DNA of 40,119 nucleotides from a virus (taxonomy: Duplodnaviria; Caudoviricetes): positions 1 to 40,119 of the IMG/VR virus record IMGVR_UViG_3300027973_000098. The stretch is one strand, 5' to 3'. The position numbers and the translations under genes are program-made. This document shows positions 1 to 40,119 of the stretch, one piece after another. How positions within the stretch are numbered: position 1 is the first letter of the stretch; the number at the start of each line of letters is the position of its first letter. Below the pieces are notes generated by a model, which was not told where the DNA came from, did not search any database, and saw only the letters and a program-made list of their open reading frames with translations.

Positions 1-146
1 CGCCTGGGTTGGCAGTTGAGAAAGCACTGTTGATTGCGTTGTTGAAGCCAGTGTTAGGCCCTAGAACTGTTGGAAGAATTCCGTCATAACCAGTTGCATA
101 AGCAGATGTATCTGTAACAGCGCGCGCCGCATTTGCGCCTGTTGTG
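1..146. repeat. Terminal direct repeat, left copy (matches 39974-40119)
   Basis: 146 bp identical to the window end except G20 versus A39993, a synonymous TTC/TTT Phe change on the minus strand; typical of a circular assembly overlap. Confidence 0.95.
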
Positions 147-1225
147 CTGTATGCGGCGTTGTTACCTGTTAGACCTGATGCGTTTGCACCCTGAATGGTA
201 AATGTACCAGTTCCCTTGAGTGTTCCCTGGTATAGCACTGTTCCTGATGCTGTTCCAACATAGATGTTGTAACCAAGAGCGCCTGTTACGGCTGTTGCAA
301 CTGTGATTGTAAGAACATCACCTGATGCAACGGCTGTTGATTGCTGTGCGGTTAGAATTGACTCACCAAAACCGTTTACAGAAATACCTGCATCTGATGT
401 TAGGTTTACATAGTAAGTTGCGGCGGCAAGTGCTGTTTGTCCTGCGCCTGCAACTGGTGAAGCAAGTGTGAATGTAGGAGCGGCAAGTGCGCCTGAGTAA
501 CCTGAAGCAGTACCGCGAGCCATCAGCATCATGCGTTCTTCCATAAGCATTGTTGCGTATAGAGTAGAAGTTGATGACAACTGGCGGAGATCCTGATAAC
601 CCATACCTGAGAAGTTTGCATCAAATGAAACCTGATCAGATAGTGAGTATGAGTTGTAAGGCAGAATTAAATCATCTGCGGTGTAGTTAATCTGTGGGCC
701 ACGGATTAACTCAAATGGTGTCGCACTATTAGGAGCAAAGTTGTTCTGAGTACTTTCTGTGATACCAGGCCAAATCTGTCCTTGTCCGCCTGTACCTGTA
801 CCTGTGTAACCAAGAATACGCTTTACACGGTGTGAAGTACCAACGCCCTTTTTACGGGGAATACGGTTACGGAGTGGAGTCGGGCGTGGTGTAAGCAACT
901 TAGAAGGTGCTTCCAAGTCAAATGCCGCAAAAGATGTACTAAGCGGTGTTGTAAGTGTGATTTCTTTTTGAATGTCCTGCATTGCAACGCGTTGTGCGGC
1001 AAGTGCGTTATTCAAACCAGCCGCGGCATCAGATGAAAGAGACTTGCTAAGTGCAAGTGCTTCCATTGCCTGTAGTGGATCGGGTGTTGGTGCTTGTCCT
1101 GGAACATGAGAAGCATTTGAAAGGCTCTTGTTAAGTTCACTAGAGAATTCTTCAAAGCGTTCTGCGGCTTCCTTTGGAGTTGCATCACTAAAAAGGTCTG
1201 CGACCTTTGGAGCATGTAGCGCCAT
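1..1225 (-). CDS. Major capsid protein, 5' part (continues across the junction to 39519; about 559 aa in total)
   Basis: Not in the ORF track. ATG at 1225 preceded by GAAAGGA; manual translation MALHAPKVADLF...FAAFDLEAPSKLLTPRPTPLRNRIPRKKGVG... stays open to base 1 and is in frame with 39519..39947; follows the protease/scaffold gene. Confidence 0.88.
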   Translation of the reverse strand, partial: MALHAPKVADLFSDATPKEAAERFEEFSSELNKSLSNASHVPGQAPTPDPLQAMEALALSKSLSSDAAAGLNNALAAQRVAMQDIQKEITLTTPLSTSFAAFDLEAPSKLLTPRPTPLRNRIPRKKGVGTSHRVKRILGYTGTGTGGQGQIWPGITESTQNNFAPNSATPFELIRGPQINYTADDLILPYNSYSLSDQVSFDANFSGMGYQDLRQLSSTSTLYATMLMEERMMLMARGTASGYSGALAAPTFTLASPVAGAGQTALAAATYYVNLTSDAGISVNGFGESILTAQQSTAVASGDVLTITVATAVTGALGYNIYVGTASGTVLYQGTLKGTGTFTIQGANASGLTGNNAAYSTTGANAARAVTDTSAYATGYDGILPTVLGPNTGFNNAINSAFSTANPG

Positions 1226-1259
1226 TGTTATCCTTTCAGAGATAAGTTGTTTGGGTTAG

Positions 1260-3326
1260 TTACTTATTAAGGGTTTCGTCATACTTAGCAAGAAATTCAT
1301 CTGCCAATTGCTTGTATCCCTTAGCAAGTGTTGGGTCAGTTGTTGCTTGTGCTTTCGCTTTGTAAACGGCGGCCTTAGTGAGTAAGTCATTTGTTGCTTT
1401 CACATCAATTGGGCTTACTGTTCGCTTTGGGCCTCCACCTACAGCCAAAGATTTAGCGGTTGCCAACTCAGTTTCCAAACTCATTGCTTTAACCTCAGCC
1501 GCCTCTTTTGCGGACACAAGGTTTGCAATCTCTGATTTGAGAGCCTTTGTTGCTTTTTCCACCACTTCTTCTACTATGGCTTCTAATTTTTCTTCTGATT
1601 TTTCTTCAGTAGAAACTTCTTCTGTTGCTTCTTCTGTTGCTTCTTCAGTAGGTACTTCTTCGCCTTCTACTGATTTAGTACCTAACTGGGCGGCAATAAT
1701 TGCCTGTGAGTCAGTAACAACTGCGTTGAATGGAACACCTGCGGTTTCACCTGCGTTAATCATTGTTGCTGTTGTTACATGAGAAGGCTTTGATACATTT
1801 GCAAAATCATTTGTTGTAGTCATGCCATGATTTGAACCTGGCTGTGTGCAACCACATTCTAAACACTTAGCAATTTCAGATGATTTGTATGATCCTTCTT
1901 TCATGTCATCATCTTCATGTGCTTCCGCTTCTTTCATCTTCTTCTTCATAGCGGCTTCTTTCATAGCGGCTGTGCATTTGCAACCCATCTTGTCGCATGC
2001 AGGGCAAACATCTTCTTTTGCCGCCATTTCAATTTCTGTTTCTTCCATTACTTCTCCTTCTGCTTCTTCGCCCTCATACCAAGCATGGAGATGAGCAACG
2101 GCTTCTAGTAGGTGTGAAATTGAGCGGATTTCGTTATGGCCCTCTTTCATTTCTTGCGCTTCAATAGAAATGAGATTTGCTAACGCTTCACGGGCGCGCT
2201 CATACTCACCTTTATCAAACTTGAAAAGTTCACCCAAAATAGACTCAGGTACGGCAATAGTTTCTGTTCCCACTGGGTTCTCCTTTATTAAATTACCGTC
2301 AGATTGTAAACCTTTTTTCTTACTCTCTGCCTTGTATTTGCCGCCACGCTTTTTGTATTCGCGGACAACCCAGGCATTTGCATAGGCAGATGGGTACACA
2401 TCAAATTTTGCTTTAGCCGCCCTGATGACCTCTGCGTATAATTCTTTGTCGGCAGGCTCGCCCTTGCGCGGTTTAATTACTTGAGTGAAATTTTCTTCAC
2501 CCTCTTTTTTCTCAATCCATTCTTCTACCTGAACCAAGTCCTTCTCACCATCAACAGACTTAGCCAAAACTAATTGGCAATTGGGGTTGGCAGGACGATC
2601 CACTAGCGACACTTCCACAATCTGCCCATCAACAATGCGGCCATTTGCGGCTTTGCTATCGCGTACAACGCGTGGGTTCTTGATACCTACTGAAAAGCCC
2701 TTGAGTACGCCAGCATCTACCTTCTTAACTGAAACAGGATCTACAACCAACACGCCAATGTAATGCCCATCAGCCTTTGCCTCATACTCTTTAGCAACAC
2801 CTGCGGCAATGTTGCTGTGTTGCTCTCTAATGTTTCCACCTGACTTGAACCAGGCGGGCATGGCGCGCTTTAACCAATCGCCATCACAAATCTGTTGATC
2901 AATGTCAATTGAGTCATCAGTGGCCTTTCCGTAAACGGTCATTGTGCCGTCAGGGTTGCGGTCAGCCTTCTCAATACTAAAGTATGAGGTGGTTGTTAGA
3001 TTGCTTGCCATTGATTTCTCCTTGTTTTCCTGTTCACTGGTAATTCTTTTAGCCCATGCTCTGCCAGCGTCTCCGCCCCAAAGCAACCAAGCAATGTAAC
3101 CTGCACTATCTACGCCCCAACCTTCGCCTTTTTTATCAACTTCATGGCGGGCAAAGTAAGAGTTCATTCTTTTTAATGTGTCTAATGATAATGCTTTTCC
3201 GTTTGATAAGTCGCGGGCGCGGGCAACGCCAACCTCTGTTCCGCCACGGCCATGTTTAGCCCGCAGTTCTAATCCACGCTTAGCGTTATTGCGCACCTCT
3301 TGCGGTGGAACAAACCCGTCAGCCAT
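1260..3326 (-). CDS. Prohead protease-scaffold fusion with extra small domains
   Basis: HK97-type protease motifs (NIREQH, LKGFSVG, IVEVSLVDRPANP); acidic and coiled-coil C-terminal half; lies between MuF and capsid. Confidence 0.85.
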   Translation of the reverse strand: MADGFVPPQEVRNNAKRGLELRAKHGRGGTEVGVARARDLSNGKALSLDTLKRMNSYFARHEVDKKGEGWGVDSAGYIAWLLWGGDAGRAWAKRITSEQENKEKSMASNLTTTSYFSIEKADRNPDGTMTVYGKATDDSIDIDQQICDGDWLKRAMPAWFKSGGNIREQHSNIAAGVAKEYEAKADGHYIGVLVVDPVSVKKVDAGVLKGFSVGIKNPRVVRDSKAANGRIVDGQIVEVSLVDRPANPNCQLVLAKSVDGEKDLVQVEEWIEKKEGEENFTQVIKPRKGEPADKELYAEVIRAAKAKFDVYPSAYANAWVVREYKKRGGKYKAESKKKGLQSDGNLIKENPVGTETIAVPESILGELFKFDKGEYERAREALANLISIEAQEMKEGHNEIRSISHLLEAVAHLHAWYEGEEAEGEVMEETEIEMAAKEDVCPACDKMGCKCTAAMKEAAMKKKMKEAEAHEDDDMKEGSYKSSEIAKCLECGCTQPGSNHGMTTTNDFANVSKPSHVTTATMINAGETAGVPFNAVVTDSQAIIAAQLGTKSVEGEEVPTEEATEEATEEVSTEEKSEEKLEAIVEEVVEKATKALKSEIANLVSAKEAAEVKAMSLETELATAKSLAVGGGPKRTVSPIDVKATNDLLTKAAVYKAKAQATTDPTLAKGYKQLADEFLAKYDETLNK

Positions 3327-3328
3327 TG

Positions 3329-3481
3329 TTATCCCTTCAAAGCCTTATCACTAACTGTATCAACTTTGCTTACAGGAGTAGGGATTGTTTGCCCTTGCGT
3401 TGGCTCATAAATTACACTTTCATCTTTTTTAATTACAATAATGCCTTCAGGATTAGTGATTATGAAGTTTTTTATGCTCAT
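3329..3481 (-). CDS. 50-aa hypothetical protein coupled to MuF-ART (candidate immunity protein)
   Basis: ATGA overlap with the MuF stop; MSIKNFIITNPEGIIVIKKDESVIYEPTQG...KALKG*; fills the gap to the protease start. Confidence 0.55.
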   Translation of the reverse strand: MSIKNFIITNPEGIIVIKKDESVIYEPTQGQTIPTPVSKVDTVSDKALKG

Positions 3482-4959
3482 TGTTTTACCCTTACTTTCA
3501 TTGTTCTGTTTGTTGGGTTTGTTTCTATTACTTCAAAATTAGTATTTCTAGGCAGTAGCCATTCACTTTCTTTATTTTCATAACCGTTTTTTCCTAATAA
3601 CCCATCAAGCATGACTCCTTTAGTGCCTTGAGGATTTTCAATTTCTATTAACCAACCGTTTTTGAATTTTTTAACAAAATTTCCATCAAGACTTGTTGAT
3701 GAATAACCTTTATCAATCCACACATCACCTGGGATTAAACCATCAAACAATTCATCTATTTGAGTTGCAAGATTTCCTTGCCCAATCAGTCTGTATGTAA
3801 CTATTGGTTCAGGTAAACCTGGTGCGTTGTTCATTATCTTGTCTATAACCGCAACATTTTGTTTTACATAATTTACTTCAAGTGGGGATACTTGCCCTGT
3901 TCGTAAGTATTCATTAACTTTGCCGTAACCGTATGATTTGTAATCTCTTAATGCGTAGAAGCCTTCTGTTTGGCCACGCGTACCAGGTTTTTCATAAGCC
4001 AACTCCATAAACTTTTTATTTTCTAATTGGTATTTAATAAATTGATTGCGTTGTTGTCCTTGCTCAGTAAACACACGGTATCCATCAGAAACAGACTCAG
4101 TAGGCAATTCAACAATAGGCGCGCCGTCAGGCATAGGCGCTAAACCGCCATCAATGCCCATTGGGTCATCATCTTCCATGCCAGGAATTACAGGTAACAA
4201 AACACAACGGCAATGTGGGTGAGCAGGAGGTTGTTGATCTCCTGATGCAAATGATTGCCCAATCTGAATTACTTGCCCATCATTTTTTGCGCAAATGTCA
4301 CAAGGATCAGATACAGCCCATTCCATTTTTGCTAGGCCAGCCTCTTTGTAACGCTGAATAGATCCAAAAGACATAGCGCGGTTTTGCTCAGTGATGGCAA
4401 TAGTCAGGGCGCGGCTAGGACTAGCCACATGCCGCCCAATCATTACAGCGGCGCTCTCAGCATCTAAACCAGCGGCAATTGAGTCAGATAAAGCAGTGCC
4501 TAAATTTATTACAGTTTCTTTATTAAACTTTTTGAAATAACTAGCCCCACCTGTTGATCGCAAGTAAGCGCTAAACCCTTCAGTTGGATTAAGAAGCAAC
4601 GCTGTTGCTTGATCTCCTGGTTTCCATTTATCCCAATTAACGGAAATGTCATCAGCCTTTTTTGCCTCACGCGTTTTGCGTATCCATTCATCAGCGGCGG
4701 CTTGCCCTAAAACATAGGCTTCTGCCCATGCGCGCGTGACTGTTTGGCGCAATGGTTCATCATTAAGATAAACATTGAGTATTAACCATGAGCGGGCGCG
4801 GGTACGATCTTGCGCAACATTGTCGGTAGGTTGCGGCTGAGTTTCCTGATAACCATTAAAAACTCTTTTGAAATCTGCTACCTGACGCAGTGCCGCTCTA
4901 ATTTTCACTGCGTTCTTTGCCGCTATGCGCCCGTCTGCCTCAAGAGCGCCCTTAATCAT
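3478..4959 (-). CDS. MuF/SPP1 gp7-like head morphogenesis protein with C-terminal VIP2-type ADP-ribosyltransferase domain
   Basis: MuF motifs (RALTIAITEQNRA, CDIC, PPAHPHCRC) followed by ART motifs (Y..VNEYLR, VTYR, GYSSTS, ESEWLLPRN); directly after portal. Confidence 0.88.
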   Translation of the reverse strand: MIKGALEADGRIAAKNAVKIRAALRQVADFKRVFNGYQETQPQPTDNVAQDRTRARSWLILNVYLNDEPLRQTVTRAWAEAYVLGQAAADEWIRKTREAKKADDISVNWDKWKPGDQATALLLNPTEGFSAYLRSTGGASYFKKFNKETVINLGTALSDSIAAGLDAESAAVMIGRHVASPSRALTIAITEQNRAMSFGSIQRYKEAGLAKMEWAVSDPCDICAKNDGQVIQIGQSFASGDQQPPAHPHCRCVLLPVIPGMEDDDPMGIDGGLAPMPDGAPIVELPTESVSDGYRVFTEQGQQRNQFIKYQLENKKFMELAYEKPGTRGQTEGFYALRDYKSYGYGKVNEYLRTGQVSPLEVNYVKQNVAVIDKIMNNAPGLPEPIVTYRLIGQGNLATQIDELFDGLIPGDVWIDKGYSSTSLDGNFVKKFKNGWLIEIENPQGTKGVMLDGLLGKNGYENKESEWLLPRNTNFEVIETNPTNRTMKVRVKQ

Positions 4960-6806
4960 GTTAGATAAGCCTTAGCCAGCGCTCGCGCAGTATCTAAATC
5001 ACCATCAAATGCGCAACGATTTAGAGCATCTCCCACAATTGGATCTAATGATTTGAATTCAAAGAGTCTTGCGCGCTTGCCTTTAGCCGCCCATTTCATG
5101 AACGCCTTTACCTCTGTTACTTCATCTTCTTCAGGTTTAACCTCTGTTGCAGGTTTTTCCTCAAGCGTGTCAGGAGTTACAGGCGCATCAGGTGTTGCAT
5201 CAGGGCCGCTCAGTGTTGGAGCAACAGAAGCAGTTGAAGCATCAATCATTCCGTCAGGTGAGAACAAGTAAACAGATGAACCGCTTACAAGAATTGGCAT
5301 GTCTGCTTGTGGTGTATCAAGCAATGGCAAACCTAATTCAGAACGGCGCTCATTAACTGACTTACCCGCAGATGTAACTTCAATTTGGTTCTTGCGGGCA
5401 TTTTCTTCTGTGTCTCTGCGCTCTGATGTAAGCAACTTAAATTCAAGTTCACGCGGCATACCTAAGTATGTGTATGAAAGATTTGTGATCTGCTTTGCAA
5501 TCCAGTTAGCAAGCGGGCCAATGCCAATTGCTTCTGCGTTCTCTGCTTGTCCTTCTGAGAAACCAGCCCCGCCTAATCCGCCCTTTGGTGAGAAACCAAT
5601 TTCCGCAGGCTGTACACCAAAGTGTCCGCAGATAGAAGTAATTAAATAATCATCAAGTGTATCTTTGAACTTCTCACCATAACCATCATTAACAATAGGC
5701 GCTAGACCTTTTGGCAATAAACGGGCGCGCTTGCGCTGTTGTGTCTGTCCTGCCAAATCATCATTAAGAATACGCTCATAAGCAAGCAAGAGATCAGGGT
5801 TAGTTCCCCAATCTTCATCAGTTGTAAACATCAGTTCAGGCAATACGCCATCTGTGTACTCTGCTCTGATCCACTGTTGGCGGCGCAGGTAAATGTCAGC
5901 CAGTGGTAGCGCTCGCTCTACTGGGCTAAATCCGTAAACAGTTGTTGATCTACGGTTCTTAACCATGTAAGCCAATTGATCAGAAGTAAATTCACCATCT
6001 GCTTTTGGATCTTCTTCTGTTGCAGAAAATTCTGAGCGTGGGAAACCGTAAAGGATTTGTTGGAACGCCGCGTTAGGTGGCAATGGACGCATACCGCGGT
6101 CATCAATCAATGGCTTAATTGTTGAACCATCAAGAATTTGGAAACCGTAAAGATCTCCACCCACTGTTGGCTGTGGGTAAATAGCCCACGCATCAATTAC
6201 AAGAATGTCCTCAACAGCAATGTTAATCCAGTCCTGCCATGTGTATCCGTTTGCCTTATCAGGGTTTTCCCAAAACTCGCGCATGCGGTTAATTTCATCT
6301 GTGTACTTTTCGCGAGCCTTAGCCATAGCGCGCACATGATCGCCACCTGACTCAGCCGCAATCTTTTCTGATGCGTCATTGCCTAGAACAATGTCAAAAT
6401 CAAGTCCGTTAATTTTAGATTTAATTACTTCAATGCAACGGCGCAAAATGTCAATGCTATCTCCTGCATCACGCAATGTTTGAAACGGTACAAGCCGCGT
6501 TGGAACAATGTTGATGTTCTGCGCAACCTGGTATTCATAACGGCGCGGTTCAGGCCGTCCAGTTACGGGATTGATTGGGTTGATTGCACCAGGAATAATT
6601 GGATTGCCTGGGCCAAATGGAACTGTCGCGCTAAATGGTGCGCGTGGAAGTGCGACATTGTTGCCGTATGTTTGTTGCATAGCAAGGCCGCCTGCTTGGT
6701 TAAGCATGTCATTTTCAGTCATGGTTACAGAACCCGCGGGCAATCTAGGGCCTTTTTCAATGTTGCTTGTTGCTATTGCTCTTGCGATACGGTCACGCAG
6801 ACCCAT
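4956..6806 (-). CDS. Portal protein
   Basis: 616 aa; HK97-like portal features (FQILDGSTIKP, YGFSPVE, ICGHFGVQPAEIG, SVNERRSELGLP); upstream of MuF and protease. Confidence 0.9.
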   Translation of the reverse strand: MGLRDRIARAIATSNIEKGPRLPAGSVTMTENDMLNQAGGLAMQQTYGNNVALPRAPFSATVPFGPGNPIIPGAINPINPVTGRPEPRRYEYQVAQNINIVPTRLVPFQTLRDAGDSIDILRRCIEVIKSKINGLDFDIVLGNDASEKIAAESGGDHVRAMAKAREKYTDEINRMREFWENPDKANGYTWQDWINIAVEDILVIDAWAIYPQPTVGGDLYGFQILDGSTIKPLIDDRGMRPLPPNAAFQQILYGFPRSEFSATEEDPKADGEFTSDQLAYMVKNRRSTTVYGFSPVERALPLADIYLRRQQWIRAEYTDGVLPELMFTTDEDWGTNPDLLLAYERILNDDLAGQTQQRKRARLLPKGLAPIVNDGYGEKFKDTLDDYLITSICGHFGVQPAEIGFSPKGGLGGAGFSEGQAENAEAIGIGPLANWIAKQITNLSYTYLGMPRELEFKLLTSERRDTEENARKNQIEVTSAGKSVNERRSELGLPLLDTPQADMPILVSGSSVYLFSPDGMIDASTASVAPTLSGPDATPDAPVTPDTLEEKPATEVKPEEDEVTEVKAFMKWAAKGKRARLFEFKSLDPIVGDALNRCAFDGDLDTARALAKAYLT

Positions 6807-6889
6807 GCGTATCTCCCTTGTTATGCCTCTTGTAAATCAGGCGTGTTGTAATGATAGCGATTTTTGCAACTTCATGTATTGTAAGGTTT

Positions 6890-7891
6890 ATGAACTTAGT
6901 AGAGAAGGCAGTTCACCACGGTGGCAAACTTGCGCCCCTAGTAATTCCTCATGGATTAACTAGCGGTACAGGGCTGATGAACCCATCAATCTTTATTGAT
7001 GATAAAGGCAACATTCTTGTGAACTTACGCCATGTTAATTACACGCTGTACCACGCAGAAAATGAGCAGAAATTTCCTAGCCGTTTTGGGCCACTGTCGT
7101 ACCTGCACCCTGAAAAGGATCGCCGCCTTGTAACGGTTAATTACCTATGCCGCCTCAATGATGATCTTGAGATGACTGACCACGCCAAAGTAGATACATC
7201 TGAATTAGATGTTGAACCTATTTGGGAGTTTGTCGGTGAAGAAGATTGCCGCGTTGTGCAGTGGTTAGATGATTACTACCTGGTGGGAGTGCGTAGAGAC
7301 ACAACCACCAATGGCGTAGGCCGCATGGAGTACAGCCGCATTGAGATTGACTGGGATAACTGGGCAGTCAAAGAAGTCAGGCGTGTGCGCATCAATGCCC
7401 CTGCTCCTAATGAGTCTTATTGTGAAAAGAATTGGATACCTGTCTTAGATAAGCCGTATCACTTCATCAAATGGACAATGCCAACAGAATTAGTTTATGC
7501 CAACCCAATTAGCGGGGAGTGTGAACAGGTATTTGTTAAGCCAACAGCCGTACCACCTAGAGATCAGCGTGGATCTAGCCAGGTCATACGGTGGGGCAGT
7601 ATGTACATCTCAATTACCCATGAAGTAGATCTGTTTAAGAATTACTTAAAGCAGAAAGATGCAATTTACCGTCACCGTTTAGTTGTATGGGATCAAGAAC
7701 TTAATGTTGTAGGGCTAAGCAAAGAATTCTCATTCTTAGACGCTCGCATTGAGTTCTGTGTAGGGGCCGCGGTTCACAAAAGTAACCTTTTGGTGTCTTT
7801 TGGTTTCCAGGATAATGCCGCATTTGTCTTGCAAGTACCTGGTGCAGTAGTGGAAGATCTAATTATGGAGGCACTGGCGTATGAGAATTGA
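6890..7891 (+). CDS. Five-bladed beta-propeller, GH130/GH43-like glycoside hydrolase or phosphorylase
   Basis: Motifs MNPSI, GEEDCRVV (EDPR-like), CEKNW, IEFCVG, SFGFQD. ATG 6890 preferred over the track start at 6851; no SD, TATTGT 7 nt upstream suggests a leaderless mRNA. Confidence 0.65.
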   Translation: MNLVEKAVHHGGKLAPLVIPHGLTSGTGLMNPSIFIDDKGNILVNLRHVNYTLYHAENEQKFPSRFGPLSYLHPEKDRRLVTVNYLCRLNDDLEMTDHAKVDTSELDVEPIWEFVGEEDCRVVQWLDDYYLVGVRRDTTTNGVGRMEYSRIEIDWDNWAVKEVRRVRINAPAPNESYCEKNWIPVLDKPYHFIKWTMPTELVYANPISGECEQVFVKPTAVPPRDQRGSSQVIRWGSMYISITHEVDLFKNYLKQKDAIYRHRLVVWDQELNVVGLSKEFSFLDARIEFCVGAAVHKSNLLVSFGFQDNAAFVLQVPGAVVEDLIMEALAYEN

Positions 7892-8444
7892 GCAATTAGT
7901 TGTAGAACTATCTAAAGATCCATTCAATCCAGCGCTTAATTTTGATGTGGCAGTGGAGTATGAGAAGCAAAATCAAACAGCATCAGCGGTATCTTTCTAT
8001 TTGCGCACCGCTGAATACGGCCATGAAACTCACCCCGCCCTGGTTTATGCGTCACTACTCAAAGCCGCGCATTGTTTTGATGACCAAAATGACCGTCAGG
8101 CAACTGTAAGCAATTGTTTATTGCAGGCTGTGGCGTATTTACCATACCGTCCTGAAGGTTATTTTTTACTTGCGCAGTTCCATGAACGCTTAGGCCAATG
8201 GCAAGAGTGTTACACCTGGGCTTGCATAGGATTACACAATCAACTTAACTCACATCTTCCTGTACATGTTGGCTATGAAGGTCAGTATGTATTGCTGTTT
8301 GAAAAGGCAGTAGCCGCTTGGTGGATAGGCCGTAAAGATGAAAGCCTTGAATTGCTACACAAATTAGACGGCATGAAACTTACCCATGATTATGAAGTTG
8401 CAGTTAAAAGTAATCTAGGAAGGCTCACACATGTTGCTCTTTGA
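7881..8444 (+). CDS. TPR-repeat protein
   Basis: Helical repeats such as LLQAVAYLPYRPEGYFLLAQFHERLGQWQECY; overlaps both neighbours. Confidence 0.7.
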   Translation: MRIEQLVVELSKDPFNPALNFDVAVEYEKQNQTASAVSFYLRTAEYGHETHPALVYASLLKAAHCFDDQNDRQATVSNCLLQAVAYLPYRPEGYFLLAQFHERLGQWQECYTWACIGLHNQLNSHLPVHVGYEGQYVLLFEKAVAAWWIGRKDESLELLHKLDGMKLTHDYEVAVKSNLGRLTHVAL

Positions 8445-9105
8445 TGTTGGCGCTAATCGCGGTGATGCAGTGATGGCAGGGTTGGCTCAGGGATACCGCG
8501 TAATAGCCTTAGAAGCCGCACCACGGGTTTACGGGCAGTTGGTTAAGAACTTTATTTACAACCCTGATGTTGTGCCTCTTAGAATGGCTGTAAGTGACAA
8601 AGATGGCGAGCGCTTAAAGTTTTATGAAGCAGATGAAGATGGATTGAGTACGCTCAATAAAGAATGGCTAACCGCAGATAACATGCCATACGCAGGAAAG
8701 CCTCACCGTGAAGTAGAAGTAAACACAATTACAATTGATGCGCTCGCAGATAAGTATGGCAATCCTGATCTAATCAAGATTGATGTAGAAGGTGCTGAGT
8801 GGCAAGTGATGAAAGGTATGACCCGCCATTATGGAGGAACGCTTTGTTTTGAGTGGACATTTGAAACTATGCACCAACATGAGGATCAATTAGATTATTT
8901 GTTTACCCTGGGTTACAGAGAGATGGCCGCGCAATACATTGTGAACCATTTAGAAGAACCGCAAGAATGGGGAAACATGCAAGTCAATAATGTAGATGAA
9001 CTACTAGCCTGGCATCAACTTACATCTGATGCGTGGATAGATGGTGGTTGGAAAATTGCCAATCTACGACCTACCGCAGATGTAGGTATGTTGTGGGTTC
9101 GTTAA
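8431..9105 (+). CDS. FkbM-family SAM-dependent methyltransferase
   Basis: FDVGANRG motif I, VIALEA, and [12 protein letters not shown] signature. Confidence 0.9.
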
Positions 9106-9626
9106 GAAATGTCTCCAACAACCGTAAACACATTTGATGCAGTACAAAGAATTGTTGCTGAACTGTATTGAGCGCGTATGTTTGGCGCTGAAGAAGTAGC
9201 ACCGTTTGATGTAACTGTTGTTCCAGCACCTTGAGTAATTGGAACTGCTCCTGCACCAATACGCTGAACATAAATAACATTTCCTGCGCTAAATGTATTT
9301 TGTGGAATAGTAATTGCTTGTGAGGTAGCCGCGTTCATTGTTACCCATTTATTAACATCACCTACAACAAGTGTGTAAGCAGTTGTTTGGGCATTAAATG
9401 TTGAAGAAACAGGAGTACCTGTCAAACCTTGCACGCCTTGAGTACCTGTCAAACCTTGAGTGCCTGTTGTACCCTGCGCACCAGTTGTTCCTTGAGTGCC
9501 ATTAGTTCCTTGTGCGCCTGTAGTGCCTTGCAAACCAGTTGTGCCTTGTGCGCCAGTTGTGCCTTGAGAACCAGTTAATCCCTGTGGGCCTTGCACATTT
9601 GGGTTAGGTGTAATTGATACTGACAT
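9102..9626 (-). CDS. Short collagen-like fibre protein with C-terminal beta-sandwich docking domain
   Basis: About 20 Gly-X-Y triplets then NAQT..YTL...RAQYSSA...VVGDIS, paralogous to the C-terminus of 30607..31500. Confidence 0.75.
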
Positions 9627-9958
9627 TATGAGATCTCGCTTCCAAATGCGTTGAATGAACTTGTACCATTTGTTGAATAAACTGTAATTACATCTGTTGC
9701 ACCTAAAGTCACGCCACTTGTGTATGCAAAAGTGGCAGTTGCGCTCAAACTTAAATCATCAACAATGTAATGCTTGTTTTCTAATGTTGCACCTGCGGGG
9801 CGAATAGCAATGCGAATTATGTCGGTTGTTGTATTGCTTGTGTTAGCAACATTGATTGTTGAAACAACTGCTTGAGTTGCACTAGGAACGGTGTAAAGGG
9901 TTGTCGCAGTAACCGCAGATGGTGCTGATTGCCCTAATACTTTGTATGTTGTTGGCAT
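9626..9958 (-). CDS. Small virion fibre adaptor protein
   Basis: 110 aa, beta-rich, [10 protein letters not shown]...LYTVP...FGSEIS; between two collagen genes; AAAGGGAG RBS. Confidence 0.6.
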
Positions 9959-9970
9959 TATTCTCCCTTT

Positions 9971-12631
9971 TTACATTCCGCCGAGCATTAAAATGTCAGG
10001 CATTGCTGTTGCCGCTGTTCCTACAGTACCTTGAGTACCTGTCACGCCCTGAGTACCAACTATGCCTTGCAAGCCAGTTGTTCCTTGAACCTGAATACCC
10101 TGCGTACCTTGAATACCCTGCGCACCTTGCGTTCCAATAGTACCTTGAATTCCATTTGTACCTTGAACTCCTTGAGCGCCAGTTTCACCAATAGCACCTT
10201 GAGTTCCAATTGCTCCTTGTACGCCTTGAGATCCAATAGTTCCTTGCGAGCCTGTTAAACCTTGTGCGCCAGTTAAACCTTGAACACCTGTTGTTCCTTG
10301 AACGCCTTGCGCACCCTGCGCACCAATTGCTCCTTGTGTTCCAGTCTCACCCTGAACACCTTGCATGCCAGTTGCGCCCTGAGATCCAATTAAACCTTGA
10401 GAACCAGTTGTACCTTGAGTACCTTGCGCTCCGTTAGTTCCGCTAGTTCCCTGAGATCCAGTTGTTCCTTGAGAACCATTGAGTCCGTCAGTTCCTTGCG
10501 CACCTAATAAACCTTGAACACCTTGCGTTCCCTGGCTACCAGTTAATCCTTGAGTTCCTGTAGCGCCCTGAGAGCCTGTTAATCCTTGATGACCTTCAAC
10601 TCCTTGAATTCCCTCTGTACCTTGCGTTCCTTCATGGCCCTGAATTCCCTCTAAGCCTTGAGCGCCTGTAGTTCCCTGAACGCCGTCTAAGCCCTGAGAA
10701 CCAGTTTCTCCTTGCGCACCTGTTATGCCTTGTACGCCGCGTGTTCCTTGAATTCCGTTTAATCCTTGAGAACCTGTCTCACCTTGAATTCCAGTAAAGC
10801 CTTGAGAACCTTCAAGTCCTTGCAAGCCTTCAATGCCCTGTGTGCCAGTCTGACCTTGAGCGCCAACTAATCCTTGAGTTCCAGTTGTACCTTGTAAACC
10901 TTCAGTTCCCTGAACGCCTTGCAAACCTGTTGTTCCTTGAGCGCCAACAGTTCCTTGCGCACCAGTAGTTCCTTGAACACCAACGCTCTGCGTAATAAGA
11001 GAAATTGGGTGGCCATTTGCAAATCCTGTTGTACCTGTTCCACCTGATGACAAAAGTGTTGCAGGGAAAGTCCAATAATCATTAGGAACAAATGTAGGTG
11101 TTCCGTTTACTTCCCATTCTTGGTAGTTAGTAGAGTTATTTCTATCTTGAACAAAGAAAATGTCACCGTTTTTAATGTTTGCTAACAAAACATCAATGTC
11201 CACATTTGCATCTGTTAAATGAGATACATAAATGTTTGTAGCAAGAATTTGTACCGCGTTATTCCATTTAATGTCACCAGCATTAGGTGGTGGTGTTTGT
11301 GAGTTGGTTCTTGCTAGATAATCAAAAATAGATGATGATGTACCGCTTGCACCAGTAATACCTTGAACGCCTTGAGTGCCATCTAAGCCCTGAACACCCT
11401 GGCTACCAATAATTCCTTGAACGCCCTCAATGCCTTGCGTTCCATCAGTTCCTTGAATTCCATCAAGACCTTGTGATCCAACTGTGCCTTGAATTCCAGT
11501 AACACCTTGCGCACCCTCAAGGCCTTGCAAACCCTCAATACCTTGCGCGCCAATAGCACTTTGAATTCCCTGTGTTCCTTGTGCGCCTTCTAAACCTTGC
11601 GTACCGTCAAAGCCCTGCAAACCAGTTTCACCTTGTATGCCTGTTATGCCCTGAGAACCTGTAATTCCTTGTAAGCCCTCAATACCTTGAGTGCCATCAT
11701 GTCCTTGAATTCCTTGTGTGCCTTGCGCACCCTCTGTACCTTGAATTCCATCAGTACCCTGCGCTCCAACAAGTCCTTGTAAACCTTCTAAACCTTGAGC
11801 GCCAGTTTCTCCTTGCACACCAGTTGTACCTTGTGCGCCTTCAGATCCTTGAACACCTTGCACACCTTCTACGCCTTGTGTTCCCTGTGTTCCGTCAAAA
11901 CCTTGAACGCCTTGAGCGCCCTCTAATCCCTGCAAGCCATCTAAGCCTTGTGTTCCTTGTGTTCCGTCAAAGCCTTGCAAACCTTCATGGCCTTGAATAC
12001 CAATTAAACCTTGAGCGCCTTCAACTCCTTGAGTACCTTCAAGTCCTTGTGCGCCAGTTTCGCCCTGCGCACCAACAGTTCCTTGAATACCGTCAGTTCC
12101 CTGAATACCTTGCAAACCTTCAACACCTTGAATTCCATCAAAACCCTGTGTTCCTGTTGCGCCTTGTATGCCTTCAATGCCCTGAATTCCCTCAAGTCCT
12201 TGAGTACCAGTTGCGCCCTGCGCTCCATCAAAACCTTGAATACCGTCTAAGCCCTGTGATCCATCTGTTCCTTGTACACCTTGTAAACCTTCAACGCCCT
12301 GCATACCTTCTGCGCCCTGGATACCGTCAAATCCTTGCGCGCCAGTTGTGCCTTGTACTCCTTGCAATCCATCTGCGCCTTGAATTCCATCAAGCCCCTG
12401 TGTTCCGTCTAAACCTTGCGCGCCAATTAAACCTTGTGTGCCTTGTGCTTGATTAAAGCCACCACCCTGAATACCTTGTGGGCCTTGTACGCCTTGTGCA
12501 ACTGCTCCACCTGAAAGACCTTGAACACCTTGAATACCTTGTTGCCCAACAGGGCCAGGTGTAACAACAATGACATTAGGTGTTCCAACAGGATTTGGAT
12601 TGTTAAGAAAACTGTTTGGGTTGTATGTCAT
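9971..12631 (-). CDS. Long collagen-like fibre protein (Gly-X-Gln repeats)
   Basis: Two Gly-X-Y tracts (about 11350-12555 and 10015-10985) separated by a globular domain of about 120 aa. Confidence 0.9.
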   Translation of the reverse strand: MTYNPNSFLNNPNPVGTPNVIVVTPGPVGQQGIQGVQGLSGGAVAQGVQGPQGIQGGGFNQAQGTQGLIGAQGLDGTQGLDGIQGADGLQGVQGTTGAQGFDGIQGAEGMQGVEGLQGVQGTDGSQGLDGIQGFDGAQGATGTQGLEGIQGIEGIQGATGTQGFDGIQGVEGLQGIQGTDGIQGTVGAQGETGAQGLEGTQGVEGAQGLIGIQGHEGLQGFDGTQGTQGLDGLQGLEGAQGVQGFDGTQGTQGVEGVQGVQGSEGAQGTTGVQGETGAQGLEGLQGLVGAQGTDGIQGTEGAQGTQGIQGHDGTQGIEGLQGITGSQGITGIQGETGLQGFDGTQGLEGAQGTQGIQSAIGAQGIEGLQGLEGAQGVTGIQGTVGSQGLDGIQGTDGTQGIEGVQGIIGSQGVQGLDGTQGVQGITGASGTSSSIFDYLARTNSQTPPPNAGDIKWNNAVQILATNIYVSHLTDANVDIDVLLANIKNGDIFFVQDRNNSTNYQEWEVNGTPTFVPNDYWTFPATLLSSGGTGTTGFANGHPISLITQSVGVQGTTGAQGTVGAQGTTGLQGVQGTEGLQGTTGTQGLVGAQGQTGTQGIEGLQGLEGSQGFTGIQGETGSQGLNGIQGTRGVQGITGAQGETGSQGLDGVQGTTGAQGLEGIQGHEGTQGTEGIQGVEGHQGLTGSQGATGTQGLTGSQGTQGVQGLLGAQGTDGLNGSQGTTGSQGTSGTNGAQGTQGTTGSQGLIGSQGATGMQGVQGETGTQGAIGAQGAQGVQGTTGVQGLTGAQGLTGSQGTIGSQGVQGAIGTQGAIGETGAQGVQGTNGIQGTIGTQGAQGIQGTQGIQVQGTTGLQGIVGTQGVTGTQGTVGTAATAMPDILMLGGM

Positions 12632-13173
12632 CTTGTCACCTCTGCATTTACATTGATCTCACCTTGAACAATGCGTGTTCTCACATTGCTTGATGAAGTT
12701 ATCTCTAGGTCATAGTAATACGGCCCTGCAATTACTGCGCCTGTTTGTTGCGCTGTTGCATGTACTGCAATTATGCCACTAGGCCCATCAATTGTAATGC
12801 CTGTTGTTGTATCAAGCGTTAAAACTGCAATAGTGTCATTAGGTAGCGAGCGCAATTGCATGCGGGCTGTGTAGTTAGTTAAATCAACTGCACTGAGCGC
12901 TGTACCACCTTGTAAGTACAAGCCAGTTGCAGGATTAGTAACTGTGAACTGTGTTGTTGTGCGTGAAGCAATTGTTACATTGCCTAAGTTGTATTGGCTA
13001 GGCAAAATGCCCTCAATGTAAACAGTCTGCCCTGCGCTAAATCCGTTATCTGCGGTAAATGTGACGGTAGTACCATTACCTACCGCGTTAGTAATTGTTG
13101 CAGGTTGTGAATACAAGAAATTGCGATACCAGTCAGAGCCTTGATCAATTATTGTGTTGTAATTGTCAGCCAT
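12628..13173 (-). CDS. Virion structural protein, putative fibre anchor (BppU-N-like)
   Basis: IDQGSDW...VDLTNYTARMQLR...YYYDLEI...RIVQGEINV pattern with an inserted beta domain; precedes the collagen gene. Confidence 0.6.
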   Translation of the reverse strand: MADNYNTIIDQGSDWYRNFLYSQPATITNAVGNGTTVTFTADNGFSAGQTVYIEGILPSQYNLGNVTIASRTTTQFTVTNPATGLYLQGGTALSAVDLTNYTARMQLRSLPNDTIAVLTLDTTTGITIDGPSGIIAVHATAQQTGAVIAGPYYYDLEITSSSNVRTRIVQGEINVNAEVTR

Positions 13174-14603
13174 TATGCTCCTTGTGCCACCTCAGACTTT
13201 GGAGCAATCATAGCGGTATTGCATGCTGAACAATGTGTAAATGATTTAGGCATTGGTAGGCCACACTTAGGGCAATGATTAGCAATTGCATTAAAGTAAT
13301 TACTAACCGTAACTTTTCCTAATAAATCGCTAAAACCCTGAACCATTGCATCAATGCGGTCAGGTGAGTTCGCTTCATCTGTAGTCCAGGTACACATTTG
13401 ATCTTCTAATTCAGGGAATTCCCCAATGTGGTGAATACGCCCCTGCTCATACATTGCCGCTACTGGCTCTGCTCGCAACTTCTTACCAACATGCGCTCTG
13501 ATTTCTCTAATTGGTAATGTTGGGCGCACTTGCTTTAGCACTGCACCCACCATGTCACCGCCCTGGTTTACTTCAACCAACACTGCATCTGCTTTGTAAG
13601 CATCAAATAGTTCTACGGTTTTATTTGCCCACTGCAACGGTGAACCTCTAAATGAGTAATCTCCCAGGACATAACCCTGTCCATCTGAGGTAGATCCGCA
13701 CACAATAATTCCTGTTTCATCTGAGCGCTCGCTATTTGTTACCGCAGGATCAACGCTTACAACAATCCTTGCCATTGGTGGGGCTTTCTCAATGCGGCTA
13801 CGGTCAATCAAGCCTCTAGTCCACAATGCGCCTTCAACATCATCAAGGATTTCTCCATAGAGTTCTTGCCTTCCCAATCTTGTGCCGTTGTAACGGGCTT
13901 GTAACTCCATCAATGCGCTAGGGGCTAGATTTGCCGCGTTATCAAATGTGCTTCCCCTGGTAATGACTACAGAACCATCTGTACGGCCTGCAAGCATGCG
14001 TAACAGGGCTGTAGAGCGCGGTGTGGTGGTAACAATGACCCGTGGCTTTTTACCCAGGCGCAAACCAAACTGCAACTGATCCCATGCGTCTTGATAACGC
14101 CATGCACCTAATTCATCACACCAAGCGCCATGATGCTGTGGGCCACGGAAACGCTCAGGGTTATCTGCGGAAAATAGTTTTATGCGGCTACCGTTCTTGA
14201 GCAGGATCTCACCGATAGAACGGTTGTAGTTCTCCATCATGTGATACCGCTGAAGTATGGCAACAATGCCTGACTCACCTTCAGCGCATGTATCTCTAGC
14301 ATCAGAGAAAGTAGGAGCAACAACAGCCCAACGCGTAGCGGGTTGAATGATTGCTTGCCAGGCTATTTCTTCTGCGCCTAATCTTGTTTTGCCAAATCCA
14401 CGGCCTGCCATTGCAAGCCAAATGTTCCAATCACCTTCAGGCGGTAGTTGTTCCTTCCGCGCCAGTTTGTTCTTCCATACCCAACGGCTCGCTTTTATCC
14501 GTGAGTTCAGTGATGGTTGGAATGTCAATTGCGGTTGCAATTGCTCCTGCTTCAATGAGTCTTGCGACTCGCTCAACTTCTGCGTCCAGGTCTGATCCGT
14601 CAT
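13173..14603 (-). CDS. terL: Terminase large subunit (true start probably downstream of 14603)
   Basis: Walker A AGRGFGKT, Walker B AWCDE, TTTP motif, nuclease VSVDPA...DET and PDRIDA; C-terminal CPKC...CSAC. Confidence 0.95.
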   Translation of the reverse strand: MTDQTWTQKLSESQDSLKQEQLQPQLTFQPSLNSRIKASRWVWKNKLARKEQLPPEGDWNIWLAMAGRGFGKTRLGAEEIAWQAIIQPATRWAVVAPTFSDARDTCAEGESGIVAILQRYHMMENYNRSIGEILLKNGSRIKLFSADNPERFRGPQHHGAWCDELGAWRYQDAWDQLQFGLRLGKKPRVIVTTTPRSTALLRMLAGRTDGSVVITRGSTFDNAANLAPSALMELQARYNGTRLGRQELYGEILDDVEGALWTRGLIDRSRIEKAPPMARIVVSVDPAVTNSERSDETGIIVCGSTSDGQGYVLGDYSFRGSPLQWANKTVELFDAYKADAVLVEVNQGGDMVGAVLKQVRPTLPIREIRAHVGKKLRAEPVAAMYEQGRIHHIGEFPELEDQMCTWTTDEANSPDRIDAMVQGFSDLLGKVTVSNYFNAIANHCPKCGLPMPKSFTHCSACNTAMIAPKSEVAQGA

Positions 14604-14943
14604 AAGTAACCACCTCTGCTTGAACCTTTATTGGCGCGTCTAGTCCTAATAACTTTGCGCGTTTATCAATTACGCGTAACACAAAATCTGCCGCTCTGAG
14701 ATTGCCAGCCACCGCAGGTTGCCAGTAGGTGCGCTGTAAACTATCTAAGCGATCCAGTTCCAACTCACGGTGTTCCTCAATAGCCGCAACAGGGTGACGC
14801 ATCAGCGCTCGCTTGTAAGCCTTAACGACTCCTGCAATGCTCATGTCCATCATAGTTGCTATCTCACGCCACACATAACCTTCATGGCGCAACTCAATTA
14901 TGGTTGTTTCTTTTTCTACTAACTCTTGCGTAATTTCTACCAT
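14437..14943 (-). CDS. terS: Terminase small subunit
   Basis: N-terminal HTH (LRHEGYVWREIA), helical core, RAKLLGLDAP motif; immediately upstream of terL. Confidence 0.8.
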   Translation of the reverse strand: MVEITQELVEKETTIIELRHEGYVWREIATMMDMSIAGVVKAYKRALMRHPVAAIEEHRELELDRLDSLQRTYWQPAVAGNLRAADFVLRVIDKRAKLLGLDAPIKVQAEVVTYDGSDLDAEVERVARLIEAGAIATAIDIPTITELTDKSEPLGMEEQTGAEGTTTA

Positions 14944-14987
14944 AATGTGTTGATGTTAATGTTTCAAAAACTTTCCTGCAAGTTGAA

Positions 14988-15602
14988 TTACCTGGCTTTG
15001 AGATTACTACTTGTGGCAGACGGTATCCATAGTTCTTCTTCTTCTGAAGGAAACAGGGTTAATAAATTATCGTTGAGGTCTATTTGCCACAGGTTTATGT
15101 CGGCTGAAGCCTTAAAACCTACATGGTTAATCATACCTTTTTGCCATACACCGTACTTGTTAAAACCTAGTGCCTTCCAAAAATTATTACTTTCTAAGTC
15201 TGTGCGGCATCTAAGCCTTGTGCCTGTTCTTTGAAATGTTTGACAAAAATCTTTTACAACGGCTATGAGCGCAGAACCGTAATCTAATCGTCTTGCGTCA
15301 TCTCTGACTGCTATCTGTTGAATTCGTGTGTAAGTATGGTGGCCTTTACCTGGTGTTAGAAGAATGTATCCAACAGGGTCATTGTTCTTTTCACAAATAA
15401 ATACAACAAAATTTCTTTCGCCGCCAAAAACATACTTATCCCATACGGTTTTTTGAATAAAGCCGACAGCGTAAGAGTTATCTTTTTGTAATTTATCAAT
15501 AAACATAATGTCAATTTCGCGGGCATTTCTTACAACCAAATCACCTTTTTCGTACAAAACATTTATTAGCCCTGTTGCACAATCAAATTTGCCTAAATTC
15601 AT
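14988..15602 (-). CDS. GNAT-family acetyltransferase
   Basis: IQQIAVRDDARRLDYGSALI (acetyl-CoA motif A) and SNNFWKALGF (motif B). Confidence 0.85.
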   Translation of the reverse strand: MNLGKFDCATGLINVLYEKGDLVVRNAREIDIMFIDKLQKDNSYAVGFIQKTVWDKYVFGGERNFVVFICEKNNDPVGYILLTPGKGHHTYTRIQQIAVRDDARRLDYGSALIAVVKDFCQTFQRTGTRLRCRTDLESNNFWKALGFNKYGVWQKGMINHVGFKASADINLWQIDLNDNLLTLFPSEEEELWIPSATSSNLKAR

Positions 15603-15610
15603 TTTGCCTC

Positions 15611-15686
15611 CCTACTGCGAACAAAACCCACACTCATCAGAATGTGGGCTGTGTCCAGCACTCAACCCCACGGTGGGGTCAGTAGG
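15611..15686 (-). ncRNA. Candidate cis-regulatory three-way-junction RNA upstream of the GNAT gene
   Basis: P1 CCUACUG/CAGUAGG, P2 ACCCCA/UGGGGU, P3 UGGACA-C-AGCCCACAUUC/GAGUGUGGGUU-U-UGUUCG with four G-U pairs valid only on the minus strand; P1 overlaps the SD. Confidence 0.55.
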
Positions 15687-15692
15687 CGTAAC

Positions 15693-15782
15693 TTATCGGA
15701 CTCCTAGTGCCATTGCAACTACAGCAATAAACAGGCTTAGGACTATAAAAAGCATTACGCCATCATAAGGTGTGTTGTTCAT
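15693..15782 (-). CDS. 29-aa single-pass membrane peptide
   Basis: ATGA overlap with upstream stop; MNNTPYDGVMLFIVLSLFIAVVAMALGVR. Confidence 0.55.
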   Translation of the reverse strand: MNNTPYDGVMLFIVLSLFIAVVAMALGVR

Positions 15783-15964
15783 GGCTTACCTGTTCTTACC
15801 AAATTCAAACGCGCATCAAGCAATTCATCTAACTGTTCTGTCAGCATTTCTTTTTTGCGCCAATCCATGCGGTTGCCGTATTCATCTGTTTTCAGCATTG
15901 CGTAAACATGGCTTAGACATTCATCTATCTGAGCCACGGTTACTTCTTCTTCAATGACAATCAC
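15779..15964 (-). CDS. Hypothetical protein
   Basis: 61-aa ORF packed in the minus-strand operon. Confidence 0.65.
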   Translation of the reverse strand: MIVIEEEVTVAQIDECLSHVYAMLKTDEYGNRMDWRKKEMLTEQLDELLDARLNLVRTGKP

Positions 15965-15973
15965 ATGAAGATG

Positions 15974-16159
15974 TTAGCCTTGATTACGCTCCTGGCGCTT
16001 TGTAAAGTAGTTTTCAACATCTGCTTTTGTATAGAACACATTACGCCCTGACTTCTGTACCCATGTCAGAGTTTTGCGGTGTTGGATCTGTCGCAAGTTA
16101 TTTAATGTAATTCCTAAACGCTCGCATACTTCAGACGCGCTCATTAGATCATCTACCAC
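15974..16159 (-). CDS. MerR/excisionase-like HTH DNA-binding protein
   Basis: LMSASEVCERLGIT...GRNVFYTKADVENY pattern. Confidence 0.75.
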   Translation of the reverse strand: MVDDLMSASEVCERLGITLNNLRQIQHRKTLTWVQKSGRNVFYTKADVENYFTKRQERNQG

Positions 16160-16521
16160 GGTGATGCCTCCTTAGTTGCAAATTGTTGTGATTTTGGTTT
16201 ACCCAGGCGTGGCACTAAGCCAACTTCCTTAGCGGCAATCTCCATTGTTGTTTTTTCATTGCCCTCTTTGTCGGTGTAAGTTTTTTGTTCTAAATCGCCA
16301 ACAACTAGAACACTGTCACCTTTTCTAAAAGTATCTGCAATTGCTTCAGCCTTTGTTCCAAACGCAATTACTCTAAACCATGTAACTTCTCCATCTTTCC
16401 ATTCACCGTTTATTTGCTTTCGCGGGGTGTACGCCAATGAAAAATTACAATACGCTGTGTTGTTTTTTGAAAACTTTAGGTCAGGGTCACTGCCTAAATT
16501 ACCTTTAACGCTTATGTGCAT
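16153..16521 (-). CDS. ssb: Single-stranded DNA-binding protein
   Basis: GNLGSDPDLKF, WFRVIAFG, KGDSVLVVGDLEQKTYTDKEG; C-terminal PW. Confidence 0.92.
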   Translation of the reverse strand: MHISVKGNLGSDPDLKFSKNNTAYCNFSLAYTPRKQINGEWKDGEVTWFRVIAFGTKAEAIADTFRKGDSVLVVGDLEQKTYTDKEGNEKTTMEIAAKEVGLVPRLGKPKSQQFATKEASPW

Positions 16522-16874
16522 CAGTCACCTTCCATCATTACGGCTTCAGTGCCGTCATCTTGTAGTAATACAATTGAACCATCAGGCTTCACAAAAGGAA
16601 ATTCATGTGGCTCTCTGTAAGAAGGCACAATCCAACCTTTTTGTTCTGCGCTTGCAGGCTTGAGGTGAATACTATCGGTTTTTAGATTATGGCAACCGTG
16701 ATGGATCAAGATGAGATTGGAAACGGTATTTTTGCCGCCTCTTGATTTGAGTTTGCGGTGATGCAAGGCCATGTTCTCAGGCAAGCCAGGGCCACCGCAG
16801 ACTTCGCAATAGCCATTAGCCCTGTTGATTACAGTTGCTACAACTTTTTTATCAATCGCCATCTTCTTCGTCAT
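16521..16874 (-). CDS. HNH endonuclease
   Basis: CEVCG...LHHRK...GG...SNLILIHHGCHN. Confidence 0.85.
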   Translation of the reverse strand: MTKKMAIDKKVVATVINRANGYCEVCGGPGLPENMALHHRKLKSRGGKNTVSNLILIHHGCHNLKTDSIHLKPASAEQKGWIVPSYREPHEFPFVKPDGSIVLLQDDGTEAVMMEGD

Positions 16875-16947
16875 CTTCCCATTCAGTAGGATCTACCGTA
16901 GGAAGATCAACGCGCAAAGGCAGGCCAAAAGGTGATGCTGTACTCAA
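16852..16947 (-). CDS. 31-aa acidic peptide
   Basis: TTGA overlap with the transglycosylase stop; MSTASPFGLPLRVDLPTVDPTEWEDDEEDGD. Confidence 0.4.
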   Translation of the reverse strand: MSTASPFGLPLRVDLPTVDPTEWEDDEEDGD

Positions 16948-17369
16948 TACCAGCCACCTCTCAAATCTTCGCCCGCTTGTTTTTTCCAAAAGTTCCATGC
17001 CGCGCATGGAGATCCGTAACGCTTATGCACATAGCGTAGTCCAGCCCGCATCTGCGTGTAGGCATCTTTTGGCTTGTATGGGAACTTGTAATTGCCCCAG
17101 GTGCTAGGCATGAACTGGAACAGCCCAAACGCGCCTGATGACCGATTGAGCGCATTAACGCGCCAGCCGCTCTCTTTCGTGAGCAATTGATCTAGGCAGG
17201 CAAACTGCTTTTTATGATCAATGTAATCTTTCTTCACCATTGCCGCCGCCATCAACTTAGGCGGTAACTGGTGCAACTCTAGTTTTGGTGCTTGAGCCGC
17301 AGAAGGTGAAGCAAACACAATTCCTACCGCTAATGCGGCGCTTAAAAGGATTTGCGTTAGACGCTTCAG
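16944..17369 (-). CDS. Secreted SLT-like lytic transglycosylase (probable CTG start at 17369)
   Basis: KESGW, SSGAFGLFQFMPSTW, GLRYVHKRYGSPC; extension to CTG gives signal peptide MKRLTQILLSAALAVGIVFASPSAAQA. Confidence 0.85.
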   Translation of the reverse strand: MKRLTQILLSAALAVGIVFASPSAAQAPKLELHQLPPKLMAAAMVKKDYIDHKKQFACLDQLLTKESGWRVNALNRSSGAFGLFQFMPSTWGNYKFPYKPKDAYTQMRAGLRYVHKRYGSPCAAWNFWKKQAGEDLRGGWY

Positions 17370-17372
17370 GCT

Positions 17373-17462
17373 TTAGCCGTTCGCCAACTTTCTACAGACT
17401 TCGCAGGCGGCGTTACCGTAAACCCAACTACCGCAATTACAACGCTTTACTAAACTGTCCAT
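17373..17462 (-). CDS. 29-aa zinc-finger-like microprotein
   Basis: GAAAGGGG RBS; MDSLVKRCNCGSWVYGNAACEVCRKLANG. Confidence 0.6.
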   Translation of the reverse strand: MDSLVKRCNCGSWVYGNAACEVCRKLANG

Positions 17463-17486
17463 TTCTTTACCCCTTTCAGGTTATTT

Positions 17487-17570
17487 TTAGGACTGCTCTA
17501 TTCTAAAGCAAATTTCTTCCATTACAACGCCTAAAATGGTAGCAATAATTACGCCCGCAACAAACATCAT
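17487..17570 (-). CDS. 27-aa membrane peptide
   Basis: ATGA overlap; MMFVAGVIIATILGVVMEEICFRIEQS. Confidence 0.5.
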   Translation of the reverse strand: MMFVAGVIIATILGVVMEEICFRIEQS

Positions 17571-17773
17571 TCTTCTTCCTCCTGTGGTGTTAGGTTAATC
17601 CGCGCTTGAATTACATTAGCCCTGCTCAATCTGATGCCTTCCAAAAACCCCGCATAGCGCTCACGGCTATTGGGTTCAGCCAGCATCTTTGCCACATACG
17701 GGCTTTCAATCCACTCTGTCAAAGCGTTTTCAATTGGGATCAAGTGATCTTTGATTACTTCTTCAGGTGTCAC
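17567..17773 (-). CDS. Hypothetical protein
   Basis: Track ORF 17567..17797; GTGA overlap suggests a start at 17773. Confidence 0.6.
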   Translation of the reverse strand: MTPEEVIKDHLIPIENALTEWIESPYVAKMLAEPNSRERYAGFLEGIRLSRANVIQARINLTPQEEEE

Positions 17774-17925
17774 GGGTATCTCAAATCTTTGCACCACTCT
17801 GACATGTTCTCAATTGCTACCTTGCATTGATCAGGTGTTGTTATGTCATACAGCCAGTAAACAATTACGGCTATAACAATTCCCAAAACAATCTTGCCTC
17901 TGCGTGTTAATTTACTCTTTGCCAT
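17770..17925 (-). CDS. Small membrane protein
   Basis: AGGAGG RBS; MAKSKLTRRGKIVLGIVIAVIVYWLY, one TM segment. Confidence 0.65.
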   Translation of the reverse strand: MAKSKLTRRGKIVLGIVIAVIVYWLYDITTPDQCKVAIENMSEWCKDLRYP

Positions 17926-18076
17926 TGCTTGCGTTCCTCCTAAACCATTCTTGTTTACCGCACCACTCGCACTCGCAAAGTGGGTTGCCTTCCTCTGTTT
18001 CAAATACAATTACAAAATTTGCAGGCGAGCCATAAGTTCCGCACCAAATACATCTAGGATCGTTGCTTATAGACAT
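17912..18076 (-). CDS. 54-aa zinc-ribbon microprotein
   Basis: Manual translation MSISNDPRCIWCG...CECEWCGKQEWF. Confidence 0.55.
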   Translation of the reverse strand: MSISNDPRCIWCGTYGSPANFVIVFETEEGNPLCECEWCGKQEWFRRNASNGKE

Positions 18077-18227
18077 TATGGATCTGTGGGTTCATGTCAG
18101 CCAATTTATCTTGTATTGCAAACCAAACTTGTTCGCGTTGCATTGCATTATTCATTGACTGACTTTTATTAGGTGGAATTACAAAATTATTGTAATCAAC
18201 CGTTATTTCTATTTTGAACTTTGCCAT
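18054..18227 (-). CDS. 57-aa hypothetical protein
   Basis: TAATG overlap, AGGAAG RBS; MAKFKIEITVDYNNF...NVYKQRS. Confidence 0.55.
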   Translation of the reverse strand: MAKFKIEITVDYNNFVIPPNKSQSMNNAMQREQVWFAIQDKLADMNPQIHNVYKQRS

Positions 18228-18364
18228 TAGTTGTTTTCTTCCTGAAATGGAGTTGGAGCAAAAACCCCAAACTTTTTTATTTCTTTAATGCAAATAAAAC
18301 AAACACCTTGACCGTTTTCTAAAACTAAACCCGCTCCAAATCTTTCACACAATGAACATTTCAT
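18227..18364 (-). CDS. 45-aa zinc-finger microprotein
   Basis: MKCSLCERFG...VCFICIKE; TAATG overlap. Confidence 0.6.
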   Translation of the reverse strand: MKCSLCERFGAGLVLENGQGVCFICIKEIKKFGVFAPTPFQEENN

Positions 18365-18552
18365 TATTTTGCCTCTCCTAATCTTGGTAGTGTCAAGTAA
18401 CCATCTGTTTTTGGGTGACAGCGCGCGCAAAGAATTCCTTGCTCACCCTGTTTAGCCCATGAGCGCAACGCATGCCCCTTGCAAGCGTTACAAACAATTA
18501 ACAACTTTGCCCATTCAGTAGGCATTGGCTTCCAACCAACAGGTGCGGTCAT
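18364..18552 (-). CDS. Zinc-finger microprotein
   Basis: CNAC...CARC; start at MTAPVGW. Confidence 0.6.
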   Translation of the reverse strand: MTAPVGWKPMPTEWAKLLIVCNACKGHALRSWAKQGEQGILCARCHPKTDGYLTLPRLGEAK

Positions 18553-18554
18553 TA

Positions 18555-18728
18555 TTAGTTCCCCCATTTCTTTAACTTCAATGGAGAGATACGGCGTTTG
18601 ATCATGCGGCGTGAATTCTTTGTATCTACATAACGGTAAATGCTTACATCTCCTTCAGTAGTAATTCCATAAACAGTCCACATTGCTTTGCCGTTGATTG
18701 TTACATTAGCCCCAATTGTTGTAGTCAT
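18555..18728 (-). CDS. 57-aa hypothetical protein
   Basis: Manual translation MTTTIGANVTINGKAMWTVYG...KKWGN; fills the gap in the operon. Confidence 0.55.
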   Translation of the reverse strand: MTTTIGANVTINGKAMWTVYGITTEGDVSIYRYVDTKNSRRMIKRRISPLKLKKWGN

Positions 18729-18730
18729 AA

Positions 18731-19060
18731 TTAGTTACCTGCTTCCATTGTTGCGTGATAAACAACCCATGCTTCTTCACGGGCTTTGTCGTAAGCATCT
18801 TGTGTTGGCTTCATCATGTGGTGAAACTGCGCCATTTGGATTTCATAATCTTCTTGATACTTGCGATTGATTTCTGCAATAGCCGCGTCACGCTCTGCTC
18901 GCAATTTTGCAATGTAACGGTCACGGATTGGGCAATTGCGATCTAAAGCCGCTTCCCACTCTTTGTATTGTGGAGCAACCGTTTGATCCATAATTGCGTA
19001 AGCCTTCTTGTGCAAGCGTGTGCGCTTTGCTTTTTCTGCTGGTGTTAAGTTTTCAGTCAT
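18731..19060 (-). CDS. Hypothetical helical protein, first gene after the strong promoter
   Basis: 109 aa, AGGAAGAAGG RBS. Confidence 0.7.
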   Translation of the reverse strand: MTENLTPAEKAKRTRLHKKAYAIMDQTVAPQYKEWEAALDRNCPIRDRYIAKLRAERDAAIAEINRKYQEDYEIQMAQFHHMMKPTQDAYDKAREEAWVVYHATMEAGN

Positions 19061-19104
19061 TTTGTGCCTTCTTCCTTTGGGAGCGTTTCTCCCTTACAAG
19101 GAAT

Positions 19105-19165
19105 AAATTACGGCAGATCTAGGCTTATGTCAAAAACATTTGCATTATTTGTGTTATTTATTATG
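19105..19165 (-). promoter_or_regulatory. Housekeeping-sigma promoter with AT-rich upstream element
   Basis: TTGACA (19133-19128), 17 bp spacer, TAATTT (19110-19105), AT-rich tract upstream. Confidence 0.7.
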
Positions 19166-19174
19166 TGATTTGGC

Positions 19175-19564
19175 TCACATGCCCTGAGCGGGCATTTTGG
19201 CCCACATTTGAACCCAAAGGCCAGGGGTGATCCCATACTGTTTAGCCGCGGTCAGGCGCACAACCTGCCCATCATCACGGTAGGCAATGGCTGTAAGGCC
19301 GTCTAGGACTGCTCTGACCAATTTATCCAAATCAGGGGCTACTGACGGCTCAGGGCGGTTTACAGTTTTTGGGCGAGCCATTGTAAAAATCATGTCTATT
19401 TCAACTGGCTCAATGTGGGGCTTTGCCCCTGCCTCTTTAGCCCGCAAAGCAATGGCAGAACGCCACGCGGCCAGTTCTGAACCTTTGGCATGAATGACAT
19501 GCCCGTTGATGACCTTCATAGATCCTTGCGGAACTGGTTGGCCATCTACTTGAAAAGTAATCAC
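19175..19564 (-). CDS. rusA: RusA-like Holliday junction resolvase
   Basis: G.PVPQGS, PDLDKLVRAVLDGLT, YRDDGQVV. Confidence 0.9.
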   Translation of the reverse strand: MITFQVDGQPVPQGSMKVINGHVIHAKGSELAAWRSAIALRAKEAGAKPHIEPVEIDMIFTMARPKTVNRPEPSVAPDLDKLVRAVLDGLTAIAYRDDGQVVRLTAAKQYGITPGLWVQMWAKMPAQGM

Positions 19565-19749
19565 CTAATAAGTGTAATAAGATCCTGCGCTATTGCAATT
19601 TGATCATTGCCTAATTCATTAACGCCATGAAAATCATAAACGCCAAAGTGATCAGGGCCTTGAATGTATTTCACCATTAAATCATGATTATTAACTAATA
19701 CATGATCTCCTGGTTGCACAAGTGCGGGATCAACTAATTGCTTAGTCAT
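19561..19749 (-). CDS. Hypothetical protein
   Basis: AGGAGGA RBS before MTKQLVDP at 19749. Confidence 0.65.
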   Translation of the reverse strand: MTKQLVDPALVQPGDHVLVNNHDLMVKYIQGPDHFGVYDFHGVNELGNDQIAIAQDLITLIR

Positions 19750-19802
19750 AGTTCCTCCTGTAATGGTTACATTAAGTGTAACAGTTACGGTTAATGTTTG
19801 AG

Positions 19803-20609
19803 TTATTTTGTCAAACTCTTTCTCAAAAGTTCTCTTAGTTCTGCGGGTGGTGGAACTGCGTTGCGTTTTGCTTCTTCCTGTTCCCTGAACCATGTTTCAT
19901 TCTCCACTCGTTCTCTTTCTGTTTTTGCTCTTGCATCTTGTAATTCTTTTTCCTTGATTTCTGCGGGAGAAAGATTACGGGGCGGCAAAGGGTCATCAAG
20001 CCATCTCTGAGCGTTTAACCAGGTAGCCGCATGTGCTGTGTACCCTGGCACTCTGTTTGGGTCTGATTTGTACCTTAGAGCGCCTTTAATGATTATGTCT
20101 GCATTAGTTGTACGGATCGCTTTTTCAAATGCTTTTTGTGCCGCGCCTTTTCCTACCTTCAAAGGATAAACATTCCAAAAATCCACAAACAATTCTTTTT
20201 TGTCTATGTCTTTATCTTCCTCTTTATCTTCCTCTTTATGGTTCAACGATTGTTCAGCGTTTGTTGAACGCTCGTTCATTCCACGCGCAACAACTGATCT
20301 ACGCCCTGCAAATGATGCTTTTGCAGACTTCTCACGGATCTTTTCAAGGTCATCTTCCACCCTGGCATGTGTCCATAAATTACCTTCAACAATAAAAAAT
20401 TCTTCCAATGTTGGCTTTGCCTCTGCCCATTCTTCAGGGCTGAGACGGGCTACATGTGACAAACGCTCATTACTATTATCTAGTGCTTTACCGCGTTGCC
20501 AGTAATTCATAAGCAACAGCATGTAAGCGCCATGTTGTTGCGCTGTTAAATGTGCTGTATCTGCCAGGTAATCAGAAACATACAACTGCATGTATGGCAG
20601 TGAAGTCAT
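19803..20609 (-). CDS. Replication initiator, DUF1376/YdaU-like
   Basis: PYMQLYVSDYLADTAHLTAQQHGAYMLLL N-terminus; FWNVYPLKVGK...ATWLNAQRWLD C-terminus. Confidence 0.85.
   Translation of the reverse strand: MTSLPYMQLYVSDYLADTAHLTAQQHGAYMLLLMNYWQRGKALDNSNERLSHVARLSPEEWAEAKPTLEEFFIVEGNLWTHARVEDDLEKIREKSAKASFAGRRSVVARGMNERSTNAEQSLNHKEEDKEEDKDIDKKELFVDFWNVYPLKVGKGAAQKAFEKAIRTTNADIIIKGALRYKSDPNRVPGYTAHAATWLNAQRWLDDPLPPRNLSPAEIKEKELQDARAKTERERVENETWFREQEEAKRNAVPPPAELRELLRKSLTK
20191..20276. other. Putative replication origin inside the initiator gene
   Basis: Three tandem imperfect 11-mers at 20244-20276 next to a purine-skewed AT-rich tract with a 12-bp direct repeat. Confidence 0.5.
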
Positions 20610-20947
20610 TTTGCCTCCTTACATTCTTTGATCATGTTTAATGAAATTCCCATTTGTCTTAATGCCTCTAGCCCTCTGATGCGTTGATTTGGATACTTCA
20701 AAGGTTCATCAATACTTGCCCGCTCCTGGCTGGTCATGCCGCCCCACATTCCGTAATTTTCATTTTGGAACGCGTAGGCTAAACAATCTTTCCAAATAGG
20801 GCAAGAGACGCAAATAGATCGCACTGAATTGATGTGATCATAAGCATCAACGGATCTTTGTTCTTCTATGTCGTAAAAAAGATCTGTGTGAATTTCCAAA
20901 CGCCTACATTCTGCATCTTCCCAATTTACTTCTGTGTACTTGGGCAA
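20606..20947 (-). CDS. whiB: WhiB-family Fe-S transcription factor
   Basis: W..AEC...CVSCP..KDC and YGMWGGMTSQER; TTG start at 20947 preferred. Confidence 0.92.
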   Translation of the reverse strand: MPKYTEVNWEDAECRRLEIHTDLFYDIEEQRSVDAYDHINSVRSICVSCPIWKDCLAYAFQNENYGMWGGMTSQERASIDEPLKYPNQRIRGLEALRQMGISLNMIKECKEAK

Positions 20948-21597
20948 CCTTCTTCTCCTGTCGGATCGTAATAAGGGCAGAAATCTGCGCAAAAAGCCAA
21001 AGGTTTTTCAGGAGAAGGTTTCAGTTGCAACGCAACCATTTCCCTTGTCTTTTCTAAATGCGCAAACGCTTGTAATGCAATTTGTTCATCATAAGGTTGC
21101 ATGTAAACCAAAATGTCAGACATTTTTCCATCACGCGGAATACCAACAAGTGCTACATCTTTTACCGTGTAACCATTTTTCACCAATAAATAACCGTAAA
21201 GATGGATCTGCCAAACCTGTTGCCTGTTATTGCCGCCAAAGTAACGCCCACTGCCTTTCTTAATGGTTTTCCAGTCAATTACAGTGTGGTTGATTTTGTC
21301 GTAGCAATCCACATGTCCAGGAACTCCATTCGCTTCTACGGCTATTTCAAGTTCATACTGAACGCCAAACGGATCTTCACGCCTAATGGCTTCTTCAATG
21401 CCTGTGTGAATGTAAGTTCCCAGGATTGCGCCTAACTTGTCACCAACATTTGTTGGCTCTGTCTGCGCTATGTCATGCCAAAGTCTGCGCTGACACCCGC
21501 CAATTGCAGATGGCCCAATGGCTGTTTGTTGTGATCTCGCCCTGGCATTGTCATTTGCCACAAGGGTTTTAACCACCATGTTTTGTAAGTCAATCAC
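20926..21597 (-). CDS. Cas4-like PD-(D/E)XK exonuclease
   Basis: GPSAIGGC, GTYIH, GHVD, IDWKT, QIHLY, C-terminal CADFC...C. Confidence 0.85.
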   Translation of the reverse strand: MIDLQNMVVKTLVANDNARARSQQTAIGPSAIGGCQRRLWHDIAQTEPTNVGDKLGAILGTYIHTGIEEAIRREDPFGVQYELEIAVEANGVPGHVDCYDKINHTVIDWKTIKKGSGRYFGGNNRQQVWQIHLYGYLLVKNGYTVKDVALVGIPRDGKMSDILVYMQPYDEQIALQAFAHLEKTREMVALQLKPSPEKPLAFCADFCPYYDPTGEEGCPSTQK

Positions 21598-21767
21598 AAA
21601 TTATCCTCATTCCATTGTGGGCCGCGTAAATCTTCCATCATCTTCATGTGATCTAGTTCTAGTTGCTTTAATTGTTTGCTAATCCTGTACAACTTCCATG
21701 CCATACGCAACGGGTAAAGCCAATAACCTGCGAGCAATCCCAATGCAAATGCTATGCACACAATCAT
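21594..21767 (-). CDS. 57-aa membrane protein
   Basis: ATGA and GTGA overlaps at both ends; MIVCIAFALGLLAGYWLYP. Confidence 0.6.
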   Translation of the reverse strand: MIVCIAFALGLLAGYWLYPLRMAWKLYRISKQLKQLELDHMKMMEDLRGPQWNEDNL

Positions 21768-22132
21768 GTGAGATCCATACTGGTGCGTACTGATGTTCCC
21801 ACTGAGCGGGCAATGTCCACTTGCATTTTCAACCTGTTGGTGTTGGCGCGTGAGGCTAAAACTTTGGCTTGCACAATTGCAAGATCCTTATGCAATTCTT
21901 CATTTTGTACAAGAGCCAAATCTTCTCTTTCTCCTACTGTGTAGTTCTTGCCAGTAGGTGAAGATTTGATTGCCAAAGCCATGCGAGATTTAGCCATTGC
22001 AATTTCATACTCCGCTTTGACGCTATGGTAAATAGTTTCTACCTCTATCAAAACTTTATGCGCTTCATCTACTTCTTTAGAAAGCCCGCGTAATTTTTGC
22101 TCAACCATTGCAGGCGTAATAATTTCACTCAT
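21764..22132 (-). CDS. Coiled-coil hypothetical protein
   Basis: 122 aa helical ORF in the recombination cluster. Confidence 0.7.
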   Translation of the reverse strand: MSEIITPAMVEQKLRGLSKEVDEAHKVLIEVETIYHSVKAEYEIAMAKSRMALAIKSSPTGKNYTVGEREDLALVQNEELHKDLAIVQAKVLASRANTNRLKMQVDIARSVGTSVRTSMDLT

Positions 22133-22382
22133 CTGCCTTTTCTTTCACTAGGCTAATGTTTGAATTCTCGCGTTTGTTCTGCAACACAATTACTTTGCCT
22201 GCATCTGATGACATGTTGAAAGGATCGGGCGTGAGAGCAAATCCCGCTCTGTCTAATTTCTCAGCCAAAACTTCAGGGAACATGTCCAACTCTTGAGCCA
22301 CTGCGCGGATTGCAATAATGTTAAAGTGAACTGCAACCTTTAATCCGTTTGATGGCTCAAATTTATTTTCTTTACTACTCAT
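22125..22382 (-). CDS. Hypothetical protein
   Basis: 85 aa, overlaps both neighbours. Confidence 0.65.
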   Translation of the reverse strand: MSSKENKFEPSNGLKVAVHFNIIAIRAVAQELDMFPEVLAEKLDRAGFALTPDPFNMSSDAGKVIVLQNKRENSNISLVKEKADE

Positions 22383-22684
22383 AACATCATTCCTTCCTCT
22401 ACTGCGCGGTAAACCAGGCAGTCATTGTTGTGTTGGTTTTTTCTAAATGTGCCTGCCCAAATAATGTAACCATCTTTAATCAGGCTGATCCTGGTAGGGC
22501 GCACTGTGTTGCCGTCAATGCCTAATGCTTTTTCTATCTCTTGATCAGTGGCGCCACGCAAACCCTGGCCCACAATGTATTCATACACCTTGCGGCGTGT
22601 TGATCCAGTTCTAGGCAACGCTTTCATAGCCGCGGCTACTGATGTAGGTTGTGCATTGCGCGCAATGATGACCTTGTTATCCAT
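22379..22684 (-). CDS. Winged-helix DNA-binding protein
   Basis: GATDQEIEKALGIDGNTVRPTRISLIKDGYI. Confidence 0.75.
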   Translation of the reverse strand: MDNKVIIARNAQPTSVAAAMKALPRTGSTRRKVYEYIVGQGLRGATDQEIEKALGIDGNTVRPTRISLIKDGYIIWAGTFRKNQHNNDCLVYRAVEEGMML

Positions 22685-23267
22685 TAAGAACCGCCCTGCG
22701 CTTCAAAATGTGTTCACGCAAAGTTACACCCTCAATTACAACTTCCAAAACATCAAAATTTTCTTTCCATTGTTGTTCTAATTCTTTTTCACTATTTTTA
22801 GTTTGAACTAATGTGTAAACTGCAAATGCTTGTGCTTTTTCTTCCTCTGAAAATTCGCGCTTTGGCTCAGGTGTTTTAGCCGCAGGCGCTTCAGTTGTTT
22901 TTGTTTGGCGGTTGCGTACTTCTTCAGATGATGCAATGCCCTTCTTTGTGTCCACTGCAAGAGCGGCTACCATTGCGCGGCCCCAGGCGGCTGTCTCAGC
23001 GTTCTGTAATTCAGAGTCGCGGGTAAAGTTTGTTGGCCCTGGAATTGGCTCGTATGCCCAACCAACACCAGGCAATTGATCATCAGGTGTGCGGTATGCC
23101 GCGGCGCTGTACACCATGTAACTTTTTATACTGTTGTCAGGCATTTTTACTTCAATCACATAAGGATCTTTCCATGACTGTAATGAACCTGTTGGATACT
23201 TTTCGCGGAACTCAATAATGCGTGTTGCCACATCAATGTAATCTAATGGGCCTTTGTAACTTGCCAT
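22677..23267 (-). CDS. Single-strand annealing protein (Rad52/Sak/ERF-like)
   Basis: DYIDVATRI..FREKYP, NAETAAWGRA, GIASSEEV; heads the operon containing the exonuclease. Confidence 0.6.
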   Translation of the reverse strand: MASYKGPLDYIDVATRIIEFREKYPTGSLQSWKDPYVIEVKMPDNSIKSYMVYSAAAYRTPDDQLPGVGWAYEPIPGPTNFTRDSELQNAETAAWGRAMVAALAVDTKKGIASSEEVRNRQTKTTEAPAAKTPEPKREFSEEEKAQAFAVYTLVQTKNSEKELEQQWKENFDVLEVVIEGVTLREHILKRRAVLNG

Positions 23268-23400
23268 TTGTAACCTTCCTGTTAGGGGCTAACTAGCCCG
23301 TGTAGAGCAGATTGAACACCATGCCACCGACAAAGACAAGCACCCCGTAATTTATCGGCGTGGCGGGGTGGTGGTGGCATACTTAGGGCAGGGGGAAATC

Positions 23401-23607
23401 ATGGCTTATACACAAATCTCAATCCGCTTAGGCGGCCTTGTCGTGGAATTAGGAAGTGAAGCAACTTACCCTGACATGGTGAGTGATTTAACAAATCGCT
23501 GTTTAACAACATTCAAAGACGCAATGGACAAGGCAGAAGAACACGGCGTAGATGTATCAAACATGCGATTGATCACCACTGAGTTTTCAGATGATGATGA
23601 GGATTAG
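23401..23607 (+). CDS. Small acidic hypothetical protein
   Basis: AGGGGG RBS then ATG at 23401; acidic C-terminus; converges on the phosphoesterase. Confidence 0.65.
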   Translation: MAYTQISIRLGGLVVELGSEATYPDMVSDLTNRCLTTFKDAMDKAEEHGVDVSNMRLITTEFSDDDED

Positions 23608-24647
23608 TCCAACCACACTTGATACTGGGCTGTTGTTCTTCCCTTAATCGGATCTACAAAGTGCAAACGCTGTGACGGTCTGCCACTAGCGGCCATTGAG
23701 TCACGCGCATAACGATTATCTGACTCTGTTGATCCTGTCCAATAAATGTTGTAATGCTTTTGAATTGGCTCTTGCGCATGTCGGTGATAGTGACCTAAAA
23801 AAATGTCGTGGAAATCGTAATCATGTGCGCCCGCTTTCCAACGGTTAGCACCTGCAATCCATGCCGCAGGGCTTGCAAATCCTGAACGGCCTAATTCATC
23901 ACCGTGCATGAGTAGAGCGCGGTAGTTCCCAATCTCAACTTCTTGAATGTCTTCAGGGCAATCTTCCCAAACCAAACGCTTTTCCCCTGCAAGGATCTGA
24001 CGGCTCATTTCATAAACCATTCTGTCCACATTGTCAGACTTAGGCACTTCTGCGCGCTTGCCACCAATGCGTCCATGATTTCCCCATTCAGCAATTACTG
24101 TGACTTTCTCAAAGTTAGCCAACATGGTGCGCACAAAATCTACACAAAGCCTTGAAACTGTTGTGAACTGCCCAAACAAAGAAGCATCTATTTGCCATAA
24201 CTGAGCAGGATAATTAAACAAACCTTCAACCATGTCACCACCAAACATCACTACACATTCATTAACAGGGTGATGATGGCGTTGTAAATCAGTTAAATGC
24301 ACAACTTTTTCAGAAAATTGCATAACGCGATCACGCATGATTTCACTGTTGTAACTGGTTGTAACTTTTGCGCCTTGCCAATCTGTTGAATGGATCAAAG
24401 CCACTTCAGGATTGATTTTGCGCGTATCTTTTTTTGGCGCAAAAACAGGTGGCACCGCACCCAATGAAATCATTGCGTCATAAGCGCCACGGTGAGTTGC
24501 CTCTACTAAATCTTCACTGCGCTCTTTACTTTGCTTGAGTTGTTTCTGCAATCGCAAAATTACCTGGCGTAGTTCTTTTACATCTTGCGACTCAATGCCT
24601 TCAGGCATGTCTTGTAATCTTTTTTCAAGGCTCATTTGTAAACACAA
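23604..24647 (-). CDS. Calcineurin-like metallophosphoesterase
   Basis: TDWQ, GGDMVEG, GNHG, MHGD, GHYH motifs. Confidence 0.85.
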   Translation of the reverse strand: MCLQMSLEKRLQDMPEGIESQDVKELRQVILRLQKQLKQSKERSEDLVEATHRGAYDAMISLGAVPPVFAPKKDTRKINPEVALIHSTDWQGAKVTTSYNSEIMRDRVMQFSEKVVHLTDLQRHHHPVNECVVMFGGDMVEGLFNYPAQLWQIDASLFGQFTTVSRLCVDFVRTMLANFEKVTVIAEWGNHGRIGGKRAEVPKSDNVDRMVYEMSRQILAGEKRLVWEDCPEDIQEVEIGNYRALLMHGDELGRSGFASPAAWIAGANRWKAGAHDYDFHDIFLGHYHRHAQEPIQKHYNIYWTGSTESDNRYARDSMAASGRPSQRLHFVDPIKGRTTAQYQVWLD

Positions 24648-24888
24648 TCTCTTTGCCGTGGTGTATGTAGCCTTCTTTGTCTATCCAACTATCTTCATGT
24701 TCCAGGTTTGCCGTGATCCGTACTGACTTTGCGGCATCAAACATCAAGGCAACAATGGCAGGATCAATGTCCTCAATGTCTAAAAGAGCGCCCCACATGC
24801 GGCCTATGGCTGTGAAGTTTTTGCGAGCGCTCCCGTATTCATGTTGGCGGTCATCAAGAACTTCATCTACTCTTTTGGACACCTGCAA
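24625..24888 (-). CDS. DUF6378-like phage protein
   Basis: DRQHEYG...NFTAIGRMW...HEDSWIDKEGY pattern; family name from recall. Confidence 0.65.
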   Translation of the reverse strand: MQVSKRVDEVLDDRQHEYGSARKNFTAIGRMWGALLDIEDIDPAIVALMFDAAKSVRITANLEHEDSWIDKEGYIHHGKEIVFTNEP

Positions 24889-25121
24889 GTACCGTATCTA
24901 TGAGTTCTGATTGTGTCCGCACTGCATTTGTGGCCATCTGCCCGTAGAGCCTGAACAATTAAATTGACAGGGTAATTTCTTTCCCATGCTTCATCTAAAG
25001 TTTTTTGATCTTCTTTTGGCAAAGTATTGTAAAGCGCTTGATAAGCACACACTCCACCGATAGGAGAACGGCCTATTGCTCGCTTGCTAAGTATTTCACT
25101 AAACGCATTTTCTAATGCCAT
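24867..25121 (-). CDS. Hypothetical protein, possibly HTH with metal ligands
   Basis: AAGGAGG RBS; C...HR.GTCRC. Confidence 0.65.
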   Translation of the reverse strand: MALENAFSEILSKRAIGRSPIGGVCAYQALYNTLPKEDQKTLDEAWERNYPVNLIVQALRADGHKCSADTIRTHRYGTCRCPKE

Positions 25122-25155
25122 GTGTTGCCTCCTTGAGTAAAGCGTACCGCAAAGT

Positions 25156-25178
25156 AAAAAGCCCCGCGTTAGCGGGGC
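25156..25178 (-). terminator. Rho-independent terminator after the lysis genes
   Basis: GCCCCGC-TAAC-GCGGGGC followed by TTTTT on the minus strand. Confidence 0.85.
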
Positions 25179-25185
25179 CGTTTAC

Positions 25186-25443
25186 TTACTTAGTTTTTTT
25201 AGGCGCGGCTTTCTTCTTGCTTGCCTTTGCCAACTTATCAATCTCTACGGTCACTACATCTGCCACTAAGCCAAACGCAGGGTCACTCTTATCAATCCCG
25301 CGGATTGCAGGGCCAACAATGGCCGCCGCTGTTGCAAATGCAAGCGCCTTAATGTCAGTTACTCCTGCGGTATAAAGCGCAAGAGCGGTAACTGCAAAAT
25401 GGCGCAATGCTGATTTCAACATGTCTGTTTGTTTTTTGTTCAT
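25186..25443 (-). CDS. Holin
   Basis: Two hydrophobic segments, D.SDPAFG, basic tail; follows endolysin. Confidence 0.7.
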   Translation of the reverse strand: MNKKQTDMLKSALRHFAVTALALYTAGVTDIKALAFATAAAIVGPAIRGIDKSDPAFGLVADVVTVEIDKLAKASKKKAAPKKTK

Positions 25444-25445
25444 CT

Positions 25446-25910
25446 TTACTCCTTTGGGCGGGCTACCGCCATGATTGTTTTGTAATCACGCTTCTTGAGG
25501 TAAAAACCATCACCGTTTGACTGGCTTCCTGCCTTACCGCTTGAGGTGTTACCCTCATAAACATACAGGACTTTAAGTGTTTTGTTGTGGCCTTTGACAA
25601 TACCCACATGATCGGGTTGCGCATCTTCATCAAATTGGAAGAAAACTAAATCCCCTGCCTGAGCCTGTCCGATAGGTACAAGTTGGTTGTTCTTTGTCAG
25701 GTACTTTAGCCACGCATCACAAGAGGCAAAACCTTTATTGGTGTTGGCTACTGTTCCAATCATGCCAGCATCAAAATACATTTTTGAGGCAGACATTGCA
25801 CACCAGGGTTGATTATTTAAGCCAAACCATTTACCAAATGTGGTGTCATTGTTTGGGCTTTCTGTGTAGCCCAATGATGCCTTGCAGAATTCTAAAACCT
25901 TGCTAATCAT
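25446..25910 (-). CDS. Endolysin, CHAP domain
   Basis: QPWCAM, GDLVFF, HVGIV, EGNT. Confidence 0.9.
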   Translation of the reverse strand: MISKVLEFCKASLGYTESPNNDTTFGKWFGLNNQPWCAMSASKMYFDAGMIGTVANTNKGFASCDAWLKYLTKNNQLVPIGQAQAGDLVFFQFDEDAQPDHVGIVKGHNKTLKVLYVYEGNTSSGKAGSQSNGDGFYLKKRDYKTIMAVARPKE

Positions 25911-25918
25911 GTTGCCTC

Positions 25919-26158
25919 CTATGTTCTAACGGCTTTTAATACTGCCACTTCTGTAATCAATAGTTGTTGATTTTTGTGAACATCTTTGAGTTGTTGTTCC
26001 ATACCACGGCCATCATTAAACAAAGCGTATTCAATCTTTGCTAATTTAGCATCTTGCGCACTCAAGCGTGTATCTATCTTGCGCCAAATCTTAAAGCCGC
26101 CAAGAACTAAGGCTATAAGTTGAGCCAGGGCAAGGCTAGTGTCTAAAGTAATGTTCAC
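25919..26158 (-). CDS. Membrane protein of the lysis cassette
   Basis: One TM segment plus coiled coil; no SD, TAAACT 6 nt upstream of GTG suggests leaderless expression. Confidence 0.65.
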   Translation of the reverse strand: MNITLDTSLALAQLIALVLGGFKIWRKIDTRLSAQDAKLAKIEYALFNDGRGMEQQLKDVHKNQQLLITEVAVLKAVRT

Positions 26159-26175
26159 GGCAAAAGTTTACCTAA

Positions 26176-26391
26176 TTATGTCCAATTAAGTACGCGAATT
26201 GTTCCATTGGCATCAACTATCTTTGCCTGGTTAGTTGTAATGTTTAGCCACGCATCACCAATGCGCGGGTAAATTGGATCGGTAGTTACATTAGGAAATG
26301 TAAAACGCACCGCGGTTTCTAGTTTGTTTAAGCGGTTGTTCAAATCGGCAAACATTCTTTGCAAATCAATAGGTTGATTGATGTATGGCAT
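26176..26391 (-). CDS. Small tail-associated protein
   Basis: LNNRLNKLE coil then PRIGDAWLN; coupled to the hub gene. Confidence 0.6.
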   Translation of the reverse strand: MPYINQPIDLQRMFADLNNRLNKLETAVRFTFPNVTTDPIYPRIGDAWLNITTNQAKIVDANGTIRVLNWT

Positions 26392-27503
26392 TACGCTTCT
26401 CCTGCTCCTTGTGCAAGAGTTAATGTTACGCGTTCAGGGCCATCTTCACCTGGTTGAACTGTAAGGCCAACAATGCGGTAAATTTCATCAAGCGTGTTAG
26501 GAAAACGGCTATCTGTAATAATAATGCGAGCGTCATCACCTAATTGATAAGTGCCAAATACAGGATCAACATAAGCGGGAACAACAACCTTTAATACAGT
26601 TGGCGGATAAGAGGTAGCCAAAGATTGCGCGTTGGCTAATTGTTGCAAAACTGTTACATCTGTAATGTCTGAATAGTTAGATGTAGTCTCAAGCAATGCC
26701 CACCCTGCAAGAAGTTTTGAGGTGTCTTGACCTAGTGAAATCAACTTGCCTTCATTAGAACCAGCGCCTAACGCATAAACCGTGTTGGCCACAACTGAGC
26801 CATCTTCAGGGTACTCATACTCCACCATGTTACCTGCGGGAAAAGTAAATACAGGAACATTAGGATCACCAAAAGAATAGGCCAAACCACTACGCGGGTA
26901 GTAGGTGTTAAAGTTTTTTACAGGCAAATCTGTGATTGCGTCATACTCAACATCAATTGAAAAATCAAATCCATCACCCTGACGGCTTAAATCTTGCACC
27001 GCTTGAAACACATTTTTTAATTCATAATTGTAATAAACACGGTCAATTAACACACCTGATGATGTTTGTCCTGCGCTGTTATAGCCAACGCCAATGTCAC
27101 CATAGGTTGCATTTTGTGCATTTTCAATAAGTGTTTTGGCTACAAGTAATTGGTCTGTATTTGTAAATTGAATGTCCTGCGTGATGCGCCTATGGTCAAA
27201 GTATGAAATCCATTCTTGCGCGCTAAATGTCAGTGTTTGTGAGGTGCTATTGTATGAGCGCCCCCAAATAACTCCACCCCATACCAAAATGCCATCACGA
27301 TCTACATACAACCCGCAGTGAGCAGGAATAGTTGAAAGTTCAACATTGTATTTATCTGCGTTTACGCCTGACAAAAGTAAGTGACCTTGAAAAGATCCAG
27401 GTTGATTGAGTTGCTGAGTAAAACCAACACCAGTTAAAGGCAGTTCACCAATAATGGTGTTGCTTAATAAATCAACAAAAAGGTAACGGTAGGTAGTAGC
27501 CAT
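26391..27503 (-). CDS. Minor tail / baseplate hub protein
   Basis: LVWGGVIW, GFDF, YPEDG...NTVYALG, YQLGDD pattern of actinophage minor tail proteins. Confidence 0.8.
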   Translation of the reverse strand: MATTYRYLFVDLLSNTIIGELPLTGVGFTQQLNQPGSFQGHLLLSGVNADKYNVELSTIPAHCGLYVDRDGILVWGGVIWGRSYNSTSQTLTFSAQEWISYFDHRRITQDIQFTNTDQLLVAKTLIENAQNATYGDIGVGYNSAGQTSSGVLIDRVYYNYELKNVFQAVQDLSRQGDGFDFSIDVEYDAITDLPVKNFNTYYPRSGLAYSFGDPNVPVFTFPAGNMVEYEYPEDGSVVANTVYALGAGSNEGKLISLGQDTSKLLAGWALLETTSNYSDITDVTVLQQLANAQSLATSYPPTVLKVVVPAYVDPVFGTYQLGDDARIIITDSRFPNTLDEIYRIVGLTVQPGEDGPERVTLTLAQGAGEA

Positions 27504-27512
27504 AGGATCATC

Positions 27513-27719
27513 TTACCTGCGCCGACCCCATTGAACCATGTTCCAGGCTCTTTCATGGAAATAATAAATAAACACTTTTACTACGGTTTCCCAAAACGCT
27601 ATAAGCGTTGCTAAAGAACCTTTACCTGTGATTACATAAACAACAGCCCAGGAGGATACCGTTCCCCATACTCTATAACTGAGCGATTTAACAAATGAGC
27701 GAGTTTTAGTTACTTTCAC
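27513..27719 (-). CDS. DUF2061-like small membrane protein
   Basis: RSFVKSLSYRVWGT...KVFIYYFHERAWN..WG. Confidence 0.8.
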   Translation of the reverse strand: MKVTKTRSFVKSLSYRVWGTVSSWAVVYVITGKGSLATLIAFWETVVKVFIYYFHERAWNMVQWGRRR

Positions 27720-27806
27720 TTATTCTCCCCATTTTTTATCAACAAAATAAACCATAATTAGAGCAATCACAACAGATGCAATAACAGCAAGTATGTATTC
27801 CTTCAT
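27720..27806 (-). CDS. 28-aa membrane peptide
   Basis: TGATG overlap; MKEYILAVIASVVIALIMVYFVDKKWGE. Confidence 0.5.
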   Translation of the reverse strand: MKEYILAVIASVVIALIMVYFVDKKWGE

Positions 27807-28561
27807 CAAATACCCATTTCTTTGCGCTTTTGAGTAGCCGAAATTGCTTCAATTTCATCACCCAATTTTACTTGTTCAATTTTGTACCCAACATCTCTAC
27901 CGTACACAATGTTTGTAATGTTTGGCAATTTAAGAACAAGAGCATCAACCATAGCGGGGTCTTGTTCAATGTAATGTTTTACTTCATTAAAATTTAACGG
28001 ATCTTTTTCGCTAGTTTTGTATGTATTGCGAACACCTAAAAGAACTTGATCTGTTCTTTTGCCAGCCTCGGCATAAAGAGCATGATGGCCTTCATGCCAG
28101 GGTTGATAACGGCCTAACATCAAAGTTGTAGGTTTTCTCCAATCATGTAATCCAGCAATTCTGATAACATCATCAACTTCTTCTTCAATAGTTGAACCAT
28201 CAAGAATTACTACATCAGTATCCGTTGGGTTTTCCCACATTTTATTAGTATCTTCAAAACGCCCAACTTCAATACGGTTTACCCAAATTAGTAGATCAGG
28301 TTTTCCAAATGCGGCGCGAGTTTCTTTAGTTGGACAAATAAAATCAACAATAGTTATGTAGCCTTGTTTGCTTGTTAAGCGAGCCAATGCGCCTAAACGC
28401 CTTGCTTGTTCAATTCTATCTTCAGGTGCAAACCCTAAATCTGAATTCAGATCAGCCCGCACTTCATCTGCATTAAAATGAATTGCGTTTATGCGGTCAG
28501 CAAGGGCGGTAGCAAGAGCGGTTTTTCCTGCACCTGGCAAACCAATTATTTGAATAATCAT
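27806..28561 (-). CDS. cysC: Adenylylsulfate kinase fused to an HxGH nucleotidyltransferase domain
   Basis: GLPGAGKT, NADEVR, DLGFAPEDRIEQARR, DFICP; then GRYQPWHEGH, VYGRDVG, ISATQKR. Confidence 0.85.
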   Translation of the reverse strand: MIIQIIGLPGAGKTALATALADRINAIHFNADEVRADLNSDLGFAPEDRIEQARRLGALARLTSKQGYITIVDFICPTKETRAAFGKPDLLIWVNRIEVGRFEDTNKMWENPTDTDVVILDGSTIEEEVDDVIRIAGLHDWRKPTTLMLGRYQPWHEGHHALYAEAGKRTDQVLLGVRNTYKTSEKDPLNFNEVKHYIEQDPAMVDALVLKLPNITNIVYGRDVGYKIEQVKLGDEIEAISATQKRKEMGI

Positions 28562-29019
28562 TTATTTGCCTTATCTTTTAATGTTTCATACAATTCTTGC
28601 GCTTTGTCAAACAAGTATAATGGATAAGACTCAGGTGTAGAATTTTTATTTAGTTTTGTGTAATCAATTTTTGCAGGTTCTAGTTCTATTAACTGTGCAA
28701 TTTGATTTATTGTTTTTTCAGTTTTGTTTGTTAAGTCATCAAAGAAAACCCAACGCTCAGGATTTGTTTTTTCTAATGCAGTGTTATAGAAACGCAACCA
28801 CCAGCGCTCAGAGGCATTTTTATCGGTCTCATCAAACCAGTTCATAAAACTTGAGATGGAATAATGAGGATCCCTTATTAAAATAAAATGTTTATTTGTA
28901 ATCAGACTACAATTGTGAGTAAACTTTCCAACCTCTAAATCAAGAAAAGATTGTTTTAATAAATCATCACAAAAAAAGTTTCCTGAGCGTGGAAATCCTT
29001 CTACTGTTATTCTACCCAT
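28558..29019 (-). CDS. Sulfotransferase-fold protein
   Basis: 5'-PSB loop GFPRSGN, 3'-PB motif LIRDP...ISS, later FFDDL; start at MGRITV. Confidence 0.75.
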   Translation of the reverse strand: MGRITVEGFPRSGNFFCDDLLKQSFLDLEVGKFTHNCSLITNKHFILIRDPHYSISSFMNWFDETDKNASERWWLRFYNTALEKTNPERWVFFDDLTNKTEKTINQIAQLIELEPAKIDYTKLNKNSTPESYPLYLFDKAQELYETLKDKANK

Positions 29020-29438
29020 TGGTCGGTGGTGTAATCCCAATTCCATCTTAATGAAGCATCAGGCTTGCTAGGGCGAACAATCCAGTTTAGATGTAGTTCG
29101 CTCCATACATAATCTTCTTCTCCTGCGGGTCTTGTGAGAGGAGGAGTCCATTGGAAAGTCTCATCAACAATCCAAGATGCAAACGGTGAAGGAGTCAAAA
29201 ACGCATCTAGTTTTTCATTATAAGAATAACCAATACCTGCATAGTTGCCTCTAAATGGTGTTCCACCTAATTTGTGTTCTCCACAAGAAGTATTGTAAGA
29301 AGTTCTTTTGCATACTTGATTGCGAAAATTTCCATACCAAGTTTCAGGGTCTAGTCCTTCAATCAATTCATCTTCAGGAACTCCAACAATAACTTCAGTG
29401 ACTAAGTTATTATTATCTAAAAATGCGTAATGCGCCAT
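29007..29438 (-). CDS. Tail-fibre-associated protein
   Basis: MAHYAFLD...RTSYN...FRGNYAGIGYSY...PFASW; follows the Gly-rich fibre gene. Confidence 0.65.
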   Translation of the reverse strand: MAHYAFLDNNNLVTEVIVGVPEDELIEGLDPETWYGNFRNQVCKRTSYNTSCGEHKLGGTPFRGNYAGIGYSYNEKLDAFLTPSPFASWIVDETFQWTPPLTRPAGEEDYVWSELHLNWIVRPSKPDASLRWNWDYTTDQWVE

Positions 29439-30607
29439 TATGACCAACTCACTGTTCCTGTGCCGCTTGTAATTGTTGTTACCTTAAATCCACCAGCGGG
29501 TGCTGGTGTGCTTAATGTAAGACCTGCGCTTGAAATAGTGCGAGTGTCAGGATACTTTAGAATAACAACACCTGAACCACCATTAGCGCCTGCTTGACTT
29601 GGGGTTGCCTGTCCAAGAGCGCCACCTCCTCCGCCACCAAAATTTGTACCACCATCTGTTGGTACAGTTCTTCCGCTTGGCGTATTTAATTTACCACCGC
29701 TACCGCCATTACCTAAACCGCCATTACCATACGGCTCTCCTCCCGTTGAACCGCCACCACCGCCACCAGCATAGTAAATGGCTGTTCCAGTTATACTAGA
29801 TTGAGTTCCATTTCCACCATTGCCACCAGTTTGTTGATAATTGCTACTAGAACTTTGTCCAACAGTTCCGCTGGCACCACCACCGCCACCACCCCAAGCG
29901 GCTGTAGTTTCGTATTGTCCGCCACCGCCGCGGCTACCTTGCTTTGGTGATGTAATTGGATTTTCTGCTTGTGAACCGTTATCTCCTGAGCCTCCACCAC
30001 TAGAACCTCCTTCATAACCAAAAGTGCTTTTTGCGCCACCGCGTCCACCACCTGTTGATGTATAAGAATTAAAAACAGAGTCCGACCCATTTGTACCTAG
30101 TGAAGTTCCACTTGACGGGCCACCGCTTCCGCCTCCACCAACCGTTACGCCATAATTAGTTGCGGTACTCAATCCACTAAAGGTTGTAGTTCTCATACCT
30201 CCTGACCCACCACCACCGCCAGCGGCGCTTCCTGGATAAGAGCCACCACCACCACCGCCACCAGCAACAACAAGAGCCTCAACATCAAATGTTGGAGCAA
30301 CTGGTGTTACTGAGTTAGAAGCAGCAGAAGCCACAGATGTTAAATTTGCCGAATTAGTTGCTGTTACAGTAAATGTGTAAGCAGTTCCATTTGTTAATCC
30401 TGAAACTGTAATAGGTGATGATGCACCTGTACCAGTTAAAGATCCTGGTGAAGATGTGACTGTATAAGAAGTAATTGCAGAACGGCCTGTAAAAGTTGGC
30501 GCTGTAAAAGTAACTGATGCGCTTGCGTTTCCACCTGTTGCAGTTCCAATGGTAGGAGCATTAGGTTTTACTGGGCCTGAACTGGAGATAGTTGCAATGA
30601 TTGACAT
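29438..30607 (-). CDS. Tail fibre / receptor-binding protein with FN3 and glycine-rich domains
   Basis: FN3 (PNAPTIGTAT...VSGLTNGTAYTFTVTATN) then LVVAGGGGGG...GGSGVVILKYP; start at MSIIAT. Confidence 0.8.
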   Translation of the reverse strand: MSIIATISSSGPVKPNAPTIGTATGGNASASVTFTAPTFTGRSAITSYTVTSSPGSLTGTGASSPITVSGLTNGTAYTFTVTATNSANLTSVASAASNSVTPVAPTFDVEALVVAGGGGGGGSYPGSAAGGGGGSGGMRTTTFSGLSTATNYGVTVGGGGSGGPSSGTSLGTNGSDSVFNSYTSTGGGRGGAKSTFGYEGGSSGGGSGDNGSQAENPITSPKQGSRGGGGQYETTAAWGGGGGGASGTVGQSSSSNYQQTGGNGGNGTQSSITGTAIYYAGGGGGGSTGGEPYGNGGLGNGGSGGKLNTPSGRTVPTDGGTNFGGGGGGALGQATPSQAGANGGSGVVILKYPDTRTISSAGLTLSTPAPAGGFKVTTITSGTGTVSWS

Positions 30608-31500
30608 TAAATTAAATCTCCCACTACTAACCAATTGTTTGCAGAAGTTTGAATTGCACCTACAGATGAATACTGAGTGCGAATTACAGGGCTTGCAGGT
30701 GTTGCTCCGTTAGAACGCACTGTTACGCCTCCTGCTCCTGAGATTGTTACTGCGCCTGCTCCAAAAGATGACATCATAATAACAGCACCTACGGGCAATG
30801 CTATTGAACTATTAAGCGGTATTGTAACCGCAATAGCAGAAGCATTGCTAAGTGTTACAAGTTTGCCATTATCGGCTAACGCTAATGTATAAGTTGTTCC
30901 TGTTTGCGCATTTGTAGCAACGCTTGCCGCTAAAGTAACCGCGCCACTTGATCCGCCGCCTGTTAATCCTGCGCCTGCGGTCACACTTGTTATGTCACCA
31001 ACAGCAAGATTAGTAGTTGTATCCACGCGAGTATCTGTAATGTTTGCTGTGTTAATTTGAGTTACAGCCGCGCCCACCGCAACGGTTGCAAGTGAAATTG
31101 AGTTAGCGGGTAGTGCAGGTGCAACAGGAGAACCCGCAGGAGTACCAGCAATTACTTGAAAAATTACATCATTATTTGCGCCTGAATAAAAAGCATCACG
31201 CACTGTTGCGCATACTAGGTCAATGCGTGGGTTTGTTGGATCGGCTGTTGTAATTGTTAGTGTGTCAATTGCATCATTAAAAATTGTGTACACGCCCATG
31301 TTGCTTGTTGTTGTACCAACAATTGCGGCCCAACCTGAAGCAACGCGCACTGACATACCAGGAGGAGTGTTTTGAGTGACGGCTAATGAAGAACTACCAA
31401 TAATGCCAGTAGTAGCCCACAACGCTTGCGCTGTTAGGCGGTCATACTGGGCAGGGTATGAACCTGCCTGCAACCATGATGGAGGTGTTTGTAGTGTCAT
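30607..31500 (-). CDS. Minor tail protein (fibre base) with C-terminal docking domain
   Basis: ADPTNPRIDLV, GTPAGSPVAPALP, ITDTR; C-terminal NAQTGTTYTL...VVGDLI. Confidence 0.78.
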   Translation of the reverse strand: MTLQTPPSWLQAGSYPAQYDRLTAQALWATTGIIGSSSLAVTQNTPPGMSVRVASGWAAIVGTTTSNMGVYTIFNDAIDTLTITTADPTNPRIDLVCATVRDAFYSGANNDVIFQVIAGTPAGSPVAPALPANSISLATVAVGAAVTQINTANITDTRVDTTTNLAVGDITSVTAGAGLTGGGSSGAVTLAASVATNAQTGTTYTLALADNGKLVTLSNASAIAVTIPLNSSIALPVGAVIMMSSFGAGAVTISGAGGVTVRSNGATPASPVIRTQYSSVGAIQTSANNWLVVGDLI

Positions 31501-31510
31501 TTATTCTCCC

Positions 31511-32371
31511 TTAGATGTACGCAGAATACCAAGAAACGGTAGCCTGAGTAGTTCCTGCCAAAGTGCTTGAGCCAGTAAAAAAGAAATTTGAATTGCCTGG
31601 CGGCGCATCAAACCAAGTGCCTGAAACTAAAAGATTACGCGCAGGGTTGCCATTGAGAGTAATCAATTGATTGTAAAGATCAATTTCTAAAGTATCTAAT
31701 GCACTGTATGTACCTGTGAAGTTGAGTGTGTTGCCAGTAGTTGTATTGCCAATAATGGGGTTTGTAATAGGCCCTTGAATAGTAATTGTTGGATAGGTAG
31801 TAGCCCACCCAATGTTTTGAATTGTTGTTGTAACCGTAGAAGAACCGCCGCCGTAGGTGTAATTAAATGTTCTGTTGTATGTACGCCCTAAAGCCGCGCT
31901 AATAAGCATGTTGGCAGTTTGCAAATTGCTGTTGTAATAATTTGGGTCAGGGCAAAAGAATTCAACCTGAGATGTAATGTATCCGTATGTGTAATTAGGA
32001 TCTACGGTTGTGCGCAAAGAGCGTACGCGAGCATCAACAAATTGTTCAGATGTAGGAATGTTAGGAAACTTAAAAAACAAAGGTGTTGTGCCTGATGTTT
32101 GTGGCAAAAGAATACTTTGAATGGTGTTGTAATTTGTCTGAGCAGATCCGTTAGCATCACCAAAAGTATTAAAAATAATTGAGATACTTCTGCCGCTTAA
32201 AAAGTCACGACCCGTAAACATGCCATCATGGTATCCGCGGTTATCATCTTGATTACGGATACCAGGCAAAGACTCTAAACCATCAACGCTTAGGATTTGG
32301 TAGGGCGAACCAGCGCCACCAAACACTTGATTTTTGAAGGCAAAAGAATAAACCTGACTAAGCGTTGTCAT
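31511..32371 (-). CDS. Distal tail protein (Dit-like)
   Basis: Directly after tape measure; VEFFCPDP, N.G...TYPTITIQGP, PPGNSNF. Confidence 0.8.
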   Translation of the reverse strand: MTTLSQVYSFAFKNQVFGGAGSPYQILSVDGLESLPGIRNQDDNRGYHDGMFTGRDFLSGRSISIIFNTFGDANGSAQTNYNTIQSILLPQTSGTTPLFFKFPNIPTSEQFVDARVRSLRTTVDPNYTYGYITSQVEFFCPDPNYYNSNLQTANMLISAALGRTYNRTFNYTYGGGSSTVTTTIQNIGWATTYPTITIQGPITNPIIGNTTTGNTLNFTGTYSALDTLEIDLYNQLITLNGNPARNLLVSGTWFDAPPGNSNFFFTGSSTLAGTTQATVSWYSAYI

Positions 32372-35300
32372 TATCTATCTCTCAAATACATACTTGATGA
32401 TTGCGCAGAAGGCAAAGTATAAGTGCGCGCTTTAATAGAAGCCGCCCCTATCGCACCGCTTTCACCAGCGGCTAAAGCGGTAGGAGCAGTAGGAACAATT
32501 ACATTTCCAAATTTAATAGCATTAACAACTTGATTAGTAGTGCTGTAAGGATCGGTCAAATTAACGCCAGTAACAGATGTGTTGTAATTAGTTACAACTG
32601 ATGTTGATGACCCTGCACCACCAGGAGCAGTAGTGGCAATAATCGGCGTGTATTGAGGGGCATTGCTAATAGCACTAGCCGCAGATGATGAACTTAAAGC
32701 CCTCATAGCCGCGGCAACTTCCTTTAATTTATCTTGAAGATCTTGAAGTTTTTTCATGGTGGACTTATTGATTTCATCAATAGCCTTTTCATAGTCTTTC
32801 TGAGCCTCTAGGAGCGCTTCTTGCAGGGTTGTAGCCGCTTCTGCAAGTCCTTCATCAAGATCCTTTTGTGCGCGCTCCCTAGCCTCTGTAAGCGCTTTAT
32901 TAGCGTCTGCAATTGCCTCATTGTAGGCAGTTTTAGCATTAGCCAAAGCCTCTGTAAGATCCTTGTTTGCTTCTTTTAATTTTTCTTTGCGCACTGTCTC
33001 TGCTTCAGTAACGGCCTCACTGTATGCCGCATTAGCCTCAGCCAACGCCTCATTCATTTCAGTATTGACCGTGGCTAGTGACTCTTTAAGATCTACGGAT
33101 ACCTGTTTGTAAGCGTCCATCAATTCAGCGGTAGCAAGTTTTCCGCCTGCGTTCATTGTTTGCGCAAGAGCGTCTAAGCCAGTTTCAGAAACTTTTTCTA
33201 CCTGACCGTACAAAGATTGTAATTCTTTTGTTGCATCAGGTGATGCGGCCTTGAGTGCTTCAGCAATTTTATTACCCGCTTCAGGGCCTTGCTTAACAAC
33301 TTCTTCAATAAACACCTGGCTGTAACCCATGCCAGCAAGTTTTGCGGCGTTGGCTTGTAACTCTTTAGCCGCGGCTAATTTCTTTTTAAGTTCATCAAGA
33401 AGTTTGTCAGCGTTATCTGCCCCGCCCTTAAACGCCTCACCTAAATCAAAACCAGTCTTAGATGCAAAAGCCTTACTCAAGCGCTCCATTGATTGTTGAA
33501 CAATGTTTGCTTGCTTTTCTGCGGCATTTCTTGTTAAGTCAGCGGTTTTATCTGCCGCTTTCTTGCGTATGTCATCAAGTTTTGCATTGTTAGCCTTGAG
33601 AAGATCTGCCTTTTTATCAGCAAGATCTTTGTCAATACTTAACTCAAGTTCTGCAAAACGCTTTTTGGCTTGATCTTCAGCCTTGCCTTTACGGTCTAAG
33701 GCTTCTGCCGCCGCGTCATCATAACGCTTTTGGGCTTCATCAAGAACTTCTTGATTGCGCTTTTTAAGATCTTCAACTTTTTCATCATAATCTTTATGTG
33801 CCTTGAACATGATTTCATTGCGTCTGTCTAATACCTCTTGCGCTTTTTCTTGCGCGTCAGCAATAGCCTCATTCATGTCTTTGTAAATTTTTGTTACATC
33901 TTTTTTGTAGCCTTCAAGTTTCTTTTTTTGCTCATCAGTAAGGCCGCCACCACCGCCGCCTCCGCCGCCGCCTCCGCCCCCACCTTTGCCTTTGTCTTTT
34001 GTTGTATCGTTTTTGGCAGACTTGTTAGCCGCGGCTGTAAAACTATCTACTTTAGATTTAAGTCCTTCAATTTTAGACGCTGTTGTTTCAGCAAAATTGC
34101 CAACGCCTTCAATAGCGCCATTAACTAATTTAAGCCCTTGTTTAGCCGCGTTGCCAACGCCAGGCAATTTAGACATAACGCCTAAGAACAATTTAAGAGG
34201 CCCTGTAATAACTTTCATAATAATGGTAATCATGTCACCCCATGCGCGGATCATAAAAGCCACATAACTAAGAACGGCCTTAGCCACAATTGCTACGCCG
34301 TTTCTAAATGTTTCGCTTTTTTTATACGCAACAACAAATCCTGCAACAAGTAAACCAATAGCAGTAACAATTATTCCAATTGGGTTTGCTCGCATAACCG
34401 CATTGAGTCTAAGCATAGAAGCGGCAAGCGTGTTGGTAGATGCAATAGATGCTAATTGTCCACCAGTAAGAAGAATTTGAGCAACTTTCATAACGGTCAT
34501 AGAAACTGCAACCAATTTTTGAATTGCTAAATAAGATTTGTAAGCAACAACGCCTCCCAGGATTGCACCAGTCAATACAAGAATAACCGTTGAATTGTCT
34601 TTAATAAATTTACCTAAAGTGCGTAACCCTGGAATAAATTTGTCTGTTAAAAAATCTGTAACTATTTTAAGTGCAGGTAATAATTTTTTACCTAAATCTT
34701 CTTTTAGTTGATCGAAGTCATTTCTAAGAACCTGCATGCGTCCTTCAGGAGTATTTCTTAATTCAGCGTTAAAATCTTTGTAAGTTGAATTTAAGACCTT
34801 AACAATAGCCGCGGCTCGTTCTGCTTCTGTTCCTGATGAAATTTGTTTTTTTGTATTTTCATCAAGCACAAAACCAACTCTAGTAAGAGATCCAAAATTG
34901 CCATTAAGCGCTTGAGCCAAACCGTTAGTCATCTGCTTGAATTCATCTGTGCTTGCGTTTGCACCTTTTTCAGCGGTTACATAATCAAGAATTGCAGGAG
35001 TCAATGCTTTAATGGTGTCAGTTTGCAAATTAAATGTTGCCAACTGTGATTGTGTCTGCGTGATGTTTCCTTGAGTAACAACACCTACTTTTTGTAGCGC
35101 GTCTGCCTGCGCATTAAGTGAGGCAATTTGTTCATCAGTTGCGCCAGTACCAACCTTCATCAATTGGTATAAGCGTTGTTGTTGCGCTTCTGCTTCTTGC
35201 GCTTGTTGTATTACATCTCTACCAAATTGTAAAACTTGCGTACCTGCAAAAGCAATACCAAGAGATGCGCCAATTTGTTTTACCTTAGTTGCAAAATTAG

Positions 35301-35433
35301 CCATGCCGCTAGATGCGGTTTGAACAGATTTATCTACACCCTTGATAGCATTTTCAGCCTGGGCTAGTCCTACTTTAAGTTCACTTACATCTGCCTGTAA
35401 TTTAATAAGCATTGGTGGAATTAAATCAGCCAT
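32371..35433 (-). CDS. Tape measure protein
   Basis: 1020 aa, Ala/Lys/Glu-rich helical, ANPIGIIV hydrophobic region; between chaperone and Dit. Confidence 0.92.
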   Translation of the reverse strand: MADLIPPMLIKLQADVSELKVGLAQAENAIKGVDKSVQTASSGMANFATKVKQIGASLGIAFAGTQVLQFGRDVIQQAQEAEAQQQRLYQLMKVGTGATDEQIASLNAQADALQKVGVVTQGNITQTQSQLATFNLQTDTIKALTPAILDYVTAEKGANASTDEFKQMTNGLAQALNGNFGSLTRVGFVLDENTKKQISSGTEAERAAAIVKVLNSTYKDFNAELRNTPEGRMQVLRNDFDQLKEDLGKKLLPALKIVTDFLTDKFIPGLRTLGKFIKDNSTVILVLTGAILGGVVAYKSYLAIQKLVAVSMTVMKVAQILLTGGQLASIASTNTLAASMLRLNAVMRANPIGIIVTAIGLLVAGFVVAYKKSETFRNGVAIVAKAVLSYVAFMIRAWGDMITIIMKVITGPLKLFLGVMSKLPGVGNAAKQGLKLVNGAIEGVGNFAETTASKIEGLKSKVDSFTAAANKSAKNDTTKDKGKGGGGGGGGGGGGGGLTDEQKKKLEGYKKDVTKIYKDMNEAIADAQEKAQEVLDRRNEIMFKAHKDYDEKVEDLKKRNQEVLDEAQKRYDDAAAEALDRKGKAEDQAKKRFAELELSIDKDLADKKADLLKANNAKLDDIRKKAADKTADLTRNAAEKQANIVQQSMERLSKAFASKTGFDLGEAFKGGADNADKLLDELKKKLAAAKELQANAAKLAGMGYSQVFIEEVVKQGPEAGNKIAEALKAASPDATKELQSLYGQVEKVSETGLDALAQTMNAGGKLATAELMDAYKQVSVDLKESLATVNTEMNEALAEANAAYSEAVTEAETVRKEKLKEANKDLTEALANAKTAYNEAIADANKALTEARERAQKDLDEGLAEAATTLQEALLEAQKDYEKAIDEINKSTMKKLQDLQDKLKEVAAAMRALSSSSAASAISNAPQYTPIIATTAPGGAGSSTSVVTNYNTSVTGVNLTDPYSTTNQVVNAIKFGNVIVPTAPTALAAGESGAIGAASIKARTYTLPSAQSSSMYLRDR

Positions 35434-35435
35434 GA

Positions 35436-35906
35436 TTAACTCCCCAATTTCTCTTTAACAGCGGTTGAAAAGATCCTGGTTAATTTACCGCTACGCAATA
35501 GCGATAAAGCCGCAGGTTCTAAGTAAGGGTATTTTACCCCTGGCGGCCACTTTCCACCGCCCTTTTCTACCTGGCGAGAATAAATCATTGTTGGCCCAAC
35601 TTCAGCCGTGTACACACCTAATCCAACACGGTAGGTAGTTTTAATAGATCTTTTTAGATTACCTGTAACTGTGTTAGGCCCTGATCCACCAACATGTTTT
35701 GGTGGTGTAATAACTAAATAAGGTCTGCCGTTTTTACTTACACGCTTTTCATAACTGCGTGTGCCTTGAAAGTTTAATTTTGCCTGGCGTTCAACTGCAA
35801 GACCAACACGCATAATTCCTAATTGCGCGCCTTGTTCAATCTTTTCAGCCGCTCCATCAATCGCGGCGAGAACATCTTTAAGGTTCTTGATGACAATTTC
35901 AGCCAT
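35436..35906 (-). CDS. HK97 gp10-like tail component
   Basis: TGNLKRSI, VGPTMIYSRQVE.G, YPYLEPA. Confidence 0.75.
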   Translation of the reverse strand: MAEIVIKNLKDVLAAIDGAAEKIEQGAQLGIMRVGLAVERQAKLNFQGTRSYEKRVSKNGRPYLVITPPKHVGGSGPNTVTGNLKRSIKTTYRVGLGVYTAEVGPTMIYSRQVEKGGGKWPPGVKYPYLEPAALSLLRSGKLTRIFSTAVKEKLGS

Positions 35907-35907
35907 T

Positions 35908-36123
35908 TCATAACCCTTCTGTTTTCACCTCATCAACGGTTCTAGCAATTGCTATTAACCAATCTGCCGTACTAGCGGGCAAGTTATCTACCTGTTCAGG
36001 TGTCCAACCAAACCGCTCTGCCATTTGGTAGTAATACCATTGCTCATCAGGATAAGAGAACGCCTCATGGCGTTCTCCACCCTGAAGTAACCATTTTAGG
36101 CGTTGGAGTTCTCGCCAATTGCT
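35908..36123 (-). CDS. Tail assembly chaperone, -1 frameshift extension (gpGT-like)
   Basis: -1 frame open from slippery CCCAAAA (36129-36123) to TGA at 35908; contains AERFGWTPEQVDNLP. Confidence 0.75.
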   Translation of the reverse strand, partial: SNWRELQRLKWLLQGGERHEAFSYPDEQWYYYQMAERFGWTPEQVDNLPASTADWLIAIARTVDEVKTEGL

Positions 36124-36452
36124 TTTGGGTCTGCCTCTGTCTGTGGCGTTTCAGCCAGGTTAGGGAACAGATACTTTTGCGCGTCTTTTGTATGATCTAC
36201 CAAAGCGTCATAATCAGTCATTGTTAGTTCATCTAATGACTCAAGTTTGATTGATGGCGGAATTAAATCAAATGACCATGACTCAACAAGCATTGCAATA
36301 AGTGCATCACCTAACGCAAGTGCTTTTGTTAGATCTCCACCAACTGCATTGTCTGCGCTACGCATAACATTTTTGCGGTCTTTTACACGCAAAGTTGATG
36401 GATCTTTTAGAACTACTTTTGCCCCTGATGGCAGTGTTACTTCTTTAGACAT
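36096..36452 (-). CDS. Tail assembly chaperone (gpG-like)
   Basis: Between tail tube and tape measure; ends with DPK at the slippery site. Confidence 0.8.
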   Translation of the reverse strand: MSKEVTLPSGAKVVLKDPSTLRVKDRKNVMRSADNAVGGDLTKALALGDALIAMLVESWSFDLIPPSIKLESLDELTMTDYDALVDHTKDAQKYLFPNLAETPQTEADPKAIGENSNA

Positions 36453-36489
36453 GTTGCCTCCTGTTGGTTTGCCTTCCTAAATCATACTC

Positions 36490-36552
36490 AAAAAGAGAGC
36501 AAACGGTGTGGGAGAGCGGGAAGGCAATCGCCCTCAACCACACCGCCGCCCT
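36490..36552 (-). terminator. Long terminator-like hairpin after the tail tube gene
   Basis: About 22 bp interrupted stem, loop ATTGCCTTCC, followed by CTTTTT. Confidence 0.65.
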
Positions 36553-36559
36553 GATCTAG

Positions 36560-37546
36560 TTATGCGTATGTGCCTGAAGTCTTAGCGTTTTGTAACACCC
36601 ATTTAATAGGTGAGTAACCGCCTGAAGAACCAGCATTAGTTGTATTTGATTGGGCGTTAATGTCCACTGTTACCTGTACAAAATCTTCTCCGCGTTCGAT
36701 TACGCCAGTGGTGTAAGCGCCCTTAGTAAGAGTTGCCTGGATCTGAACCGCAGAAGCACCAGCACCATAAGCCCAGTTAAATACAAGAGCAGGCTGTGAG
36801 TTGTTAAGGAAGTTAAGCAATTGTGAGTCATCGTCCATGACAAATGTAATCTTGCCTGTTACTTCCAAAGGCCCTAGAAATACCTGGTATGGATCTTGTG
36901 TATTTGAGATGCCATAGATAGGTGTTGCAGGGCGCTTCATGTCAATGTTGCCAGTCATAGCAGTTGATACCGCAGATCCACCGATTGAAACAGTACCGCG
37001 CCACACTGGTGTAGGTAGAACTGTTGAGAATGATGGTGTTGGATCTGCAACAGTTTCAGACTGGAAACCTGTTGATTTTGCATCATACTCAAGCATGCCA
37101 TCTGCGTTGAACTTCAATGAGAAGTCAGAGAACTGGCAACCAGGGTATGAGCGAACATCTACAGCATAAAAGTCAGTCAATGTGTAAGAAATTGGCTGAA
37201 CATCTCCGCCTGATGCAAGGCTGTTAAATAGTGAGATTGTGTGAGTGTATGGTGCTGAAACACCAGTAGTTGCTACTGATCCTAAAACACCTGCAATTGC
37301 GTATCCCACTGTATCGGCAAATACTGCTCCACCAAAATCTACGGTTGAGCGTGTGCGGCCTGGAATGTAATTGTAATTCAATACATTTGAGCCACGCAAG
37401 CCTGTGTCATACAGTGGATCTACAATGTCCACTGGTTTTAATGCGTCCTTCATTACTGGAATGAAGTCGGTTGGTGCTACTGCCGTACCGCGGGTTGCTT
37501 CTTTAGCAATACCTAAGTACGAGCGTACGGACTGTTGAACAGACAT
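36560..37546 (-). CDS. Major tail (tube) protein
   Basis: SYLGIAKEATRGTAVAPTDFIP N-terminus, YTHTI, LEVTGKITF; position before the chaperone. Confidence 0.88.
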   Translation of the reverse strand: MSVQQSVRSYLGIAKEATRGTAVAPTDFIPVMKDALKPVDIVDPLYDTGLRGSNVLNYNYIPGRTRSTVDFGGAVFADTVGYAIAGVLGSVATTGVSAPYTHTISLFNSLASGGDVQPISYTLTDFYAVDVRSYPGCQFSDFSLKFNADGMLEYDAKSTGFQSETVADPTPSFSTVLPTPVWRGTVSIGGSAVSTAMTGNIDMKRPATPIYGISNTQDPYQVFLGPLEVTGKITFVMDDDSQLLNFLNNSQPALVFNWAYGAGASAVQIQATLTKGAYTTGVIERGEDFVQVTVDINAQSNTTNAGSSGGYSPIKWVLQNAKTSGTYA

Positions 37547-37550
37547 TATT

Positions 37551-37763
37551 TCACGCTCCTAGTTTCTTGTCTGACGCGGCAGACATAGTTGTTGTTGGTT
37601 CTGTTGGTTTTGTTGGTTCTGTAACTGATGGCTTTGCGCTTGCAGAAATTACATCTACTGCAACAAACCCTTCAGGTGCGTCAAACTCATCACCAGGTTT
37701 CACAGTTTTCCCAATGCTAGGGAACACGCGTTCATCAGTTCCGTTGTATTTGTACTTCATCAT
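37551..37763 (-). CDS. Small hypothetical virion-associated protein
   Basis: AAGGAG RBS; VKPGDEFDAP plus Pro/Thr tail. Confidence 0.65.
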   Translation of the reverse strand: MMKYKYNGTDERVFPSIGKTVKPGDEFDAPEGFVAVDVISASAKPSVTEPTKPTEPTTTMSAASDKKLGA

Positions 37764-37768
37764 GCTCC

Positions 37769-38275
37769 TTATGCCTGGATCATCTGTGTTACGGGAAATT
37801 GTATCTCAGCAAAGATTTCTGTAACGCCTTCTTTTTCAGTAGAAGGTTCTCCATAACGGGCCTGAATAACTGGCTCTGCACCTTGCCAAACTAAATTACC
37901 TGTTGGATCGCCAAAGTTATGATCTGACCTCAAGCGCTCTTTGATGTTATCAACGATTGTGTCAAAGTCAGTCATAACATCTTCTGCCTCTCTATGAAAA
38001 GAAATGCAGAAAATCTGAACAATTACGGTGTAATCAACGCGCTTCCAACCATTAGTTGCTCCACCAATTGCTAAGCGTGTTTCATACTCATCAGCAATGT
38101 AAACAACAATTGCCGCTCTTGTGGCTTGCCCTGGTTCAGCGTTTACCTGGTAGTTAATAATCTTTGGAAAAGATGTAAAAACTTGATTGACATTGAGGAT
38201 ACGCGGATTGGCTAAAAATAAAGATAGCGTTTGGCGTACTGCGTTGCGCCCTGTGAGCGTAGGTACTGCGGTCAT
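37769..38275 (-). CDS. Tail terminator / completion protein
   Basis: 168 aa between adaptor and tail tube; IKERLRSDHNFG. Confidence 0.65.
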   Translation of the reverse strand: MTAVPTLTGRNAVRQTLSLFLANPRILNVNQVFTSFPKIINYQVNAEPGQATRAAIVVYIADEYETRLAIGGATNGWKRVDYTVIVQIFCISFHREAEDVMTDFDTIVDNIKERLRSDHNFGDPTGNLVWQGAEPVIQARYGEPSTEKEGVTEIFAEIQFPVTQMIQA

Positions 38276-39168
38276 TATCTGATCCTGCGGAACTTGTTTA
38301 CCATGTCTAGCGCTACCTGAATGTCACCACCATAGCGTGTAGAGCCTGGAACATTTCCTGATGGGCTAGTTGTGTAAGCCATAGTGGTTGAACTATCGCC
38401 ACGCATTTTGATAAAAGCACTTGTAATTAAAATGCAAGCCTGCTTGAGAGCATTGGGAAGATTGCCAAAAGCCGCACCAGCACCATGAGCAAAAACCATT
38501 GGACTTTGTAATGTAACTGTTGTACTTCCATAAACATAGTTATCATTTACTGTTACGCGCTCACTTCTAGCGCCATCATAAATACGATAATGTTGCCCCG
38601 CAATAATTCCTAATGGGCTATCAACAATAAAACTACTAGCACCCGCGGCTGTATTAGCAAGAAGAACTGTGTTTACATAACCTGCAACATAGGTGTATTT
38701 AGTAAATGTCCAATTGGTTTGCCCCATAGATCCACCAAATTGCAATGGCCCTTGAGATGTTGAATACCAACCAATTTGATTGCCAGGAATAATAATTTGT
38801 TGGCCTTCAAACCAGGCTGTTGAGCAATCGCCTAATGCGTATAACTGGTTTGGATTTGATCCATAATAAAATGATGACAACGACACAATAGGCGCGTTGT
38901 ATGGGTGCAAGGCAAAATAACCACCTGAATTTGAAAATCTAATGCGCTGTGTTTCTGTGTATTCATCTGCCACAAGATTTTGGTTAAAGTATTCATTCAT
39001 GTATGAAGAAGCCCGCAAAATAACCTGGGCTAATTCTGCATCTTGAGCCGCGGCATTTCCGCCCACAACAAGCATGTCAATGTTGAGCGCTGTTGGAGCG
39101 TTTCTGTATTCGGCTACCGTGACATAAGGATTTTCATTACTTGTATCGGGCGTAATACCAACGGTCAT
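38275..39168 (-). CDS. Head-to-tail adaptor
   Basis: PYVTVAEY, ILRASSYM, YTYVAGY, LPNALKQACIL, final KFRRIR. Confidence 0.75.
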   Translation of the reverse strand: MTVGITPDTSNENPYVTVAEYRNAPTALNIDMLVVGGNAAAQDAELAQVILRASSYMNEYFNQNLVADEYTETQRIRFSNSGGYFALHPYNAPIVSLSSFYYGSNPNQLYALGDCSTAWFEGQQIIIPGNQIGWYSTSQGPLQFGGSMGQTNWTFTKYTYVAGYVNTVLLANTAAGASSFIVDSPLGIIAGQHYRIYDGARSERVTVNDNYVYGSTTVTLQSPMVFAHGAGAAFGNLPNALKQACILITSAFIKMRGDSSTTMAYTTSPSGNVPGSTRYGGDIQVALDMVNKFRRIR

Positions 39169-39171
39169 TAT

Positions 39172-39447
39172 TTATTCTCCATCTCGCGGTGTTTCTTGTG
39201 ACTCGTATCCGCAACGCCCACATTTGCGAAACCAGCCCTCAAAGCCACATTCTACGCAAGTAAATCCGCGCATGCGGTCATCACTAGAAATTGGATTAAG
39301 TGATGCTTCAAAAAAACCTTCAGCCTTCATTGCTTTTGCGTGTGCCTTATTTTCTACAGTGTAAATACCCTGGCGATCTGTGTAATAACTTTGACCACCA
39401 ATAACAGTTTCTTTTACACCCTTATCAGGTGCTACCCATCTTGCCAC
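39172..39447 (-). CDS. Small zinc-ribbon protein after the capsid gene
   Basis: CVECGF...KCGRCG; AGGAGG RBS with GTG start. Confidence 0.7.
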   Translation of the reverse strand: MARWVAPDKGVKETVIGGQSYYTDRQGIYTVENKAHAKAMKAEGFFEASLNPISSDDRMRGFTCVECGFEGWFRKCGRCGYESQETPRDGE

Positions 39448-39465
39448 TTTGCCTCCTAGTTAATT

Positions 39466-39500
39466 GGGAAAGGGTGCGGCTTTTACACCGCACCCCTCCC
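39466..39500 (-). terminator. Hairpin after the major capsid gene
   Basis: GGGAGGGGTGCGG / CCGCACCCTTTCCC stem, no U-tract. Confidence 0.6.
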
Positions 39501-39518
39501 TTCTTATTAAGTTGTAAC

Positions 39519-40119
39519 TTACGCTGAAACGATACCTGAAACTGCGCCATTCCATGCAGGAGCGGTGCAGAAGAAAGTTCCGCGGAAGTATGTTGAGAAG
39601 TCGTAAGTGAACTGAGTTACTGGCCACTGGATACCCATGTAGTCCTGTACTAAGAAGTTCGCCCAAACATCTGATACCTGTGTGTCAGGAATTGGCAGAG
39701 TCCATGAAAGAACTGGTGCAACACCTGGGTTTAGCCACGGGTGAACCATAATGTCCACGGCCTTACCTGTAACTTCGTTCTGAAGTCCTGTAACAATAGA
39801 ACCGTATGTAGTTCCTGTTGTTCCTGGGCTTTCAATCATCAAACGGTAATTAGCAGTTGAACCTGACTTGATCGCATCAGATAGTTGCTTACGATCATTT
39901 CCGTTCATTAGAACAATGTCTGGATCAGCCTTTACATTCTGGTACAAGTTAGCAAAAACAGTTTGGAATTCTACGCCTGGGTTGGCAGTTGAAAAAGCAC
40001 TGTTGATTGCGTTGTTGAAGCCAGTGTTAGGCCCTAGAACTGTTGGAAGAATTCCGTCATAACCAGTTGCATAAGCAGATGTATCTGTAACAGCGCGCGC
40101 CGCATTTGCGCCTGTTGTG
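39519..40119 (-). CDS. Major capsid protein, 3' part
   Basis: In frame with 1..1225 through the terminal repeat; ...VDIMVHPWL...YDFSTYFRGTFFCTAPAWNGAVSGI*. Confidence 0.88.
   Translation of the reverse strand, partial: TTGANAARAVTDTSAYATGYDGILPTVLGPNTGFNNAINSAFSTANPGVEFQTVFANLYQNVKADPDIVLMNGNDRKQLSDAIKSGSTANYRLMIESPGTTGTTYGSIVTGLQNEVTGKAVDIMVHPWLNPGVAPVLSWTLPIPDTQVSDVWANFLVQDYMGIQWPVTQFTYDFSTYFRGTFFCTAPAWNGAVSGIVSA
39974..40119. repeat. Terminal direct repeat, right copy
   Basis: Matches 1-146 with one mismatch. Confidence 0.95.

What the first reader, a model, noticed from the sequence alone, without database searches (positions are those of the whole stretch)
27513..29019. Self-contained sulfation cassette in the tail operon: sulfotransferase, putative minimal PAPS synthase, membrane proteins
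Seen: four coupled AT-rich genes inserted between the tail fibre genes and the hub: a sulfotransferase fold (FPRSGN, IRDP), a 251-aa APS kinase fused to an HxGH nucleotidyltransferase, a 28-aa TM peptide and a DUF2061-like protein. The second domain has HEGH, VYGRDVG and ISATQKR, echoing the HxxH, VGRDHAG and ISGT..R motifs of ATP sulfurylases, which belong to the same superfamily; kinase-then-sulfurylase is the order in animal PAPS synthases. Inference: the fusion makes APS then PAPS at under half the usual size and feeds the sulfotransferase to sulfate virion fibres/glycans or the host receptor, so this cysC would serve virion or surface modification rather than sulfur assimilation.
Basis: partly seen in the sequence, partly recalled or inferred. 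Interest (0 to 1): 0.75.

Follow-up and report, generated by a model that had tools for sequence, protein, structure and literature searches.

The report
Phage mini PAPS synthase plus sulfotransferase
A lake phage carries, among its tail genes, a small sulfate-transferring-type enzyme next to a 251-residue protein whose tiny second half is likely an undescribed kind of ATP sulfurylase, so the phage would make its own activated sulfate (PAPS) to decorate a target that is possibly its tail fibre; nothing has been assayed.

Summary
The four coupled genes are real. The 251-aa protein is a lid-shortened APS kinase fused to a 109-aa HxGH nucleotidyltransferase. That domain is not a Sat-family ATP sulfurylase: it lacks QxRN and is closest to NadM-type NMN adenylyltransferases, with about 25 central residues missing. 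Genomic evidence still points to ATP sulfurylase function. It is fused to full APS kinases in both orders and to DUF2061. As a split pair it follows cysG-cysI-cysH in 9 alphaproteobacterial genomes; none of the 10 genomes of that lineage that carry it gave a CysD or CysN match. Sulfotransferases occur in 26 of 29 phage records with the fusion against 1 of 19 controls; PAPS reductase in 0 of 29. So sulfation, not sulfur assimilation, is the likely purpose. The target is open: only 5 of 147 related loci share the fibre setting, although here the sulfotransferase appears to be swapped together with the fibre. The family is common in freshwater phages, is catalogued only as 'kinase' (phrog_10255), and this scan has reported it before on other genomes. 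No assay exists in the papers searched.

The parts
28558..29019 (-). Small PAPS-dependent sulfotransferase-fold protein, 153 aa (5'-PSB FPRSGN, 3'-PB IRDP...S)
   Evidence: Pfam alone weak (PF13469 E 0.008); profile of 9 relatives hits cytosolic sulfotransferases in PDB at E 3e-5; Atlas look-alikes 0.95-0.97 carry PF00685 in 14-43% of members
28148..28561 (-). Fusion protein, N-terminal domain (about residues 1-138): APS kinase fold with shortened lid
   Evidence: PF01583 E 4e-17; below TIGR00455 cut-off, 65 of 138.7 bits; all listed Foldseek rows are APS kinases; D32, R35, F44, R49, F102 kept
27806..28135 (-). Fusion protein, C-terminal 109-aa HxGH nucleotidyltransferase; candidate minimal ATP sulfurylase
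   Evidence: Profile best matches NadM-type NMN adenylyltransferases (E 2e-14); VIA Z 9.6-9.8 to NadM and PPAT, 8.1 to ATP sulfurylase 1v47; conserved G150 R151 Q153 H156 H159 R178 G221 R222 G225 S241 R246
27720..27806 (-). 28-aa single-pass membrane peptide, optional
   Evidence: Hydropathy; tblastn relatives in 4 of 147 fusion loci, further look-alikes seen between fusion and DUF2061
27513..27719 (-). DUF2061 small membrane-associated protein, constant partner of the fusion
   Evidence: PF09834 E 3e-16; directly downstream in 134 of 144 loci; fused to the nucleotidyltransferase in P0152 and P0244
29007..29438 (-). Fibre-adjacent small protein (phrog_7759)
   Evidence: E 4e-31; fused to a sulfotransferase-like domain in L020
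29438..30607 (-). FN3 plus glycine-rich fibre-like protein, 29% Ser+Thr; candidate sulfation target
   Evidence: PF21722, PF00041; composition
26391..27503 (-). Minor tail (hub-like) protein, downstream boundary of the cassette
   Evidence: phrog_1885 E 9e-57

Best explanation
The 251-aa protein is an APS-kinase-fold domain fused to a NadM-like HxGH domain that likely acts as a minimal ATP sulfurylase, so the protein likely makes PAPS, which the neighbouring sulfotransferase-fold enzyme would use to sulfate a phage product, possibly the adjacent Ser/Thr/Gly-rich fibre. Steps: (1) the C-terminal domain binds ATP through HxGH and the IS.T..R helix (motifs shown; role from superfamily knowledge) and would adenylylate sulfate, perhaps held by the family-specific arginines R178 and R222 (inferred); (2) the kinase would phosphorylate the 3'-OH of APS, pulling the unfavourable first step (APS-binding residues shown, lid loss unexplained, activity inferred); (3) the sulfotransferase would move the sulfuryl group to a hydroxyl (fold shown, target inferred); (4) DUF2061 is a constant partner, perhaps supplying sulfate or anchoring the enzyme at the membrane (linkage shown, role speculative).
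For: Fusions: 6 of 17 chosen relatives join the same small domain to a full APS kinase over the TIGR00455 cut-off, one with the domain first and five with it last; they are scattered on a weakly resolved tree. Replacement: in 9 alphaproteobacterial genomes the split pair follows cysG-cysI-cysH-DUF2061; among the 10 genomes of that lineage with the domain, CysD 0 of 10 and CysN 0 of 10 reach cut-off, Sat 1 of 10, while recA is recovered in 9 of 10 and gyrA in 7 of 10; a relative without the pair has cysH-cysD-cysNC in tandem (L143). Co-occurrence: sulfotransferase-like gene within about 5 kb in 56 of 147 fusion contigs against 1 of 77 control loci; whole records 26 of 29 against 1 of 19, and 9 of 9 against 0 of 12 among records at least 90% complete; Pfam only 17 of 29 against 0 of 19. 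All 9 cultured phages with the full fusion carry a sulfotransferase-like gene. PAPS reductase 0 of 29 and none in this genome. Kinase keeps residues matching M. tuberculosis CysC D480, R483, F492, R497, F576 (PMC4373884, passages). A WhiB gene suggests an actinobacterial host; sequenced freshwater acI strains lack assimilatory sulfate reduction (PMC5301498, PMC12817590, passages).
Against: No assay. The QxRN phosphosulfate-anchoring motif of Sat (PMC6607087, passages) is absent; profile comparison with 11 Sat domains gives only 30-33% probability against 95% for one NadM-like protein. The kinase lacks the lid residues equivalent to R559 and K562, and lid closure is essential in CysC. One relative is fused to a HAD phosphatase (P0245). 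One genome has both the fusion and CysD (G005). The alphaproteobacterial genomes are one lineage and incomplete (0.7-1.2 Mb). Fusion-bearing records are larger than controls, related to each other, and two of four sulfotransferase queries were built from genes found near the fusion; 7 of 24 sulfotransferase-like representatives have no Pfam hit. Only 5 of 147 fusion loci have the fibre-adjacent marker, and in cultured Sano-like phages the genes lie opposite the tail operon among non-structural genes.
Confidence: 0.7

Rival explanations
1. PAPS supply is as above, but the sulfotransferase acts on something other than the fibre: a hydroxylated residue or base, a phage-made glycan, a host envelope component or a small molecule.
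For: Most relatives sit among 2OG-Fe(II) oxygenases, Asp/Asn hydroxylases, halogenases and glycosyltransferases rather than fibres; L219 fuses a 2OG oxygenase to a sulfotransferase; phiRSL1 has the kinase beside glycosyltransferases, a sulfotransferase and thymidylate synthase.
Against: In this lineage the sulfotransferase lies in the tail operon and appears exchanged in one block with the fibre; the order fibre, phrog_7759, sulfotransferase, fusion recurs in distant phages L246 and L283; 5 of 5 fusion loci with phrog_7759 have a sulfotransferase.
Confidence: 0.4
2. The C-terminal domain adenylylates or cytidylylates another acceptor (NMN, phosphopantetheine, sugar phosphate), and the kinase uses host APS.
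For: Closest solved relatives are NadM and PPAT; Atlas clusters are labelled cytidylyltransferase-like; NADAR gene adjacent in Sano and Bhz60; HAD fusion P0245.
Against: About 25 residues between strand 3 and the C-terminal motif of NadM are missing (NadM 76-109 against 9 profile positions), a stretch that I recall holds the nicotinamide-binding helix; fusion partners are nearly all APS kinase or DUF2061; it does not explain the cysG-cysI-cysH operons without CysDN.
Confidence: 0.13
3. The lid-shortened kinase is a non-catalytic APS or PAPS binding domain, and the protein makes APS only.
For: Lid arginine and lysine missing; below TIGR00455 cut-off; non-catalytic APS-kinase-like domains exist in fungal ATP sulfurylases (recalled).
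Against: P-loop lysine kept in 62 of 64 and the Mg-linked and APS-binding residues in 59-62 of 64; the short kinase also occurs alone beside sulfotransferases (L105, phiRSL1).
Confidence: 0.08
4. An auxiliary metabolic cysC that boosts host sulfur assimilation, the reading given to phage cysC genes in print.
For: PMC10914622 assigns 62 phage cysC genes to assimilatory sulfate reduction (passages); the cellular split pair does sit in an assimilation operon.
Against: PAPS reductase 0 of 29 records and none here; sulfotransferases 26 of 29; likely hosts lack the reductive pathway.
Confidence: 0.05

Closest known systems
Bifunctional PAPS synthases and Sat-CysC fusions (human PAPSS1, PDB 1x6v, 630 aa; Aquifex 2gks; Thiobacillus 3cr8)
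   Same: APS kinase joined to an HxGH-superfamily adenylyltransferase; kinase first as in the animal enzyme; predicted product PAPS
   Different: 251 aa; second domain is 109 aa, without PUA-like domain, QxRN or the full VGRDHAG loop; kinase lid shortened
NadM-type NMN adenylyltransferases (MJ0541, PDB 1f9a; Francisella NadM 2qjt)
   Same: GRxQPxHxGH register, NP motif after strand 2, C-terminal S.T.IR helix; best sequence match, Z 9.6
   Different: About 25 central residues missing; extra conserved arginines R178 and R222; all NadM models far below cut-off; linked to sulfate genes
PHROG 10255 ('kinase'; Xylella phage Sano gp35 and relatives)
   Same: Whole-length match, E 5e-72; 34-38% identity to the cultured phages
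   Different: Label covers only the kinase; no function recorded for the second domain
Phage cysC auxiliary metabolic genes (PMC10914622, passages)
   Same: Freshwater phage APS kinase genes, whiB-encoding actinophages in the same data
   Different: Read there as assimilation; the main text has no occurrence of sulfotransferase, adenylyltransferase or DUF2061; supplements not seen, and whether their cysC genes are this fusion was not checked
Dedicated PAPS supply plus sulfotransferase loci of bacteria (rhizobial nodPQ-nodH, Xanthomonas raxPQ-raxST; recalled)
   Same: Own sulfate activation next to a tailoring sulfotransferase
   Different: Those use CysDN-type sulfurylases and have known acceptors

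Membership tests
Sat-type ATP sulfurylase (PF01747) | Profile match to PF01747 | tested here: not met
   No hit at E 0.01; a cellular relative scores 14.3 of 24.3 bits
Sat-type ATP sulfurylase (PF01747) | QxRN motif before HxxH | tested here: not met
   GRxQ in 140-141 of 141 rows; motif definition from PMC6607087
Sat-type ATP sulfurylase (PF01747) | HxxH motif | tested here: met
   H156 140 of 141, H159 142 of 142
Sat-type ATP sulfurylase (PF01747) | VGRDHAG loop | tested here: inconclusive
   G221 and R222 in 147 of 148, D223 below 70% conservation, no HAG
Sat-type ATP sulfurylase (PF01747) | HUP/HxGH Rossmann-like fold | tested here: met
   Z 8.1, rmsd 2.8 over 105 residues to 1v47; shared with the whole superfamily
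ATP sulfurylase (activity) | ATP + sulfate to APS + PPi | not testable with these tools
   Needs assay
NadM-type NMN adenylyltransferase | Curated model cut-off (NF002243, TIGR01527) | tested here: not met
   24.5 of 127 and 19.1 of 181 bits
NadM-type NMN adenylyltransferase | Central segment between strand 3 and the C-terminal motif (nicotinamide side, recalled) | tested here: not met
   MJ0541 76-109 spans 9 profile positions; 107 model residues cover chain 1-134
APS kinase (PF01583, TIGR00455) | Profile match | tested here: inconclusive
   Over Pfam cut-off, under TIGR00455 cut-off
APS kinase (PF01583, TIGR00455) | P-loop and APS-binding Asp, two Arg, two Phe | tested here: met
   K13 62, D32 59, R35 62, F44 60, R49 62, F/Y102 60 of 64
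APS kinase (PF01583, TIGR00455) | Lid with conserved Arg and Lys | tested here: not met
   About 19 residues of the lid missing
PAPS-dependent sulfotransferase | 5'-PSB and 3'-PB motifs in order | tested here: met
   Sequence; alignment to SULT2A8
PAPS-dependent sulfotransferase | Curated Pfam cut-off; activity and acceptor | tested here: inconclusive
   16.9 of 27 bits; acceptor not testable
DUF2061 (PF09834) | Profile match over cut-off | tested here: met
   60.1 of 23.1 bits

The most novel reading that the evidence does not exclude
A third, roughly 110-residue type of ATP sulfurylase, evolved from NMN adenylyltransferase by loss of the nicotinamide-side segment, is spread by thousands of phages, has replaced CysDN in at least one marine-type alphaproteobacterial lineage, and powers phage-encoded sulfation of virion fibres, a virion modification not found in the papers searched.
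Probability: 0.35. Interest if true: 0.88.

Novelty: new variant of a known kind. Interest (0 to 1): 0.7.

Why it matters
If the small domain makes APS, it is a non-orthologous ATP sulfurylase missed by Pfam and NCBIfam, so some genomes now scored as unable to activate sulfate would be misread, and the smallest PAPS synthase candidate would be a handy reagent for sulfation chemistry. It would also recast a common viral 'cysC' from host sulfur assimilation to phage-directed sulfation. The claim is cheap to test: a 109-aa domain, E. coli cysDN and cysC mutants, and cultured phages that carry the system.

Tried and rejected
Single-sequence PDB search with the sulfotransferase found nothing useful; only the profile worked. 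The viral scan with it gave one marginal locus. No ATP sulfurylase appeared among the best 60 of 66 profile hits or the listed Foldseek rows; absence from such lists excludes nothing. A sample of 400 genomes from the phylum of G002 had no further match, so the family is rare in those cells. A strict sulfotransferase motif found only 5 seeds and was loosened. Low GC as proof of foreign origin was rejected. NAD-salvage reading (NadR-like) was considered because of NADAR neighbours and set low. No RNA holder listed. The five top genome-contig hits (L086-L090) were not examined and may be phage contigs in bins. Paper searches with no relevant hit on this domain or on phage sulfation: (listings only); DUF2061 search gave 6 single mentions, not read. 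The library lacks most subscription papers. No complex prediction was sent. The 346-aa ORF at 6851-7891 matched nothing.

Full report
Setting. The window is a whole virus record (40,119 bases, completeness 100 by CheckV) of a tailed phage with terminase, portal, tail tube, tape measure and Dit genes. A WhiB gene suggests an actinobacterial host and near-identical DNA is held by freshwater metagenomes.

Observation. The block is the lowest-GC 1.5 kb of the window, but its third-position GC equals that of the flanking tail genes.

The kinase half. It matches PF01583 (E 4e-17) and every listed Foldseek row for the AlphaFold model (pLDDT 95) is an APS kinase. That paper finds lid closure essential, so activity of the short form is a real uncertainty.

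The second half. A 40-sequence profile matches NadM-type NMN adenylyltransferases best (E 2e-14) at both ends, with NadM residues 76-109 collapsed to 9 positions. Its model (pLDDT 96) aligns to PPAT and NadM at Z 9.2-9.8 and to ATP sulfurylases at Z 5.0-8.1. It has GRxQPxHxGH, not QxRN; the 'GRD' is conserved only as YGR.VGY; R178 (137 of 145) and R222 (147 of 148) are family-specific. It therefore fails membership of both Sat and NadM families.

Why ATP sulfurylase is still the best reading. First, fusions. Searching with the domain alone found 779 clusters at 50% identity, 150 listed. Of 17 that I picked for long or lid-bearing partners, 6 have an APS kinase over the TIGR00455 cut-off, in both domain orders; two others are fused to DUF2061; one to a HAD phosphatase. 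Second, replacement. Ten of the first 11 genomes listed around G002 carry the domain. In 9 it ends the series cysG-cysI-cysH-DUF2061-kinase-nucleotidyltransferase; the tenth contig stops just upstream. CysH and the sulfite reductase pass NCBIfam cut-offs. None of the 10 has CysD or CysN over cut-off (the four weak CysD hits lie on cysH), one has Sat, in a sugar-modification cluster. recA was recovered in 9 and gyrA in 7 of 10, so loss of cysD from all ten by incompleteness alone is unlikely, though they are one lineage. A relative lacking the pair has cysH-cysD-cysNC in tandem (L143); in another, cysH is divergent from cysD-cysN (L144). Against a strict rule, G005 has both the fusion and CysD.

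What the PAPS is for. The fusion is common in phages: 6,077 of 7,997 scored candidates, about 1,800 stored viral stretches estimated. After dropping 12 duplicate contigs, 147 fusion loci remained; DUF2061 lies directly downstream in 134 of 144 with enough sequence and a sulfotransferase-like gene lies within the locus in 56 of 147, against 1 of 77 control loci picked by the fibre-adjacent gene and lacking the fusion; both control loci that have the fusion have a sulfotransferase. 17 of 24 representatives hit a sulfotransferase Pfam family at E 0.05 or better, and a profile including the rest hits heparan sulfate and cytosolic sulfotransferases. On whole records (29 of the 38 longest fusion contigs, 20 controls) the count is 26 of 29 against 1 of 19, Pfam only 17 of 29 against 0 of 19. 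PAPS reductase occurs in 0 of 29. These counts are not independent draws and fusion records are larger. All 9 cultured phages with the full fusion have a sulfotransferase-like gene: 8 Sano- and Salvo-like phages, one clade, and DLP_6. Freshwater acI actinobacteria lack assimilatory sulfate reduction (PMC5301498, PMC12817590; passages), which would explain carrying both activation steps; the host here is not identified.

The target. The order fibre, phrog_7759, sulfotransferase, fusion recurs in distant phages (L246, L283). In a related contig from run X5 the hub, DUF2061, peptide and fusion are 97% identical, the match stops exactly at the fusion start (28561) and resumes in the fibre gene after 1,680 other bases; another contig joins fibre start and hub with no match to the cassette. 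So the PAPS module and the sulfotransferase-fibre block are inherited separately, and the sulfotransferase seems to travel with the fibre. I could not read the replaced block. But only 5 of 147 fusion loci have this fibre marker; most lie among hydroxylases, halogenases and glycosyltransferases, and in Sano-like phages the genes are outside the tail operon. I put the fibre as target here at about 0.45.

Prior knowledge. PHROGs lists the protein as 'kinase'. PMC10914622 reads freshwater phage cysC as assimilation (passages; supplements not seen). Six paper searches listed nothing on this domain or on phage sulfation. This scan has reported the same family on at least eight other windows with the same conclusion; my reading was formed before that look-up and those notes are not counted as support.

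Verdict. Real feature; candidate minimal PAPS synthase with an unrecognised ATP sulfurylase domain (0.7), serving sulfation rather than assimilation; target open. New variant of a known kind, interest 0.7.

Noticed in passing
window 3478-4959 (-): Head morphogenesis (MuF) protein fused to an ADP-ribosyltransferase domain (PF04233 plus PF03496), the known MuF polymorphic toxin layout (recalled).
   Followed up: no
window 6851-9105 (+): Three genes on the opposite strand between portal and collagen fibre genes: a 346-aa protein with no match in Pfam, PHROGs, NCBIfam or PDB sequences, a TPR protein and an FkbM methyltransferase; possibly a second fibre-modifying module.
   Followed up: partly
window 9102-12631 (-): Two collagen-like (G-X-Q) fibre proteins next to the terminase, 886 and 174 aa, Thr-rich; alternative sulfation targets.
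   Followed up: no
window 20606-20992 (-): WhiB-like regulator (phrog_472, E 2.5e-15), pointing to an actinobacterial host.
   Followed up: partly
L219:3511-4965: 2OG-Fe(II) oxygenase fused to a sulfotransferase-like domain beside the fusion gene: hydroxylate-then-sulfate logic.
   Followed up: no
L020:1788-2630: phrog_7759-like fibre-adjacent domain fused to a sulfotransferase-like domain, directly before the fusion.
   Followed up: partly
L073:2165-4390 and L077: RuBisCO-like protein and nucleotidyltransferase genes close to the fusion in large freshwater phages.
   Followed up: no
L083 (phiRSL1 ORF230-238): Short-lid kinase without the small domain, in a cluster with glycosyltransferases, a sulfotransferase and thymidylate synthase: candidate sulfated-sugar DNA modification.
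   Followed up: no
L105, L107, L109, L116: Pelagibacteraceae genomes with the short-lid kinase alone next to a sulfotransferase-like gene; their source of APS was not checked.
   Followed up: no
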